This document shows, one piece after another, positions 1-64,000 of a DNA stretch of 64,000 nt. The notes beneath the pieces were generated by a model. It saw nothing but the letters and a program-made list of their open reading frames with translations, was not told where the DNA came from and searched no databases. The stretch covers positions 10,044,001-10,108,000 of the forward strand of contig CP075493.1 of the NCBI GenBank assembly GCA_021613535.1, in the 5' to 3' direction. Positions within the stretch are counted from its first letter, which is position 1; each line of letters begins with the position of its first letter. Both the position numbers and the translations under genes were made by a program. This stretch comes from Adineta vaga. Taxonomy: Eukaryota; Animalia; Rotifera.

Positions 1-71
1 CAAATATCGAGAATTTCCAATATATTTCTCACGATCCTATATCCAACTAAGATGTCAGAAAAAAAACTAAC

Positions 72-2527
72 CAAGTCGACAATAATAACTTTGTTTATAT
101 TGTTCATTCATACAAATAAGTACCATTGATGAATTTTCTACTGCTTGAGCCATTGATTCTAGTACACCACCATTGATATTATCAACATCAAGCCATACAT
201 TATAATGCAATGACTACTCAATCAAAGATATATATATATATATATAAAGTATAAATAATCTTTTCCTCTGTTTACTTTTAATCGATCTCGAATTTTCAAA
301 CACATTGCTGTTACAGATCGATTGTATGAAATCATAATATGACCTTGTAATTGAGTTGAATTACTAATTGCTGATGAACATTTATGTTGAATACGATTTA
401 ATGTCCAAAGAATTGCTTCACAATTTTTTTGTACAAGTTGACTTCGACAACGATTTTGTGCAGATCTTATTATATGAACAGCATGATCGGAATCAAGAAA
501 TGATTGAACTCTTTGATCAAATGCTGCATTTAATATTGCATTCGATACACATTCAATTAATGGATTATCATTTGTCGAACGTTCGAGAATATTTAATAGA
601 AGATTAACAAGATTTTGATCGATAAATGTATGCGTACGACCACGAACCATTAATTTTGATAAACCATCGACAAGTTCAACAAATGAAAATCCATAAAATC
701 TTTGATCATCTCGATTATACATTTGAATCATTCCAGAGAGTAGCGGAAGTACTTCTGAAAATTTTCCAAATCGAATTTCAATATCAATCAACCATTTCTT
801 TCTTACCAGATGTATTTGCAGCTAAAAGATTATCTTCATCTTCATTCATAATCAATGGTAATAATAAACATGATGTTAAACGTATGGCACTTGCTATATC
901 CTGTAATTCTTTCAAACTAAGAATATATTCATCATTCGCACTTGTTCGGGAGAATTGTATTTTTATTGTATTCGATGGTAATCGTGTGTATTCGGCAATA
1001 ATCTATAGGAATTTAAAAAAAATCTGTATTTATTCCAAATAAACCTTGATATTTGCTGATTCTCGCATAATTTTAACCATACATAGCAAACTTGTAAAGA
1101 TATTTTTTCCATGTATGAATCATCGAACTATACTTGAGCTCAAAGATCAATTCATTTTTACAAGAAAATATCCTAAATATTATGTCTACTGCACTCTTTC
1201 TTATCTCTATTGAAAAGAAACAAAATATTATCTTGATTTTATCCAGGTCCAGGACTATGTAAATGAGTCAGATTCTTTCATTTCTATTTGAAAAAAAAGC
1301 GATTTGTATTGTATACATACATTCATAGCATTACATTCACGAAAGTGAATTTTCAATTCTGGTAAATTTGCAAGATTATAAAGTATTGTCAATGCAGAAT
1401 CACAAATGTATAAAATTTTCTAAATCAAATCATTCTGAATAATTGATAATGAAAATTTCGTAAGAAAAACAAACTTGATAATTATTAAAATCATCACTTT
1501 GCATTGTTTCTTCTGGACTTTCAATAACATAACATTTCTTTAAAGATTCACGATACGATGAATCAGCGAGTATATCACATGCGAATTCAATGAAACCAGC
1601 ATCAGCTGATTGCTAAATCATGAGAATAGAATCATGTCAAACGAATTTCTTTTCTTTTAATGATACATTACTTTTCTAATCAATCCTTCTTTATCAAATT
1701 CATGATCAGTAAAATTGCTCATCGAATTATAAAGTAATATACTATGAACGAAGACAATACGTCGTACAAGATAACCTTTTTCTTTATAAATATTCATGAG
1801 AGTCATTGCCATTTCTAGTGAAAAAGATTGATTGATTGTATATTTGAAAAGAATTTCAAACCTGGAAATTTCATTTCCGTTAATTTGAGTTTTGCACCAG
1901 AGATCCATTCTTTTGGTTGATGAATGAGATTTTCCAAAAAACGTAAGATTTTTAGAGTACTTTCATTTTCGTATTCTTCGCGTTTCATATCTCTCAAAAG
2001 TGTTAAAGCTTCTTCTAACTAAAAGAAAAACCAGAATATTAAAATTTAAGAATTCTATTAAAAATATCAACTTTTTGTGTATAATCAGCAAATGTTTCTG
2101 CTTTCTGTTCAAATGAAAGTGTTCCTGTGGATATTAGAGCCGTTGTACGAGCATTTTCATCTGTATACGATGGAGTTGTATCTTCTATTGTAATCTTTCG
2201 TGTCGTTCGACGTCTCTATAAGGATAAAATATAAAGTGATGATATTTTTCTTCTTTCTTACAGCAAGAAAAAGCATTGGAACTTTTGCAAGACGTTTACA
2301 AACAACAACTTGGCCAACAGATGCATCTGAACGAGAATTTCTTCGATTAAATATGTTCTTTAATCTTGTCTTCATTTCATTTGAAGATGACACTAGTCCA
2401 CTATGTTTTGATGAAGATGAAGATAAAGATGATGTGGAAGTTGATCGCTTAACATGTTTTTACATAAATTTCGTTGAAAAATTAATGAAAATATCCTTAC
2501 ATTCTTCGATGATTTTGGATGCGACAT
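72..2527 (-). CDS. Multi-exon ARM/helical-repeat + C-terminal TIR (TIR_2-type) domain protein; 3' end lies outside the window
   Basis: Spliced translation gives HIMISYNRSVTAMCLKIRDRLK|SLHYNVWLDVDNINGGVLESMAQAVENSSMVLICMNEQYKQSYYCRL, a TIR_2 signature. The upstream exons (e.g. ORF 222-791) are helical and ARM-like (NLVNLLLNILE...CEAILWTL). The start MSHPKSSKN at 2527 followed by a GT donor is tentative. The last visible exon ends at 72 (G|gttagt). Confidence 0.8.
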
Positions 2528-3840
2528 TTATATAAAGATATTTAATTCGACTTATTCCTAAATATTCTTTTCCCACACACTTATTAGTTCTTATATTGAA
2601 ACATTGTCACTTCTCAAGAAGCATTGATAATATACGTCAAAACACATTTGAATTGATTAGTAAAATAATAGGTTTCTTTCCAATTCCATACGCGTCATTT
2701 TTGACGAGTAGAATGGGTGGAATAATCGATGAGGTGGAGGCACGTTGCTAACGGTTACAAGTGTAAGAACTATCGAAAAATCATGGACGATTTTCATATA
2801 CAAATCTCGTCTTCACATCTATGTGTCCGTCAATTTTATAGAGCTCATATCTCATAAATAACTAATCTTGATTTAATTGTCAATAATTCTTCCTATTGAA
2901 CGAAAATCGATGCTGTGGTTTAGATAATATTTTCAAGGTTTTTATTATTTCTTTTTTGTGTGTTCGTTTCTTACATCGCAATAACATTATTCATGTAAAT
3001 GGCTTGTTAACAAGTGCAATGAAAACCGAACGAGCACGTTATTCGATTTTTTTTCTCTCTCTCTTTCTTTCAATAAGAATTACAAGCTTCATCAATTGTA
3101 CATATTTTTGCTGCCATTGAAATTTCTCTAACGTTGTTTCGAACGACGAAATATGCAAACGAAAAGAAATACAGAACAATTTCAAGAATAACATTCATTT
3201 GATCCATTCAATCAGTACGAATAGAACATCTATTGAAGCAAACACTTTCTTCTCTTTCGGATTGAAATTTGAAAATTAGAATAACAAATCAATATGTCAC
3301 ATATGTTCTCAAAGAAAAAGGTATATCATCGTATATAATCCTATAGAAAAAAAATTTTTTTTTCATATTGCCTTTAAAGAAAAAATGTAATCTATATCGA
3401 TAATAGAAAACAAAAAGTGTACGTGGGATAAGATGAAACGCAATAAAGAAAGAAATATATTTCATATTACGATAAGATGCTGGTTCTGCTTGGTTACGCG
3501 ACAGGAGTAGATTTTTTTCGTTTTTTTTTCTTTCGGCCGTTTTTTTTTTATCATATATCGCTGTTGATATTCTCCATACGTCTTTTAGTTAGGATTGTGT
3601 ATTTGAAAAAGAAACGAAAGATAGAGATAAAATATAAAACCGAACATACGAACAAACGACGTGCAAATATTGTTATTAAGTTTTACGAGCCGAGTATCTT
3701 TTCGATAAAGATCACAAATATCTAGTAGAACAGGTAAAAAAAACTAGAACGATTTTTTTATGACTTTTGAGAGAGAGAAGGAGATGATTGTAAAAAAATA
3801 GAATTGCGAAAAAAAAACACGTACATATTCGATTTGAGAA

Positions 3841-4550
3841 ATGTCTGAAGAAGCACCAATAGCACGAAAGGGTTCCGGAGGAGAAGATAAAAATGAACGA
3901 CGAGAATCTATCTCGAATTTACGTTCATCGGTAGGGCTGATTCAAATTATAAATTAAATCGATATTTCTTATTCTTTCCCATAGTCAATTTCAATGGATA
4001 GCAGTCAAACAAGGAAAATGTCAACAACGGACGTTGATCTTGAGTCCGTTCTTCAAGTTCGTCGACGTCGATTATCTGTAACTGCACCACAGGCATCGCA
4101 AGATTCTCATCGTTATACTGACGTGATCATATTAAAAGTCGAGAAATCGAACGATATTCTTAAAGAAGATGCACGTTGTATTTTTCATGGTTTGTTCAAA
4201 TTGTTTCATTCAGTTTTCTTTTCACTAAATTCTTTTGGTTTCTAGGTGATTATCATATCATAACAGATATATTTCAAAAATATACATCGCATATTAAAAT
4301 TCATCATGAAGATCCTGAAATGATTAAAAATCATGATCGTTTATCGGGAAAAATTTATACAACACTTGAATTACCAACAATGTCTTTTATTGAAGTTCTA
4401 GAAATTTTACATAAACATTATTTTTCCATTGTGGCAACATCAACTAATTTTGGAGCAACAACAAAATTACAAGAATTTATTTTATTACGTAATAAAGATA
4501 CGCACGATGCTGGTCGACCTTTACCAACTATTGATACGAAAGTTCATTAA
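3841..4550 (+). CDS. Small protein with a KCTD C-terminal / GFRP-like domain, cassette A (exons 3841-3930, 3985-4189, 4246-4550)
   Basis: GT-AG introns 3931-3984 and 4190-4245 join ORFs 3994 and 4176 in frame. The C-terminal pattern SFIEVLEILHKHYFSIVATSTNFGATTKLQEFILLR resembles the KCTD1/15 CTD. The gene model is solid; the family call is tentative. Confidence 0.7.
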
Positions 4551-4656
4551 ATCCAATGACCTTTTTTCAGAAAAAAAGAACAATATAAAAAAAAACGTTT
4601 TCCTTCTTTTATAGTTTAGAATTTTTGTAGTTTTATCTTTGTTTCTTTAGATAAAT

Positions 4657-5370
4657 ATGTCTTCTCCGCCAAATATAGGTAGTGTTGATCTTGAATCTGT
4701 TCTTAATGTTCGACGACGAACATTAATATCTATCGGTGAAGCAGGTTTTATTCCTAATCAACATCGTCAAGCAGATACAGTCTATGTTAAACGAGAAGAT
4801 AATTCAAATACATTACTTTCTATTCAATCAAGAATAATTATCTTCGGCGAATTACAACTTCTATGTAGTACATTTGAACGTTATACATCAAATATAACTG
4901 TTTATGACGATTCGCCGGATTCAAATTCGAATCCATCAAGTTTTTCTACAACATTCGATGATATTGACGAAGACAGTCAAGATACATCTGCTTTAACATC
5001 AACACTTCGCCAAACATCAATCTCGTCTCAGTCATCATCTCCACCAAAAGCATCAGGTAGTCCACCACGTCGAAAAAAATTAAGTTCAATTGGACGTTCT
5101 CAAACAGTAACATCAACAGCAAGTACTTATTCATCACAAAATCTTGAAGGAAAACGTTATGGAGCTATTGAAATTGGTAATATGAATATTATTGAAATTT
5201 TAGAAGTTCTTCTACGCATAGGATTAGAAATAGTCAGTGAAACAAGTGATTACGATAAAGAGAATGTACTTCACCAAAATTTTATTCTTTCAAAATGTCG
5301 TCAAACTGTTCAAAAACCAATACAATCACTTAATAATTATGGACGATCATCATCCATGGTTGGTACTTAA
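4657..5370 (+). CDS. Paralog of the preceding protein, cassette B, with a Ser/Thr-rich insertion
   Basis: 237-aa ORF that shares VDLESVL(Q/N)VRRR and the IE(V/I)LE(I/V)L...IV...FIL pattern with cassette A. It is preceded by a polypyrimidine-AG acceptor at 4641-4650. Confidence 0.75.
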   Translation: MSSPPNIGSVDLESVLNVRRRTLISIGEAGFIPNQHRQADTVYVKREDNSNTLLSIQSRIIIFGELQLLCSTFERYTSNITVYDDSPDSNSNPSSFSTTFDDIDEDSQDTSALTSTLRQTSISSQSSSPPKASGSPPRRKKLSSIGRSQTVTSTASTYSSQNLEGKRYGAIEIGNMNIIEILEVLLRIGLEIVSETSDYDKENVLHQNFILSKCRQTVQKPIQSLNNYGRSSSMVGT

Positions 5371-8300
5371 AATTAACAACAATATTGAGCAGAAACAAGA
5401 AACATAACATTATTATGTTTAGATTAGAGATTTTTTTTTTGCATGATTGTAGAATTTCTTTTTCTGGTTTATTGTAAACTATAAATGCAAAAGTTCACTG
5501 GCGCCCTCTTTCAAATATATACCTATATCATTAACTAACTATACTACAAAGATCTTTTGTTTTGAATAAACACATTGAAGATGTCAAATCACTTTCGTGT
5601 ATATGGTGTCTCAAAAGAACTCACCTAAGAATGGAGCGTTCATATCAATGTCAAAAGTGACATTTGTAATGACATGTTCAAAATTACCTATAGTATTGCT
5701 TCTTTTTTCATCTTCATATACTATCGAGAGATCTGAAGTGAGTACAGTTCACTTCTAAAACATTGGAAAATGTACTGAAACGATCGAAACATTTATATCT
5801 TGTATGAAAAAAGAACGTTTTTAATCAAGATGGCTTTACTATATATAGATTCACGAAGACTTAGGAGAAGATTAGACGATATAGTGGTGAAGGACAAAAA
5901 ACTGATTTCTTTTCGCCTATTACGAGAAGCTATAGTTATCTATGCAAACAATAGTCAAGTCAAATGTATATTTGTTATTTTATAGTTAATTTAAATAGAC
6001 TTCAATAAGCACTTCTCCTGTCTACTTAGATATGTCAGTATTTTTTTTTTGATAAATTATCGTGTATTGATTAATTGAGGAATGATCTAGACAACAACGT
6101 ATAAACAATATATCTTATATGTTATCGACGAGAAAAAAAAGAATAGTCGTTTGTCAATTGTTCTAGATCATCTAGAATGATGATTTTATTTTTAATCAAT
6201 CTCAACATGTTATTTATGATGTTACCATCAATTGATTAGAATAAGTCTTCTAGATCATTGAATTTAATGTACATCATTGATCTTTTCTAAGCGCAACCGA
6301 GTCATATTCAGTCTATTCGTAAGTAAATAAATGTTAACTAAATAGTAACCTTTTTATTATTTACTCTAATGTGTTAATTTATCCTTAATCCCTGGGAAAT
6401 AATCATTATCAGTTGTTTATTCTTGTCGACGCCATCACTGACTGGCTTCTGTTTTCTCTGTATGTTTGTTATTGGATAGAAAACAAAACATCATCTATAT
6501 CAGTTTTCATGTCCATGACGAAAGACGAAGTTAATCCGAAAATTCTAATACTTATTATTGGCTAAGTTTCAACTTAATCTGATTTCATTTTCTAATCTTG
6601 AAAGATGAACTGTTCAAGTTAATCCAAAATATTCTTCTATGTAAACCTTCTAACTTTACAGAGGAGATGAAGCTAATCTATTCTTCTTTCAATATATTTA
6701 TATGTGTGTGAGCATAATTTTGAGGGTTTTCTTATTCCGGTTGAATTAGCTGAATTAAAATAATGAGAAATAGATTTTTCTTTTGACAATAAACAGAAAG
6801 AGCGAGCAAAAGCAAATGTATGTGTTCGTCGACATGCAAAAAAAACGGAGAGAATAGAGAGGAAATGAAGTTAATCTTGTTTTGCGTATTTTATTAATAG
6901 AAACTGAAACACCTTTTACTGACAGCAGTAATTATTTGAAGTATTTCTTGTGTTTTTCTTTTCGATAGAGAGTTGTCTTTTGACAGAAATGACGATAAAA
7001 TTGTGATCTTTTCTTTTCATATTTGTTGAAAGACTTTTATCATGTCGATTTATCAGAATATGTATTCGTACGATTGACATTTTTGTACTTCATCGACATA
7101 TACTAATTTGATGATACATAAAAAAAAGTAATTGCTTTTGGTTTTTTTTACAAATCAAATTAGCAACAGTCGACATTGAAGACTTCTATGGGATGTATAT
7201 CAATCATATATATTTTTTTTCGATGTCATCTTTATCATTAGAAAATAGCTGTGGAAAACATGGACATAGACATATTGTATTTCTTAGAACCAAATTGTTT
7301 TTTTTTCGCTTGTGATTATCGTCATATATTTCTGATCTATTCAACATCTCGTTCCGTTGTGCATACTTCTTCTTCTTCTTCTTCTTCTTTGTGTGTGTGT
7401 GTATGCGTTTCTCATACTTACTATCAATACCTCTTTCTTATTCCGAATTAATCCTCTTATTCTTTTAATACTAGGAATACTTGTATTTGTGTCTGCAACG
7501 ATAGTTTCCGTTTGTGCTCGAAGTATTCCTAGATCTATGTACGTTGGTGGGGGGAAAAGGAGTGCCACATTAATAGGAAAAGAGAAAAAACGAGAAAACA
7601 AAGAAAAAAAAAACGAAGAAAACTTCCTCTATTCTTTCTTCTATGCTTTTTAAGAAACTCTCTTTGCTTTGTGTCTTAGTTGAGAAAATGCATTGATAAA
7701 ATGTTTGCTTAGGTGTATTGAAGAGAGTATGCTTTCAGCTCTTAGTTTCAATTAAATGGCGTAAATCAAACAAAAAGAAATAATTATATCAATAGAAAAA
7801 AATGTAAGTTTTTATATTGTTTTTTTAACAATTAGAAAAAGAAACAGAAGAAGAAAAAGAAAATGTTCAAGTTCGTATCCATGATATGATTATTATGACT
7901 ATTATTAGATGAATTCATTTGATTATAGGACATTGCTTGTCATCGAAAACTATATGTTGAGAGAAATAGTACGAGAACTTTTGTCTTGTAAGATCTTAAC
8001 GTTAGAATAGGTCATATAGTATTATATTTAACTCACTATTAGTATTTTATAATTGAAGTTCGATGTAAATCTGATAGTTATTTATTAAGATTTTTCGATC
8101 AATCTTCAATACGGAAATAGTATTTGAATATACCCATATGAATACTTATCCATCATTATCAATGAATAAATGAATAAAACTCTTTTAAATGACTTGTAAC
8201 GTACTAGAAAGAAGAAGAAAAAGATCACTAGGGAAATAACATGAATGATCGAAGAAAAGAGATGATAAAGCGAACAAGAGTTAATCGATAGAATCTGTCA

Positions 8301-8966
8301 AAATGGTTGGCAATGACAACAATCATTCAAAAAACGTTAATAGACAATAATGGAGTGCATATATTTAAGGTCAGATGAACAAATAAATAGTCTCTTTTCT
8401 TATGATCAACAAATAATCTATTTGTTATTAGACCATAGGCATATAAATAAAGAGAGTAGAGATGATTAGGAGAGTCTAGAATAAAGATTGGCTTGAATAT
8501 GATCTTATCTCTTTTCCTTGAGATAATTAGGAAAACTCCTAGACGAAGTTATTCAAAAATGAAAAATGTAAAGAAAAGAACAAAAAACTATTAATCAGAA
8601 AGGTATAATTATTTTGTTTGCTTTCGTTTAAACATCTCATTTCATAAGACAAATTATATGGGTAAAGTCATTTTCTTTTCTTATCGAGAAAAAACAAACG
8701 AAGAAAATTCGAAATATTTATTCTCGCTCATTCATAATAGAATAAAAAAAAGAATCGCTTTTTCTTCTTTACTTTAGTCTATTAAAAAGAAAAAAGATGA
8801 ATGTTAGAAGAGACAAACGGAAAAAGAAGAAGAATCATTTCTGGTAGATATATACGTCTCATATAATCAAATCTAATACTTCTGAACGCTGTTAATTTGC
8901 GCATGAATGATTCCATGATGTGTTGACTGATAATAGTTATTCAAGAATCTTCTTCTAGATGTTCAA

Positions 8967-10465
8967 ATGAGTAACAATATACAAACTTCCACGACATCCG
9001 TTTCTGGTCTAGATATACGCTTAATTCGGTATGGTTCAATATTTCTTCTTGTTGTTGGAACATTTGGAAATATTGTTTCATTTATCATTTTTTCCTATGG
9101 AACATTACGAAAATCATCAACATTTCGTTATCTTGCATTACTTTCTCTAATGGATTTACTTGTTCTCTATTCAGGTCTATTGGATTTATTTCTAATGATT
9201 GAATATGGTGGAACATTTTCATTGAGAAGTCTTAGTCCTGTTTCGTGTCGTCTACATACATTTATTACTTATTGGTCTCAACATTCATCATCATGGATTC
9301 TATCATTCATATCTGTTGATCGAGCTGTAGCAACAAATTGTATAAAATTTGCGAAGAAATTTTGTACACCTCGTTCAGCTGAATATATCGTCGGTATTAT
9401 CTTATTATTAACAGCTCTATTGAATTGTCATGAATTAATCTTCCTTCGTTTACAAAATACGACATCGACATTAGAACAAACAAGTTTACCAACAACGATT
9501 GTCACACAAGAATCAATGATGATCTATGAATCAGATATGAATACGAATCAGTCAGTACGAAAACGATCTATTCAATCGATAGATTTCCTATGTGATAATT
9601 CTTCATGGAATATTCTATGTTTGACAAGAAAAAAACGTGATCTATCAACTTTTAATTTAACAACTTCTACAATTCCATTTAAAACCAAAATAAATGATAG
9701 AAAATGTGAACCTTTTGAAGGTAGTCGATATGAATTCTTTTGGGATCATGTAAGTGTTGTATTTTGATTTTATCGAGAAGAAAAGAAGAAATTAATCAAA
9801 TCTATTTATTTTTAGGTATGGGAATGGATTGATGTGTGTCTTTATGCATTAATTCCATTTACTGTTATGAGTATTGGAACATTCTTAATAGTTTACCGAG
9901 TTTACTATCAACAAAGACGTGTTTTTCGGTCACGTCGTTCAGGAGCAAATAATCCTATGGGTACAACACCGAATAAAGCCAAAAGTTTATTTTATCTTTT
10001 ATTTACATTAAATTTACTTTATTTTATTCTCGTCAGTCCAGTTGTTTTTGTTACGACAATACTATTTCGTGATCCAAATGCTGAATTAGCTTATCCACGT
10101 TTTAAAGCGACAATTTATCTCATGCAATATTGTAATCATTCACTAAATTTTATTTTCTATGGTTCGTTTGAAAAACAATTCATTGTCTTCATTTTGATTG
10201 CTTTTGATTTTTGTTTTGCTTTCGTCTAGGAATCACTTCACCACCATATCGACGAACATTATGTGAATGGTTTCAAGTTTTATTTCCACATTTGCCACAA
10301 TGTTGTCAACGAACAATTCGAGAACGATCGAAATCAATTCGATTCGAAAATATTAATTTAAAACAAGTGAATATAAAACAAACAAAAACCACTCGATTAG
10401 GTAATAAGCATTCACCAAATCCACCACTTATACAGAAAGAATCGGTTTCATTAATACCAAGATAG
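8967..10465 (+). CDS. Class A (rhodopsin-family) peptide-receptor-like GPCR (exons 8967-9749, 9816-10161, 10230-10465)
   Basis: Seven hydrophobic segments with GN in TM1, LSLMD in TM2, Cys at the start of TM3, SVDRA (DRY variant), LIPF in TM5, SP in TM6 and NHSLNFIFY in TM7. GT-AG introns keep the frame. A probable 5'UTR intron ends at ttctag just before the ATG. Confidence 0.92.
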
Positions 10466-10540
10466 TGATGGACAAAATTAAATAAATGACATTTATGTGA
10501 TCATTTTGTTGCAATTCTATTTCGTATGTGTTCTTTGTAG

Positions 10541-10570
10541 AGAAAGAAAGAAAGAAAGAAAGAAGAAGAA
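10541..10570. repeat. (AAAG)n/(AAG)n microsatellite
   Basis: agaaagaaagaaagaaagaaagaagaagaa. Confidence 0.8.
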
Positions 10571-11513
10571 TAAAATGTGATTTTTCTGAAAGATCATCTA
10601 GTTCGGAATGAAGATAACTAAATCAATTAATCTTGCGAATTGAAGAGAAGATAATCGAAGATTAAATGTCAACGAAAGGATACTTATGAATTTAACAAAT
10701 AAGCATTGTTGAAAAAAAGATTCCGTTCGAGATATCTAATAGAAATACTTCAAGTAGAAAAAAAGATTCTTATAAAAGATAGATCATCGAAATTAGATTA
10801 TTCAAATAAGAAGAATTAATCAATTTGACGACGATTATCTTTGAAAATATACTGCAATCAAAAACAATATCTATTTAGTTATATGAATATATGTTCTAAT
10901 TAGATAATAAGACTGTAACTAGATTCTTTGAATGTCACATAACTACGTATGTTGCAATGTGCAATTAGACATTTGTATATGTGTGTTTCTTTCTTTTATG
11001 TGCACAAGAAGGAAATGTCAGAGGATAGAGGAAATAATCAAACACGGTCTAATTGTATTTGTTTTGAATCTAATTAAAAAAAGAGTAGTTAGATGGAATT
11101 ATTTTTGTCATCATATATATTTGAGTAGAATATCATCGATAGTAATTAATTAAACGAATGGTAAATGATAAATATTATTTTTCTTAGGAATCAATTATCA
11201 ATCTTTTCCAAAACATTGGTAGCGTATCTTTTTTCGAATGACGTCAATATCTTGCACCCACGAGTGCTGTTATACTATGCAATTATCACATCATATATGC
11301 TGCTTTAATACCAATCGTATCTGTCAGCATTACTAGTATGAATAATTAAGTAGAAAATACTTAATGACCAATGTCTGGAAACAATTTTTGTTTGTTCTCA
11401 TGTGACAATTATACGAATAACTATAGTTTAACTCACTCAACTTAGAAAGTTATTGGATAAATATTATAAACTTGTTTATATGAGATAATTGTACAAATAA
11501 ATATATAAGATAT

Positions 11514-12228
11514 TCAATGTCGCCATTGTTTTGCTTTGTCAGTTAATGGTACATAACGAACGCCAAGAGTAGCACGTTCAGATACTTCTCGTCCATCTAT
11601 CGATCTTTCATAAATCATCATTGTTTGACTTCCAACACCGACGGGAACGACTAAACGTCCACCAGGTTTTAATTGATCGATTAATGTAGACGGTCGAGTA
11701 GGTGCTGCTGCACCAACATGAATTGCATCGTATGGACCACCTTGTTGATAACCTAGACGACCATCTCCTAAGACAATTTCTAGAGTCTCATTCTCGAACA
11801 ATGAACGACCATTTTTCGAAATATTTTTTATTGACAATTCAACCAATTCAGGTATATGTTCAATACCAATTACTTTTCCACCGGGTTGAACGAGACGAGC
11901 TATACAAGCAGTTAGATATCCTGATCCTGATCCAACATCAAGTACACGAGCTCCCAGTACTAGTTTATCTCCAAGCATTTCAAGTGCATGTGCATGCATA
12001 TGTGGAGCAGAAATCGTGACATTGTAACCAACTAGAAAAATCAAAAATATTATGATGAATATCTTCTCTAGACACAAGCATTTTTACTCGGTTGTGGTGC
12101 ATCTTCTACAATCGATCTGTTGAAAAATCTAATCTATCTGTTGCTAACATAGCAGATTTAATTCGTTCATTTTTAATGATATGTTGTTGAACAAGTGATT
12201 GAATGAGATCAGCATGTGTTCGATGCAT
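11514..12228 (-). pseudogene. PCMT1: Protein-L-isoaspartate O-methyltransferase (PCMT/PIMT) with a 1-nt frameshift in exon 1 (pseudogene or assembly error)
   Basis: Exon 2 contains GYNVTISAPHMHA, VLDVGSGSGY, GPYDAIHVGAA, QLKPGGRLVVPVG and VRYVPLT. Exon 1 reads MHRTHADLIQSL...AMLATDRLDFSTDRL and then TAG (12108-12106), while the expected EDAPQP(I) lies in another frame. Confidence 0.75.
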
Positions 12229-12448
12229 GATTTGTATATCTTCAAAATATACATAGATGATGATTGATAATAAGAACAAATGGAAGGATATGAATGACTT
12301 GAAGGTTTTTCTTTATTTTCTCATATAGAAAAAGAAAACAAAATAGGATACAAACAGAAATAATAGAGTCTTGCAATCGAAATTAACGTTTTCTATGGGT
12401 TAAATTTGTTGCAAGAGAAAGAACTGGAATATGTACATAATATGAAAT

Positions 12449-15144
12449 TCAACGTCGTCTACGTGGTGACGCACTGTGTTTGCGTTTGTTTTGAGATTTC
12501 TACGGAGAAGAAGAAAAAAGCGGAATTTTGACGAAAAATTAGGTGACGACTTTTACTTTATCAATTAGAGCAGCATTTTCTTCACGTTCTGCTCGACGAC
12601 GTTCTGCTTGACGATCTCGTTCGATTATCTATAAAAAATAAAGAAAAGGAATTGAAAATGTATAGTTCAATCAAATCCTACTTGTTCTTCTGTTAATGGT
12701 AACCAATAGATTGATGGTTTTGACTTTGTCTTCCGAAAATAAGAATCTAAATCTCTTGCTGGCGTTTCATTAGTTCGTGCTAAATCAAACATTTTCATTT
12801 TATAATCGTTTCTAATGAAAATAACAAACCTTTATCAGTCTGCGTATCATTTTCTTCATCATCACTAATAAGAAATCCACTATGCATTCCTTCATTTGAT
12901 TTCGATTTCTCCGATCCTCGAACATCTGATCGAGAGTTTACTCCATTAGTTGAACTCGTGGATCGATTTAATGAGGATGCGTTCGCTTGCTGTTGCATCT
13001 GACGATCTAACGAATCTGTAAAAATAAAAATAAGAGTTAATCGAATGTCTGTGTCGTACTTACCAACAGACATTTGATCAGGTGGCAAATCATGAGTTTT
13101 GCTAAATTGAAGCTTAAAAGAAACAAAACAAACTGAATTGAATTATGTATGTTTTCTTCGAACAAGAAATTACTTCTTCATGTCGACCAAATCGAATAGA
13201 TAGTGTTTTCGGATTAGTTGACGGCCATCGACAACCATCAAGTGCTTCACGAGCAGTTTTTGCTTCTTCTAATGTTTTATACTAAATGATATGAAATACA
13301 ATATTTCGAAATTCTCAAAGAGAATCTATTTACGGTAACAAAACATTGACTTTTTATTTTATCCAACCAAAATTCTCCATCAACCAATGTTCCATAACGT
13401 TCAAGAAGTGTTTTTAATTGAAAAAGACTAAATGGTCGTGTTAGACCACGTATATAGAGAATTTCACTTGGTGGTTCATCGGTTGCAAGAGCATTCTTTA
13501 TTCGAACTGGTTCATCAGCTATGATAGCTAAAATAGCAAATAATAGAATACAAAGATTAACCAGAGATGTACTAATGAAAACGTACGAGTTGATATTGAA
13601 TTTTGTTTTTTCTTGATATTAACATCATCATTATTCCCCTATGAAGAAGAAAATCATTATTTGTATAATAAAGATATATTACATACAATAATATCCACAA
13701 CAACAGTTCGATTCAGTGTTTGTTTACCATCAGCTAAATCACCAATAGTCATAGAATCAGAATTATCAATAGTAGTTTCAAGTAATGCTCCATCAGATGA
13801 CTGTACGATATGATCATCATTGATTAAAGCATCAAGTTCAGCATTAGCAATCGATTCAGGTACCAAACTCAGATCAGAAATAAGTGTCTAATCAAATACA
13901 AAAAAGAACATATTTGATGTTTATCTTCTTATTCGAAAAAATATACTTTGAGAAGTTCAGATGTTAGATTAATTTTATTAGTCGTAGATCGATTTAAACT
14001 TTTAATAGATGATGTGACTTGAGAACGACTTGGTTTAAGTTCTTGGAATGTTGATCTTTCCGATTCATTGATTGTTGATGATAATTCATCTTCTTAAAAA
14101 GAAATATAAAATAATAAATCTTTAATTTTCGTCAATCAAACTATTGAATTAGTTTATTTAATTATTTGTTTGTAAGATAAGTAAAGTACTTGTACTCTCG
14201 AACTTATAAAAAGATATATGTTATTGATTTAGAATAACCTATTCAAATTGTTAAATTTAGCCATTCATTTGTTCTGATTACATCTACATATTGTGAAAGT
14301 ATAAACAAATATTTACTCTTTATAGTATCTTGTTCTTTGTTTGTCGTTGATAATGTACTTTGATCTCTTGAAATAAAACTTTATTCATGATAAGTACGTC
14401 CTTTTGTATACACTTACTTTATATTATCATTCGAAATAGGTTGATCTGTACTGGATGTTTCCTCAGTTGTTGTTGATACATCATTCTGTGGTTGTTGTTG
14501 TTGTTGTTCAGTAGGCAATGGAGTAATATGTTCAATAATAGTATTCGACTTAGCACTACTACTATCAATAGATGGTGCCTGTGATTTCTCTTCAATACTT
14601 TTGTCCATAGAAGAATTGATTTCGAGATTATTATCTTCAGTTGAACTAGTCACAACAGATTCTTGATTGTCTACCGTTTGTTCAGCTGGTGTTGTATTGA
14701 GAGTTTCATTAGTTCGTGAATCAACAGACGACTTTTTACTTCGTGTTCGTGTATTTTTTTCTGGTGTTGCCGGTATATTAGATTCTACATCAATTCGAGG
14801 AATTGAAATAATTGGTACAGAGGCTATATAAACATTTTGTGATATCGCTTGAGTATCAATCTAGAAGAATGTATCATACATCAAGGAATGTTTTCCATGT
14901 TGTAAAAGAGAAACTTTACTTGATCATTATTGGTTACACTTTCCGGTATTGCTGATGTTATATTCTGTGACAAACCAGTTGAATTATCTTGATATTCTTT
15001 TTGTAATGCAACACGTAATTTAGCTAGAAGATCTTTTTTAATTCCTGATGTTGAACATCCACGTTGTTTCAATTCTGCACGTAATTCAACATTTGTCATG
15101 GACTCGATTCGTGTTAATTGTTTTGTTAATTCATTTTCTGCCAT
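12449..15144 (-). CDS. ACIN1: Acinus-like (SAP domain, RRM, RSB motif) splicing/ASAP-complex protein, multi-exon
   Basis: N-terminal SAP domain [31 protein letters not shown]: [17 protein letters not shown]...[12 protein letters not shown]...[20 protein letters not shown] motif [24 protein letters not shown]. Ends SASPRRRR-stop. Confidence 0.9.
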
Positions 15145-15337
15145 CGTGTTCGTAGAACAAGATAGATTTAGGATAAGAGAGTGCAAGAGATCAAAATACA
15201 AGAGAATTATCTATGGAAAAAACACATTTTTCAATCGTTTGAAGAATTGCATTAGGTCATTTTTCTTTGTGGCAAAGAGTATTATAAATAAAAGTAAAAC
15301 AAAGAATTAATGACAAAAAAAGAGACAAAAAAATCTT

Positions 15338-15930
15338 TTAAATAGCTTTTGGTGGATTGTTGACGTTGACTTTTGATGTAGCAAATAATCGAAAATAAGC
15401 GATAGCTGCAATAACGATCACAAGTGGAATGAGGAATTTAATCCAGGACGAACCAGTATTATCCGAAGCACTGCCACTTGGATTGACAATCAAAGGACGA
15501 GTCTAAGAAGATGAAAAATATTTTAACTTCAGCTAGAATTATTCCATAAATTTTTCACCTTAACTTTTGTTTTAATATCATCCTAGAAGAAGAAAACTTT
15601 AAAGATATAGATTCGTCAATGAAAATACTTACTGGATGAATTTCACCGATTGCATAAGGCTTCATTTGCTCACGAGCATCCGTACTATGACCAACATCTT
15701 CGAATGCATTTGAAGCATCATGACCATGTTGTTCTTTTAAAACTTCTTCACCACCTGGATGCTATTGAAATAGACAATAACTATGATTTTTCTTCTTTTC
15801 TATCTTAACAAACCTCCTCAAGAAACTTTGTCACATCATAAACTTGATTATTTATAATCATTATACATTTACTTTTATCTTCAGCTAATTGTTTGACTTC
15901 AGCTAAAGTTAATACTTTTTTATTAGCCAT
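15338..15930 (-). CDS. CYB5: Cytochrome b5, tail-anchored (4 exons including a 24-nt micro-exon at 15559-15582)
   Basis: [10 protein letters not shown]|HPGGEEVL and [11 protein letters not shown] carry both heme-ligand histidines; C-terminal [20 protein letters not shown]. Confidence 0.96.
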
Positions 15931-17027
15931 AGTAGAATTAGATCTGCTAGAAAATAAATGAAAATTATGATTATCAAGGTGACAATACGTGGATGTAAAC
16001 TTGGTCAAAGATTACAATCAGCGTTCTTTTTCCTTTTTCTTTCTCGTACGAAAAATATTTCATTTCATTTCATACTACTCCATATCCATCCATATATAAC
16101 ATATTAGATGGATGCATGAAACGTACATCATTCATTGATATAAATAAACCAATGATTTCGTTTGTAAATGTAATCAATTTTAAAAAATGTATCTTTATGT
16201 TAATTAGAATTAATAAAAAAGTTTCTTCGATAGTTGATAATCGTAAATAACTATCAGAACAAAGTAAGAATGTTCAATAGATGTCACCTTTGAATGGATG
16301 AACAGTTTATTAGTTATTATAAAATAACTTTTTCTTTACTTCACTAAAATGTTTCGTTAATTTCAATAATGTTTTACTTGTCTAATCATTTTCCTTTCAA
16401 AGCATAACAATTTTACACTACAAAAGTGTTTCTTAACTTAAGTTAGAAACATTCTCTTTAATCAGTGATGAAATTAAACTCTGACATCGTGCTCCACTTT
16501 AGAACGTATTCTAATTCGTTTCACTGAAAAATAGAGAGCAGTCGTGATAGATTACTGATGAGAATTCTTGATTAATAGTTATATAAAATAACATGTATTT
16601 ATCCAAAAGAAAAAGAAAACAATGGTATTTTATCTATCTTGATGATCTTTGATGAACATATCAAAGTGTTTCTTTTCTATTCCATTGAAGTCTTCATAGT
16701 TGAATGAAATACTTTCAAGATGAATTATTTTTATTTTCAATTTATTCTCATCTGTATGATGGAATCATCAACAAAACTAATTCGTTCATTATGAAGAAAA
16801 GAAGAAGGAAATATAATTAGAAAAAAGTTACATGTACCTCCGTTTTTTTTCTAAGAAAGAAAAGCAGAAGAACAAAAAATGTAGTTTTCTATCTTTCTCC
16901 TTTTTTTCTTCATTACTCTCTTCTCTCGTTACTTTTGCTTCTTTTTTTTCTTATTAACTTAAAACAAAAGACAACTCTCATCCAACCAACTTCCTTCCTT
17001 ACTTTTTATTCTAATTAGAAAAATTAA

Positions 17028-17770
17028 ATGCAACATTCTAAACAAACAATTCAACTTTCAGAACACATCAAGAATAAACTTCGACAACAACAACAACAAC
17101 AACCAACTCCCTTAAGTCTTTCGTCTGATAATTTAACTCTTTCAGATAACTCTGACAACGATGATGGTAACATTCTTCGACTTTTTCATCTCTCTTATTT
17201 CTTTTTGTGAATTTAGTTTTCCTCTCTGCATCTTCTCCAGAAAAAACAACACTACGTCGACGAAGTAGTACTTTTGTTACCTATGAACTTCGGGCACCAT
17301 CGAAATCACAATCTCTTCATTCAGCACGAACAATCCCTTCAAAAATAAATTCTGCTTTTAAAACATCAAAAGCAACTTGTCAAGAATGTCATCGTCGAGA
17401 AAATCTTCTTCGAAATGAACATCAACGTCTCTTACATGTCTATAATGAAAATCGTAGATTAAATGAACAACTTCGATCAGTTGCACTTATTAATCATCAA
17501 TATCAAGAAGAAAATTCCAAATTAAAACTTCATTTAACTAAAGTAAATACACATCTGAAAGAATATCAAGTTAATTTTGATCTATTAAAACAACTAATGA
17601 TTGTCGACAAACATAATAAATCAAAATCGAATCTTCCAAATGGTGATGATCAATTGAAAAGACTTCGACATGAATTACATGCATATAATGAAATCGTTGC
17701 TGCAAAACAACAACAAGAAAAACAAGAAATTGATTATTATTCATATCGAAAATGGCCTCAAAATAAATAA
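17028..17770 (+). CDS. Uncharacterised coiled-coil protein (2 exons, intron ~17168-17216)
   Basis: ORFs 17028 and 17207 join in frame across a GT-AG intron. There is a CxxC (CQEC) followed by a heptad-rich region, and AATAAA downstream. Confidence 0.7.
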
Positions 17771-17965
17771 ACACAATCATGTGATGAGCATTTTTTTTAA
17801 CTGAAATATTTGTTCAATAAATCATTTTTCTCATTCAACAAAAGCAATTAGACATAAAAATACTTTTCGAAAAAACATTAACAAAGTCTTTGTGAGTCGT
17901 CTATATCACGAGAAATGAACATTCAAACCTCAATCATTTTATTAGTCCATTGTTTATCGTCTTGG

Positions 17966-20900
17966 TTATTCATTTGATTGAAGAACTTCTTTCAATAAAT
18001 CATCATCATCAGTTGATAATGAAGTTGTTGTTGTCATTCTTGTATGATGTACTATCGATGGCAAATCATCATATGAGACAGTACCATTTCCAGTTTTGTA
18101 CAATCGATATTCTAATTGATATTTGATTGTATTCAATTTCCTTTTATACTTTTCGGAACATTTTGTTAGTTCCTATAAAAAAAAAGAATATGTATATCGT
18201 ATGTATTATCAATCGATGATTGAAGATTTTTTATTACTGAACGTTCTTCTTCTTCGACTTGTTTGAGATTGATTGGAAAATTTGCTTCTAGTTCATCTTT
18301 TGTTTTTCCATACATTTCATTTAACTAAAATGAAAGAGAATTAATTATTTAGAGGAAGAAAAAACGATATATGATATTTTACTTTATGAATAGTTAATGC
18401 ACCACATTCGCTATTCATTCTCATACTTTTCTGTTCCAATAATGATCTTTTCGTTCTAAAATAATATAGATATTAACTTATTTGTTGTTCTTCAATATTT
18501 ACCGGTCTTTTTCTGTAGATTTAATAGCAGTTAATTCTTGTTTCTTTTGAAATCGAACATTATTATTTACTTGTGATATTTCTCTAAAGAAAACAGTTCA
18601 TCGTGAATAAAACTTCAATAACATTGTGATCTCATTTACTTTTCAAGAATTCTCTGAAGTTCACCGCATTGTTCATTATAATTAGCTTTGATTTTTCTTT
18701 TTATTTCACTATAAAACTAAAGTAGATCTGTAATAAAAGATAATTTAACAAACTAAACGAACTTTGATCAGACGTTCAGTTTCTGCACTTTCTTGTTGAC
18801 GAAATTTGTCAATATATATATTGAGTAAACATTGAGATGCATCACTGTCCTTCAAAACAAAAAAGAATTATTTATAATACAAGAATCCGACTACTAATAA
18901 TACGAACATTTCTATTCAACGTACTACTCGTCAGTTGAGATCGTTGACGACTCTCCGATTGAGTAGCATTGTATTCTACTAAATTCGTTTCTGCCTTTTG
19001 AATTTTCTAAGTAGAAAGACAAATATAAGAACGAGTTCATCGGAAAGAGACTTTGTCTCAATTCTGTATTCGATTTCTTTAAAATTTCGACACTCAAGAA
19101 ACGAAAATCCAATCGAGAACAAAAGCCTGCAAAGTTATGTTAGCCTAGTATTTTACATTACATAGCTATGGAGAATTATTTCATTTTTATAGAAACGAAA
19201 AAGTACATAGACTATTGCCGCAATGATAATTATCAACACATACCTTTTTGTAATCAGCTGAAATACTTCTTAATCTTCTATTAATAGCTTCATCTCGCTC
19301 CGATATCTTTTTCTGCTTATTATCATTTAATGAATATATTTTACATAATCTTTTCGTATCATTAAATTCACTACTGGCTAATACATGTTTTTGATACCAA
19401 TTTGTTTCTTCTAATGGAATTGCAAGATTTTCTTTTTTATCACTACGTAAAGAATTTGGATATCGTCGAACAACATTACTGAAAAAACCATCAGGATTTA
19501 TATTCGCATTTTCATTTGGTATCTTTGGTTTTTGTTTTTTAAGATTGAACTGAAATGTTTTTCGAACATATATAAATAAACTTGCGGAACGTACAGGAAT
19601 ATTGATTTCATTTCGTAAAACTACATGACGATATCCAGAACGTAGATGACTAACCGGTATAAAACATTGTCCAACAAGCGCACCATCGACTGAGGTAACA
19701 TCAAAACGTATCGCAGCCATTTCCGGTAGAATAATCTTAGTAAATTGAATAGGATATTTTTGCGAATGAACATCTGAATTCGTATCATAGATAGCTTGAA
19801 AGCCATTCCATAGTTCCGCACGTAGATGATATTCTTGTTGTTTTGTTGAACTACCATACGTTCCATATATACGAATATTAACAACTGGTGGTTCATGATT
19901 TTGACATAAGAATTGCCCCGAGAGTACTTTGAGATCAATATCATAGCTAAAAACATCTTCACTATTATTTTGAATCCGAGGATCAAATAGACCATATGGT
20001 TCACATAATTTTGCTGGTTTTTCAATGTAACCACAAGCATTATTGAATGAAAAGATACCGAGATTAATTTGCATATTAACATCTAAAAGAAAAGATTTAT
20101 ATTGATTAAAATATCTTTCATTGATGGATATTATTTGTCGTACCTAATGTTTGATAATTTAATGCAACTAATTGACATCCAATCGGCCAATATAGATATG
20201 GATCGAAATTATTCGAATCGAAGCGCATACCACGTGGATATATTCGACTAAATTGACGTTGATTGTATTCCAGAAAGTCTCGAGCACGATCGCGTATGAG
20301 ACTAGTTGCTTGATCTTCGGAAAAAGATGACATTTCATAACTTCTATTAAGTCCACGAGCGTGAACAAATGTTTTAAATGGTACAGGCACTGTATAGATT
20401 ACCAGATGAGACATTTCTTTTGTTGCTCGAGATTCTGGAAGAGTTTCAGTAGCAGATGATATAATTCCGTCTAATTCCATTTGACTAATTCCTGCACCTT
20501 CATATGATAGATTTTCATCATCCAAAACCATTCCATAACGCCGATTTAATTCAGTCAGGTGAACAGTTTGTAATGAATCTGCTGATGATGATTTTGAATA
20601 TGGTGAATGAACGGATGATGGCAAAGTTTTAGTTTTCTGTGTACTTGGATCACTATTACTAACTGCTATAATTGAACGTGTATTTGGATTGTTTACTTTC
20701 GTTGTTGTTGTTGTTGTTGATTGAGAAGGAAGTTTTTTATTTTTAATTAAAATTTTATATCGGAGATCGTTAGGACTTGGTAATGGATAATTTGCTTCAC
20801 AAGGATGGGACGGAAGTGATTCAGTTAGAAGTTGATCACCGAAAAATTCAATAAAAATCTTTGCCATTGCAGCTTGAGCTCGAGGACTAGGTGAAGAAGA

Positions 20901-22751
20901 GAAAAAGACGATTGCATACAATCTATCATTTACATTTACTTGCAATGGTTTTCAATAGAAAGTATCAATGGATATGGAGAAACTTTAAAAGCATAATCTC
21001 GAATAGCAGCGACCACATCAGTTAGAGGAACAGGTTTCACACGTGTATAGATATGTTTTATTTCAGGAATATCACTTTTATCGTCGGAATCGACAACATC
21101 TAATTCAATACAACGACATCCAGCTAATAAAACTTGTCGATACATTTCCACACTAGCCCGGCCGCTCCATTGTACTCCTGAAGAGAAAGGACAGATTCAA
21201 ATAAAACGATAAAATCGATGAACCAACCTGTCAGATATGTATTATGAGATGAAGCAATAAAATAATGTGTTAAAGGTTTATTCATATCCATGAAAAGATC
21301 AAATTTAGCTGGATCAACAATAAAATTATCAAAACTGAGTAAATATCGAAGAAAACCTTCTTTTGACATTTCTTTATAAATTTCCAAATAGAAACATAAA
21401 ATAAATCCGAAAAAAATTCATAATTACTTTTTTTATCGAACTTTTCATCCGACTGTGCATATTTGTTAATTAGATCTTTCGCTTTTTCTTCACACAATTC
21501 CATTTCAAAAGGTCCATCAATATCATCATTTTGTTTTTTCATAAATTCATTTAGATCTTCCCAACTAAGACACTCTTGGGATTTCTCATCGCTAGAACGA
21601 AATATGATATTATCATTCTATAAAGCATTCCAAACTACTTGAAATTGGAAGATATTAGAAGAAGAAAGAACACTTTCAATCAGATTTTAATAAACTCGAA
21701 CGAATTCTTACACTGTCTCGAACAATGTATCGATTTCTTGACGATCCATTAAGTACATGTAAAAACGAAAAAACATATCGAAATTAAATTGAGCTTTATC
21801 GATATTTGATTTCTAAAAAAGTTCATTTGTAATTGAATAAATCAATTGATAGATTTTTGTTACATACAACAGTATGTGGAAGTTTTAATGCTTCCAATGC
21901 TCCACAGATTCTTCGTTCTCTTGAATTATCACGATGATTTTCAGATAAAAATTGAATTAAACTAAAAGAAATAAATGTCAAAACACTCGTAAGAGAGAGA
22001 AAGAGATTAAATACCCTCGAACAGGAATTATTCCTTTGTCACGATCCAATAATTCATGATAAATTTTCGAATGAATTTTTTCTAAACAATCTAAACTCGA
22101 TAGATTTCTTAATAATTGATTATGTCCGTATTGAAATAATCGTCCGGCCCATTCCTTAACAGACAAAAAATACTAGTCAAATAAATTATTCAATCGTTCA
22201 TACAGAGGCGGTAGTCGAATATTGAAAAGCAAAATGAATAATACGAAAATTTTGCGTAGGTACAAATGTATTTCCATAATAAATAGTAAGCCATCTCGAA
22301 GTAAGTATTCCGCCATATTGCAGTTCAGGACAATCTTCTGCATCCTAAGAAATGAATAAATGTATCGAATTTTCATCAATGAAATTAAATTTACCGGTGG
22401 AAGTGTTACTTGTTTACCAGTTCGAGCATCATGAATCAATGCTAGATCGAAACATTCAGTTTTCTTCGAAGAACAAATCAATTACAATTATTACAAATAT
22501 AGGTTTTCAAAGACATACTTTCGTGTGTTTATTAAGACAAATCAAGTAAAATCCTTTGACATCGATGGATAAATCAACGAAATCAGGTTTCTAAACATAA
22601 AATATTCGAATTATTGTGGAAATATGGATTGATTAATCACCCCAGGTCTTCTGTTGTCTTCTGGCCATTTGAATATGAATTTATCATCCTGTCGACAAGT
22701 TGAAATCTGATTCAGTTTTAGTGAAGAAACATGATTTGATGGTTGACTCAT
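17966..22751 (-). CDS. PLCB: Phosphoinositide phospholipase C, beta-type (PH, EF, X, Y, C2, C-terminal coiled coil), multi-exon
   Basis: X box: [43 protein letters not shown] box: [36 protein letters not shown]2: [12 protein letters not shown]. The long helical C-terminus indicates the beta class. The start MSQPSNH at 22751 is inferred. Confidence 0.92.
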
Positions 22752-22881
22752 TGATCATAAAAGAAGGTTTGTTTCGAGAATATTTTATATATCGAAAAAT
22801 GTGTTTATTTCGACCTTTTTGAGAGATGATAGGATGAGTTGTAGTCCTCAACAAGACACTTTTTTCTTTCAATTGTTACTA

Positions 22882-22906
22882 CTGTTCTGTTCTGTTCTGT
22901 TCTGTT
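22882..22906. repeat. (CTGTT)5 microsatellite upstream of PLC
   Basis: Five tandem ctgtt units. Confidence 0.85.
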
Positions 22907-24003
22907 GATAAACTTTCTTCCGTTTTTTTTTCTTTTTTTTTTGTTCTTATTTGTTTTTTGTATTTGTACACGAATAAATGAAAGTGAGTAAAACGAAAAA
23001 GAAGAAGAAGAAGAAGAAGAAGACGGCGATGATGCTGAATGAAAGAAAAAAATGGAGTTCTGTCAATAACATACCGACGAATGATTCAATAGTTTTTAGA
23101 TGACGAATTCGATGGCGCTTCGAGTTGATTAAGCTACAATCGATGATGTTGCTTAGGGTTGTTCATTTTAGTCAGCTATTTTCAACTTTAATCTTTTCAC
23201 TATGAATATACTATGCACAACATCTTTTGTGTTTTGCTCATGAGTAACTATTTTATATTGTACTATACTTGAAGAAATTTATCAGTAAGATGATCTGCTC
23301 TTACGCAGCTTATGAGAATAGCAAAGTCATAAACTTCTAATGAGAAAGTATAATTGAATTCGTAAAACTGAGAATCGTCGTAAAGCTAAAAGATACTGGA
23401 CTTTTGATTTGAATTTGAAGAAATAGAAAGAAATTCAATTCAGTTTTCGACCAATGGAAGAAAACTACTTTACTTCGGTAAGTGTCAAAAACGATTTGTC
23501 ATCTGTATGTCTTCAGTAGTATGGGAAGCATAGAATAGATGTAAATAAGACAGCTGTTTGCATTTATACTCGACTTCTATTTCATAATATGTTCGGCACT
23601 CTCTTCAGATAAATCAGATTCATGTTTAAATATATTGTGTTTTTTATGCATTCTTCTCCTTTAAACATCATCATGAAACTTCATAGAAAAAGAAACAGAA
23701 GTTTAAGAGATTTGTAAAACAAAGAAAAAAAAACAAAAAACTCAGAGGCACAAATTGAAAAGAGAAAGAAGTGAACAAACAACAACATCAAAAAACAAGA
23801 AAAAAAAGTAAACGATCCGTTCAATACCACAGACAATACTCTTGTCTTACATTCAAATGTATGTATCTTTGCTTGCTTTGGTAAATTTGCAAAAGAGAAA
23901 GAAGAAGAAAAAGAAGACGAAGAAGAAATTTATCATTTGACAATGGCGAAAAATAAATAAATAAATAAGAAATAGATGCACAACAAATAGATACGAATAG
24001 AGG

Positions 24004-25448
24004 TCATGCTGTCGTGATGATATCAACGGTATTAATTCCATTATGAGAATAGAAAAATGTTTGTCCATTGCTAGATGACGAATGATGATGTTGATGATGA
24101 TGATGATGATGATGATAAATAAAATAATCATCATTTGTATGAGTATTATTATTAGTATCAACAAGATGTTTAGCCATTGTTGTGGAAGATGTTGATGAAC
24201 AACAACAATCATTTGATAGAGAGGAAGAAGATGAAGAAGAAAAGGAAGACGAAAGTGTATTGTCACTTAAATCCAGATAATCACCACCACCCTGTAATGA
24301 TACATCAACATCATCATCATCTGATGTTGAAACAACAGGTACTGCAAAAGTTGATTGAGCAAGCCAGTATGCATCAGTCGTTGATGGATGATACATTGAT
24401 GAAGATGTTCTCAAATCATTGACTGACAATAATACTTTATCCGAATCATATGTCGATGAATGAGAAGATGAAGGAGAAGCAGAAGCAGAAGAATACTGTT
24501 GATTAATGGTTTCAATTTCATCATTTACTAATGTTGATGATAATGGAGACATATAAAGACTATCTGATGATGATGAACGATATGTTGTTCGATGAGATTG
24601 ATAATACTGTACATGTTCTTGTTCTTGTTCTTGTTGTCTTAGTGGAGGAGTTTTAGTAAACGTTTTTTCCAATCGTTTGATTAGATTACATATCAATAGA
24701 CTAACTTGCAATTTCGGTTTTTTCACACCACGTAATTTTCGATAAGATTCAACGAGTACAGAACGTTTTTGTTCATCATCATGCATTGATGAATATGTAC
24801 AACGACGTTTCACTATCGGTGTACAATAAGATGGTTGAATTGTATCGCTATGACGTCGTTGAATTATAGTACAAGGTGATGATGTTGTTGTAGTTGTTCT
24901 TGAATTTACATGGTGTGATTCATCATCACTCATTACTTCATCGTCACCAGAACTACCATCGTCATCATCATCCTCATCTTCGTCTTCGTCTTCATCATCA
25001 TCATTATCATCATCATCAGATTCATCGCCATTCACATAATTGAACGATGTTGACATGTGATCAAGTATTGGTTTAGAAGAAGTATCATCATCTTCATAGT
25101 CTAAAAATAAAACAAGAAACATGAATAAGTAAACTGTATTATTGAACTCAATAACTATACTTAAAATGCAGAAAAAAACACTGTAATTTCAGTTAACGTA
25201 AAAATCTTATGAATATCGATTCTTTTTCTTCAATTCATCTTATTATTAAATGTTAGTAATAAAAATTCCAATAATTAATACAAACCTGATAGTTTTCGTT
25301 TGACACTCGTGTATGATCTAAGTTCATTATCTTGATTATGTTCGGGATAAAACTGTGCATCCATATTTGTCGATTGATTTGAAGAAAGTATTGATGTTGT
25401 TGTTGATGAAGGTAATGATTTATACAAGGAAAGATTGTCGCACATCAT
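24004..25448 (-). CDS. SERTA-domain transcriptional co-regulator (CDCA4/SERTAD/Taranis-like), exons 25448-25286 and 25100-24004
   Basis: QKRSVLVESYRKLRGVKKPKLQVSLLICNLIKRLE resembles the SERTA consensus. It also has an N-terminal VKRK motif, a long acidic tract and a poly-His tail. The phase-1 intron joins G|AC. Confidence 0.7.
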
Positions 25449-25989
25449 CAATTGATCACTAAAATATTAAAACATTACTAAGTACATATTTATCATTTCA
25501 CGTGTTTTGAAATCAATATTTCTCTTCTCCTTCCTATTGTCATTCTTTTTGATTAAACATACATGTACTCATTCACTTGTTTGACAATCAGCTGTTTTTT
25601 TTACGATCCCTCCTCCCTCTTCATATGCAATCAAGACACCTTTAAGAAGAAGAAGAAGGAGATGTAAGACAACACTCAATGAATGGTGTGTACTACAATT
25701 GTTTTTTTTGAATACTTGCCAAACACATGTCAAAGAACCACAAAAAAAGGTGTTCTATTCTTTCATATACAATAAACAGGAAAAGAGATTCACTTACATA
25801 GTATCCAACAAATTATTCTATAGAAATCTATATAACATTGTTGGTTTATTTTAATGCACAATTTTGATTGATATTGTTCATAGAAAAATAGTTCGAGTAA
25901 CTTATCTATAATATATATATATATATATTCAAATGGTTGTGATAATAAGAACATATATTAGCGAATTTGTATCTATGTGGGTGGATGGG

Positions 25990-26900
25990 TAATAGGAAAA
26001 CTGTCAAACGCGCGCAATTTCTCGAGCTGTTTTTCCATTGACGACACAGAAGGATAGAAGAGACAGCAGCAAAGGAGAAAAGAAAAAAACCCTGAGTGAA
26101 CATAAGAAGAAAAACGCGTTGAGATAGTTTGCAACAATTCTTTCTTTTTTTTCTTTCCTTCTTGGTTTTTCACATAGAATAACCAACATGTTTATTATAA
26201 AAAAAAGAAAGATGGTGTTGGTGGTGGGGATGACAGTAAGCGCACCTCGTTCTCCTCGACAATAACACAACACCACACAGTATTGACGAGGAAAACTCTT
26301 CCATCGCGCGATGGCGGTAGTATAGGTACAGCCTTCTTCTCCTTTTTTTTCTCGTTCTCTTCTTGTCGAAGCTCTAAACACATCTATACACCATTTTTTT
26401 TTCCTGCTCGGTCGCTTGGTCGGTCGATGACGACCATTTTGTCGGCAGTTTATATTGCTTTTTTTCTCTTTCTCTTTCCTTTCTGTTGGTTAAGGTTTTC
26501 TTTCTCGTTCGTTCGTACGCATACACATACTGAAGACAACTAACGTTGATATATATATATATATGTGTGTATGTGTATTTCTTCTTCATTTCTTTTTTCA
26601 TTCTGTTCGATGGCGAAATACGAACGGATTTGTTTGACTTCTTCTCTCTTTTTCTCTCCTTCTTGCATCGACCGCGCGCATGCTCGCGTCGATTCATTAT
26701 TCACATACATATATATATATATGTGTATGTGCACGTACTAAGTGAGCGATGGCGGAAAGAGAACACACCATCAATACGAGAACGTGGAGCAATAATCGAC
26801 GAAGATGAAGAATTCTTCGTACTGCTTAGAGAGAAAGAGAGAATAGCGATGCAAAAGACTCGTACATATATATATGACATGGATAAATGAGATTAAAGAC
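25990..26900 (-). promoter_or_regulatory. CpG-enriched putative promoter / 5' region of the SERTA gene
   Basis: Local cluster of CGCG motifs in otherwise AT-rich DNA, including a 14-bp palindrome CCATCGCGCGATGG (26301-26314) and three CGATGGCG copies. Confidence 0.45.
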
Positions 26901-29018
26901 AAAAAAAGTTAAAATCTAATGTTATATTGTTCTAAAGAATAAAAAAACACGATTCTATACGAAATTGATAATGATTTGTTTATATTGTTGAATAAGAATG
27001 AACTAGTCTTTATATGTTCGTGTCTTTGGATATTAGATTATTTAGTATTATTACATTTTCCGTTATATATGCTTTGCAGTCGTTCATAGTTCTATCGTCC
27101 TATCCTGTCGATTGGCGACGTACGCCGTTTACACATTCTTTCCTCATTTGTTATTCGTCAATTTCTTTTTGTCTTGTTCATCAACAATCTAATGCAATAC
27201 TTGCGCGTAAATGTACTTTCATGTACAAAGCAGAAGAAATTGATGGAAGAGAAAAAGAAAAGAGAAATACGCTTGTCTTCCACATTGCTATTAGAACTAG
27301 TGCTAAAAACGAGGAAAAAATGGAAATAATTGAATATGTTAGCCGAATGTTACGTAGAATTTCATATTCAAAAGTGATCAATTTCATCTAATAAAAATTT
27401 CTGAATCTTCATTGATAAAGATCATTGTCAGTCATATTATAAAACGAAATTTCTCACGATTAGATTTCATCTCTTGAAATACATTTGATTTGATTCGATA
27501 CTATGCGTGAGTTTTCGCTGTATATTCATTTGAACTAAAATCAGATCAATGCAAAAATATTTATTCCTGTCAAAAAATGATAGCAAATGAGAAAGACAAC
27601 TGTTTTCAAGTACAGAACAACTTAAAATAATGAAACATTCAAAACATTTGTGAAATATTGTAGTTTATTAAAAAAGTATTTTTATAACTAATCATTTACC
27701 AGAATATTGAATGATAAAATGAGATTATGATTTACAATTTGTTTGTATTGTAATGTCAGATATTAACTTGAAAGTGATTGTATAAATTTTTTGCAATAGA
27801 ATAAAGAGGTAATGCTTATATTACTTTGGTCAACTTCGTCTAATTATTTTTGAAAATTTTTTCCTCAGTCATGAACTGAGAAACCAAAATGTTGGCAAAT
27901 TTCATGTACATAAATGTACAATCATACATATTTAATTATGAATTATAGTGAGTGAAGTAGTTTTGTTTCCATTACGAAGACCATTGGCGAAACTATAAGT
28001 TGATCGGTAAAATATAGTGCCACTTCACTAGCAAATAATTACCGCTTTAGTGACATCTCAGATCATAAGTATGTCCGCCTTCTATTATTCACATTATTTA
28101 CCATAGTAAAACAAATAGATTACGTGATCGGTTTATTCTTCGCTTATGCATTTGTTAGAATAAAAAAATTCATTCGAATACATTTTCAATCCATCATAGT
28201 TATTAAAGATTTTAATGCAATCTATCGTTTGATTCTTTAATAATGTACATGTAAGTAAACTGTAGGAAAATTAAAAATCATTTATGAGTTATTCCTTTTT
28301 TTCTATTTCTCTCGTGTCATCTGAGTTCAATTTCATTCTGGCATTTTGACCTCATATATTCATTCTTTGTATGGGAATGTTATGGTCAGACGGGAAATCA
28401 GTAAAGTGATCCACATCAAAAGAAAAGAAAAGAAGAGTGATTTCTTTAACGTTGTCAAGTTACTTTAACAAACATGATGAATACAAAGAAAACTTTTTTT
28501 TCTATCGAAAACGGATGCATAAATAATTCGTGTACGATGAAGGATTATCAGTATGTTTCTGATTGGTAAATGAAAAGCGCCTATGTCGTTTAACTTCTCT
28601 CATCGCATCGCATCACATCGCTCGTTACAATAGATTCCTTTTCCCCTGATGAATCATATATTTTCAACATGGCTTTTCATTTCTTCTCATTTTGCTTTTA
28701 TTCTCTTTTCTCAATTCTTCTTCTTCATCTACAGTAGTTAACATAGTCATGGGCGAAAATTATTAGATTAAAAAAAAAAGAAGACGAAGAAAAAGAAGAG
28801 AGAAAAAAACGTATAAACGTCGAGTATAATTTCTTTTGCAAATATCTTTGTCTTCTTCTTTTTCTTATCAGTTGAACACGTATATATTATACATACTCTT
28901 AGTTACCATGTTGTTTTTTTTGTAGTCATCATGTTTTAATCAAGTTGCTATTGAACTTATAATTGTTATCGATGAATCACAACAATAGATATTAATTTAA
29001 TCAAAGTTTTGAAATTGA

Positions 29019-30766
29019 ATGGTATCGAATCAACCAAATATGCATCATCCTTATTTAACTGCTGAACAATTGGACAATTGGAAAGGTTTAAAAGGGAATA
29101 TTACATTTACACCAAATTATATCGATCTTGTTCGAGGTATTTGGAATACAATAGCATGGTATTATGCACCACATATGTGGCGAGATTATGTCTTTCCTCA
29201 GTCATTCATTAATGAATTTCTTCGTTATTTTTACTTTCCATTAAATCAAGTTTACTATATTGTTTATATAGCTATAGCTATAACATTCTTACGTTATGCT
29301 TTTGAGAAATTTGTCTGCAAGGTTTGTTCAGAAAGAAAAATTGACTTATTTTATTTGATATAAATTCTTAATTTTAGCCATTGGTAAATTGGCTTGACCT
29401 AACAACATTAAATAAAAATAAGTTTCCGGAATCAGCATGGAAATGCTTATTTTACACATGTACATGGGCTTTTAATGTTTACTTACTCCATTATTGTTAT
29501 GATTATTTTCATCAACCATATCTGATTTGGGATGGTAAGTAGACAATAGACAACTATCTGATTGAGTGATCTCACTCTTATGAATACATAGATTGGGCAC
29601 CTGGAATGTCTGTTCCATTTAATATTAAGTTAATGTATTTTATTCAATGTGGTTTTTATTTACATTCCATTTATGGAACACTTTGTATGGATTATAAACG
29701 AAAAGATTTCTATGCCATGCTTTTACACCATGTATTAACAATGACACTTATCTTTGTTTCTTATGCAACACGGTAAGATAGATAGAGAGATATGTTCATT
29801 TAAATCAGAAATTCAATTTCTTTTTAGTTATCACAAAATTGGTTTACTCGTGCTTTTTGTGCATGATATTACCGATATATGGCTTGAATTGGCAAAAGCA
29901 TTACATTATCTTTCTTTAAGAAGAGGTGGTCGAGAATGTCCACGTTGGGAAACCGCTGCGAACGTTTGTTTCGTTATGTTTTTGTTAAGTTGGTATGTCA
30001 AAATAATTCGAAAGAAGTGTATAATTGAAAATTTTGTTAGCAATTGCAAATAGCAAAGGCGATAAATATATATCGATGTATCATATGAACTGACTGATTG
30101 ATGAAATCAGTAGTTACAGCTCATTATATTGACCACCCTTAGTGCAAAGAAAACAATTAAATACCAGAATAACCATTTGATACACATATATGAGAGATTA
30201 TCAAATAATCTAATCACCTAACTAACTGAGCTATATCGGTTTAATGTAAAGATTTATAAACCATGATCTACTTACGAATTAAAACGAATAGCATAGATAG
30301 ACTTTTGTAATCGTTCCATAAATTCATATATGCTAATGAATGTCTACAAATATATCCGACAATAGCTATAATTGTTTCAGTTATTTGATAATTGTTCTCA
30401 TTTTAACATAATACTTACGGCTAAAAACTAGCATAGGAAAATGTATTTATGAAATTCCAAAATTCTATTGTATTCATTAGGTTTCTATTTCGTCTCTATT
30501 GGTATCCAATAAAAGTTTTATATTCGACCGGCGTTGTGACTGCATACCGAGCTTATGATAAAGGCTGTGGTCTATATGGATTTTTCAATTCTCTTTTATG
30601 GATTTTATTCGGTCTTAATGTCTACTGGTTATACGTAAGTACAACAATGATCAACTATTGATACTAATCTATTTGTTTATTCTAGTTTATTCTACAACTT
30701 CTTTTCCGAGTATTATCAGGATCATCTAATGGCTTAGAGGATACACGTGAAGCTGAAGAAGAGTAA
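29019..30766 (+). CDS. CERS: Ceramide synthase (LAG1/TLC domain; CerS1-like, no homeodomain), multi-exon
   Basis: KFPESAWKCLFY, Lag1 motif RKDFYAMLLHHVLT...IGLLVLFVHDITDIWLE, FRLYWYP, and C-terminal LEDTREAEEE-stop. Confidence 0.93.
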
Positions 30767-31865
30767 ATTTTCTATGATTTTTCTTATATGTACTGATTTG
30801 TTTGCCATATCTCACTTTTACCTTTAGATCAATATCAACGTCAACGAAAACTCCTAAGAATAATGTTTTAAATGAAGATTTGAAAAATAAGAAAGAGAAA
30901 TAATTCTACACATCATACACGAGACTTTTCTTTTAATACATTTTCAAGGTGGTTGCATCTATTTCACTTTTTTTCCAGTTTTGTTTGTTTTTTTCTGTCT
31001 TTTTTTTCTCGCTCTCCTTCTTTCAACCATATTCAACCATATTGCCTACTCGTTTGTGATGTGTCTTCCACCATTGAATGTGTTTCATCCTGTTTTGTCA
31101 GTGTGGTAGTGAAAAACAAATAGTCTATTTTCATTTTCTTATCAATAACACAAATTTTACAACGAAAAAAAAACCAAAAAACATGACACAGCAAGAAAAT
31201 GATTGACGAAAAACAGTGAACAAATAAAAAAACAGATCAAATTCTTGTCATTGTCTCGAATCCATGATTATCTTTGTTTGTTTTTCTTCTATGTACTTGT
31301 ATATAACCGTACAATACGCATTTTCTTTCATATTCGTGTGCTAAACAAGATCGACACAGAAAATAAACTATAATTCTCAAGACAAGTGCATCGAAGACTT
31401 CTTTTTATTCAAACAACTAATAGCAATATTTTCAACTAGTTAAAGAAGAGAGAAAAGTCTTATAAACAATGTATGCTACTTATTGTCGATGTTCATTTCT
31501 ACATTTTTTTATCATTCTAGATTAAGTATAGGAATATAACCGAGATTTTTGTCAGTATTGATGTATTTGAAGTGATATTGATAGTTCTAAGAACAACTGC
31601 TCATCATTCAGAGTTTACCGCATAATCAAAATCTCCATTAAGTGCGTTCAAAATAAAAAGATCTTCTCTCTCATAATCGTGTATTATCATACTCAATATA
31701 AATCTTTTTTCATCATGTTTCTGTCGACAGATACATGGCATATTGTGTTTTATTCAATCAACAATCATAATATACAACAACAACTAATATTGACACAATT
31801 AACTAATTTAAGAAGACAAGAGAAAACTAAACATAATGTCCAGAAATACAAACATTTTATGTTAC

Positions 31866-33890
31866 TTATTGTTCAAGTTCATCATTTCCATAATCAAATT
31901 GCCACCATGTTGTATGAATAGCTTGTGATGGATAAACAACCAAAGTTGGACCATAGATTGACTAAAAAATTCGAATAAAAAGTCATTGATTTATATATCT
32001 CGTTATTGACATATATTATTGCTAGTAAAACTTACCATTGATTGATAAGCAGGTGATTGTTTTGGACTAATACGAATGCCATACATGTTAGGAACCATGG
32101 TCTCACGATTCGATAATCCAACTCCATATGGATCAATAATTATACCTGCATGATCAGAAAAAATATGCATCGTTGTTTTCGTTTCACTTTCTGTTAATCT
32201 ATAGAAAGAAAGAAAAAATGTCAGAAAAGTACAAAGGAAATCTATCGATAACAATAAGACATACGTTGCAACATGATTTTTTCCGAGTCCAGCTCCATCA
32301 AGACGATAAAAATAATTTGTTACATTTGTTAATTTATCAACAGATTGTTCTTGAATCATTTGATTTTTTTGTATTTGTTCATTAGTTTTGATATCAATTG
32401 ACTTCGATGAACCAAGTTTAAGATGATGCTTAGAAAGAAAACATTTTGAAAATCATTTGAAAAATTTATTCTTTTCTTTTTATTCACTTACTGTACTTAA
32501 ATTTCCATAACCACGTAAATTAAAATAAATATTATTTGTTGGATCAACAATCATCTGTTCATTGACTGGTGGAGAAACAATTGTTTTCATGATGAATTGA
32601 TTATCATTGGATAAGGAAAATTCATAGATAACTTCGATGAATTCTCGTACAAAACGAACTCGTGATGGTTCATTGACATTTCCATACATTGTCCAATCTT
32701 CATTATAAGCATTTAGAAATGGATAATTCAATGGTAATTGATTTGTTCGATTCATTGAATTAATAGGTTCATCAAAACCGAACCGTACAGCACCGAAATG
32801 ATGAGATCCATCACTATCTTTAAGAACAATTGATCGATTATATCTTTTACCAGTACTATCGGTATATGGAATTAAGATGTCTGTAATAGATGCACCACGA
32901 CGTGATACTGTGATAATGATACCACTTGAAGCTGGATGTGTTATATTAAAGAAAGGTTGATTTATTGGTACTTCTATCCAAGTGAAAGGATCTCGAAGTT
33001 TAGATACAAACAGAGGACGAGATGAACTACGTGGTTGTTGCTTGTGATTGCGATTCAACTAGAAAAGAGAAAAGTTCTATTTATTTCTATGTTTAAATTT
33101 GAAAGTATATTCAGGGAGATTATGAAATATTAATAATGAATACTTCGTTGCTGCATGTTCTAGTGAATATGTGCTATTTGCGTTAGATACATTCAAATAC
33201 TTTCCTACAACTGTCAACTTCTTTCCTATCCGTGTTCAACATTTCTATACATAAACAAATGATAACGAAACAATAATAAGTATCTAGTGTATCTTTCTCA
33301 CGTATTCTTTAATTATAAAGTATGTTTGTCCTTGAAATAGCTTTTGTATTGTCAATATATGTACATATACACATTGATAATTGGTTCATTCATGAATCCT
33401 TTCTATATCGTATATATGTATGTTTTTCATCTGTTCAATCTCAAACAAACAATACTATTTTGAATAGACTTACTCCTTCAAGATTGATAATAATAAATGC
33501 AATACTACATAGAAATAGTGCAAAACAAACACTGGCTAAAATTAGAAATAATTTGTTCACTGGTGAACAGCAAGATTTGACTTTATCTGGATGTTCATGG
33601 CCATCATCGATTTGCATTTCATGTTGTTTACAAAGTTTTACACCATTCGTTTGTTCATGTCCATTGGCTTTGGCTGCTGCTAAAGCTACATCATGTGCTT
33701 GATAGTTTACATCCATATGTGCTTGAAAATTTCCATCGACATTTGTTTGCTCAACTGGTTCCAATGGAATTGCTACTAGCGCATCAATTGTCGAATTTTC
33801 AGATGCTACAGGTTGAACGATTTGAGGACTGAGTAACGTACCTTCATCTGGATTGATCGGTGAAGCTGATGTTAAGATGACGTTGTTCAT
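31866..33890 (-). CDS. Type II membrane protein with an aldose-1-epimerase (galactose mutarotase)-like domain, probably catalytically inactive; 5 exons
   Basis: Exon 1 ends in a TM (LFLILASVCFALFLCSIAFIII). The later exons give RRGASITDILIP...RSIVL...HFGAV, IVDPTNNIYFNLRG, HHLKL, TTMHIFSDHAGIII and HTTWWQF, which are mutarotase-fold motifs in the expected order. Confidence 0.72.
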
Positions 33891-34798
33891 TTTCTTAGTA
33901 ATGTCAGCAACAAGATTAACACAAAAACAGATTTGAAGTGAGTGTCGATATGTATATACTTTTCTTCTCTATTTCTCGTCCGTTCGAACAATAGATATGA
34001 AAGAATATGACATGGAGAGAGAGTGTGTATGTGAGATAGAGAAAAGACTAGAGAAGGAGAACGAATGTGTTTCTCTCTTTCTGAAATGAAAAAAGAGAGA
34101 AAGAGAAAGGAATAAACGGTCAGCTTTTTTTCCTCTCTTCTGATCATTTCGAACATATATATATATATGTATAGAATAAAGTTTGATTTAATTTGTAATC
34201 AATGAAACGGAAGATTTGAAAGAAGATAGAATGATAACTGTCTTTAGCCTTTTCTAATATCTAACGTATGTTCGAAGTGCTAATAGATTCATCCAATTAT
34301 AAATACCGATGTGTTCATGTGCTCAGAGATGCACGAAAAATGTCATACATAAAACATACCATAAAATTCAATGCCAATTAGAAGTACGAACGTATTTCGA
34401 AGCGATTACATTACGGATCAGACCTAAGCAAAAAATAACAACAACCACAACAATAGAAAAGAAGCTTTGATTTTCATTTTGATGTTTATCTTTTGCCGAA
34501 ATATTTTGATTATTATCTTATAGCTGGTATCTAGGGCTTAAGTTCATATGTTGAACGAATTACTTTACACATATCAATTACATTGTGAAGTGCATAATTA
34601 AACTAGTGTATTCCTTGAGAAGTTATATCTTAATTCTCTAAGTACATTTAATACCTTGTTCACTTTTGTTTTATCTTGTCTATTTGAAACATTATTTAAA
34701 TTTTTATTATATTAATTGCGCAAATAATCTTCATATTACTTTCAAAATACAGCACAAAAAGAAAGAAAGATCAATACATGTATTCATATAAAAACTTT

Positions 34799-37530
34799 TC
34801 AAACATCATCATCATTCGTTCCAATGAAACTAACGTCTAATGTATCTTTTCGACTCGATGCATCATCAATAGTCATTGATCGTTTTGTTTCAGCAAGTTT
34901 TTCGACTGTTTGTAAACGTTGACCAAGCGATGCCATATTTGCAGAATATTCACCCATGAGACGTGCTAAACGTGTTTCTAAATTATCAATATTTCCTTCT
35001 AATCGTGTAACCTTTTCTGGTATTGCTGCTTCATCTTCTTGTGCAGTTTGAGCTGCTTCTTCATCTAATAGATTATCTTTTCTTAAATGAGCTTTTCCAC
35101 GTTCAATTAAGGTTTCGCGTGCTGATGGATATTCAGCTAAGACTTCCCATAAATCTTGTTTTGTTAGACAAAATAAATCAGAATATCCCACACTACGAAT
35201 ATTGGCAGTACGACGATTACCGGTTTTACTACCTAAAAAACGAAAACATTGATTGTAATATATATTTTTTAATGCAAAGAAAATCTAACCAGGTATATTA
35301 AGAATCGAAATTTCCCCAAAAACACTTCCTTCTTCTAAGGTAACGAATATTTTTGTTCCATCATCGGATACTACACTTAATCGACCACGTTTTATTATAT
35401 ACATTTCTTTTCCAATGTCACCTAGAGAAAAAGAAGATTCGTTGGAGATATGTCAAACAAATAAAATAAGTATTACCTTTTCGACAAACATAGTCTCCTG
35501 GACTGAAAATCTGTAATTTTAATCTTGTTACTAGTTCAACTAATAAGCCTGGTTGAGCTTCAGCAAAAATCGGTACTCGTTTTAATGCAGCTAGATGTAC
35601 ATGTATAGCAATTTCTACACGTAATTTTTGTGGTAATGCACCTTGGAAATAAAAAAATTAACAAAGAAGATGAATACAGACTAAAATATTTCGTTTTTCT
35701 TTGTTACCTAAAACCATATCTTCATTCGCAACTTGTTTTTGTAACCATAAATAATCGAACCAAGTAATAACTCGTCGTTCGAGATCTTTTCCAACTTTTC
35801 GGAAGACCATATATTGTTTAACTTGATCAACTTTTTGTCGAAAATCAGCACGAACTGCGTTCATACTTGCAATAATTGAACCGACATTTCCGACAACTAT
35901 AAACATTCAATTTTTCAATGAATTTAACAAGTCTATCAATCGAACTTACTAGTAGCAAAAATGAGCACACCTGTAAGAAAATCAGCAGTGACAAATAGAA
36001 CTTCAATCTAAATATATGGATAAAAAAATATCATTATAAATATTACGGTTGTTTTATAAATGCGCAGAATAAATTATCGACTAGTTGAACAGAGAAGTAC
36101 AAAATTCAGATGGAGATTACAAACAATGTGATAATATATCTGTCAAATAGGTCATTTAATCTCTAAGCTATTAACCTCAATTTCTATCCAACATGCGCAC
36201 GTTCTTCCGTTGACCTTTGCATGGAAAAATTTCTTATTGATAATTCTACAACTTACATCGGTTTCAGGTGGTGGAACTTCTCCAATATTCGTCAAAACAA
36301 GTGTTGACCAGAAAAAACAGTAAAGATATTGTGTTGTTAATGTATTAGCTGTTGGTTTCGTCATATTATATACCCAATCATCACTTGAATAACCAATCCA
36401 ACGACTTATAATAAAATAGAAACAAGCATTCCAATGAATGATAATAAGAATAATAATCAGTAAAGTAACCAGACGAAAAACATTTGGATGATTTGTTTGC
36501 GTTTCGACTTTATCAGAAAATTCTAATGTTCGATAAATTCGAAATAGTCGATTGAAACGTACAGCTGGTAAGAGATAAAGTTTGGGAATAAAATAAAGAA
36601 AATCCGTTGGTAATAATGAAATAATATCCAAGATAAAAGCTCGACTTTTCATATAATGTTTACCTAATTTACCAATATCGCGAACGATTAAACCTTGTTC
36701 AAGATAACCTGAATAGAAGAGTAATAGAAGAAGATATCAATGAGATTACAACAAAACCTTTTCGTGTTTGTATACATGTATCAACAATATAACAAAAATC
36801 GCAAAGATAATCGAAAATTAACCAAACGATAAGAAGACGTTCTTGGAGAAGAAGAAAAGCACTACGACCAATGAGAATTGTATAATTATAAAGAACAGCT
36901 AATGAAACAATTGACGACCAATAATAATAGAATGATTGTGAAGGATCTACTACCCAATTTTTACTAGAATTCAAATAATAATCGATTTATTTCAAATAGA
37001 TAAGTTATAAAATCAAACCTATTTTCATCTTGAATTGATTGAATTTTAGAAGAGGGTGCAAATTTTTCCAGAAACGAATCTGTTCGTTGAGGAATCACTT
37101 GTCGTCCATGATTTCTTTGCATCCATCGTCGAACACGCTATTAGAAGGAAAATGAAAACACATAAAACAATAACGTTTTCTCTTTCATACAAAATGTAAT
37201 ATCGAGTCAAATTCCTACAACATCGAACATGCAAAATACTTACACCTATCAAATTTACTGCATTCTGAAAAGTATATGTACAGAAAAAGAAAAGAAATGA
37301 GATTGAAAACAAACCTGCGCTCGTCGAACAAGATCGTAGAAACTTGTTTCCTCTCGATGTGGTTGTTGAAGTGGTGTATTAGCTAACGTTCGAATAACAC
37401 TATCGGTTGCAGTGGATAATTCAGAATCAGGTTGTCTTGCTGAATATGCAACCGAAGGTGGTTGTGCATGATTATTCATCACTACATACGGTGCAGTACG
37501 TCGATGTTGTCGATCTGATGGTGATCTCAT
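34799..37530 (-). CDS. CNGA: Cyclic nucleotide-gated cation channel alpha subunit (CNGA/TAX-4-like), multi-exon
   Basis: DSFLEKF N-terminal motif, S4 [17 protein letters not shown], pore [17 protein letters not shown]-linker [20 protein letters not shown]...[17 protein letters not shown], and a C-terminal leucine zipper. Confidence 0.95.
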
Positions 37531-39671
37531 CTGGATCGAATATTTTCACGAAATTTTCAAAATCATATAGAATATCTAGAAGAAATAGAGAACCTTTTCT
37601 AGTTCTTTAATACAAATAAGATTAAAATAACACTGTTGATTATTCATTTTATCGAATATCCTTTTTCTCGGGGATAAATATGAGGGAAAAAAAAGAGAGA
37701 GAGCAAAGCATCGAACGTATACTTCAATTCATTCTTGCTCGATGGACTATTGTCACACATAATTCTAAAAGATATTCCGGTTTGACAATGTCGCTCGTGC
37801 GTGATGATGTTCTTTCGTCAGCGTGCGCATACTCACTTACAAACACATTTTCTCATTTTTCTTATTTTCTATTTCTTCTTTTCTTAGAAAGAAAAAGAAG
37901 AAAAAGAAGTAGAAGAAGAAGATCCCTTTTCTTTTCCCTTTTTAACGCAATATTTTACTACTACCTGTAAAAAGGGATGAGACGTGATGCATCAATGCTA
38001 TTTTAATTTCCTTTTCTTATGACGACTGAAAAGATAGCGAGGGAGGAGAGAGAGACAGAGAAAGAGAAATGACATGGTTACTTCTGATAGTTGTCATGGA
38101 AAACTTTGCGGCTGTCCTTTCTTCTGATACTTACATCAAACGAATTATTTTTCCAATATTGTAATCCTATCCTCGACAGTTGTGTTGTTCCTTCAATAAC
38201 TGACATTTCGAAAAAAATATTGGCAAGAAACAGAAAAAAAAGACATAAATGAATTCATAACTTGGTAACCTTTTCAATACATACATCAGATTGAATAGAA
38301 AGTAGTAAATTAATTGAAATTAAACTTCAAAAGATTAAAATCATAACTTTACAGATGTCATTACTTATCTATTCTATCTCAAGAATATCAATGGCGAATG
38401 AAAATTGGACTGAAATTTCATATTTTTTTATTGTAACTGTTTTGTAGGTCAATTATGATCATTGTCAATAACAGTATTCAATGATTGTTCTATTTCGAAA
38501 ACAAATCGTTTCATGGTATTATCGAGACATTGTTGAAGAAATCTTCTTTAGTTTAGTAAATGAAGCATTAGATGTATCCATACAGTTTTAGTTGACGAAT
38601 TTTTGACATGGACAATTTGTATAACTAACGTGTATAAATCATTCACATTTTACATATGTAATTTGACAGATTTGTACTGTCAACTGACGATGAGATTTTA
38701 CATTGATTAGTCTTATATATCGGCTAAGAATCAATTGAAAATTAGGATAAAATTTGAATAAGATTTTATGGTATTGTTTCTCGGTTAATAATATCAATAA
38801 TCATATGTCAACAAGCAATTTATTCTCCATCTATTTCGTGCAAATATAAAATAGATGATATTGTTGAGTTAATCGGTTTCTACATTTTTCTCTTCTAATT
38901 GTTATCAGAGAAAAATTCGATGAATTTATTCTTTTTTAAGAAATATCGAGGGTTGATATGATCAGATTAAATTTCGAATATTCATTCTGTTCGTGATTAA
39001 AAATGTTCGATAGAAGGTCAAAAGTGTATACACACACATATGCAGAAAGAAAATATCGTTGGAAAAGAACAGAGAAGGGAAGTTCTTTTTCTCACGTCGA
39101 AAGATACAAAAAAAAGACAGTCGTATACAAACTAGATAAGATTATTGAGATTGTCCTTGGGAAGAACTATACCATATGGCGTGATACTCGTTTACAATAG
39201 GTTTTGGTTCAAAGAACTCATTGTCATTTTTAATAGTAAGAACAGATAAGTAATGTATCATTAAGACTTTGATTCTACCAGAGAATGTATAGACATAAAT
39301 TCAATTGGTGGTAAAATAGAAGACGATAGTGATATAGTTTTTATTTTTGCCAATTTCATTGATATGTGTGTTGATATGTTATAATATATATATATACATC
39401 TTTTTACTCCTAGTTGATATTCTCAATATAAAACAAAACAAAGTGTGAAAAGAAAAATAGATATCGACCTCGAATGCTGCACTAGTTGTTGTGATGACGT
39501 GAATGACATAGGGACGCAACAATGTGAAGAAGTTCTTATCTTTTATTCTCTATTAGTTATGTTGAAGATGAAAGTACAGAAAATAGACCACAATTATACC
39601 TTTATTCTGCTTATGTTTTTCACAATATCTTTTTGAATATTGTTATTATTATTTTCAGTAAACTTCCAAGA

Positions 39672-42600
39672 ATGACTCAACATGGACTTATCAATAGTGA
39701 TACAGATGATAATCATAGACAAGATCAACTGGGTAAGTCATAGTAATTGTTTTGTTCTTTAAATGCAATTCAATATCTTCCGTTAAATATTTCTATATGA
39801 AAAAAAAACAAACAACATAATCAATATCAGATGTTGAAGTTTTTATCTTTTCATAGAATCGATGTCATCACAACCAAATTCTCAACGTCGCCGTCGTGCA
39901 ACAACACTAAATTCATTTGCTTCATCTGTTGTGACGAATATCGTTAAACGACCACGTTGGTGTTTTCGGTATGTATGTAGTACATGTGCGACATCTTGTG
40001 TTATGTTTCTTTTGATATCAAAAGATAATTTTGAGTTAAAGAGTCATCGATTAATCATCAATAGTATTTACTTGAAAATATTTTCTTTCGAAAAAAAAGA
40101 AGAAGATTTTGTTTATCATGGTTAAGAATAACATTTCATTGGTTAAGCGTTATCAAATACATGTAAGAGATTCATTTTTCAATGTCTTGTCTCTTTCTGT
40201 CTGTTGTGCTTGTCAATATAAATCACCCCATTTTGATCATCCGATCAAAATTGTATTTTTATTGTTGTTCTTGAAACATATCAAAGTCCTTGAGATGTTT
40301 TATTTATATGTATATAATGCAATTCTTAATAATAATAAGAACGCTTCGTTTTTCATTGATTCATCTAGGATGGAATGAAAAAAAAGCATAGATAACAACA
40401 CACAATGTTACTAATAGCAGAAATAATCTCATGTTTTCATTTCATACGCCTTCATTTAGTATGTGTTCTATACATTGCATAGGAACATTGAAAAAGATAT
40501 TGAGACAATTATTTCTTTTCTTTTCGTTTCTTTTTTTTATTTTGAAGAATAGATAGAGATATTCAGTTAAGTATTCGACCTCGAACGAACAATGTCATTC
40601 TTTCGTTGTTTTCTTCGAGTTAAGGACCGAATAAGAAGCAATTAAACGTTCAAATTAATCTGTTTTTTTCTTCTTCTTCTTCAAGAAATAATCGGAAAAA
40701 TAAACAATATCATTCATCATAGATATTTTCTTTAGCCCACTTTCTTTTCTTTCCTATAGAGAACGACATACACACATATTTCCTATCTGTTTTTTTTCCT
40801 TTCCAAAATTCTGTTTTGTTTCTTTCTTCTACTTGTCTTATATTCTCCGAAGAGAATAGTATCAAGAAATGCAATCATTAGATTTCCTTTTTCCTCATGT
40901 GATTTGAGAGAAATGATGCATCTTTTTCTTATTAAATTGAAAATCGAGCTTGTCATACAATTCCACTTATCAAACATATGCTACTCACCATCAATTTGTT
41001 TATCTTTTCTAGATCTGCTATTATTGTCTTCTGTCTACTAAATTGTTCCCTTACCTCATTTTTTTCCGTTTCATTTATTCATATGTTTTGATAATTTCTT
41101 CTTTTGTATTAAACAATTACCAATATGTATGACGCAGGGGCGTATTTTTATAAAAAGTAAGCAGATTTTATTATCAATTTAATTGAACCTTTAGGTGAAA
41201 AGAAAAACCATATGAAATAATGATAGGTTTGATTTCTCTTTCATACACACACTTTCTATTCCATCAGACAGGGTGTACATTCAATCTTTAATAAGAACAG
41301 ATGGTTATTCTAATGACATATCAGGTAGATATGTATGATATTTATTCTAATATAACTAACTTTGGTTATTGAGAGCATGAAACAACTAACAATAAACTAA
41401 GTGATACTATTACCTACATAAAATATTTATTTCTCATCTTGTTTTTATGTATAATTATCTTTATTTTACCTTTTTTTAAATATATATATAAAGACTAAAT
41501 CAATCGACCATGAAGGTTTCTATCGTTCGATAATCGGCTGATGTATACCTTTCTCATACATTAAACATACCTCGTGACTTAGAAAACAACAAAATAGAAG
41601 AGAAGAAAATATTTTTGTCATTTAACATGAGTTTTACGGAATGGGAGGAAGCAGTAACTGCACGAATAGGACATTATATTACGAAATTAATACTATGGTT
41701 GGTCTAGAATTATATTCAGGTCTTTAATATTGTTTTTACTTCATTTATAGGTATTCAACATTCGTAGTTAAATATTCATGGTGCTTCCTATTACTTGGAT
41801 CGACCATATGTATTGGTCTTGGCTTATCAGCAGTACTATTACGAGATTTACCAGATTTCAATGATCCGACGAAAGTAAAATCGATTTTCATGTGTGTGTT
41901 CAATATGTATGCAAATCTATTTATTTGTAGGGTTTTATTCCACGTGGTAAGCATACATTAACATCACGTTTGTTTGTATTGGAAAAATTAAAAAATGAAC
42001 TGGATAAACAATTAGCGGCAGCAAGGATTATTAATAAGAGTAAATTATCTGTGGCAACAAAATCGCCTCTTTCAAGAAATCAAATGAATACATACAACGA
42101 TGACAATGATGATGATGATGATTTTGATTATGAAGATCCTGTCAGTATGATGAATCTTCTCGAAGATTTAAGATTTAATCCAAATGATTGTGCCTTTTTA
42201 TCACCAAGTCAAAATCAATGTTTAACTAATACACAGGTCTATTCATTATTACGAAATCGAACGGATCTTATGAAAATATCGAAAAAAATTGAAAAACAAC
42301 TTCACAAACCTAATGAACATATATGTACATCAATTGATCTAAGTATGTATTCATTCTTTTCATTAACTTCATGATAGTTATCAAGCATTTAATACGAATC
42401 TTAAAGAAAAAAGAATGGAATTTATACTTGTTTTTTTTCTTCTTAAGATCGTCATTATGAAGTCTATTTTGAAGCAACTGATAGATCTTCTCCAAATTTA
42501 TTATCACTTGATAATCTATTATCATTATGTAAAAAACAAACTGAACTTGTGAATCTATTTCAAGTTCATGCAACATGTCATTATACATTACCGGAAATGG

Positions 42601-45600
42601 TCGCGTATTTTGCTAATAAAACTGATTGTAATGAAATAACTGAAAAAGATATTCAATCATTCATCGTTCGTCTTCAACGTTGTCATCAAATTTATGATTC
42701 TGGTTTAGTTCGTTTAGCTGGTTTAAAACGTTATCGAATGAAACCATTAGAATTATTTCAATATGATTCATGTTTTTACAATAATTTTACCTTTCTTAGT
42801 TTGGAATATCTCTTAGATAAAACATTTCTAACAACAAATGAAACTTATTATACAGCTATGTGGTTTTTAAAACCAACTTTACCAATGAAAGATGTCAATG
42901 GTAGTGAAATTCATACATCTGATTCAGCTTATGATTTATTCATTCAACATTTTTATCGAAATTTTAAATTTGATGATAGACATACAAGAATAGCAGCATT
43001 GAATTTTTTGGATATTCGAATACCAACGGCAATGAAACAAATTCGTGTTGATATGTTTTTTGTTATTTTAGCTATTTCATTAATTGTTGCCGTAAGTTGA
43101 GAAGAATTGATTTTGTTTTTCTTTCTTTTTTTACTATTGAAAATTCATTTAGGTTACTATAATTTATCTTCGTTCAATAACTGTTGCTTTAATGACAAAT
43201 ATATGTGTTGTTCTTTCATTTGCTTGTGCATATTTTGCATATAAAATTATTCTTGGTATTGATCTTTTTCCATATATTAATTTGATGTCATCATTTATCT
43301 TAATTGGTATATCGTGTGATAATGTTTTTGTTATATTTGATGCATGGTATTCGGAAAAATTAGATATTTACAATGAAGCACGTTTACAAAATCGTCAAAT
43401 TGAATTCTATGGTAAATTAACTGAAAAACAAGAAAAACAATATCGTCGTGATCGAGATTATACGTCGTCGATTGTTCGACGACGTTTAACAGCAAAACAT
43501 GATGCCGATCAGCCACCATTACAAGAAGGTGAAGAAGAAGAACATTTTGATTCAATTAAAAATACTGATCTTGTTCGAATAATGAAAGTTAATGAAAATC
43601 AAATGATTCAAATGATGGAAGGTGTTCTGAGACATGCTGCTGCAAGTGTTTTTGTTACAAGTTTTACTACATCAGCTGCCTTTTTCACTAATATGATATC
43701 ACGAATTGCTTACGTACAGTTATTTGGTTTATTTATGGTAAGTTCATTGATAATTTTATGGATAGTTTGAGATGGTCAAATTTGATTAGTCTTGTCAGTT
43801 GATACAATGAAATTGACGAAATACTATCGTATAAATTCTCATCAATTTTACTTTTTATTCATAGGGTCTTTGTATATTATTTAATTTTCTAATGAACATA
43901 ACTATGATTGTATCATTCGTGATAATCTATGAAAAATTTTGTGAACCCTTATCTGCACGTCTTGGTTTATTCAATCATTTTCCTGATTTATTTGATAAAA
44001 TTATGTTAACTTTAACACGTCTTAATCATGCAATTTTTACTGTTTATATTCCACGATTAATAATCAAGCTTCGTTTTATTTTAATAATCATTTTCTTTAT
44101 TCTCGGTGTCTCTGGTTTATTTCTCGTTTTTCATAATCCAAAATTAACTCCACCGAAATCTCGTCGATATCAATTCTTTCAATTAACACATCCATTTGAA
44201 CGTTTTGAATATCAAATGCGTGATGAATTTCTATCATATATCAATGAAGATAAAGATAATGTAACCAATCCAGTGTTAATATTTGCATTTGGAGTAGAAG
44301 AAACTGATTTAGTACATCCATTCTATCCTGATAAACAAAACTATGTTGATAATGAAACAATAATTTATAATAAAAAAATTGATTTTTATGATCCAAAAGT
44401 ATTACGATGGTTTGATACATTTCTAAAAGATCTTAATCGAAGTGAATTATTTACTAATGTACAAGAAACTTATGAACAATGGTTAACTATTGGTAAGAAA
44501 TAGATAAAATATTAATTTACTTCATATTTATGATTGTTTAGGCAGTTTATTACGTGGATTTTTGAATACAAATGCAAGAAATTATTCTCCATTTAGTGAA
44601 AATGAATTTTTTGTACCACCAACACGAAATGCAACCAAAATTGCAATGAATCGTTTATTTAAATTCTTTAGTGAATCCAATCAACTTGCATCCGGAGGTG
44701 ATAGTAATCGTGGTAGTGTTGATTTTCGTCTGGGATTTTTACCCGATGCTAAAACACGTAATTTACGTGCCTTCATATTTATCGTGAATATGAATGTTAC
44801 ATTTAATACATATACTGTTCAACATGATTATTATAAAAAGTTACACGATTATTTTGAACAACGTTTACAACAATTAAAACTTTCGGAAGGTGTTCATGGA
44901 CATGTTTATGAACAAGTTAAACACGGGTAGGAAAACTTTCGAAGCGTTCGTTTGTCGATCTTTTCTACGGAGTCAAAACTTATGGAGAGATTCATTTTCA
45001 TTTAAAACACATACTTATGATGTTCTTTTTGTTTTAGTTGGTTTGTTTCACCTCAATTTTTATTCTATGATTTAATGCGTGAAGTTATACGTGGAACCTA
45101 TACATCTTTAATATTTTCAATGGTCTTTGCTTTTGTTGTACTTCTTTTGACTTCTGGAAATATTATTATAACATTATATGCTATTCTAACAATTATATTT
45201 ATCATTGCTGATACAGTTGGAATCTTTGTTTTATGTGGATGGGAATTAAGTATTCTTGAAACAATTATTATTATAATGAGTGTCGGTCTCAGTGTTGATT
45301 TTAGTAAGATTGAATAACGAATAACTTTTTCTAATCTATTCATTTCATTTTCTATTAGCTGTACATTATGGTGTTGCTTATATAAAAGCAGATTGGAAAA
45401 GAAATCAAGCACATAGTCGACGAACATCTAATGCATTGAAACTTCTTCATTCAACAAATGCAAATCCAGACGAACATTTTTCAATAGAACAAGTTTCTGA
45501 GCAACAAAAAACTCAACCAACTAAACCGTCAATATTTACTCGTATGAAAATTTGGCATCGACGAGGCAATCTTCAACGATTTCGTCGAATTAAAAATAGT

Positions 45601-45976
45601 CTTATTCGTGTTGGATCAGCTGTCTTCATAGCTAGTTTAACTTCCTTTCTTGCTGGTGTATCAATGGCACCAAGCAAATTAACATCATTTTCTCAAATGG
45701 GTTATTTTCTTATGTTAATTATGTTTGTTAGTTGGTTATATGCTACATGGTTCTTTCTTCCATTACTTTCATTTCTTGGACCAATTGATAAATTTGGTGA
45801 TATACCGTAAGTGATATTTTTCTCTACGTAATCATTTCTATTTTTTGAAAACTAGATTTGGTAAATTATTTCGTTGTGGTAAAACGTCATCTTTACCTGT
45901 CATACAAACAGTAACAACTAATGACGATGACCAGCTACAATCAAAAGAGAAATTCACTGACGGACAAGCACTTTAG
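39672..45976 (+). CDS. DISP: Dispatched homolog (RND/sterol-sensing-domain 12-TM transporter), multi-exon
   Basis: LPDFNDPTK|GFIPRG (Dispatched signature), FPYINL, TM4 GISCDNVFV, RHAAASVFVTSFTTSAAF, HPFERFE, TM10 GLSVDF(T)VHYG, and FFLPLLSFLGP. Confidence 0.92.
41627..41697 (+). CDS. Candidate alternative first coding exon of Dispatched (MSFTEWEEAVTARIGHYITKLILW)
   Basis: ATG-initiated open frame ending TG|gttggt, followed by a 53-nt intron to the acceptor at 41750. It has the same phase (2) as the distal exon ending at 39968. Confidence 0.5.
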
Positions 45977-46626
45977 TTCATCTTTTTTCTTTCGTTTTTA
46001 TACCACTTGTCTTTCGTTAATCTCGAAAAGAAATATCTAAATTAACATCCATTGAAACATCTTTCTCTAGGTGCTGTTTTGTAGTTGAATCAGATAATCG
46101 CCTTTTTTTGGTATTTAGAAACCAAAGATAAGAAATATCTTCCTAATTGTCTTCTGCATTTCTTTTCCTCTCTTTTGGTTGGACACGTGCAATAAACATA
46201 CATACAACTTTCAATCGTCTACATACGTGTCTTCGTTGTTTTCTTCTTTTTCTTCTTCATTTCATCTTATTTTATTAGAGAATGTTTGCTTTTCTTCTAA
46301 ATGTATCCATGCATGTCTGTATTGTTGTTTTTTTACTCATTTTAAATGTATGTATTCTGTCAAATGTTGGTAGTCGTAAAAAATATTCTAATTAATAGTG
46401 GTAAATTTTGTCTTCAATTTCGTTTGTCTTCCTTATCTTTGAGTAAAATATATTCTATGATTATGTTTATAAACGAGTTATTTGAAATTTTATGAATTAT
46501 TTTGTGATTAGTTAATTACTATGTGTAGTTTAGTTGAATATTATTATATGTATATGTTTTCTTAATTGAAACCAAACTACTTCATGATATGAATATATTT
46601 CGTTATTAAGAAAAAAACAAAATGTT

Positions 46627-47840
46627 TTAATTTTGAGCAAGTTCATGAATTTTCTTTATGAATTGATCAATATCATCTTCAGTTGTATCAAATGAACACA
46701 TTAATCTAACTTCACAATTTTTTCTTCTCCACATATAAAATGGAAAGATTGCAGATAAAGGTTCATACCATTCTCGAGGAATTTCTAAAAAAATTGCACC
46801 GGTTTGAACGGGTTTCGTTATACGTATCAATGATTTATTATTCTTCAAAGGAATTGATTCCAAACGTTTTTTTAATAATTGTGCCATGGAATTCGAATGT
46901 TCACTTGATTTTTTCCATAGATTATTTTGAAGTAAAGTTAAAAATTGCACAGCTATAAATCGTTGTTTAGAAGCTAATTGCATGACTTGTTTATGACGAA
47001 ATTTTAATGGATCATTGGTATCACCACCAGCTTTAAGTAATGATGGATTGAAAACAATTACTGCTTCACCATACATCATACCAGCCTAGATAGAAGAGAT
47101 GTTTATATTGATTAAGTTTTTAATTTGATGAAATATTTACTTTAGTACCACCTAATGAAAGAATATCAACTCCGACAGCTGTTGTTATATCTTGAAGATT
47201 ACAATTCAATGATGAAACTGCATTGAATAAACGTGCACCATCCATATCTAGAATGAAATTTGAGTAAGAATTATCTTTAGAAAAAGGAAAAGGTTTTTTT
47301 ACGAAAATATAAATTATTTTTCTTTGCTAAGGCAGATAATTGTTTAAGTTCATCGATTGTATAGACTGTTCCATATTCCGTTGGTTGTGCAATTGATATC
47401 ATTCTCGGTTGAGCAGCATGCATATCACCAATACAATCAAGTTTTTCTTCGATTTTCTCCAAAATTATTTTACCATTTTCATCTGTTGGTATTGATATTA
47501 ATCGTACACCAGTGACAGTTTCTGGTGATGATGATTCATCCGTAATTATATGTGAAATATCCGAACAAATGACAGCATGATATGAATGTGTGCAAGCAAG
47601 TATTGACAATACATTAGCACCAGTACCATTAAAAACAAAAAAGACGCCAGGTATTGAATCATCATCTTCTGAAGAATTAAAGACTTGTTTAATAACATGT
47701 CGTGCTTCTTCAGTAATATCATCATGACCATAGGCACGTGCATGTGATCTTGATTGAGCTTCTTTCACTAATGCAGACATTATTTCAGGTAATACTCCAG
47801 CATAATTATCCGATGCAAACGTACGTAATATATTCGTCAT
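46627..47840 (-). CDS. ltaE: Low-specificity L-threonine aldolase, bacterial-type (exons 47840-47303, 47247-47141, 47085-46627; 367 aa)
   Basis: FASDNYAG, AYGHD, VFNGTGANVL, QPTEYGTVY, HMDGARL, SLGGTK (PLP lysine), QLASKQRF and VRLMCSFDTT. Two 55-nt GT-AG introns. Confidence 0.92.
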
Positions 47841-48806
47841 AGTTTGATGGTATTACAATGCTCACAGAATGATCTCGATGTGCACTCTTACGGATTCTCT
47901 ACGATAAAAAGAAAAAGACGAGCAGTTTGAGAGTGTTTATAAAATAATAGATATAGAAGAAAAGAAAAGATAAAGTTTCATGCAACTATAACACGAGTTG
48001 AATTCTTTAGAAGAAATTTCATAAAACAGATGTTTTTTATTCTTGCGTTGCTTTAACAGAGCACATTCATTGTCTTAATTTATCAAATATGATGATAAAA
48101 CAGTAGTTTATTATTCCTTACCGAGTGTATTCGGAAAAATAGTCATTTCTTTATGTTATTTTAAGTATCTCCCGATAAGATCATCGAACAAAACGGATGC
48201 TAATATATGAACACATGCATTCATCGCCAATACTGATTGACTTTTTTATTATCAAGTCTTATTCATCATGACTACGTCGCCTACTTATATTAAATAACTC
48301 ATAACATCTAGAACTATAAACAGTCTTCATCAACCACAAATGTTGAGAAACATCATACCATACATCAATAGCGACATCTAATAAATGAAACATAGCTGTC
48401 TATTATATAAATTTTCTATGTCTACAGTCTGCATCCTGAATTGTGCAATTACTAGTCTTTATTCCAATAGATCAATACTTCAACTTCAGTAATTGTAATA
48501 TTCCTTTGACTCTCTATTTTTTGTCAAGTAAAGAAATCAAACAATGAATTTGTGCGAAGCAAGTGCACTCGCAAAACAGAAAAAAAGTACACACAACCGG
48601 CACACAAGAAGAAATATACAACAATAACAACATCAAGAAGGAATAAGAACAATAAATTTTCAATGTGTGAATGTACGAATGAAAACAACAGAGAGAAAGA
48701 TCTTGTTCAGTTCTTCTTTTCGAGCATGACAAGAGAAAAAAAGCAAATACGATTTATTTATATGTATATATATATATTTATATATCTGAGGAATCGTTTG
48801 GGTTGA

Positions 48807-49419
48807 TTATTCTTGTTCATCATCTTCATCATCCTCTTCATCGTCATCGCCACTTTCATTGGCACCGGACGCGGCAGCAGCAGCAGCAGCTCTTCGAGGA
48901 TTCGATTTACCAGCAGATGCTTTTGAATCTCCTAAAAACACAACTCAGTGTAAGCAATATGACTTTCTTGTTAATAAATTATTTACCTTCATCTTCACCA
49001 TTTTCTCCAGTATCATCTTCGTCATAATCATCATCAGAAGCATCATCCTCATCGTAATCATCACCTTCTTGATCACCACCGACTACCTGTAAAATGCAAG
49101 GAAAAGATTTCTAGTTCTTATCTTTCATATTCTCTTTCAAATCACATACGTCATCATCATCTTCATCGTCGTCATCGTGTAAATGTTCATCTCCATTTTT
49201 ATGATTCGAAGATTCATCGTCAACTGGTCCATCACCATTTGTTCCATTACGTGCAGCCTTCAAAGCTTTCAATTTTGTTGGACTTATATCATCTAATTCC
49301 GCTTCACGCTTTGTGCCTAGACAAGAGAATTAATGTAGATACTTCAAGGTAATAGATCATGATTTACCTTTGGTAGGCGTTACAGTTGGTACGGATAGTG
49401 CATCAGTTGAATCAGCCAT
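48807..49419 (-). CDS. Small, highly acidic disordered protein (prothymosin-alpha-like / histone-chaperone-like), 4 exons; absent from the ORF track
   Basis: Spliced reading: MADSTDALSVPTVTPTK|GTKREAELDDISPTKLKALK...NGDEHLHDDDEDDDD|VVGGDQEGDDYDEDD...|GDSKASAGKSNPRRAAAAAASGANESGDDDEEDDEDDEQE-stop, with canonical GT-AG junctions. Confidence 0.75.
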
Positions 49420-50936
49420 TGGTTAAGTTCAATTATTTTATAAGAAGCAAATTGTAGTTGTGTAAATGTGCGAGGATATATGGAAGAATCAAGTCGACAT
49501 AGGCCCAAAGAGAGAGAATATGACAAGCAGCTATTTCTTCTCTTTTCTTTTCTTGCAGCGATTGCCGAGTGTGTATATGTGTACGACGTCGTCGTCTGTC
49601 CTCGCTTAGCTCGTTCCTTTTATATGAAGCTATGTGCGTGTCCTTTTACTGCTGCCGCCGTTCTTTGGCACATAGTCATATAGCATAATGAGAGAGAAAA
49701 AATCTTCGCTCGTTCGTTCTTTATTTTCCACCAATCCATCGTGCTGATGTTAGTCGACAATGATGACGTTACACAGACAGAATATATGGCAAACAATGGA
49801 TTTTCTCTGTATAGTCGAGAGAAAACGACGGGCAAAGATGACGACAAGCATAAACTGTGAATTGAATAGCGTCAGTGCAAGCGAACAAATTTTATAATGT
49901 TTTCTTTAGCTTGAAGAAATTGGAAAACAGCCATTTTCTCTATACTACATCGGTGAAATTAACAAAGAAATAGATAGATATCATCAAAATTAGACTGAAT
50001 GATCTTTCCATGTAATGTCAAATATTTGCATTATAGAGCAAAAAAGTGATACACTGTAAGAAATATTTTAAAAACAAAGGATTGTTTGCATGAAATACGA
50101 AATATCTGAAGTGAAAAAACAGTACTTATCTATTTAAGATATTTTTAGTTGAGATTAATCTGGACTGAATAATATTTGGGGTGATTCACTGATGATAATT
50201 TTATAGACTTACATACTACGTATGATGCATTGTTTCATGAATGATATACTTGCCTCTTTTAAATACAATTCAGAAGATTCTTTTTAGTCGTATTTATAAG
50301 AAATAATTTAGATGTCATTCTATTAAAAAATAATGCGTAAAATTAAGAGTATGCATTGTATTAAGCAATAGCAAATCGAATGAAAGAATGAATGAATATA
50401 ACATACTCATTCTGTTATGTGAAAAACAACGAACCAATCGAATATGTTCAATATCAATAGATGTAGATATGCTGTCTTTTCATTCAATGTCAGATAAGAA
50501 ATTTGATTGATAAAATACAATAAATCATTCATAAATGTGGGAATGTTTCTTTCCAAACTTGCTCTTTTGATCTATGTGATGTTTTTCTTCATCTAAGAAG
50601 ATGAATAAATAGATATACTTATGAAATTCGATTGACGTTCAGGTGTAAGATTCATATTGTCTTATTTTGACGAATTGCATAATCAGTTTCGTTGTGTTTC
50701 TTTTCTTTCGTTGACACATCATTGTTAGGAAAGTTTGTTGTATTTTTCTCTGAAGATTGTGCAATTCTTATGAGAGAGACAAAAACAATTAAATCAAATA
50801 TGATTATCATGTTTAACATATACTTGGATATACAAGATTAAGATAAAAGAATATATTTTTGATGATTATAAATTTTGTTATTTCATTTTTAAAGAACTTT
50901 CTGACAGTACTACTTTTCTCACTATGAATATATTGT

Positions 50937-51523
50937 TCATTTTGTGTTTGGACGTCGAATGGCACTAATAATTTCTGATGCTGATGTATTACTCAATTGT
51001 TTGATACTATTATTATTCAATGATATTGATGATGTTGTAAGATTTGATGATGTTGATCGTACTGGAACACGTAAGTTACTGTACAGATTTGTGAATAACG
51101 ATGTTAATAATAATGGTGCTTGATTTTCTATGACATTAATGAGTTTTTTGCCTACGTCAGGATTGAGCATTTCTTTCAGACCAGTTGCCATGATTTGACC
51201 AACAATAGTACCAAGACGATCTAGTGGAAGAATGGATAGAACTGTTGCTGCCGTATCAGTATTGGAAATTTCAGCATCTTGTTGGCGACGATTACGAACT
51301 TGGAAGGCACCGTGATGAACGGTAGATGATCGATTTTTGTCATGTGATAGAAGATCTGTTTTATTTTGTTTCGATTCTAAAGAGAAATAGAAATGAAGAT
51401 ATCGAAGATAAGTTATTTTGGATAGAAAAATTTCTAACTTGAACTATTCTTCCATGCTTGACAGTGATCAATTGTAAGATGTAAGAGAATTGTTACAACA
51501 ATGAATAAACTTGTTTTGATCAT
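50937..51523 (-). CDS. Uncharacterised secreted preproprotein with a furin site (2 exons)
   Basis: Exon 1 MIKTSLFIVVTILLHLTIDHCQAWKNSS is signal-peptide-like. It splices in frame to ...FQVRNRR-QQDAEIS...ILPLDRLGTIVGQIMATGLKEML..., which continues as ORF 50937-51191. Confidence 0.65.
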
Positions 51524-52329
51524 TATTATTTCGAATGAAGATAAAACCTATTTTTGTTGTTATTCTTATAGAGATACCAGCTGTAGACGAACATCCTCTT
51601 CATAAAGTAAATATGTACAGTATACAAGATGAAGGTAATTATAGTATTATCAGAATAACAAAGCTAACCTGTAGTTTTAATCATTATCTATTGATCCAAC
51701 GAATGCAAATATCTATATAGATAGAACATAATTATTTGATCGTTCGATGTCTCAATTGACTTTTCTTTCCATTAGATATATCTGAATCGATTTTATTCTA
51801 TACTTAACAATAATGTATTAATACTATGAAGGTGAGTAATTCAAATTAAATAGAAACAAGATGATTAATCCATTATATATTCATGTGTAGAATTTAATAA
51901 TTCTCTCTCTCTCTCTCCTTAACCTATGAATTTTGAGTTGCATAATAAGTTAAATATCGTAATACTAATTCAAAGGAAACAAAATCGTAGAAGAATTAGA
52001 CATTTTCAGTTCGACAGAGACTTTCTGTTCTTATGATTTGAAACCAATCTTAACAAATCAAATACTAATTTGAACAAATTTCTGTAGTTGCCCTTCGAAT
52101 AGTAGATGTACTAAATGCAAATTATAGTTTATTGATTACATTTATCGTTGAATTCGATAAAGTTCTTTGATTATTTGCAGATTGAAGTATCATTGTCGAC
52201 TTTATTTTTAAAAAAACAGTTATAATCAAAACAAACGATATAACTGAAACAAAGTCTTGATGATCTTTTCTTATTTCTTTTTCTTCTTAACAAGAAATGT
52301 TTCTGATGTTTGCGTTGTAATTATTTCAT

Positions 52330-53057
52330 TTAATCTCGTGGTACATCAACTTGACCATTATTAATTTGGTTAATAACATCATGTGGATGTGAACCTTCTA
52401 CTTTGCAACCAACTGATTGAGCTGTGCCTGGAAAAGAAAGAACGAAAAAAACACAATAAAATATCGATAGTTTTATTAATAGATATACCAAGAATTTCTT
52501 TCACTGTTCCGTCGAATGTTTTGGCTAATGATCTTACACGCATAACTCGGGCGATTTTATAAATTTCATCAAGTGAAATATTGCCATCATGTTTAACTAA
52601 ATAATTAATAATAAATAAAAATAGAAGTTTAGTTTCCAACAGATTTCTACTGACTATTTTTTTGTTTCTTTCGATCACGTGGTGGTTCTTTAAGTGCTTT
52701 GATAACAAGTGATGATGCTGATGGAATAACATCAATTTTAGCATTACGATTTTGGACAGTTAATTTGACTGTTACACGCATGCCTTTCCAGTCACCTGTT
52801 GCTTTAGCAATATCATCACCCACTTTTTTTGGTGACTATGCATAACCAAAATATATAAAGGATTTTCATTGAGCAAAACAAGAATTACTTACGAGACCGA
52901 GAGGACCGATCTTTGGAGCTAATGATGAGCCACCAGGTGCTTCACCACCGGTCACACGGACCATGACTAAAGATAAAAAAAATATAAAACCAAATCAAAG
53001 AAAATTGAAAGTTGATTTACTTTCATAAACGGCTGTTGGATCAAATTTTGGACCCAT
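52330..53057 (-). CDS. RPL12: 60S ribosomal protein L12 (uL11), 5 coding exons
   Basis: [18 protein letters not shown]|[40 protein letters not shown], and GTVKEILG|TAQSVGC. Confidence 0.98.
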
Positions 53058-54634
53058 GATATATTGTTACGAGTGTTTGAAAATGAAAGATCTACAAAGA
53101 AAAACATAAAATAATATCCGTTATTAAGAAACTTTCGTTGTTTCTTTCAAAATTGAATATCGATTTGTGACGAAGAACCACTATTTACATTTATTATGGA
53201 TATTCTATGGAATACTTTAGAACAAATCATAAGAGATAAATGTCGATTTCATGCAAGAGATTTTCAATATGTTTATGAGATAAATCAAATTCATTTGAGG
53301 TTTTTCCTTTTTTCTAATTTCACCAAAATATAATTGAGAAACTTTTCCTAGTTCTGAATTCTGACATCTAACATAGATGTCGCTGCTCGATATTAATAAA
53401 ATCTACTCTATTTTTATTTATCAATGATCAATGTTTTATCTTTAGAGAACAAAAGTGGTGAGAAAAGACTACGTGCTTTCATTTTTGTTATTCTGTTATT
53501 TTAATGATACAAATAGAGATTTTTTTAAATTTTCATTGCAAAATGATTGTTCATCAAAAATTAATTTCTACGAATGATCTTTAATGGATTGATATTAACC
53601 GAGAAGGTTTTTAGTAGCATCTTGATAGGATTGTACGTTCAGTTAAAAAAAAGACTTGTGAAGGAATGTTTTCATGATAATATAAAGAACTAATATTTCT
53701 TCCATTAGAAAAGGAAAGAAATCTCCGGGATCGGAACATGATATGAATTTACATTAAAATTCTGAAATATATATATATATAGTTTTAATATATGAAGAGT
53801 ATTTTATCATGAACAAACTAGATGAGTAAACCATACCAACTGCTAGGTACATTACATAGAAATTTACCATAAGGAAAACAAAACTTTCAATAATGTTCGC
53901 CTCGCTCTTTAAGTTCATACTATGATCAATTAAGATATGTTTTACTTCTCTTTATGTGATTGATATACTATTTTTATCTCAGTTTTGATGGTGTACAAAA
54001 TATTTTCAATGTATCGAAACTACGATGTGTTCAAGCTCTTGAGAATGAATGAATGAATGGCATTGGGAAGTTTAGATTTTTCAAAATTGAATTTAGAGTC
54101 TTATACGTTTTAAAGTATCTTCTAGTTTTTTAATTAATCATTCTAATCGTAGAAGATTTTCTTAGAATTTTAATGCAAATAGCTTTTCTATCTTTATCTC
54201 AGAAAGAAAATTCCGCGAATAATGAATGTCCTTATTCGTATGAGAATATCAAAAAAGCACTTATCTTTGATGTAAAACCAATAATTATGAGGTTTGTTCA
54301 TAATTATAATCAGTCATGCAAATAAAAGTCTTGATCATATTACATCATGACATGCAAAGGAAAACCTAAAGTAAAATGTTCATTTTCAATTATCTAGACA
54401 ACGATTGTTTCCGTAAGAAAGGATCTGTTCGCTTTATCTTTTCATTGACTTATTTTGCTTTTGAATTCACATATTGAAGAAGTAACATGTTCAAAAGATA
54501 TTAAGGAAGTGATTCTTTTTATTTGTCATTCATTTATTCATTCAGACGGTACAAGAAAAGACAGTAACTTTATTGAAAATGAAGATTCTTTCTTGTTTGT
54601 GTCCAAAATACTACTTTTCTTTGTCTTCCATTGT

Positions 54635-55108
54635 TTAACGAAGATAGATTGAATTGACAATTTCATTCATCACTTCCATGGGTGGTTTGTTAATTTGTTT
54701 ACGTTTTTTTAATGTTTGATGTCCTCCAGCAGTATAAAATGATGATCGTTTGTTGACTGATCCACTGAATGGAGTGTAATCATCACCATCGTCATCATTA
54801 ACAGCATTTTGATTAAGTCGCGTAAACCATTTTGGCACAGTCATTTCATTCTCATTAGAATGGGACATGAGAAATTGATTAGCATGTGTTCGCGGTTGTC
54901 CAAACCAGACAGATGATGATGATGATGGTGCAGAATTTTTTTGATCATAAGTGGAGGGTAATGGTGCTGATGCCAATGAATCATACATAGATGGTTCGGA
55001 GTTTCTATCCATATTTTTGACTGATTCAAGAGGATTTAATGATGGTGTAGGTGAAGAAGAAACATAAGGTAAAAATGCAACAAAAAGAACAAATATCGTA
55101 CTGATCAT
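54635..55108 (-). CDS. Putative neuropeptide/prohormone precursor (single coding exon; an upstream in-frame ATG lies at 55198)
   Basis: Signal-like MISTIFVLFVAFLPYVSS, an acidic spacer, then KR-SSFYTAGGHQTL-KKRK-QINKPPMEVMNEIVNSIYLR-stop. Confidence 0.6.
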   Translation of the reverse strand: MISTIFVLFVAFLPYVSSSPTPSLNPLESVKNMDRNSEPSMYDSLASAPLPSTYDQKNSAPSSSSSVWFGQPRTHANQFLMSHSNENEMTVPKWFTRLNQNAVNDDDGDDYTPFSGSVNKRSSFYTAGGHQTLKKRKQINKPPMEVMNEIVNSIYLR

Positions 55109-57485
55109 CAAAAATTGTGAAAAAAAGGAATGCGAACCAATTGAAAAAGGACGTAAAATATAATATAAAACTGAGCTAATCGATTCTTTGCTTGTCATAT
55201 TTGTACGATGTTTTATAATATATTGAATATATGAGAAAAAACAACAGGGCAGTTATCTGAAATAGAATGAAGATTATTTCTTAGACTTTATTTCTCTCAA
55301 TTTTCTTTCTCTCTCTCTCTTCGTCAGTTTTATAGATAGCCGAGCTAATTAAAGATTATCAAACATGACAGACAAGCGTAATACGTTTTATATAAGAAAA
55401 ACTCCAAGTAGGCGAAAAGATAATAGGAAAAAAAACAATAATTTACTCATTAAAAATAATCTTTTCTATCACAAAATTGACATTTATAGAAATCCAGACG
55501 AGTATTTATCTTATAATAATATATAGTTAACGCAATGGTTAAATGCATTTATTTCTATTCAGTCAACAATATTTAACAACTGAGGTTCTACTCATAAAAA
55601 AAATATATAGTCGAACAATATACCTTTGTCTAAAGAAAGTTCATTGAATGGATCTGTTTAGCATCATACAGGAACTTATATAGAAAAACGTAGAAGACTA
55701 TCAGTCAGCTACACCTGCTTTGTTTAAAAAGGCGTTAAAAGAAATGAGAGAGAGAGAGAGAAAAATGTATAAGAGGAAAATACTTTTTATCTATAATTAT
55801 TTAGCCAATTGACAAGAACGTTTATGAAAACTATATACGCTTCGATGAAACTCTTTTGTTAAAAAAAATCTAATATTCTATCAGATAAAAAAAAACCGAA
55901 TAAATCGGATAGATATTCGTATAGTGCAATATAGTTTCATTGAGCTTTAGAATAAACTGGTGTGTATAATCAAGTTTGCGGGAAAAGGTGTACATCTATT
56001 ATGTTACTTGTTAAAGATGATCCTTTTGGATTTAATATCCTAATAAACTTCGTTAGATGTATAATATAATGACGAGAGAATAGAAAAGTGTAAGATAATG
56101 ATGAATACACAATTTATGTAGTTACCACATATTTCAAGAGTTGCATTGACGTAAGAGAAATCATTGTAATCTAAATAACTCTTCAAAAAAAGAATGTTTT
56201 AATGTCCTCGACAATATCGAATTCCTTCCGTAAGAACATTATCATCAAAAAAACTAAATGATTAACTCTATTATATAAAAATATATAGTAAAACTATCAT
56301 TTAATTTTCTAATAGTTACCTATGACAATACAATTAACGAAAAGAAATTATATTGCGTAGATGCATGTTCCTAAAAACGATTTTGTTTTATCTATGATTT
56401 CTCTTCTCAATTGATAGAAAAATATTCATGATATTCTCCTCTCACTTACTTATTTCCATTTCCGATAACAAATGCACTTTTGTTATATTTTAGAGAGCAA
56501 AATCAAATATGGAACACAAAATGTTTTGATTTACCTTACAAAAAAAAATCATACTACTTTCATCTATTTTCTCTTTCTTTTGAGTGGGCTGAATACTCTC
56601 TGCTTCCATTCTTGCATCCATAAGCGGACATTTCATCGGAAGTCAATCTTTTACTAATGTTGATATCAAGTGATTGCCTATGAAACAACATTTTGTTGAT
56701 TACAAAGACATAAAACAGATCTTTTTTGCGACGGCAAATAATGCAACTTTCTTTTTTCAGATTATATGAATATCAACGTGCATATTCAACATATAGAGTA
56801 CTTTAAGTTGCATGTAATTTATCTCAAGAAGCAATGCTTGCATTTAATTAAGATAAAACTACAAAAAGTTTCTGAAACCTACTTATATCGATGACGATGA
56901 CGTAAACCAATTGACACTAAATGACCTAAATTTCAACATATACGATTTCTGTTTGTTTTTATTCGAATAGTGTTTTGAGAATATAATGTCATCAACGTAG
57001 AGTAGTATCGTTAGTATATCTGGAGGGTATACTATTTATTGTTGGGTTAAAAAAACCTGACTCCATTACTAAGATTAGTGATTGCGTTTGCATGTGTATT
57101 CAATAGATAATAAATAATTGAATACTTTTTATCCTCTACATATGAATGTGGTTGATCAAAAATCAAATTATACAAGGACTGATGTGAATTTTTGTACTTT
57201 ATGACTTAACAAATGTTGGGAAGAAACGATTTTATAAATAAGAAGTGAAACGCCTTACGTAGGGCTCAATAAAAATGAGTTTTTTAATTAAAAATCTATT
57301 TATAATGTAATCAATTGATCTTTTCAACTAAGATTAATTTCGAAATACGAAATAGTATTGAAATTTAGGATATCTGTTATCAATGTAAATCGATGTTTTA
57401 ATCGTCCAGAAATATCAAACATTGTATATAAATAGAACAGAAAAAAAACATTTCATCAAAACGATACACACTTTCTATTTTATCC

Positions 57486-59697
57486 ATGAAAGTAAAGAAT
57501 AGAACTCAGCGTTCATCTCGTACTCATCGACATCAACTTTCACATATTCATGCTTGGATTAAATATAAATCAGATAATATATTTTCAGCAGGTCCTGTAG
57601 TAATCATTCCTATTCTTGCTCTAATATCTATATGTCTTATTCTGATTTTCTCATCATTATATCTTTGGAGTGGAGAAGCCAATACATATTCGCAATCATT
57701 ATGGGAAACATTCATGCGTACACTTGGTTTGAAAGAATTGTTGGTGTTTGCTTCTTTTTTGAATGAAAATCTTTTCTAGATCCTGGTTCTGCTGCTGAGG
57801 ATACGGGAGGAATTCATCGATTTATTTCGGCAACAGTGACTATGTGTGGAATTTTTATTATATCAACATTGATCGGAGCATTAACAACAGGTATGGAAGG
57901 TAAATTAGCTGAATTACGGAAAGGACGCACCAGAGTCATTGAAACCAATCATACAAGTACATTAATTCTATTGAAAAAGAAAAGATGTCATTTTTTTAAT
58001 TAATTCTTCTAGTTATACTCGGTTGGTCAGCAAAAATCTTTGATATAATCAATGAATTAAGCATTGCCAATGAAAATCAATCGAATCCATCGATTGTTAT
58101 TTTAGCTTCGAAAGATCGTATTGAAATGCAAGAAATAATTACACAAAAAATTGATCGAAAACATCATAACACGAAAATTATCTGTCGAAATGGCGATCCA
58201 ATGTCTATTCATGATTTAAATATTCTCTCACCGAATCATGCACGATCAATAATTATCTTAGCACCAACCAATGAGAATCCTGATGTAAGTGTTATTAAAA
58301 CAATCTTAGCCATTACAAATAATCCTCAACGAACGAAATCAAAATTTCATATTGTTGCAGAAATTAAAGAACGTAATAATATTGAAGTAGCACGTATTGC
58401 TGGTGAGAATAATTGTATATCAAATGATCAAAAAAATTCAATTGAAATCACTTTCTAGGTGCAGATGAAGTCGTTTTTGTTCATGCTGATGAAATTATCG
58501 CCAGAATTATAGCACAAAGCGGTCGTCAATCTGGTTTATCTGTCATTTTATCGATGTTACTTTCATTTAATTATAGTGAAATTTATTTCAAATCAGAACC
58601 ATTATTAATTGGAAAAACATTTCATGAAATTCTATTTCTCTATCGTACAAGTACTGTCATCGGTCTGATGTTTGCGGATGAAACAATCAAAATTTCTCCA
58701 TCATCAGATACAATTCTTCAAGAAAATGATCAAATTATTGTTATTGCAGAAGATGATGATGCAATTATTTTACAAACAAGTTCTCCGTTAATCTATCCTT
58801 CAATATCTGCCTTAGTTCAAACAGATATTTCTGTTAAACCATCAATGAATATCAAACAAACAGATATAGAAAAAAATATCATTCTTGGATGGAATTCTAA
58901 AGCATCTCTAATCGCTAAACAATTGGATAATTATGTGTCTGAAGGAAGTGAATTACATATTTTAACAAATATTGATAAAGCAACGAAAATTATAACCGAA
59001 CAATTAGTAAATGAATTACAACGACAAAAGATTTATTTACATTCGGGTGATATTACTAATCGAAATGATTTAGAAAAACTAAATTTGTAAATGAAATAAA
59101 TTTCGTTTGTTTTTTCTTAATTAAAATTCTTTCTTTACTAGATATACTTATCATGATGTTATTCTTCTTGCAAATGATATTAGTAATGAACAAAAACATC
59201 AATTAGAAATGAATTCATCTGAAGCAGCTGATGCAGAATGTTTAATTTGTCTATTACATTTACGAAATTTAATCGATAAAAATCCTCGTCAAAAAACATT
59301 CAGTATTGTTACAGAAATGTTCGATATACGAAATCGAGAATTAGCCGAAATTACACGTGCAGATGATTTTATTGTTAGTCCAAATATTCTTTCGAAATAT
59401 ATTGCACAAATTAGTGAAAATAAAAATCTAACAAAAGTATTTGATGTTCTATTAACAGCAGATGGAGTAGAAATCTATCTTCGACCGATTTCATTATTTA
59501 CAAAACTAGGTATACCGGTTTCATTTAGTCGAATATTAGAAGCATCACTTAAACAACAAACATTAGCAATTGGATATCGACAAATGAAATATGCACAAGA
59601 TCCAAATAAATTCTATGGAATAGTTTTAAATCCTGATAAAGACATTTCAATTATCTTTCGACATGATGATAGAATTATTGTTCTCGCAGAAGAATAG
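57486..59697 (+). CDS. CASTOR/POLLUX/DMI1-like cation channel (2TM + pore + 2 RCK), exons 57486-57726, 57780-57956, 58013-58402, 58459-59086, 59142-59697; 663 aa
   Basis: LWETFMRTLDPGSAAEDTG, GIFIISTLIGALTTG, LRKGRTRVIETNHTIILGWS, LSIANE, IICRNGDP, ARIIAQSGRQSGLS, ADAECLICLLHLR, DDFIVS, GVEIYLRP, LAIGYR, VLNPDK and DRIIVLAE. Exon phases sum to 1992 nt. Confidence 0.9.
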
Positions 59698-60624
59698 TTT
59701 AATATTGATCTATGTTCTCTATATAATAATAAAATCGTCTGAATTGATAACTTCTATTTATTTTTATTTGAATATTTCATGATGTAGAACGGTATTTCTC
59801 GGTAAACGATCGAACTATTGTTGATTTGTTCGAAGTCTTATGAAATAAATGCTCACGATGAACTGCGCATTCATATCAATCTAAGGAAAAATAAAGTCTA
59901 ACATACCTTGAAGATTGTTTGCAGTTGATCCGATAAAGAACAACAGACGAATGGGAAAGTTAACACACACACATATATATATATAAGGAGTATGTTAATG
60001 AAACCTTCTTGATTTATTGTATTTCAAAAGAGTACTTGCCTAGAAAATATCTTCATTATTATTTATATGAATGATCTGTTCCTCGATTGGATGCCTTGAA
60101 AGTTTATATAGAACATAAAATTAATATAAATTTCTTTTTCTATAGACAGTTCATTTGTTATATATATATTAATTGATGGATTTTTGTTGTCTAAAATGAA
60201 CTAGTCCTCCCACACGATGAATTATCTCTTTGCATGTTAGAATGTTTGATCTATGGATCTAAAGTCTATTTCTTTTATCTTCGATCATAAATTATTCAGA
60301 TTCATCATTTATATGTTTGTATGTATCACTTCGCCTTTTAATAACATGTTAACAAAAGTACCTAATTTACCTTTTTTTGAGTATTCGATTGTAATCGGCG
60401 TAGGTGTTTTCTCATTATCAAAGCTTTAAACCTTATAAATTTTTCATCTTGATGAGTTTTGATGTATCATATGTCATTTGTTTAGTTTCAAAAGATGATT
60501 TATTTTTCTCAACAGAGAAATCGTCTAATCTAATATTCATATTATCAAAAATAACCTTGAGTATCAGTCTATTTTCGATGAAATTTCCAATCACAGCTTC
60601 GTTTTTATTTAAGAAAATGTTTAA

Positions 60625-60668
60625 AAAGAAAGAAAGAAAGAAAGAAAGAAAGAAGGAAAGAAAGAAAA
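60625..60668. repeat. (AAAG)n microsatellite
   Basis: Tandem aaag units, degenerate at the end. Confidence 0.8.
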
Positions 60669-60891
60669 ACACTTATATTTAACTGAACAATTGATGTCGA
60701 ATCCAAAGGTTAGTTTTCTAGAAAAGACTTACTGTTGTTGTGCATCATGTAACCAAGATAAAAACAACGATATGTGATCCAACAACTTTTGTTTTGATCA
60801 TGAATAAAGAAAAAGAAACAAACAAACAAATAAAATAACAAAAAAACAAATGTCGACATTTTTCTACTTGAAAAAAAAAAGAAGATTTTTT

Positions 60892-62416
60892 TTATGATGT
60901 TTGAGTATCCTGGGTTTGTTGTTGTTCATTTAATAATTTATTTAACTCTTCCATGATTTTCCAATTACGTTGCCTTAATTGATCATTTTGAGTTTTTAAA
61001 TCATTTAATTCATCTTGAAGTTTAGTCATAGCTTTATTTGATTGATTTTTCATCAGATGATCATATTTAGTTTTAATTTGTTCATAGGAACGAACTTTAC
61101 CTTTTAAATCATCAAATGTTTTTTGTAATTCATCACGTTGTCCAATTATGTCATCGATTTTTGTTGTAGAATTCTTTTCAAGTTCACTATGTTTCTGACG
61201 AAGATTTGTTAATTCTTTATCTAATTTTTTGTATTTATTTATATCAGCAATCATTTGTTCAATTCGTTCTTGTTTTTGAGCATCAGCTAGAAATAAACAA
61301 AGATAACATTAGAAAATTCTTCTAAATTAAATCAAGTTAATCACTTACCTTTTTTATAAATTTCTGCTGCATGTTTACTTGCACGTTCACTATCAGCAAC
61401 CTCATTTTCTAATGCACTATTTCTTATGGTCATTTGTCGAATTTTTTCTGTAAGTATATGTTGTTGTTGTTTAAGTTCGTTGATTGTAGCAGGAAGCATT
61501 GAATAAGCATGTAATTGATGTTGTAATCGAGCATTTTCATCTGCTAATCTTTGTAATTGCATTTGACAGGATAAAATCATTTGTTGATATTGCACGACAT
61601 TTGTAGGTTGTTGTTGTTGAATTTGTCGAATAGTATTTTCCATGTCAGCATTCGATTTCGTCAATTCAAGTACACGATTTTTCTCTGTTTGCAATTCAAT
61701 GGCAAGAATTTTTGCTTGACTACGATATGTTTCATCAAGAATACGTTCAAATGTTTTATCAGATTTGGTTGAAGATAATAAACGTTGTAGATCAGTTTTA
61801 GTCGAAATATGACGAGAAGCAATTTTATTTAAGATTACATCAAGTTCATCAGATGTAAATGGAACTGTATCCAATATTGAGATTAATTCATCAAGAATAC
61901 CATGCGATGTAGCTAATGAACGAATTAAATCAAGTCTTTGAAGAGAAGATTGAGATCCAATAGATGTTGAATATATAGGACTCAAGGAATTGTTACCACC
62001 AGTTAACAGGGAATCTAAATATGAAGTAAAAGATAAAATATGAAATTGAGATGTTTTGTTTTATTCGGTATGGATTGTATAGGAATTTTGAAAAAAACGT
62101 TTAATAAAGTTTGGAAAACAATCATCTATTGGATTGAAATGATCAACAACATATATGATTCATACTTGAATTACGGGTATATATACGTCAGTTGATATCA
62201 GTATATATCCTTCAAACGCAATCGTATAAAATAATCTCTTTTCTATCTTTCACGGGTATTGAATCTATATATTTATATACGACACAAAAATTTGCAAACT
62301 TTGTCAGTAATATATCGGTTTAATAATGATACTTATTATAAATATTACCTGTTAAAATTTCAGATTCTGATGAATAATCATTATTTGTTGATAATTCTTG
62401 TTGTTGCTGCTGCTGC

Positions 62417-62447
<31 letters not shown>

Positions 62448-63237
62448 CTAAAGAATAAACATGTGTTTCTATTTGTTCATTATTTACATAGTGTAATTGA
62501 GATGGTGATGGTAACTGTTGTTGTTGTTGCTGATGATGTTGTTGATGTTGTTGCTCTGATGGTTGAAATGATGAAGGGATAAATTCATTTGATCGTGCAG
62601 CTGAACCAGGAGGAATTGAAGTTTTCCTTGAGTGACCGCCACCACGTCGTCGACGAAACTTTTGTGGAGCAAATTCAGCTTCTTTCTGTTGCTGACGTTG
62701 TTGTTGAAATCTTGGTGGTAATGGATTATAAGCAGAATAGGTATAAAGACTATATGGTATTGATGTATGTCCATTCGTTTTGAAATGATTATCTTGTTGA
62801 TTTTGAGCAGATTTTGGATTATTCATTGACGATAATGAAGATGCTTGTTTAACAGGTGCAACACTTGCTTGAGGTTTTGGTGGAACAACAGATTCTTCTT
62901 TTCCTAATGGCTTATCTGATGTTTTATCAAGTAATTTATTTTTATTACGTTGTTTAACGGACATAATTGATTCTTGTTCATCTTCAACATGTGTTGGAAC
63001 AGATTTGGTTTGTTCAACATTCACTGAATCATTCTGTTCTTGTTCACTATCCGATTGTTCTAAAACTGATTCTTGATCTTTTTCATTGCTTGTTTCAGCT
63101 GATGAAATTTCTTTTTCTTGTTCGTGTTGAATAGGAGTTTTGTCTACAGTTGCTATTTGTTTTCTTCGATTCGCATTTCGACCATTTTTTCGTCGACTTT
63201 TTGCATTATTACGTTGGCTTTGTTGCTCGTGATTCAT
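60892..63237 (-). CDS. Kinectin/RRBP1(p180)-like coiled-coil protein with a polyQ tract (3 coding exons)
   Basis: ORFs 62320, 61341 and 60892 join via GT-AG introns. NDQLRQRNWKIMEEL resembles the kinectin/RRBP1 NDLREKNW-AMEAL motif. The N-terminus is Lys/Arg-rich. Confidence 0.65.
62398..62446 (-). repeat. Coding CAA/CAG repeat (polyglutamine, ~16 Q)
   Basis: ttg/ctg run on the + strand, translated as polyQ in ORF 62320-63237. Confidence 0.9.
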
Positions 63238-64000
63238 TCGATGATGTTTTCCGTTTATTCAAATACGTTAATCAACCTAAAAATGAAATAATATTTATAA
63301 ATATCAGTAGCCACATACAACAATCACTATGTCCATCGACAGACCAGCTGACTGTATGACTGTCATCGTTTTCGTCTTATCTATAATGATAAACACGCAT
63401 AAAATATCACGCTTCGATCGATGTCTTTTATTTATAGTGTGCTCAACTGTGACGAAAGAAAAAAAAACGGAGAAAGAAGGAAAGAAACTTGAACGAATAC
63501 AGAAAAAAATATCTATACACACGCCTACTAAATCATGGAGTAGGAGAGATGTGAATATGCATGCGTAATAGCAAACATGCGACACATACCTGTAGAGAGA
63601 GAGAGAGAGAAAAAAATCAGAGACATGTATTCAGTATTATGTATAAGAAAGAACAAAAAAGTGACTAGTTGAGGAAGTGTGTAGAAGCGCGAAAGGAGAT
63701 TGTTGCCTCTTGAACCAAAAGTTTAATTCTTTCTTCTTTTTTTCTCTCGTTTATTTACATAAGTTTTGAGAAAAAAAAATGAAAGAAGAAATCGAATGAA
63801 CTTATATAAACAAAAATACTATAACGACTGCTCTATTGTATGAATACGTCATCTGAGGGTTAAAAAAACGAGATGACATGATTCAGTGTAAAAATAGTAT
63901 CAATCTATTAGTACCTTGCAGTAATAAACAAAATTAATCATAAGTGATTGATTGTATCCTGAATGATATTCTAACGTCTGCTTCCCATTTACTTTTTCTT

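Follow-up and report, generated by a model that had tools for sequence, protein, structure and literature searches.

A class-A G protein-coupled receptor (GPCR) of the bdelloid rotifer Adineta vaga carries in its second extracellular loop (ECL2) a conserved 29-residue cassette, which consists of a dibasic K-R, a spacer, the loop C-D-N-x-x-W-N-x-x-C, one or two further residues, the motif R-x-K-R, and then Asp. In the most likely reading, to which we assign a probability of about 0.55, a proprotein convertase would cut the receptor within this loop into two chains that stay joined by the disulfide between TM3 and ECL2. The decisive argument for the cassette is its conservation across species, not its rarity in shuffled sequence. 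Among 200,000 composition-preserving shuffles of ECL2, 3.4% contained R-x-[KR]-R, 5.8% contained C-x8-C, and 0.001% (2 trials) contained the full cassette.

Receptor gene and layout of ECL2

The gene is located in the window, the entire 64,000-nucleotide stretch analyzed here (C1:10044001-10108000 in a six-contig assembly of 100.8 Mb; GC content ~30%). Its product is identical to the A. vaga database protein I4U23_003224 (P0001; 454 aa), annotated as "hypothetical protein". This database entry, identical to the gene model, served for all full-length analyses, and the exons were searched separately with Pfam. The gene is organized as follows.

8967-10465, + strand: class-A GPCR gene with three exons, from the open reading frame and splice-site reading
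8967..9749, + strand: exon 1, Met1 to His261, with the N-terminus, TM1-TM4, and the entire ECL2 (open reading frame, GT donor, Pfam 7tm_1)
9750..9815, + strand: intron 1, 66 nt, GTAAGT...TTTTAG, phase 0; the junction WDH/VWEW matches P0001 and the full-length orthologs
9816..10161, + strand: exon 2, with TM5, ICL3, TM6, and TM7 up to N-F-I-F-Y-G (AF2 helices 254-301, 314-344, and 354-379)
10162..10229, + strand: intron 2, 68 nt, phase 1; the junction FYG/ITSPPYRR matches P0001
10230..10465, + strand: exon 3, with helix 8 and the C-terminal tail, stop codon at 10463-10465 (sequence and P0001)

The only Pfam domain found in P0001 is PF00001 (7tm_1), with a score of 40.2 bits (cut-off 30.5). When the exons are searched individually, exon 1 lies above the cut-off, and exon 2 matches the C-terminal half of the profile weakly. 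The AF2 model of P0001, based on a 64-sequence alignment (model m25dbdd32c1b6), displays a confident 7TM bundle followed by helix 8 (pTM 0.72). Its nearest solved folds in Foldseek are the peptide receptors SSTR1/2 and the opioid, bradykinin, and neurotensin receptors at ~14% identity, with E ~1e-9 to SSTR1 and the opioid receptors. The best PDB matches by sequence, namely opioid receptors, GPR34, and the psychosine receptor, reach an E of just ~1e-5. Thus, P0001 is an orphan, peptide-receptor-like class-A GPCR of a divergent, lineage-specific family, which our sequence searches met only in bdelloid rotifers. TM3 ends in the conserved variant D-R-A (residues 118-120) instead of the class-A form D/E-R-Y, and the TM7 motif reads N-F-I-F-Y, without the proline of N-P-x-x-Y. 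The A. vaga genome contains at least 146 scored paralog matches among 875 first-look candidates.

The elements of ECL2, together with the TM3 cysteine facing it, are arranged as follows.

9246..9248, + strand: Cys94 at the top of TM3, partner in the canonical TM3-ECL2 disulfide, at least 90% conserved
9444..9725, + strand: ECL2, approximately residues 160-253, ~94 aa (AF2 model)
9456..9554, + strand: variable Ser/Thr/Asn-rich N-flank, residues 164-196, with N-x-T/S sequons at N164 and N194
9555..9566, + strand: upstream basic site V-R-K-R, residues 197-200, with the dibasic K-R (translation)
9567..9626, + strand: 20-residue segment between the basic sites, Ser201-Thr220 (translation; alignment of 35 orthologs)
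9591..9620, + strand: Cys loop C-D-N-S-S-W-N-I-L-C, Cys209-Cys218 (C-x8-C); family consensus C-D-N-x-x-W-N-F-L-C
9627..9641, + strand: downstream site R-K-K-R (residues 221-224) followed by Asp225, a full R-x-K/R-R convertase motif
9654..9662, + strand: sequon N230-L-T232 shortly past the candidate cut site (N230 86%, T232 83% conserved)
9705..9707, + strand: Cys247, the canonical ECL2 cysteine (R-K-C-E-P), downstream of both basic sites, invariant in 59/59 sequences

At its base, ECL2 forms the usual β-hairpin (strands 160-164 and 245-249). The insert between the two strands is modeled with low confidence (pLDDT below 50 at residues 169-212 and 223-235) and, judged from this model, is probably flexible. 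By analogy to other class-A GPCRs, Cys94 is expected to pair with Cys247, and the C-D-N-x-x-W-N-x-x-C loop is probably closed by a disulfide of its own.

A preceding sequence-only reading of this stretch had described V-R-K-R, 20 residues with C-x8-C, and R-K-K-R. The translation of 9555-9641 agrees, with D as the next residue. Of the cassette coordinates given there, 9558-9638, the end stands and the start has to be moved, as the VRKR codons begin at 9555; the feature start at 9460 falls off the codon boundaries of the frame (8967+3n). ECL2, estimated there at roughly 100 aa, measures ~94 aa in the AF2 model, and the usual ECL2 cysteine does follow the cassette with its TM3 partner present. 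Two furin sites had been proposed; the full R-x-K-R motif is present in the downstream R-K-K-R alone. The upstream site is plainly dibasic and not a furin consensus, because P4 is Val. The description of the N-flank as a Thr-rich, mucin-like stalk is moderately apt: Ser and Thr together make up 38% of residues 164-197 in the window gene and 18-52% in the orthologs.

Conservation, specificity, and loss of the cassette

Word searches retrieved 85 relatives, and 79 family sequences span ECL2; column statistics refer to a 59-sequence alignment. Named carriers of the receptor are A. ricciae, A. steineri, Rotaria sp. Silwood1 and Silwood2, R. sordida, R. socialis, R. magnacalcarata, and Didymodactylos carnosus. 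Both ancient homoeologs of A. vaga (C1 and C4) have the cassette, which occurs in three Adineta and five Rotaria species and in ~45 metagenome fragments. A comparison of orthologs and homoeologs had been suggested as a check, by which both basic sites and both cysteines should be kept while the rest of the loop diverges. The family passes this check: the C-x8-C loop occurs in 66 of the 79 sequences covering ECL2, [KR]-x-[KR]-R follows within a few residues of the second cysteine in 65 of these 66 (P4 is Arg in 62), and 58 of the 66 have [KR]-R at 8-11 residues ahead of the first cysteine. This outcome supports a selected cassette and probable convertase cleavage to a two-chain receptor.

The downstream R-x-K/R-R is the best-conserved element of ECL2. 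Across the 59 sequences, R221 is conserved to 88%, K223 to 93%, R224 to 97%, and D225 to 88%, while P3 ranks among the most variable positions (entropy 2.75 bits). In the 65 sequences with the motif after the Cys loop, P3 holds 12 different residues and P1' is Asp in 60, Glu in 4, and Gln in 1; D-[LIV]-S is conserved past the site. Conservation of the upstream site amounts to 80% for K199 and 90% for R200. In the Cys loop, C209 (93%), D210 (81%), W214 (83%), and C218 (90%) stand out, and both cysteines are invariant in the 35-sequence alignment of cassette carriers. Besides these residues, only S207 (Phe in the window gene), two Thr of the N-flank, N230-x-T232, and Cys247 reach at least 80% in ECL2.

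Arg codons of the cassette vary synonymously across species (CGT/CGA/CGC/CGG/AGA/AGG). Since dS is saturated or noisy in partitions of 20-30 codons, divergence was compared by pN alone. The pN of the cassette is lower than that of the N-flank in 15/15 species pairs and lower than that of the C-flank in 14/15, and it exceeds that of TM1-4. The N-flank has the highest pN of all partitions, with column entropies of mostly 2-3 bits.

The best A. vaga paralog (L002; P0081, 498 aa) lies on C4, which is taken to be the homoeologous chromosome of C1. Its ECL2 is 30 aa longer and mostly different; its cassette is composed of R-H-K-R, an 11-aa spacer, C-D-N-P-S-W-S-F-L-C, one residue, R-E-K-R, and D. 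A tree built without the ECL2 columns resolves two clades. Members of one have the C1-type loop and members of the other the C4-type loop, with different spacers between the upstream K-R and the first cysteine (8 aa vs. 11 aa). Both clades hold Adineta as well as Rotaria. Consequently, the cassette is older than the homoeolog split and older than the split of the two genera.

The two closest A. vaga paralogs beyond the C4 copy, on C5 and C2, lack introns, and their ECL2 is of ordinary size (~30 aa). The 16 closest non-orthologous relatives inspected differ widely in ECL2 length, from short loops to ones of more than 100 aa. N-x-S/T sequons abound in these loops, but none of the 16 contains [KR]-x-[KR]-R or an additional cysteine pair there. 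An exhaustive search of representatives combined with a motif scan found no Cys loop followed by R-x-K-R in ECL2 among 142 further cluster representatives; the one regex match (P0215) is at residue 241 of 390, a presumed intracellular-loop site from its position. In the genome, searches with the single cassette sequence and with a 35-sequence profile match the C1 and C4 genes only, all remaining matches being short with E above 1. Thus, a free-standing peptide precursor is absent from the genome. The search for look-alikes in the ESM Atlas gave no usable match.

The exceptions within the family are informative as to which parts of the cassette belong together. In Didymodactylos carnosus, the segment has no cysteines, and K-E-K-R and R-T-K-R occupy the aligned positions, 34 residues apart. 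One metagenomic lineage displays stepwise decay: loss of the Trp (P0028), deletion of the second half (P0024), and deletion of all sequence between the sites (P0036, P0037, P0045), upon which the lone leftover site drifts to K-K-H. The same deletion occurs in P0050, outside the tree, with K-K-Q as the leftover site. That the remaining site decays once the peptide is deleted suggests a functional link between sites and peptide. P0041 shows a partial loss that arose independently. R. sordida (C1 type), R. magnacalcarata (C4 type), P0007, P0009, P0016, and some others have no upstream dibasic pair but retain the loop and the downstream site. As at least two lineages without the cassette keep the receptor open reading frame, the cassette is dispensable for folding. 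This pattern of exceptions identifies the downstream R-x-K-R as the core element. At the level of the aligned sequences, the Cys loop is strongly, though not absolutely, retained, and the upstream site appears as the most dispensable part.

The same comparisons make it extremely improbable that the segment is an artefact, that is, an unrecognised in-frame intron or a mis-annotation outside the mature protein. The frame is open in 8/8 genomic loci examined, length differences are whole codons, and conservation acts at the amino-acid level over synonymous change. The true introns of the gene measure 66-68 nt, and the NCBI model includes the segment. Moreover, the ortholog P0018 is encoded without either intron on two JGI contigs of 1.5 kb, each from a different sample (L035, L036), and the cassette is present in both. 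As these contigs are intronless and their 3' ends coincide within 1 nt, ~40 nt past AATAAA, they are probably mRNA contigs. Some C4-type orthologs have no intron 1 in genomic contigs either, so that intron loss may also apply to P0018. A candidate in-frame intron between GT 9448 and AG 9700 was rejected, since its 253 nt are not divisible by three and amount to ~4x the size of the real introns; amino-acid conservation likewise opposes it.

Candidate cleavage and competing explanations

Cleavage at the downstream site is, on balance, the event we expect, and its sequence context is that of a convertase substrate. With P4, P2, and P1 conserved to 88-97% and P3 free, the site has the recognition pattern of furin/kexin-type enzymes and matches the tabulated furin motif R-X-[RK]-R (PMC7598153). 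In the AF2 model, it is located on the extracellular/luminal side between TM4 and TM5 in a region of pLDDT below 50, as is the upstream site. This low-confidence insert extends from the tip of the ECL2 hairpin, a placement in keeping with a substrate that is flexible and accessible. The A. vaga genome encodes convertases, judging by the P domain (PF01483, P_proprotein), for which at least nine exon-level matches lie above the cut-off on C1, C2, C3, C4, and C6. Convertase cutting at consecutive basic residues, carboxypeptidase trimming, and disulfide-linked multi-chain products are established (PMC9296861).

In the proposed pathway, a furin/kexin-type proprotein convertase would cut after R-x-K-R while the receptor is in the late secretory pathway; the receptor of most species would also be cut after the upstream K-R. 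The product would be a two-chain form composed of TM1-4 and TM5-7, held together by the Cys94-Cys247 disulfide straddling the cut and by helix packing. Since Cys94 precedes both sites and Cys247, in the TM5-7 chain, follows them, the half-receptors should stay covalently linked. Use of the downstream site alone would leave the loop as the trimmed C-terminal end of the N-chain. Use of both sites would excise a cyclic peptide of 20-24 residues, as the C-peptide is excised from proinsulin. This excision is plausible where both sites exist, yet less secure than the two-chain cut, because the upstream site was lost several times; being absent in ~8/66 loop-bearing sequences, it also implies that two-site excision is not universal. 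Other observations, too, count against the cleavage model or complicate it. Lineages that lost the cassette still have the receptor open reading frame. AF2 does not place the cassette confidently. A disulfide-bonded cysteine that precedes P4 by only 1-2 residues could impede docking in the convertase cleft. The near-invariant Asp at P1', which furin does not require, may reflect another constraint.

This Asp, conserved beyond what a convertase needs, is also an argument for a structural role, in which the cassette stays uncleaved, the Trp loop and basic residues form a lid or docking surface on ECL2, and the basic residues are conserved for binding an external ligand, a glycan, or a protein rather than for proteolysis. 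Such a role is possible, if unlikely. ECL2 commonly shapes ligand entry in peptide GPCRs, the closest folds here being the somatostatin, opioid, bradykinin, and neurotensin receptors, and the C, D, W, and C of the loop core are conserved as strongly as the basic sites. However, protease recognition accounts better than electrostatic binding for the fixed spacing of R-x-[KR]-R around a free P3, which may even be acidic. Further, Didymodactylos retains two sites without the loop, and none of the 16 nearest relatives inspected has a basic cluster in ECL2. A mere basic patch, for instance for glycosaminoglycan binding, is disfavored, because the acidic P3 and P1' of the C4-clade motif R-[DE]-K-R-D reduce its net charge to only ~+1.

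Alternatively, the cassette might act as a tethered agonist or inverse agonist, with the Cys loop or the new Asp-Leu-Ser N-terminus folding into the orthosteric pocket. In that case, the receptor would regulate itself, with the convertase cut as its switch, a scheme that overlaps with the two-chain model and is compatible with cleavage. A built-in agonist formed by ECL2 is documented for GPR52 and GPR21 (PMC9839698; PMC10085714). In the rotifer receptor, the flexible flanks of 35-50 aa can reach the pocket, and both D-[LIV]-S past the cut site and the Trp-centered loop are conserved. We nevertheless regard this role as unlikely, given that AF2 leaves the cassette undocked with pLDDT below 50 and that cassette-less lineages have an intact receptor open reading frame. 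More doubtful, and speculative, is a signaling role of the excised peptide, by which the GPCR would double as its own prohormone: the cyclic, Trp-centered peptide of 20-24 residues would serve as an autocrine or paracrine signal at the same or another receptor, or the peptide or the new chain ends would act as agonist or inhibitor. The order of dibasic site, conserved peptide, and R-x-K-R is the layout of neuropeptide precursors, and entropy, alignment, and pN agree that the peptide is more conserved than its flanks, the spacers being divergent. Trimmed to 1-2 residues past the second cysteine, it would resemble the C-terminal rings of urotensin/somatostatin-type peptides. In contrast, the upstream site is repeatedly lost while the loop is retained, the module has no free-standing precursor in the genome, and one peptide per receptor molecule is a poor stoichiometry for a hormone. 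Release of a cyclic ligand is not required throughout the family, as Didymodactylos has its sites without cysteines between them and the peptide is deleted in one lineage. If a signaling role were true, the gene would represent a self-contained ligand-receptor unit, held in duplicate since the ancient genome doubling of bdelloids.

Relation to proteolysed receptors and precursors

To our knowledge, the GPCRs with documented proteolytic maturation, namely PARs, adhesion GPCRs, TSHR, and GPR37, all undergo it in their N-terminal ectodomains. A targeted full-text literature search found no convertase cleavage inside ECL2 of a GPCR; its matches were N-terminal (GPR37, NTSR1) or generic motif tables. 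If the two-chain reading holds, nature builds a functional class-A receptor as two disulfide-linked half-bundles and has a new way of coupling receptor maturation to a built-in peptide. Pending biochemical proof, the rotifer receptor would combine known kinds, the convertase-made two-chain receptors and the GPCRs with a built-in peptide element.

A close parallel is TSHR, whose subunits stay disulfide-linked. This GPCR is cut intramolecularly at two places, which removes a ~50-residue "C-peptide" and yields A and B subunits (PMC8609095). Both receptors would share two cuts in a receptor-specific extracellular segment with removal of the intervening piece. The TSHR cut, however, occurs in the hinge of an N-terminal LRR ectodomain and leaves the serpentine part intact, whereas the rotifer cut would split the bundle between TM4 and TM5. 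Further, the piece to be excised would be the conserved part in the rotifer receptor, which has no homology to TSHR. Proinsulin and complement C3/C4/C5 provide the precedent for convertase cuts at basic sites, carboxypeptidase trimming, and disulfides straddling the cut (PMC9296861), and in proinsulin two sites flank the excised connecting peptide. These are soluble secreted proteins, whereas the rotifer substrate would be the loop of a polytopic receptor. Likewise, the cassette lies inside a 7TM receptor, unlike in a prohormone, which is secreted, has a signal peptide, and carries no membrane anchor.

PAR1-4 are class-A GPCRs irreversibly modified by a protease, and their new terminus can be a tethered ligand contacting ECL2. 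In these receptors, thrombin/trypsin-type enzymes act at the cell surface on a site in the N-terminal exodomain, and there is neither an R-x-K-R cassette nor a splitting of the bundle. Adhesion GPCRs are two-fragment receptors with a tethered agonist, some with an extra furin site in the ectodomain, and differ by autoproteolysis via GAIN/GPS in an N-terminal ectodomain. The sequence-only reading had set the rotifer receptor apart from both classes, and it was right to do so: the motif of P0001 is in ECL2, its N-terminus comprises only ~16 residues without a basic site, and Pfam detects no GAIN domain. GPR52 and GPR21 are, like P0001, orphan class-A receptors, and their own ECL2 occupies the orthosteric pocket and sets activity (PMC9839698). 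That ECL2 is short and uncleaved, has neither basic sites nor an extra Cys loop, and belongs to receptors without sequence relation to P0001.

The receptor family and the Cys loop of ECL2

The family of class-A GPCRs that includes this receptor is lineage-specific and very large: the search of the A. vaga genome returned at least 146 scored family matches among 875 first-look candidates. ECL2 of its relatives ranges from ~15 to >100 residues in length and is rich in N-glycosylation sequons. The window gene itself carries one such sequon inside the Cys loop (Cys209–Cys218):

9597-9605, + strand: N-x-S sequon Asn211-Ser-Ser within the Cys loop (C-D-N-S-S-W) of the A. vaga window gene

Glycosylation at this position of the Cys loop is not conserved, since most orthologs display N-P-Q or K-T-P where A. 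vaga has Asn211-Ser-Ser.

Intron content of the orthologs

Several metagenome orthologs of the C4-type, one of the two homoeolog clades of the receptor, do not contain intron 1 (P0021, P0031, P0033, P0040, and P0043). Its absence follows from their uninterrupted open reading frames, which run W-D-H-V-W-E-W; at intron 2, the reading still passes through the intron sequence. P0018, which is encoded on the 1.5-kb JGI contigs L035 and L036, lacks both introns, and the 3′ ends of these contigs coincide downstream of AATAAA. L035 and L036 are probably metatranscriptome mRNAs.

Exon 1 divergence among bdelloids

Within exon 1, the synonymous difference (pS) in the region TM1-4 amounts to only 0.12 between the orthologs of A. 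steineri (L025) and Rotaria sp. Silwood2 (L027), and to 0.43 between A. steineri (L025) and the A. vaga window gene. Despite its low pS to Rotaria sp. Silwood2, A. steineri clusters with the other Adineta members in the protein tree. Possible causes of the low value between A. steineri and Rotaria sp. Silwood2 include a shared codon bias, contamination or mislabelling of the sequences, and a transfer between bdelloids.

Sequences flanking the receptor gene

Two further features lie downstream of the GPCR gene in the window:

10541-10568: short microsatellite of (GAAA)n / (GAA)n repeats, 3′ of the GPCR gene and ~80 nt past its stop codon
11514-12077, - strand: 187-aa ORF with the motif V-L-D-V-G-S-G-S-G-Y-L-T in its translation

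Read from its translation, the 187-aa ORF resembles a protein-L-isoaspartate O-methyltransferase overall and may encode such an enzyme.
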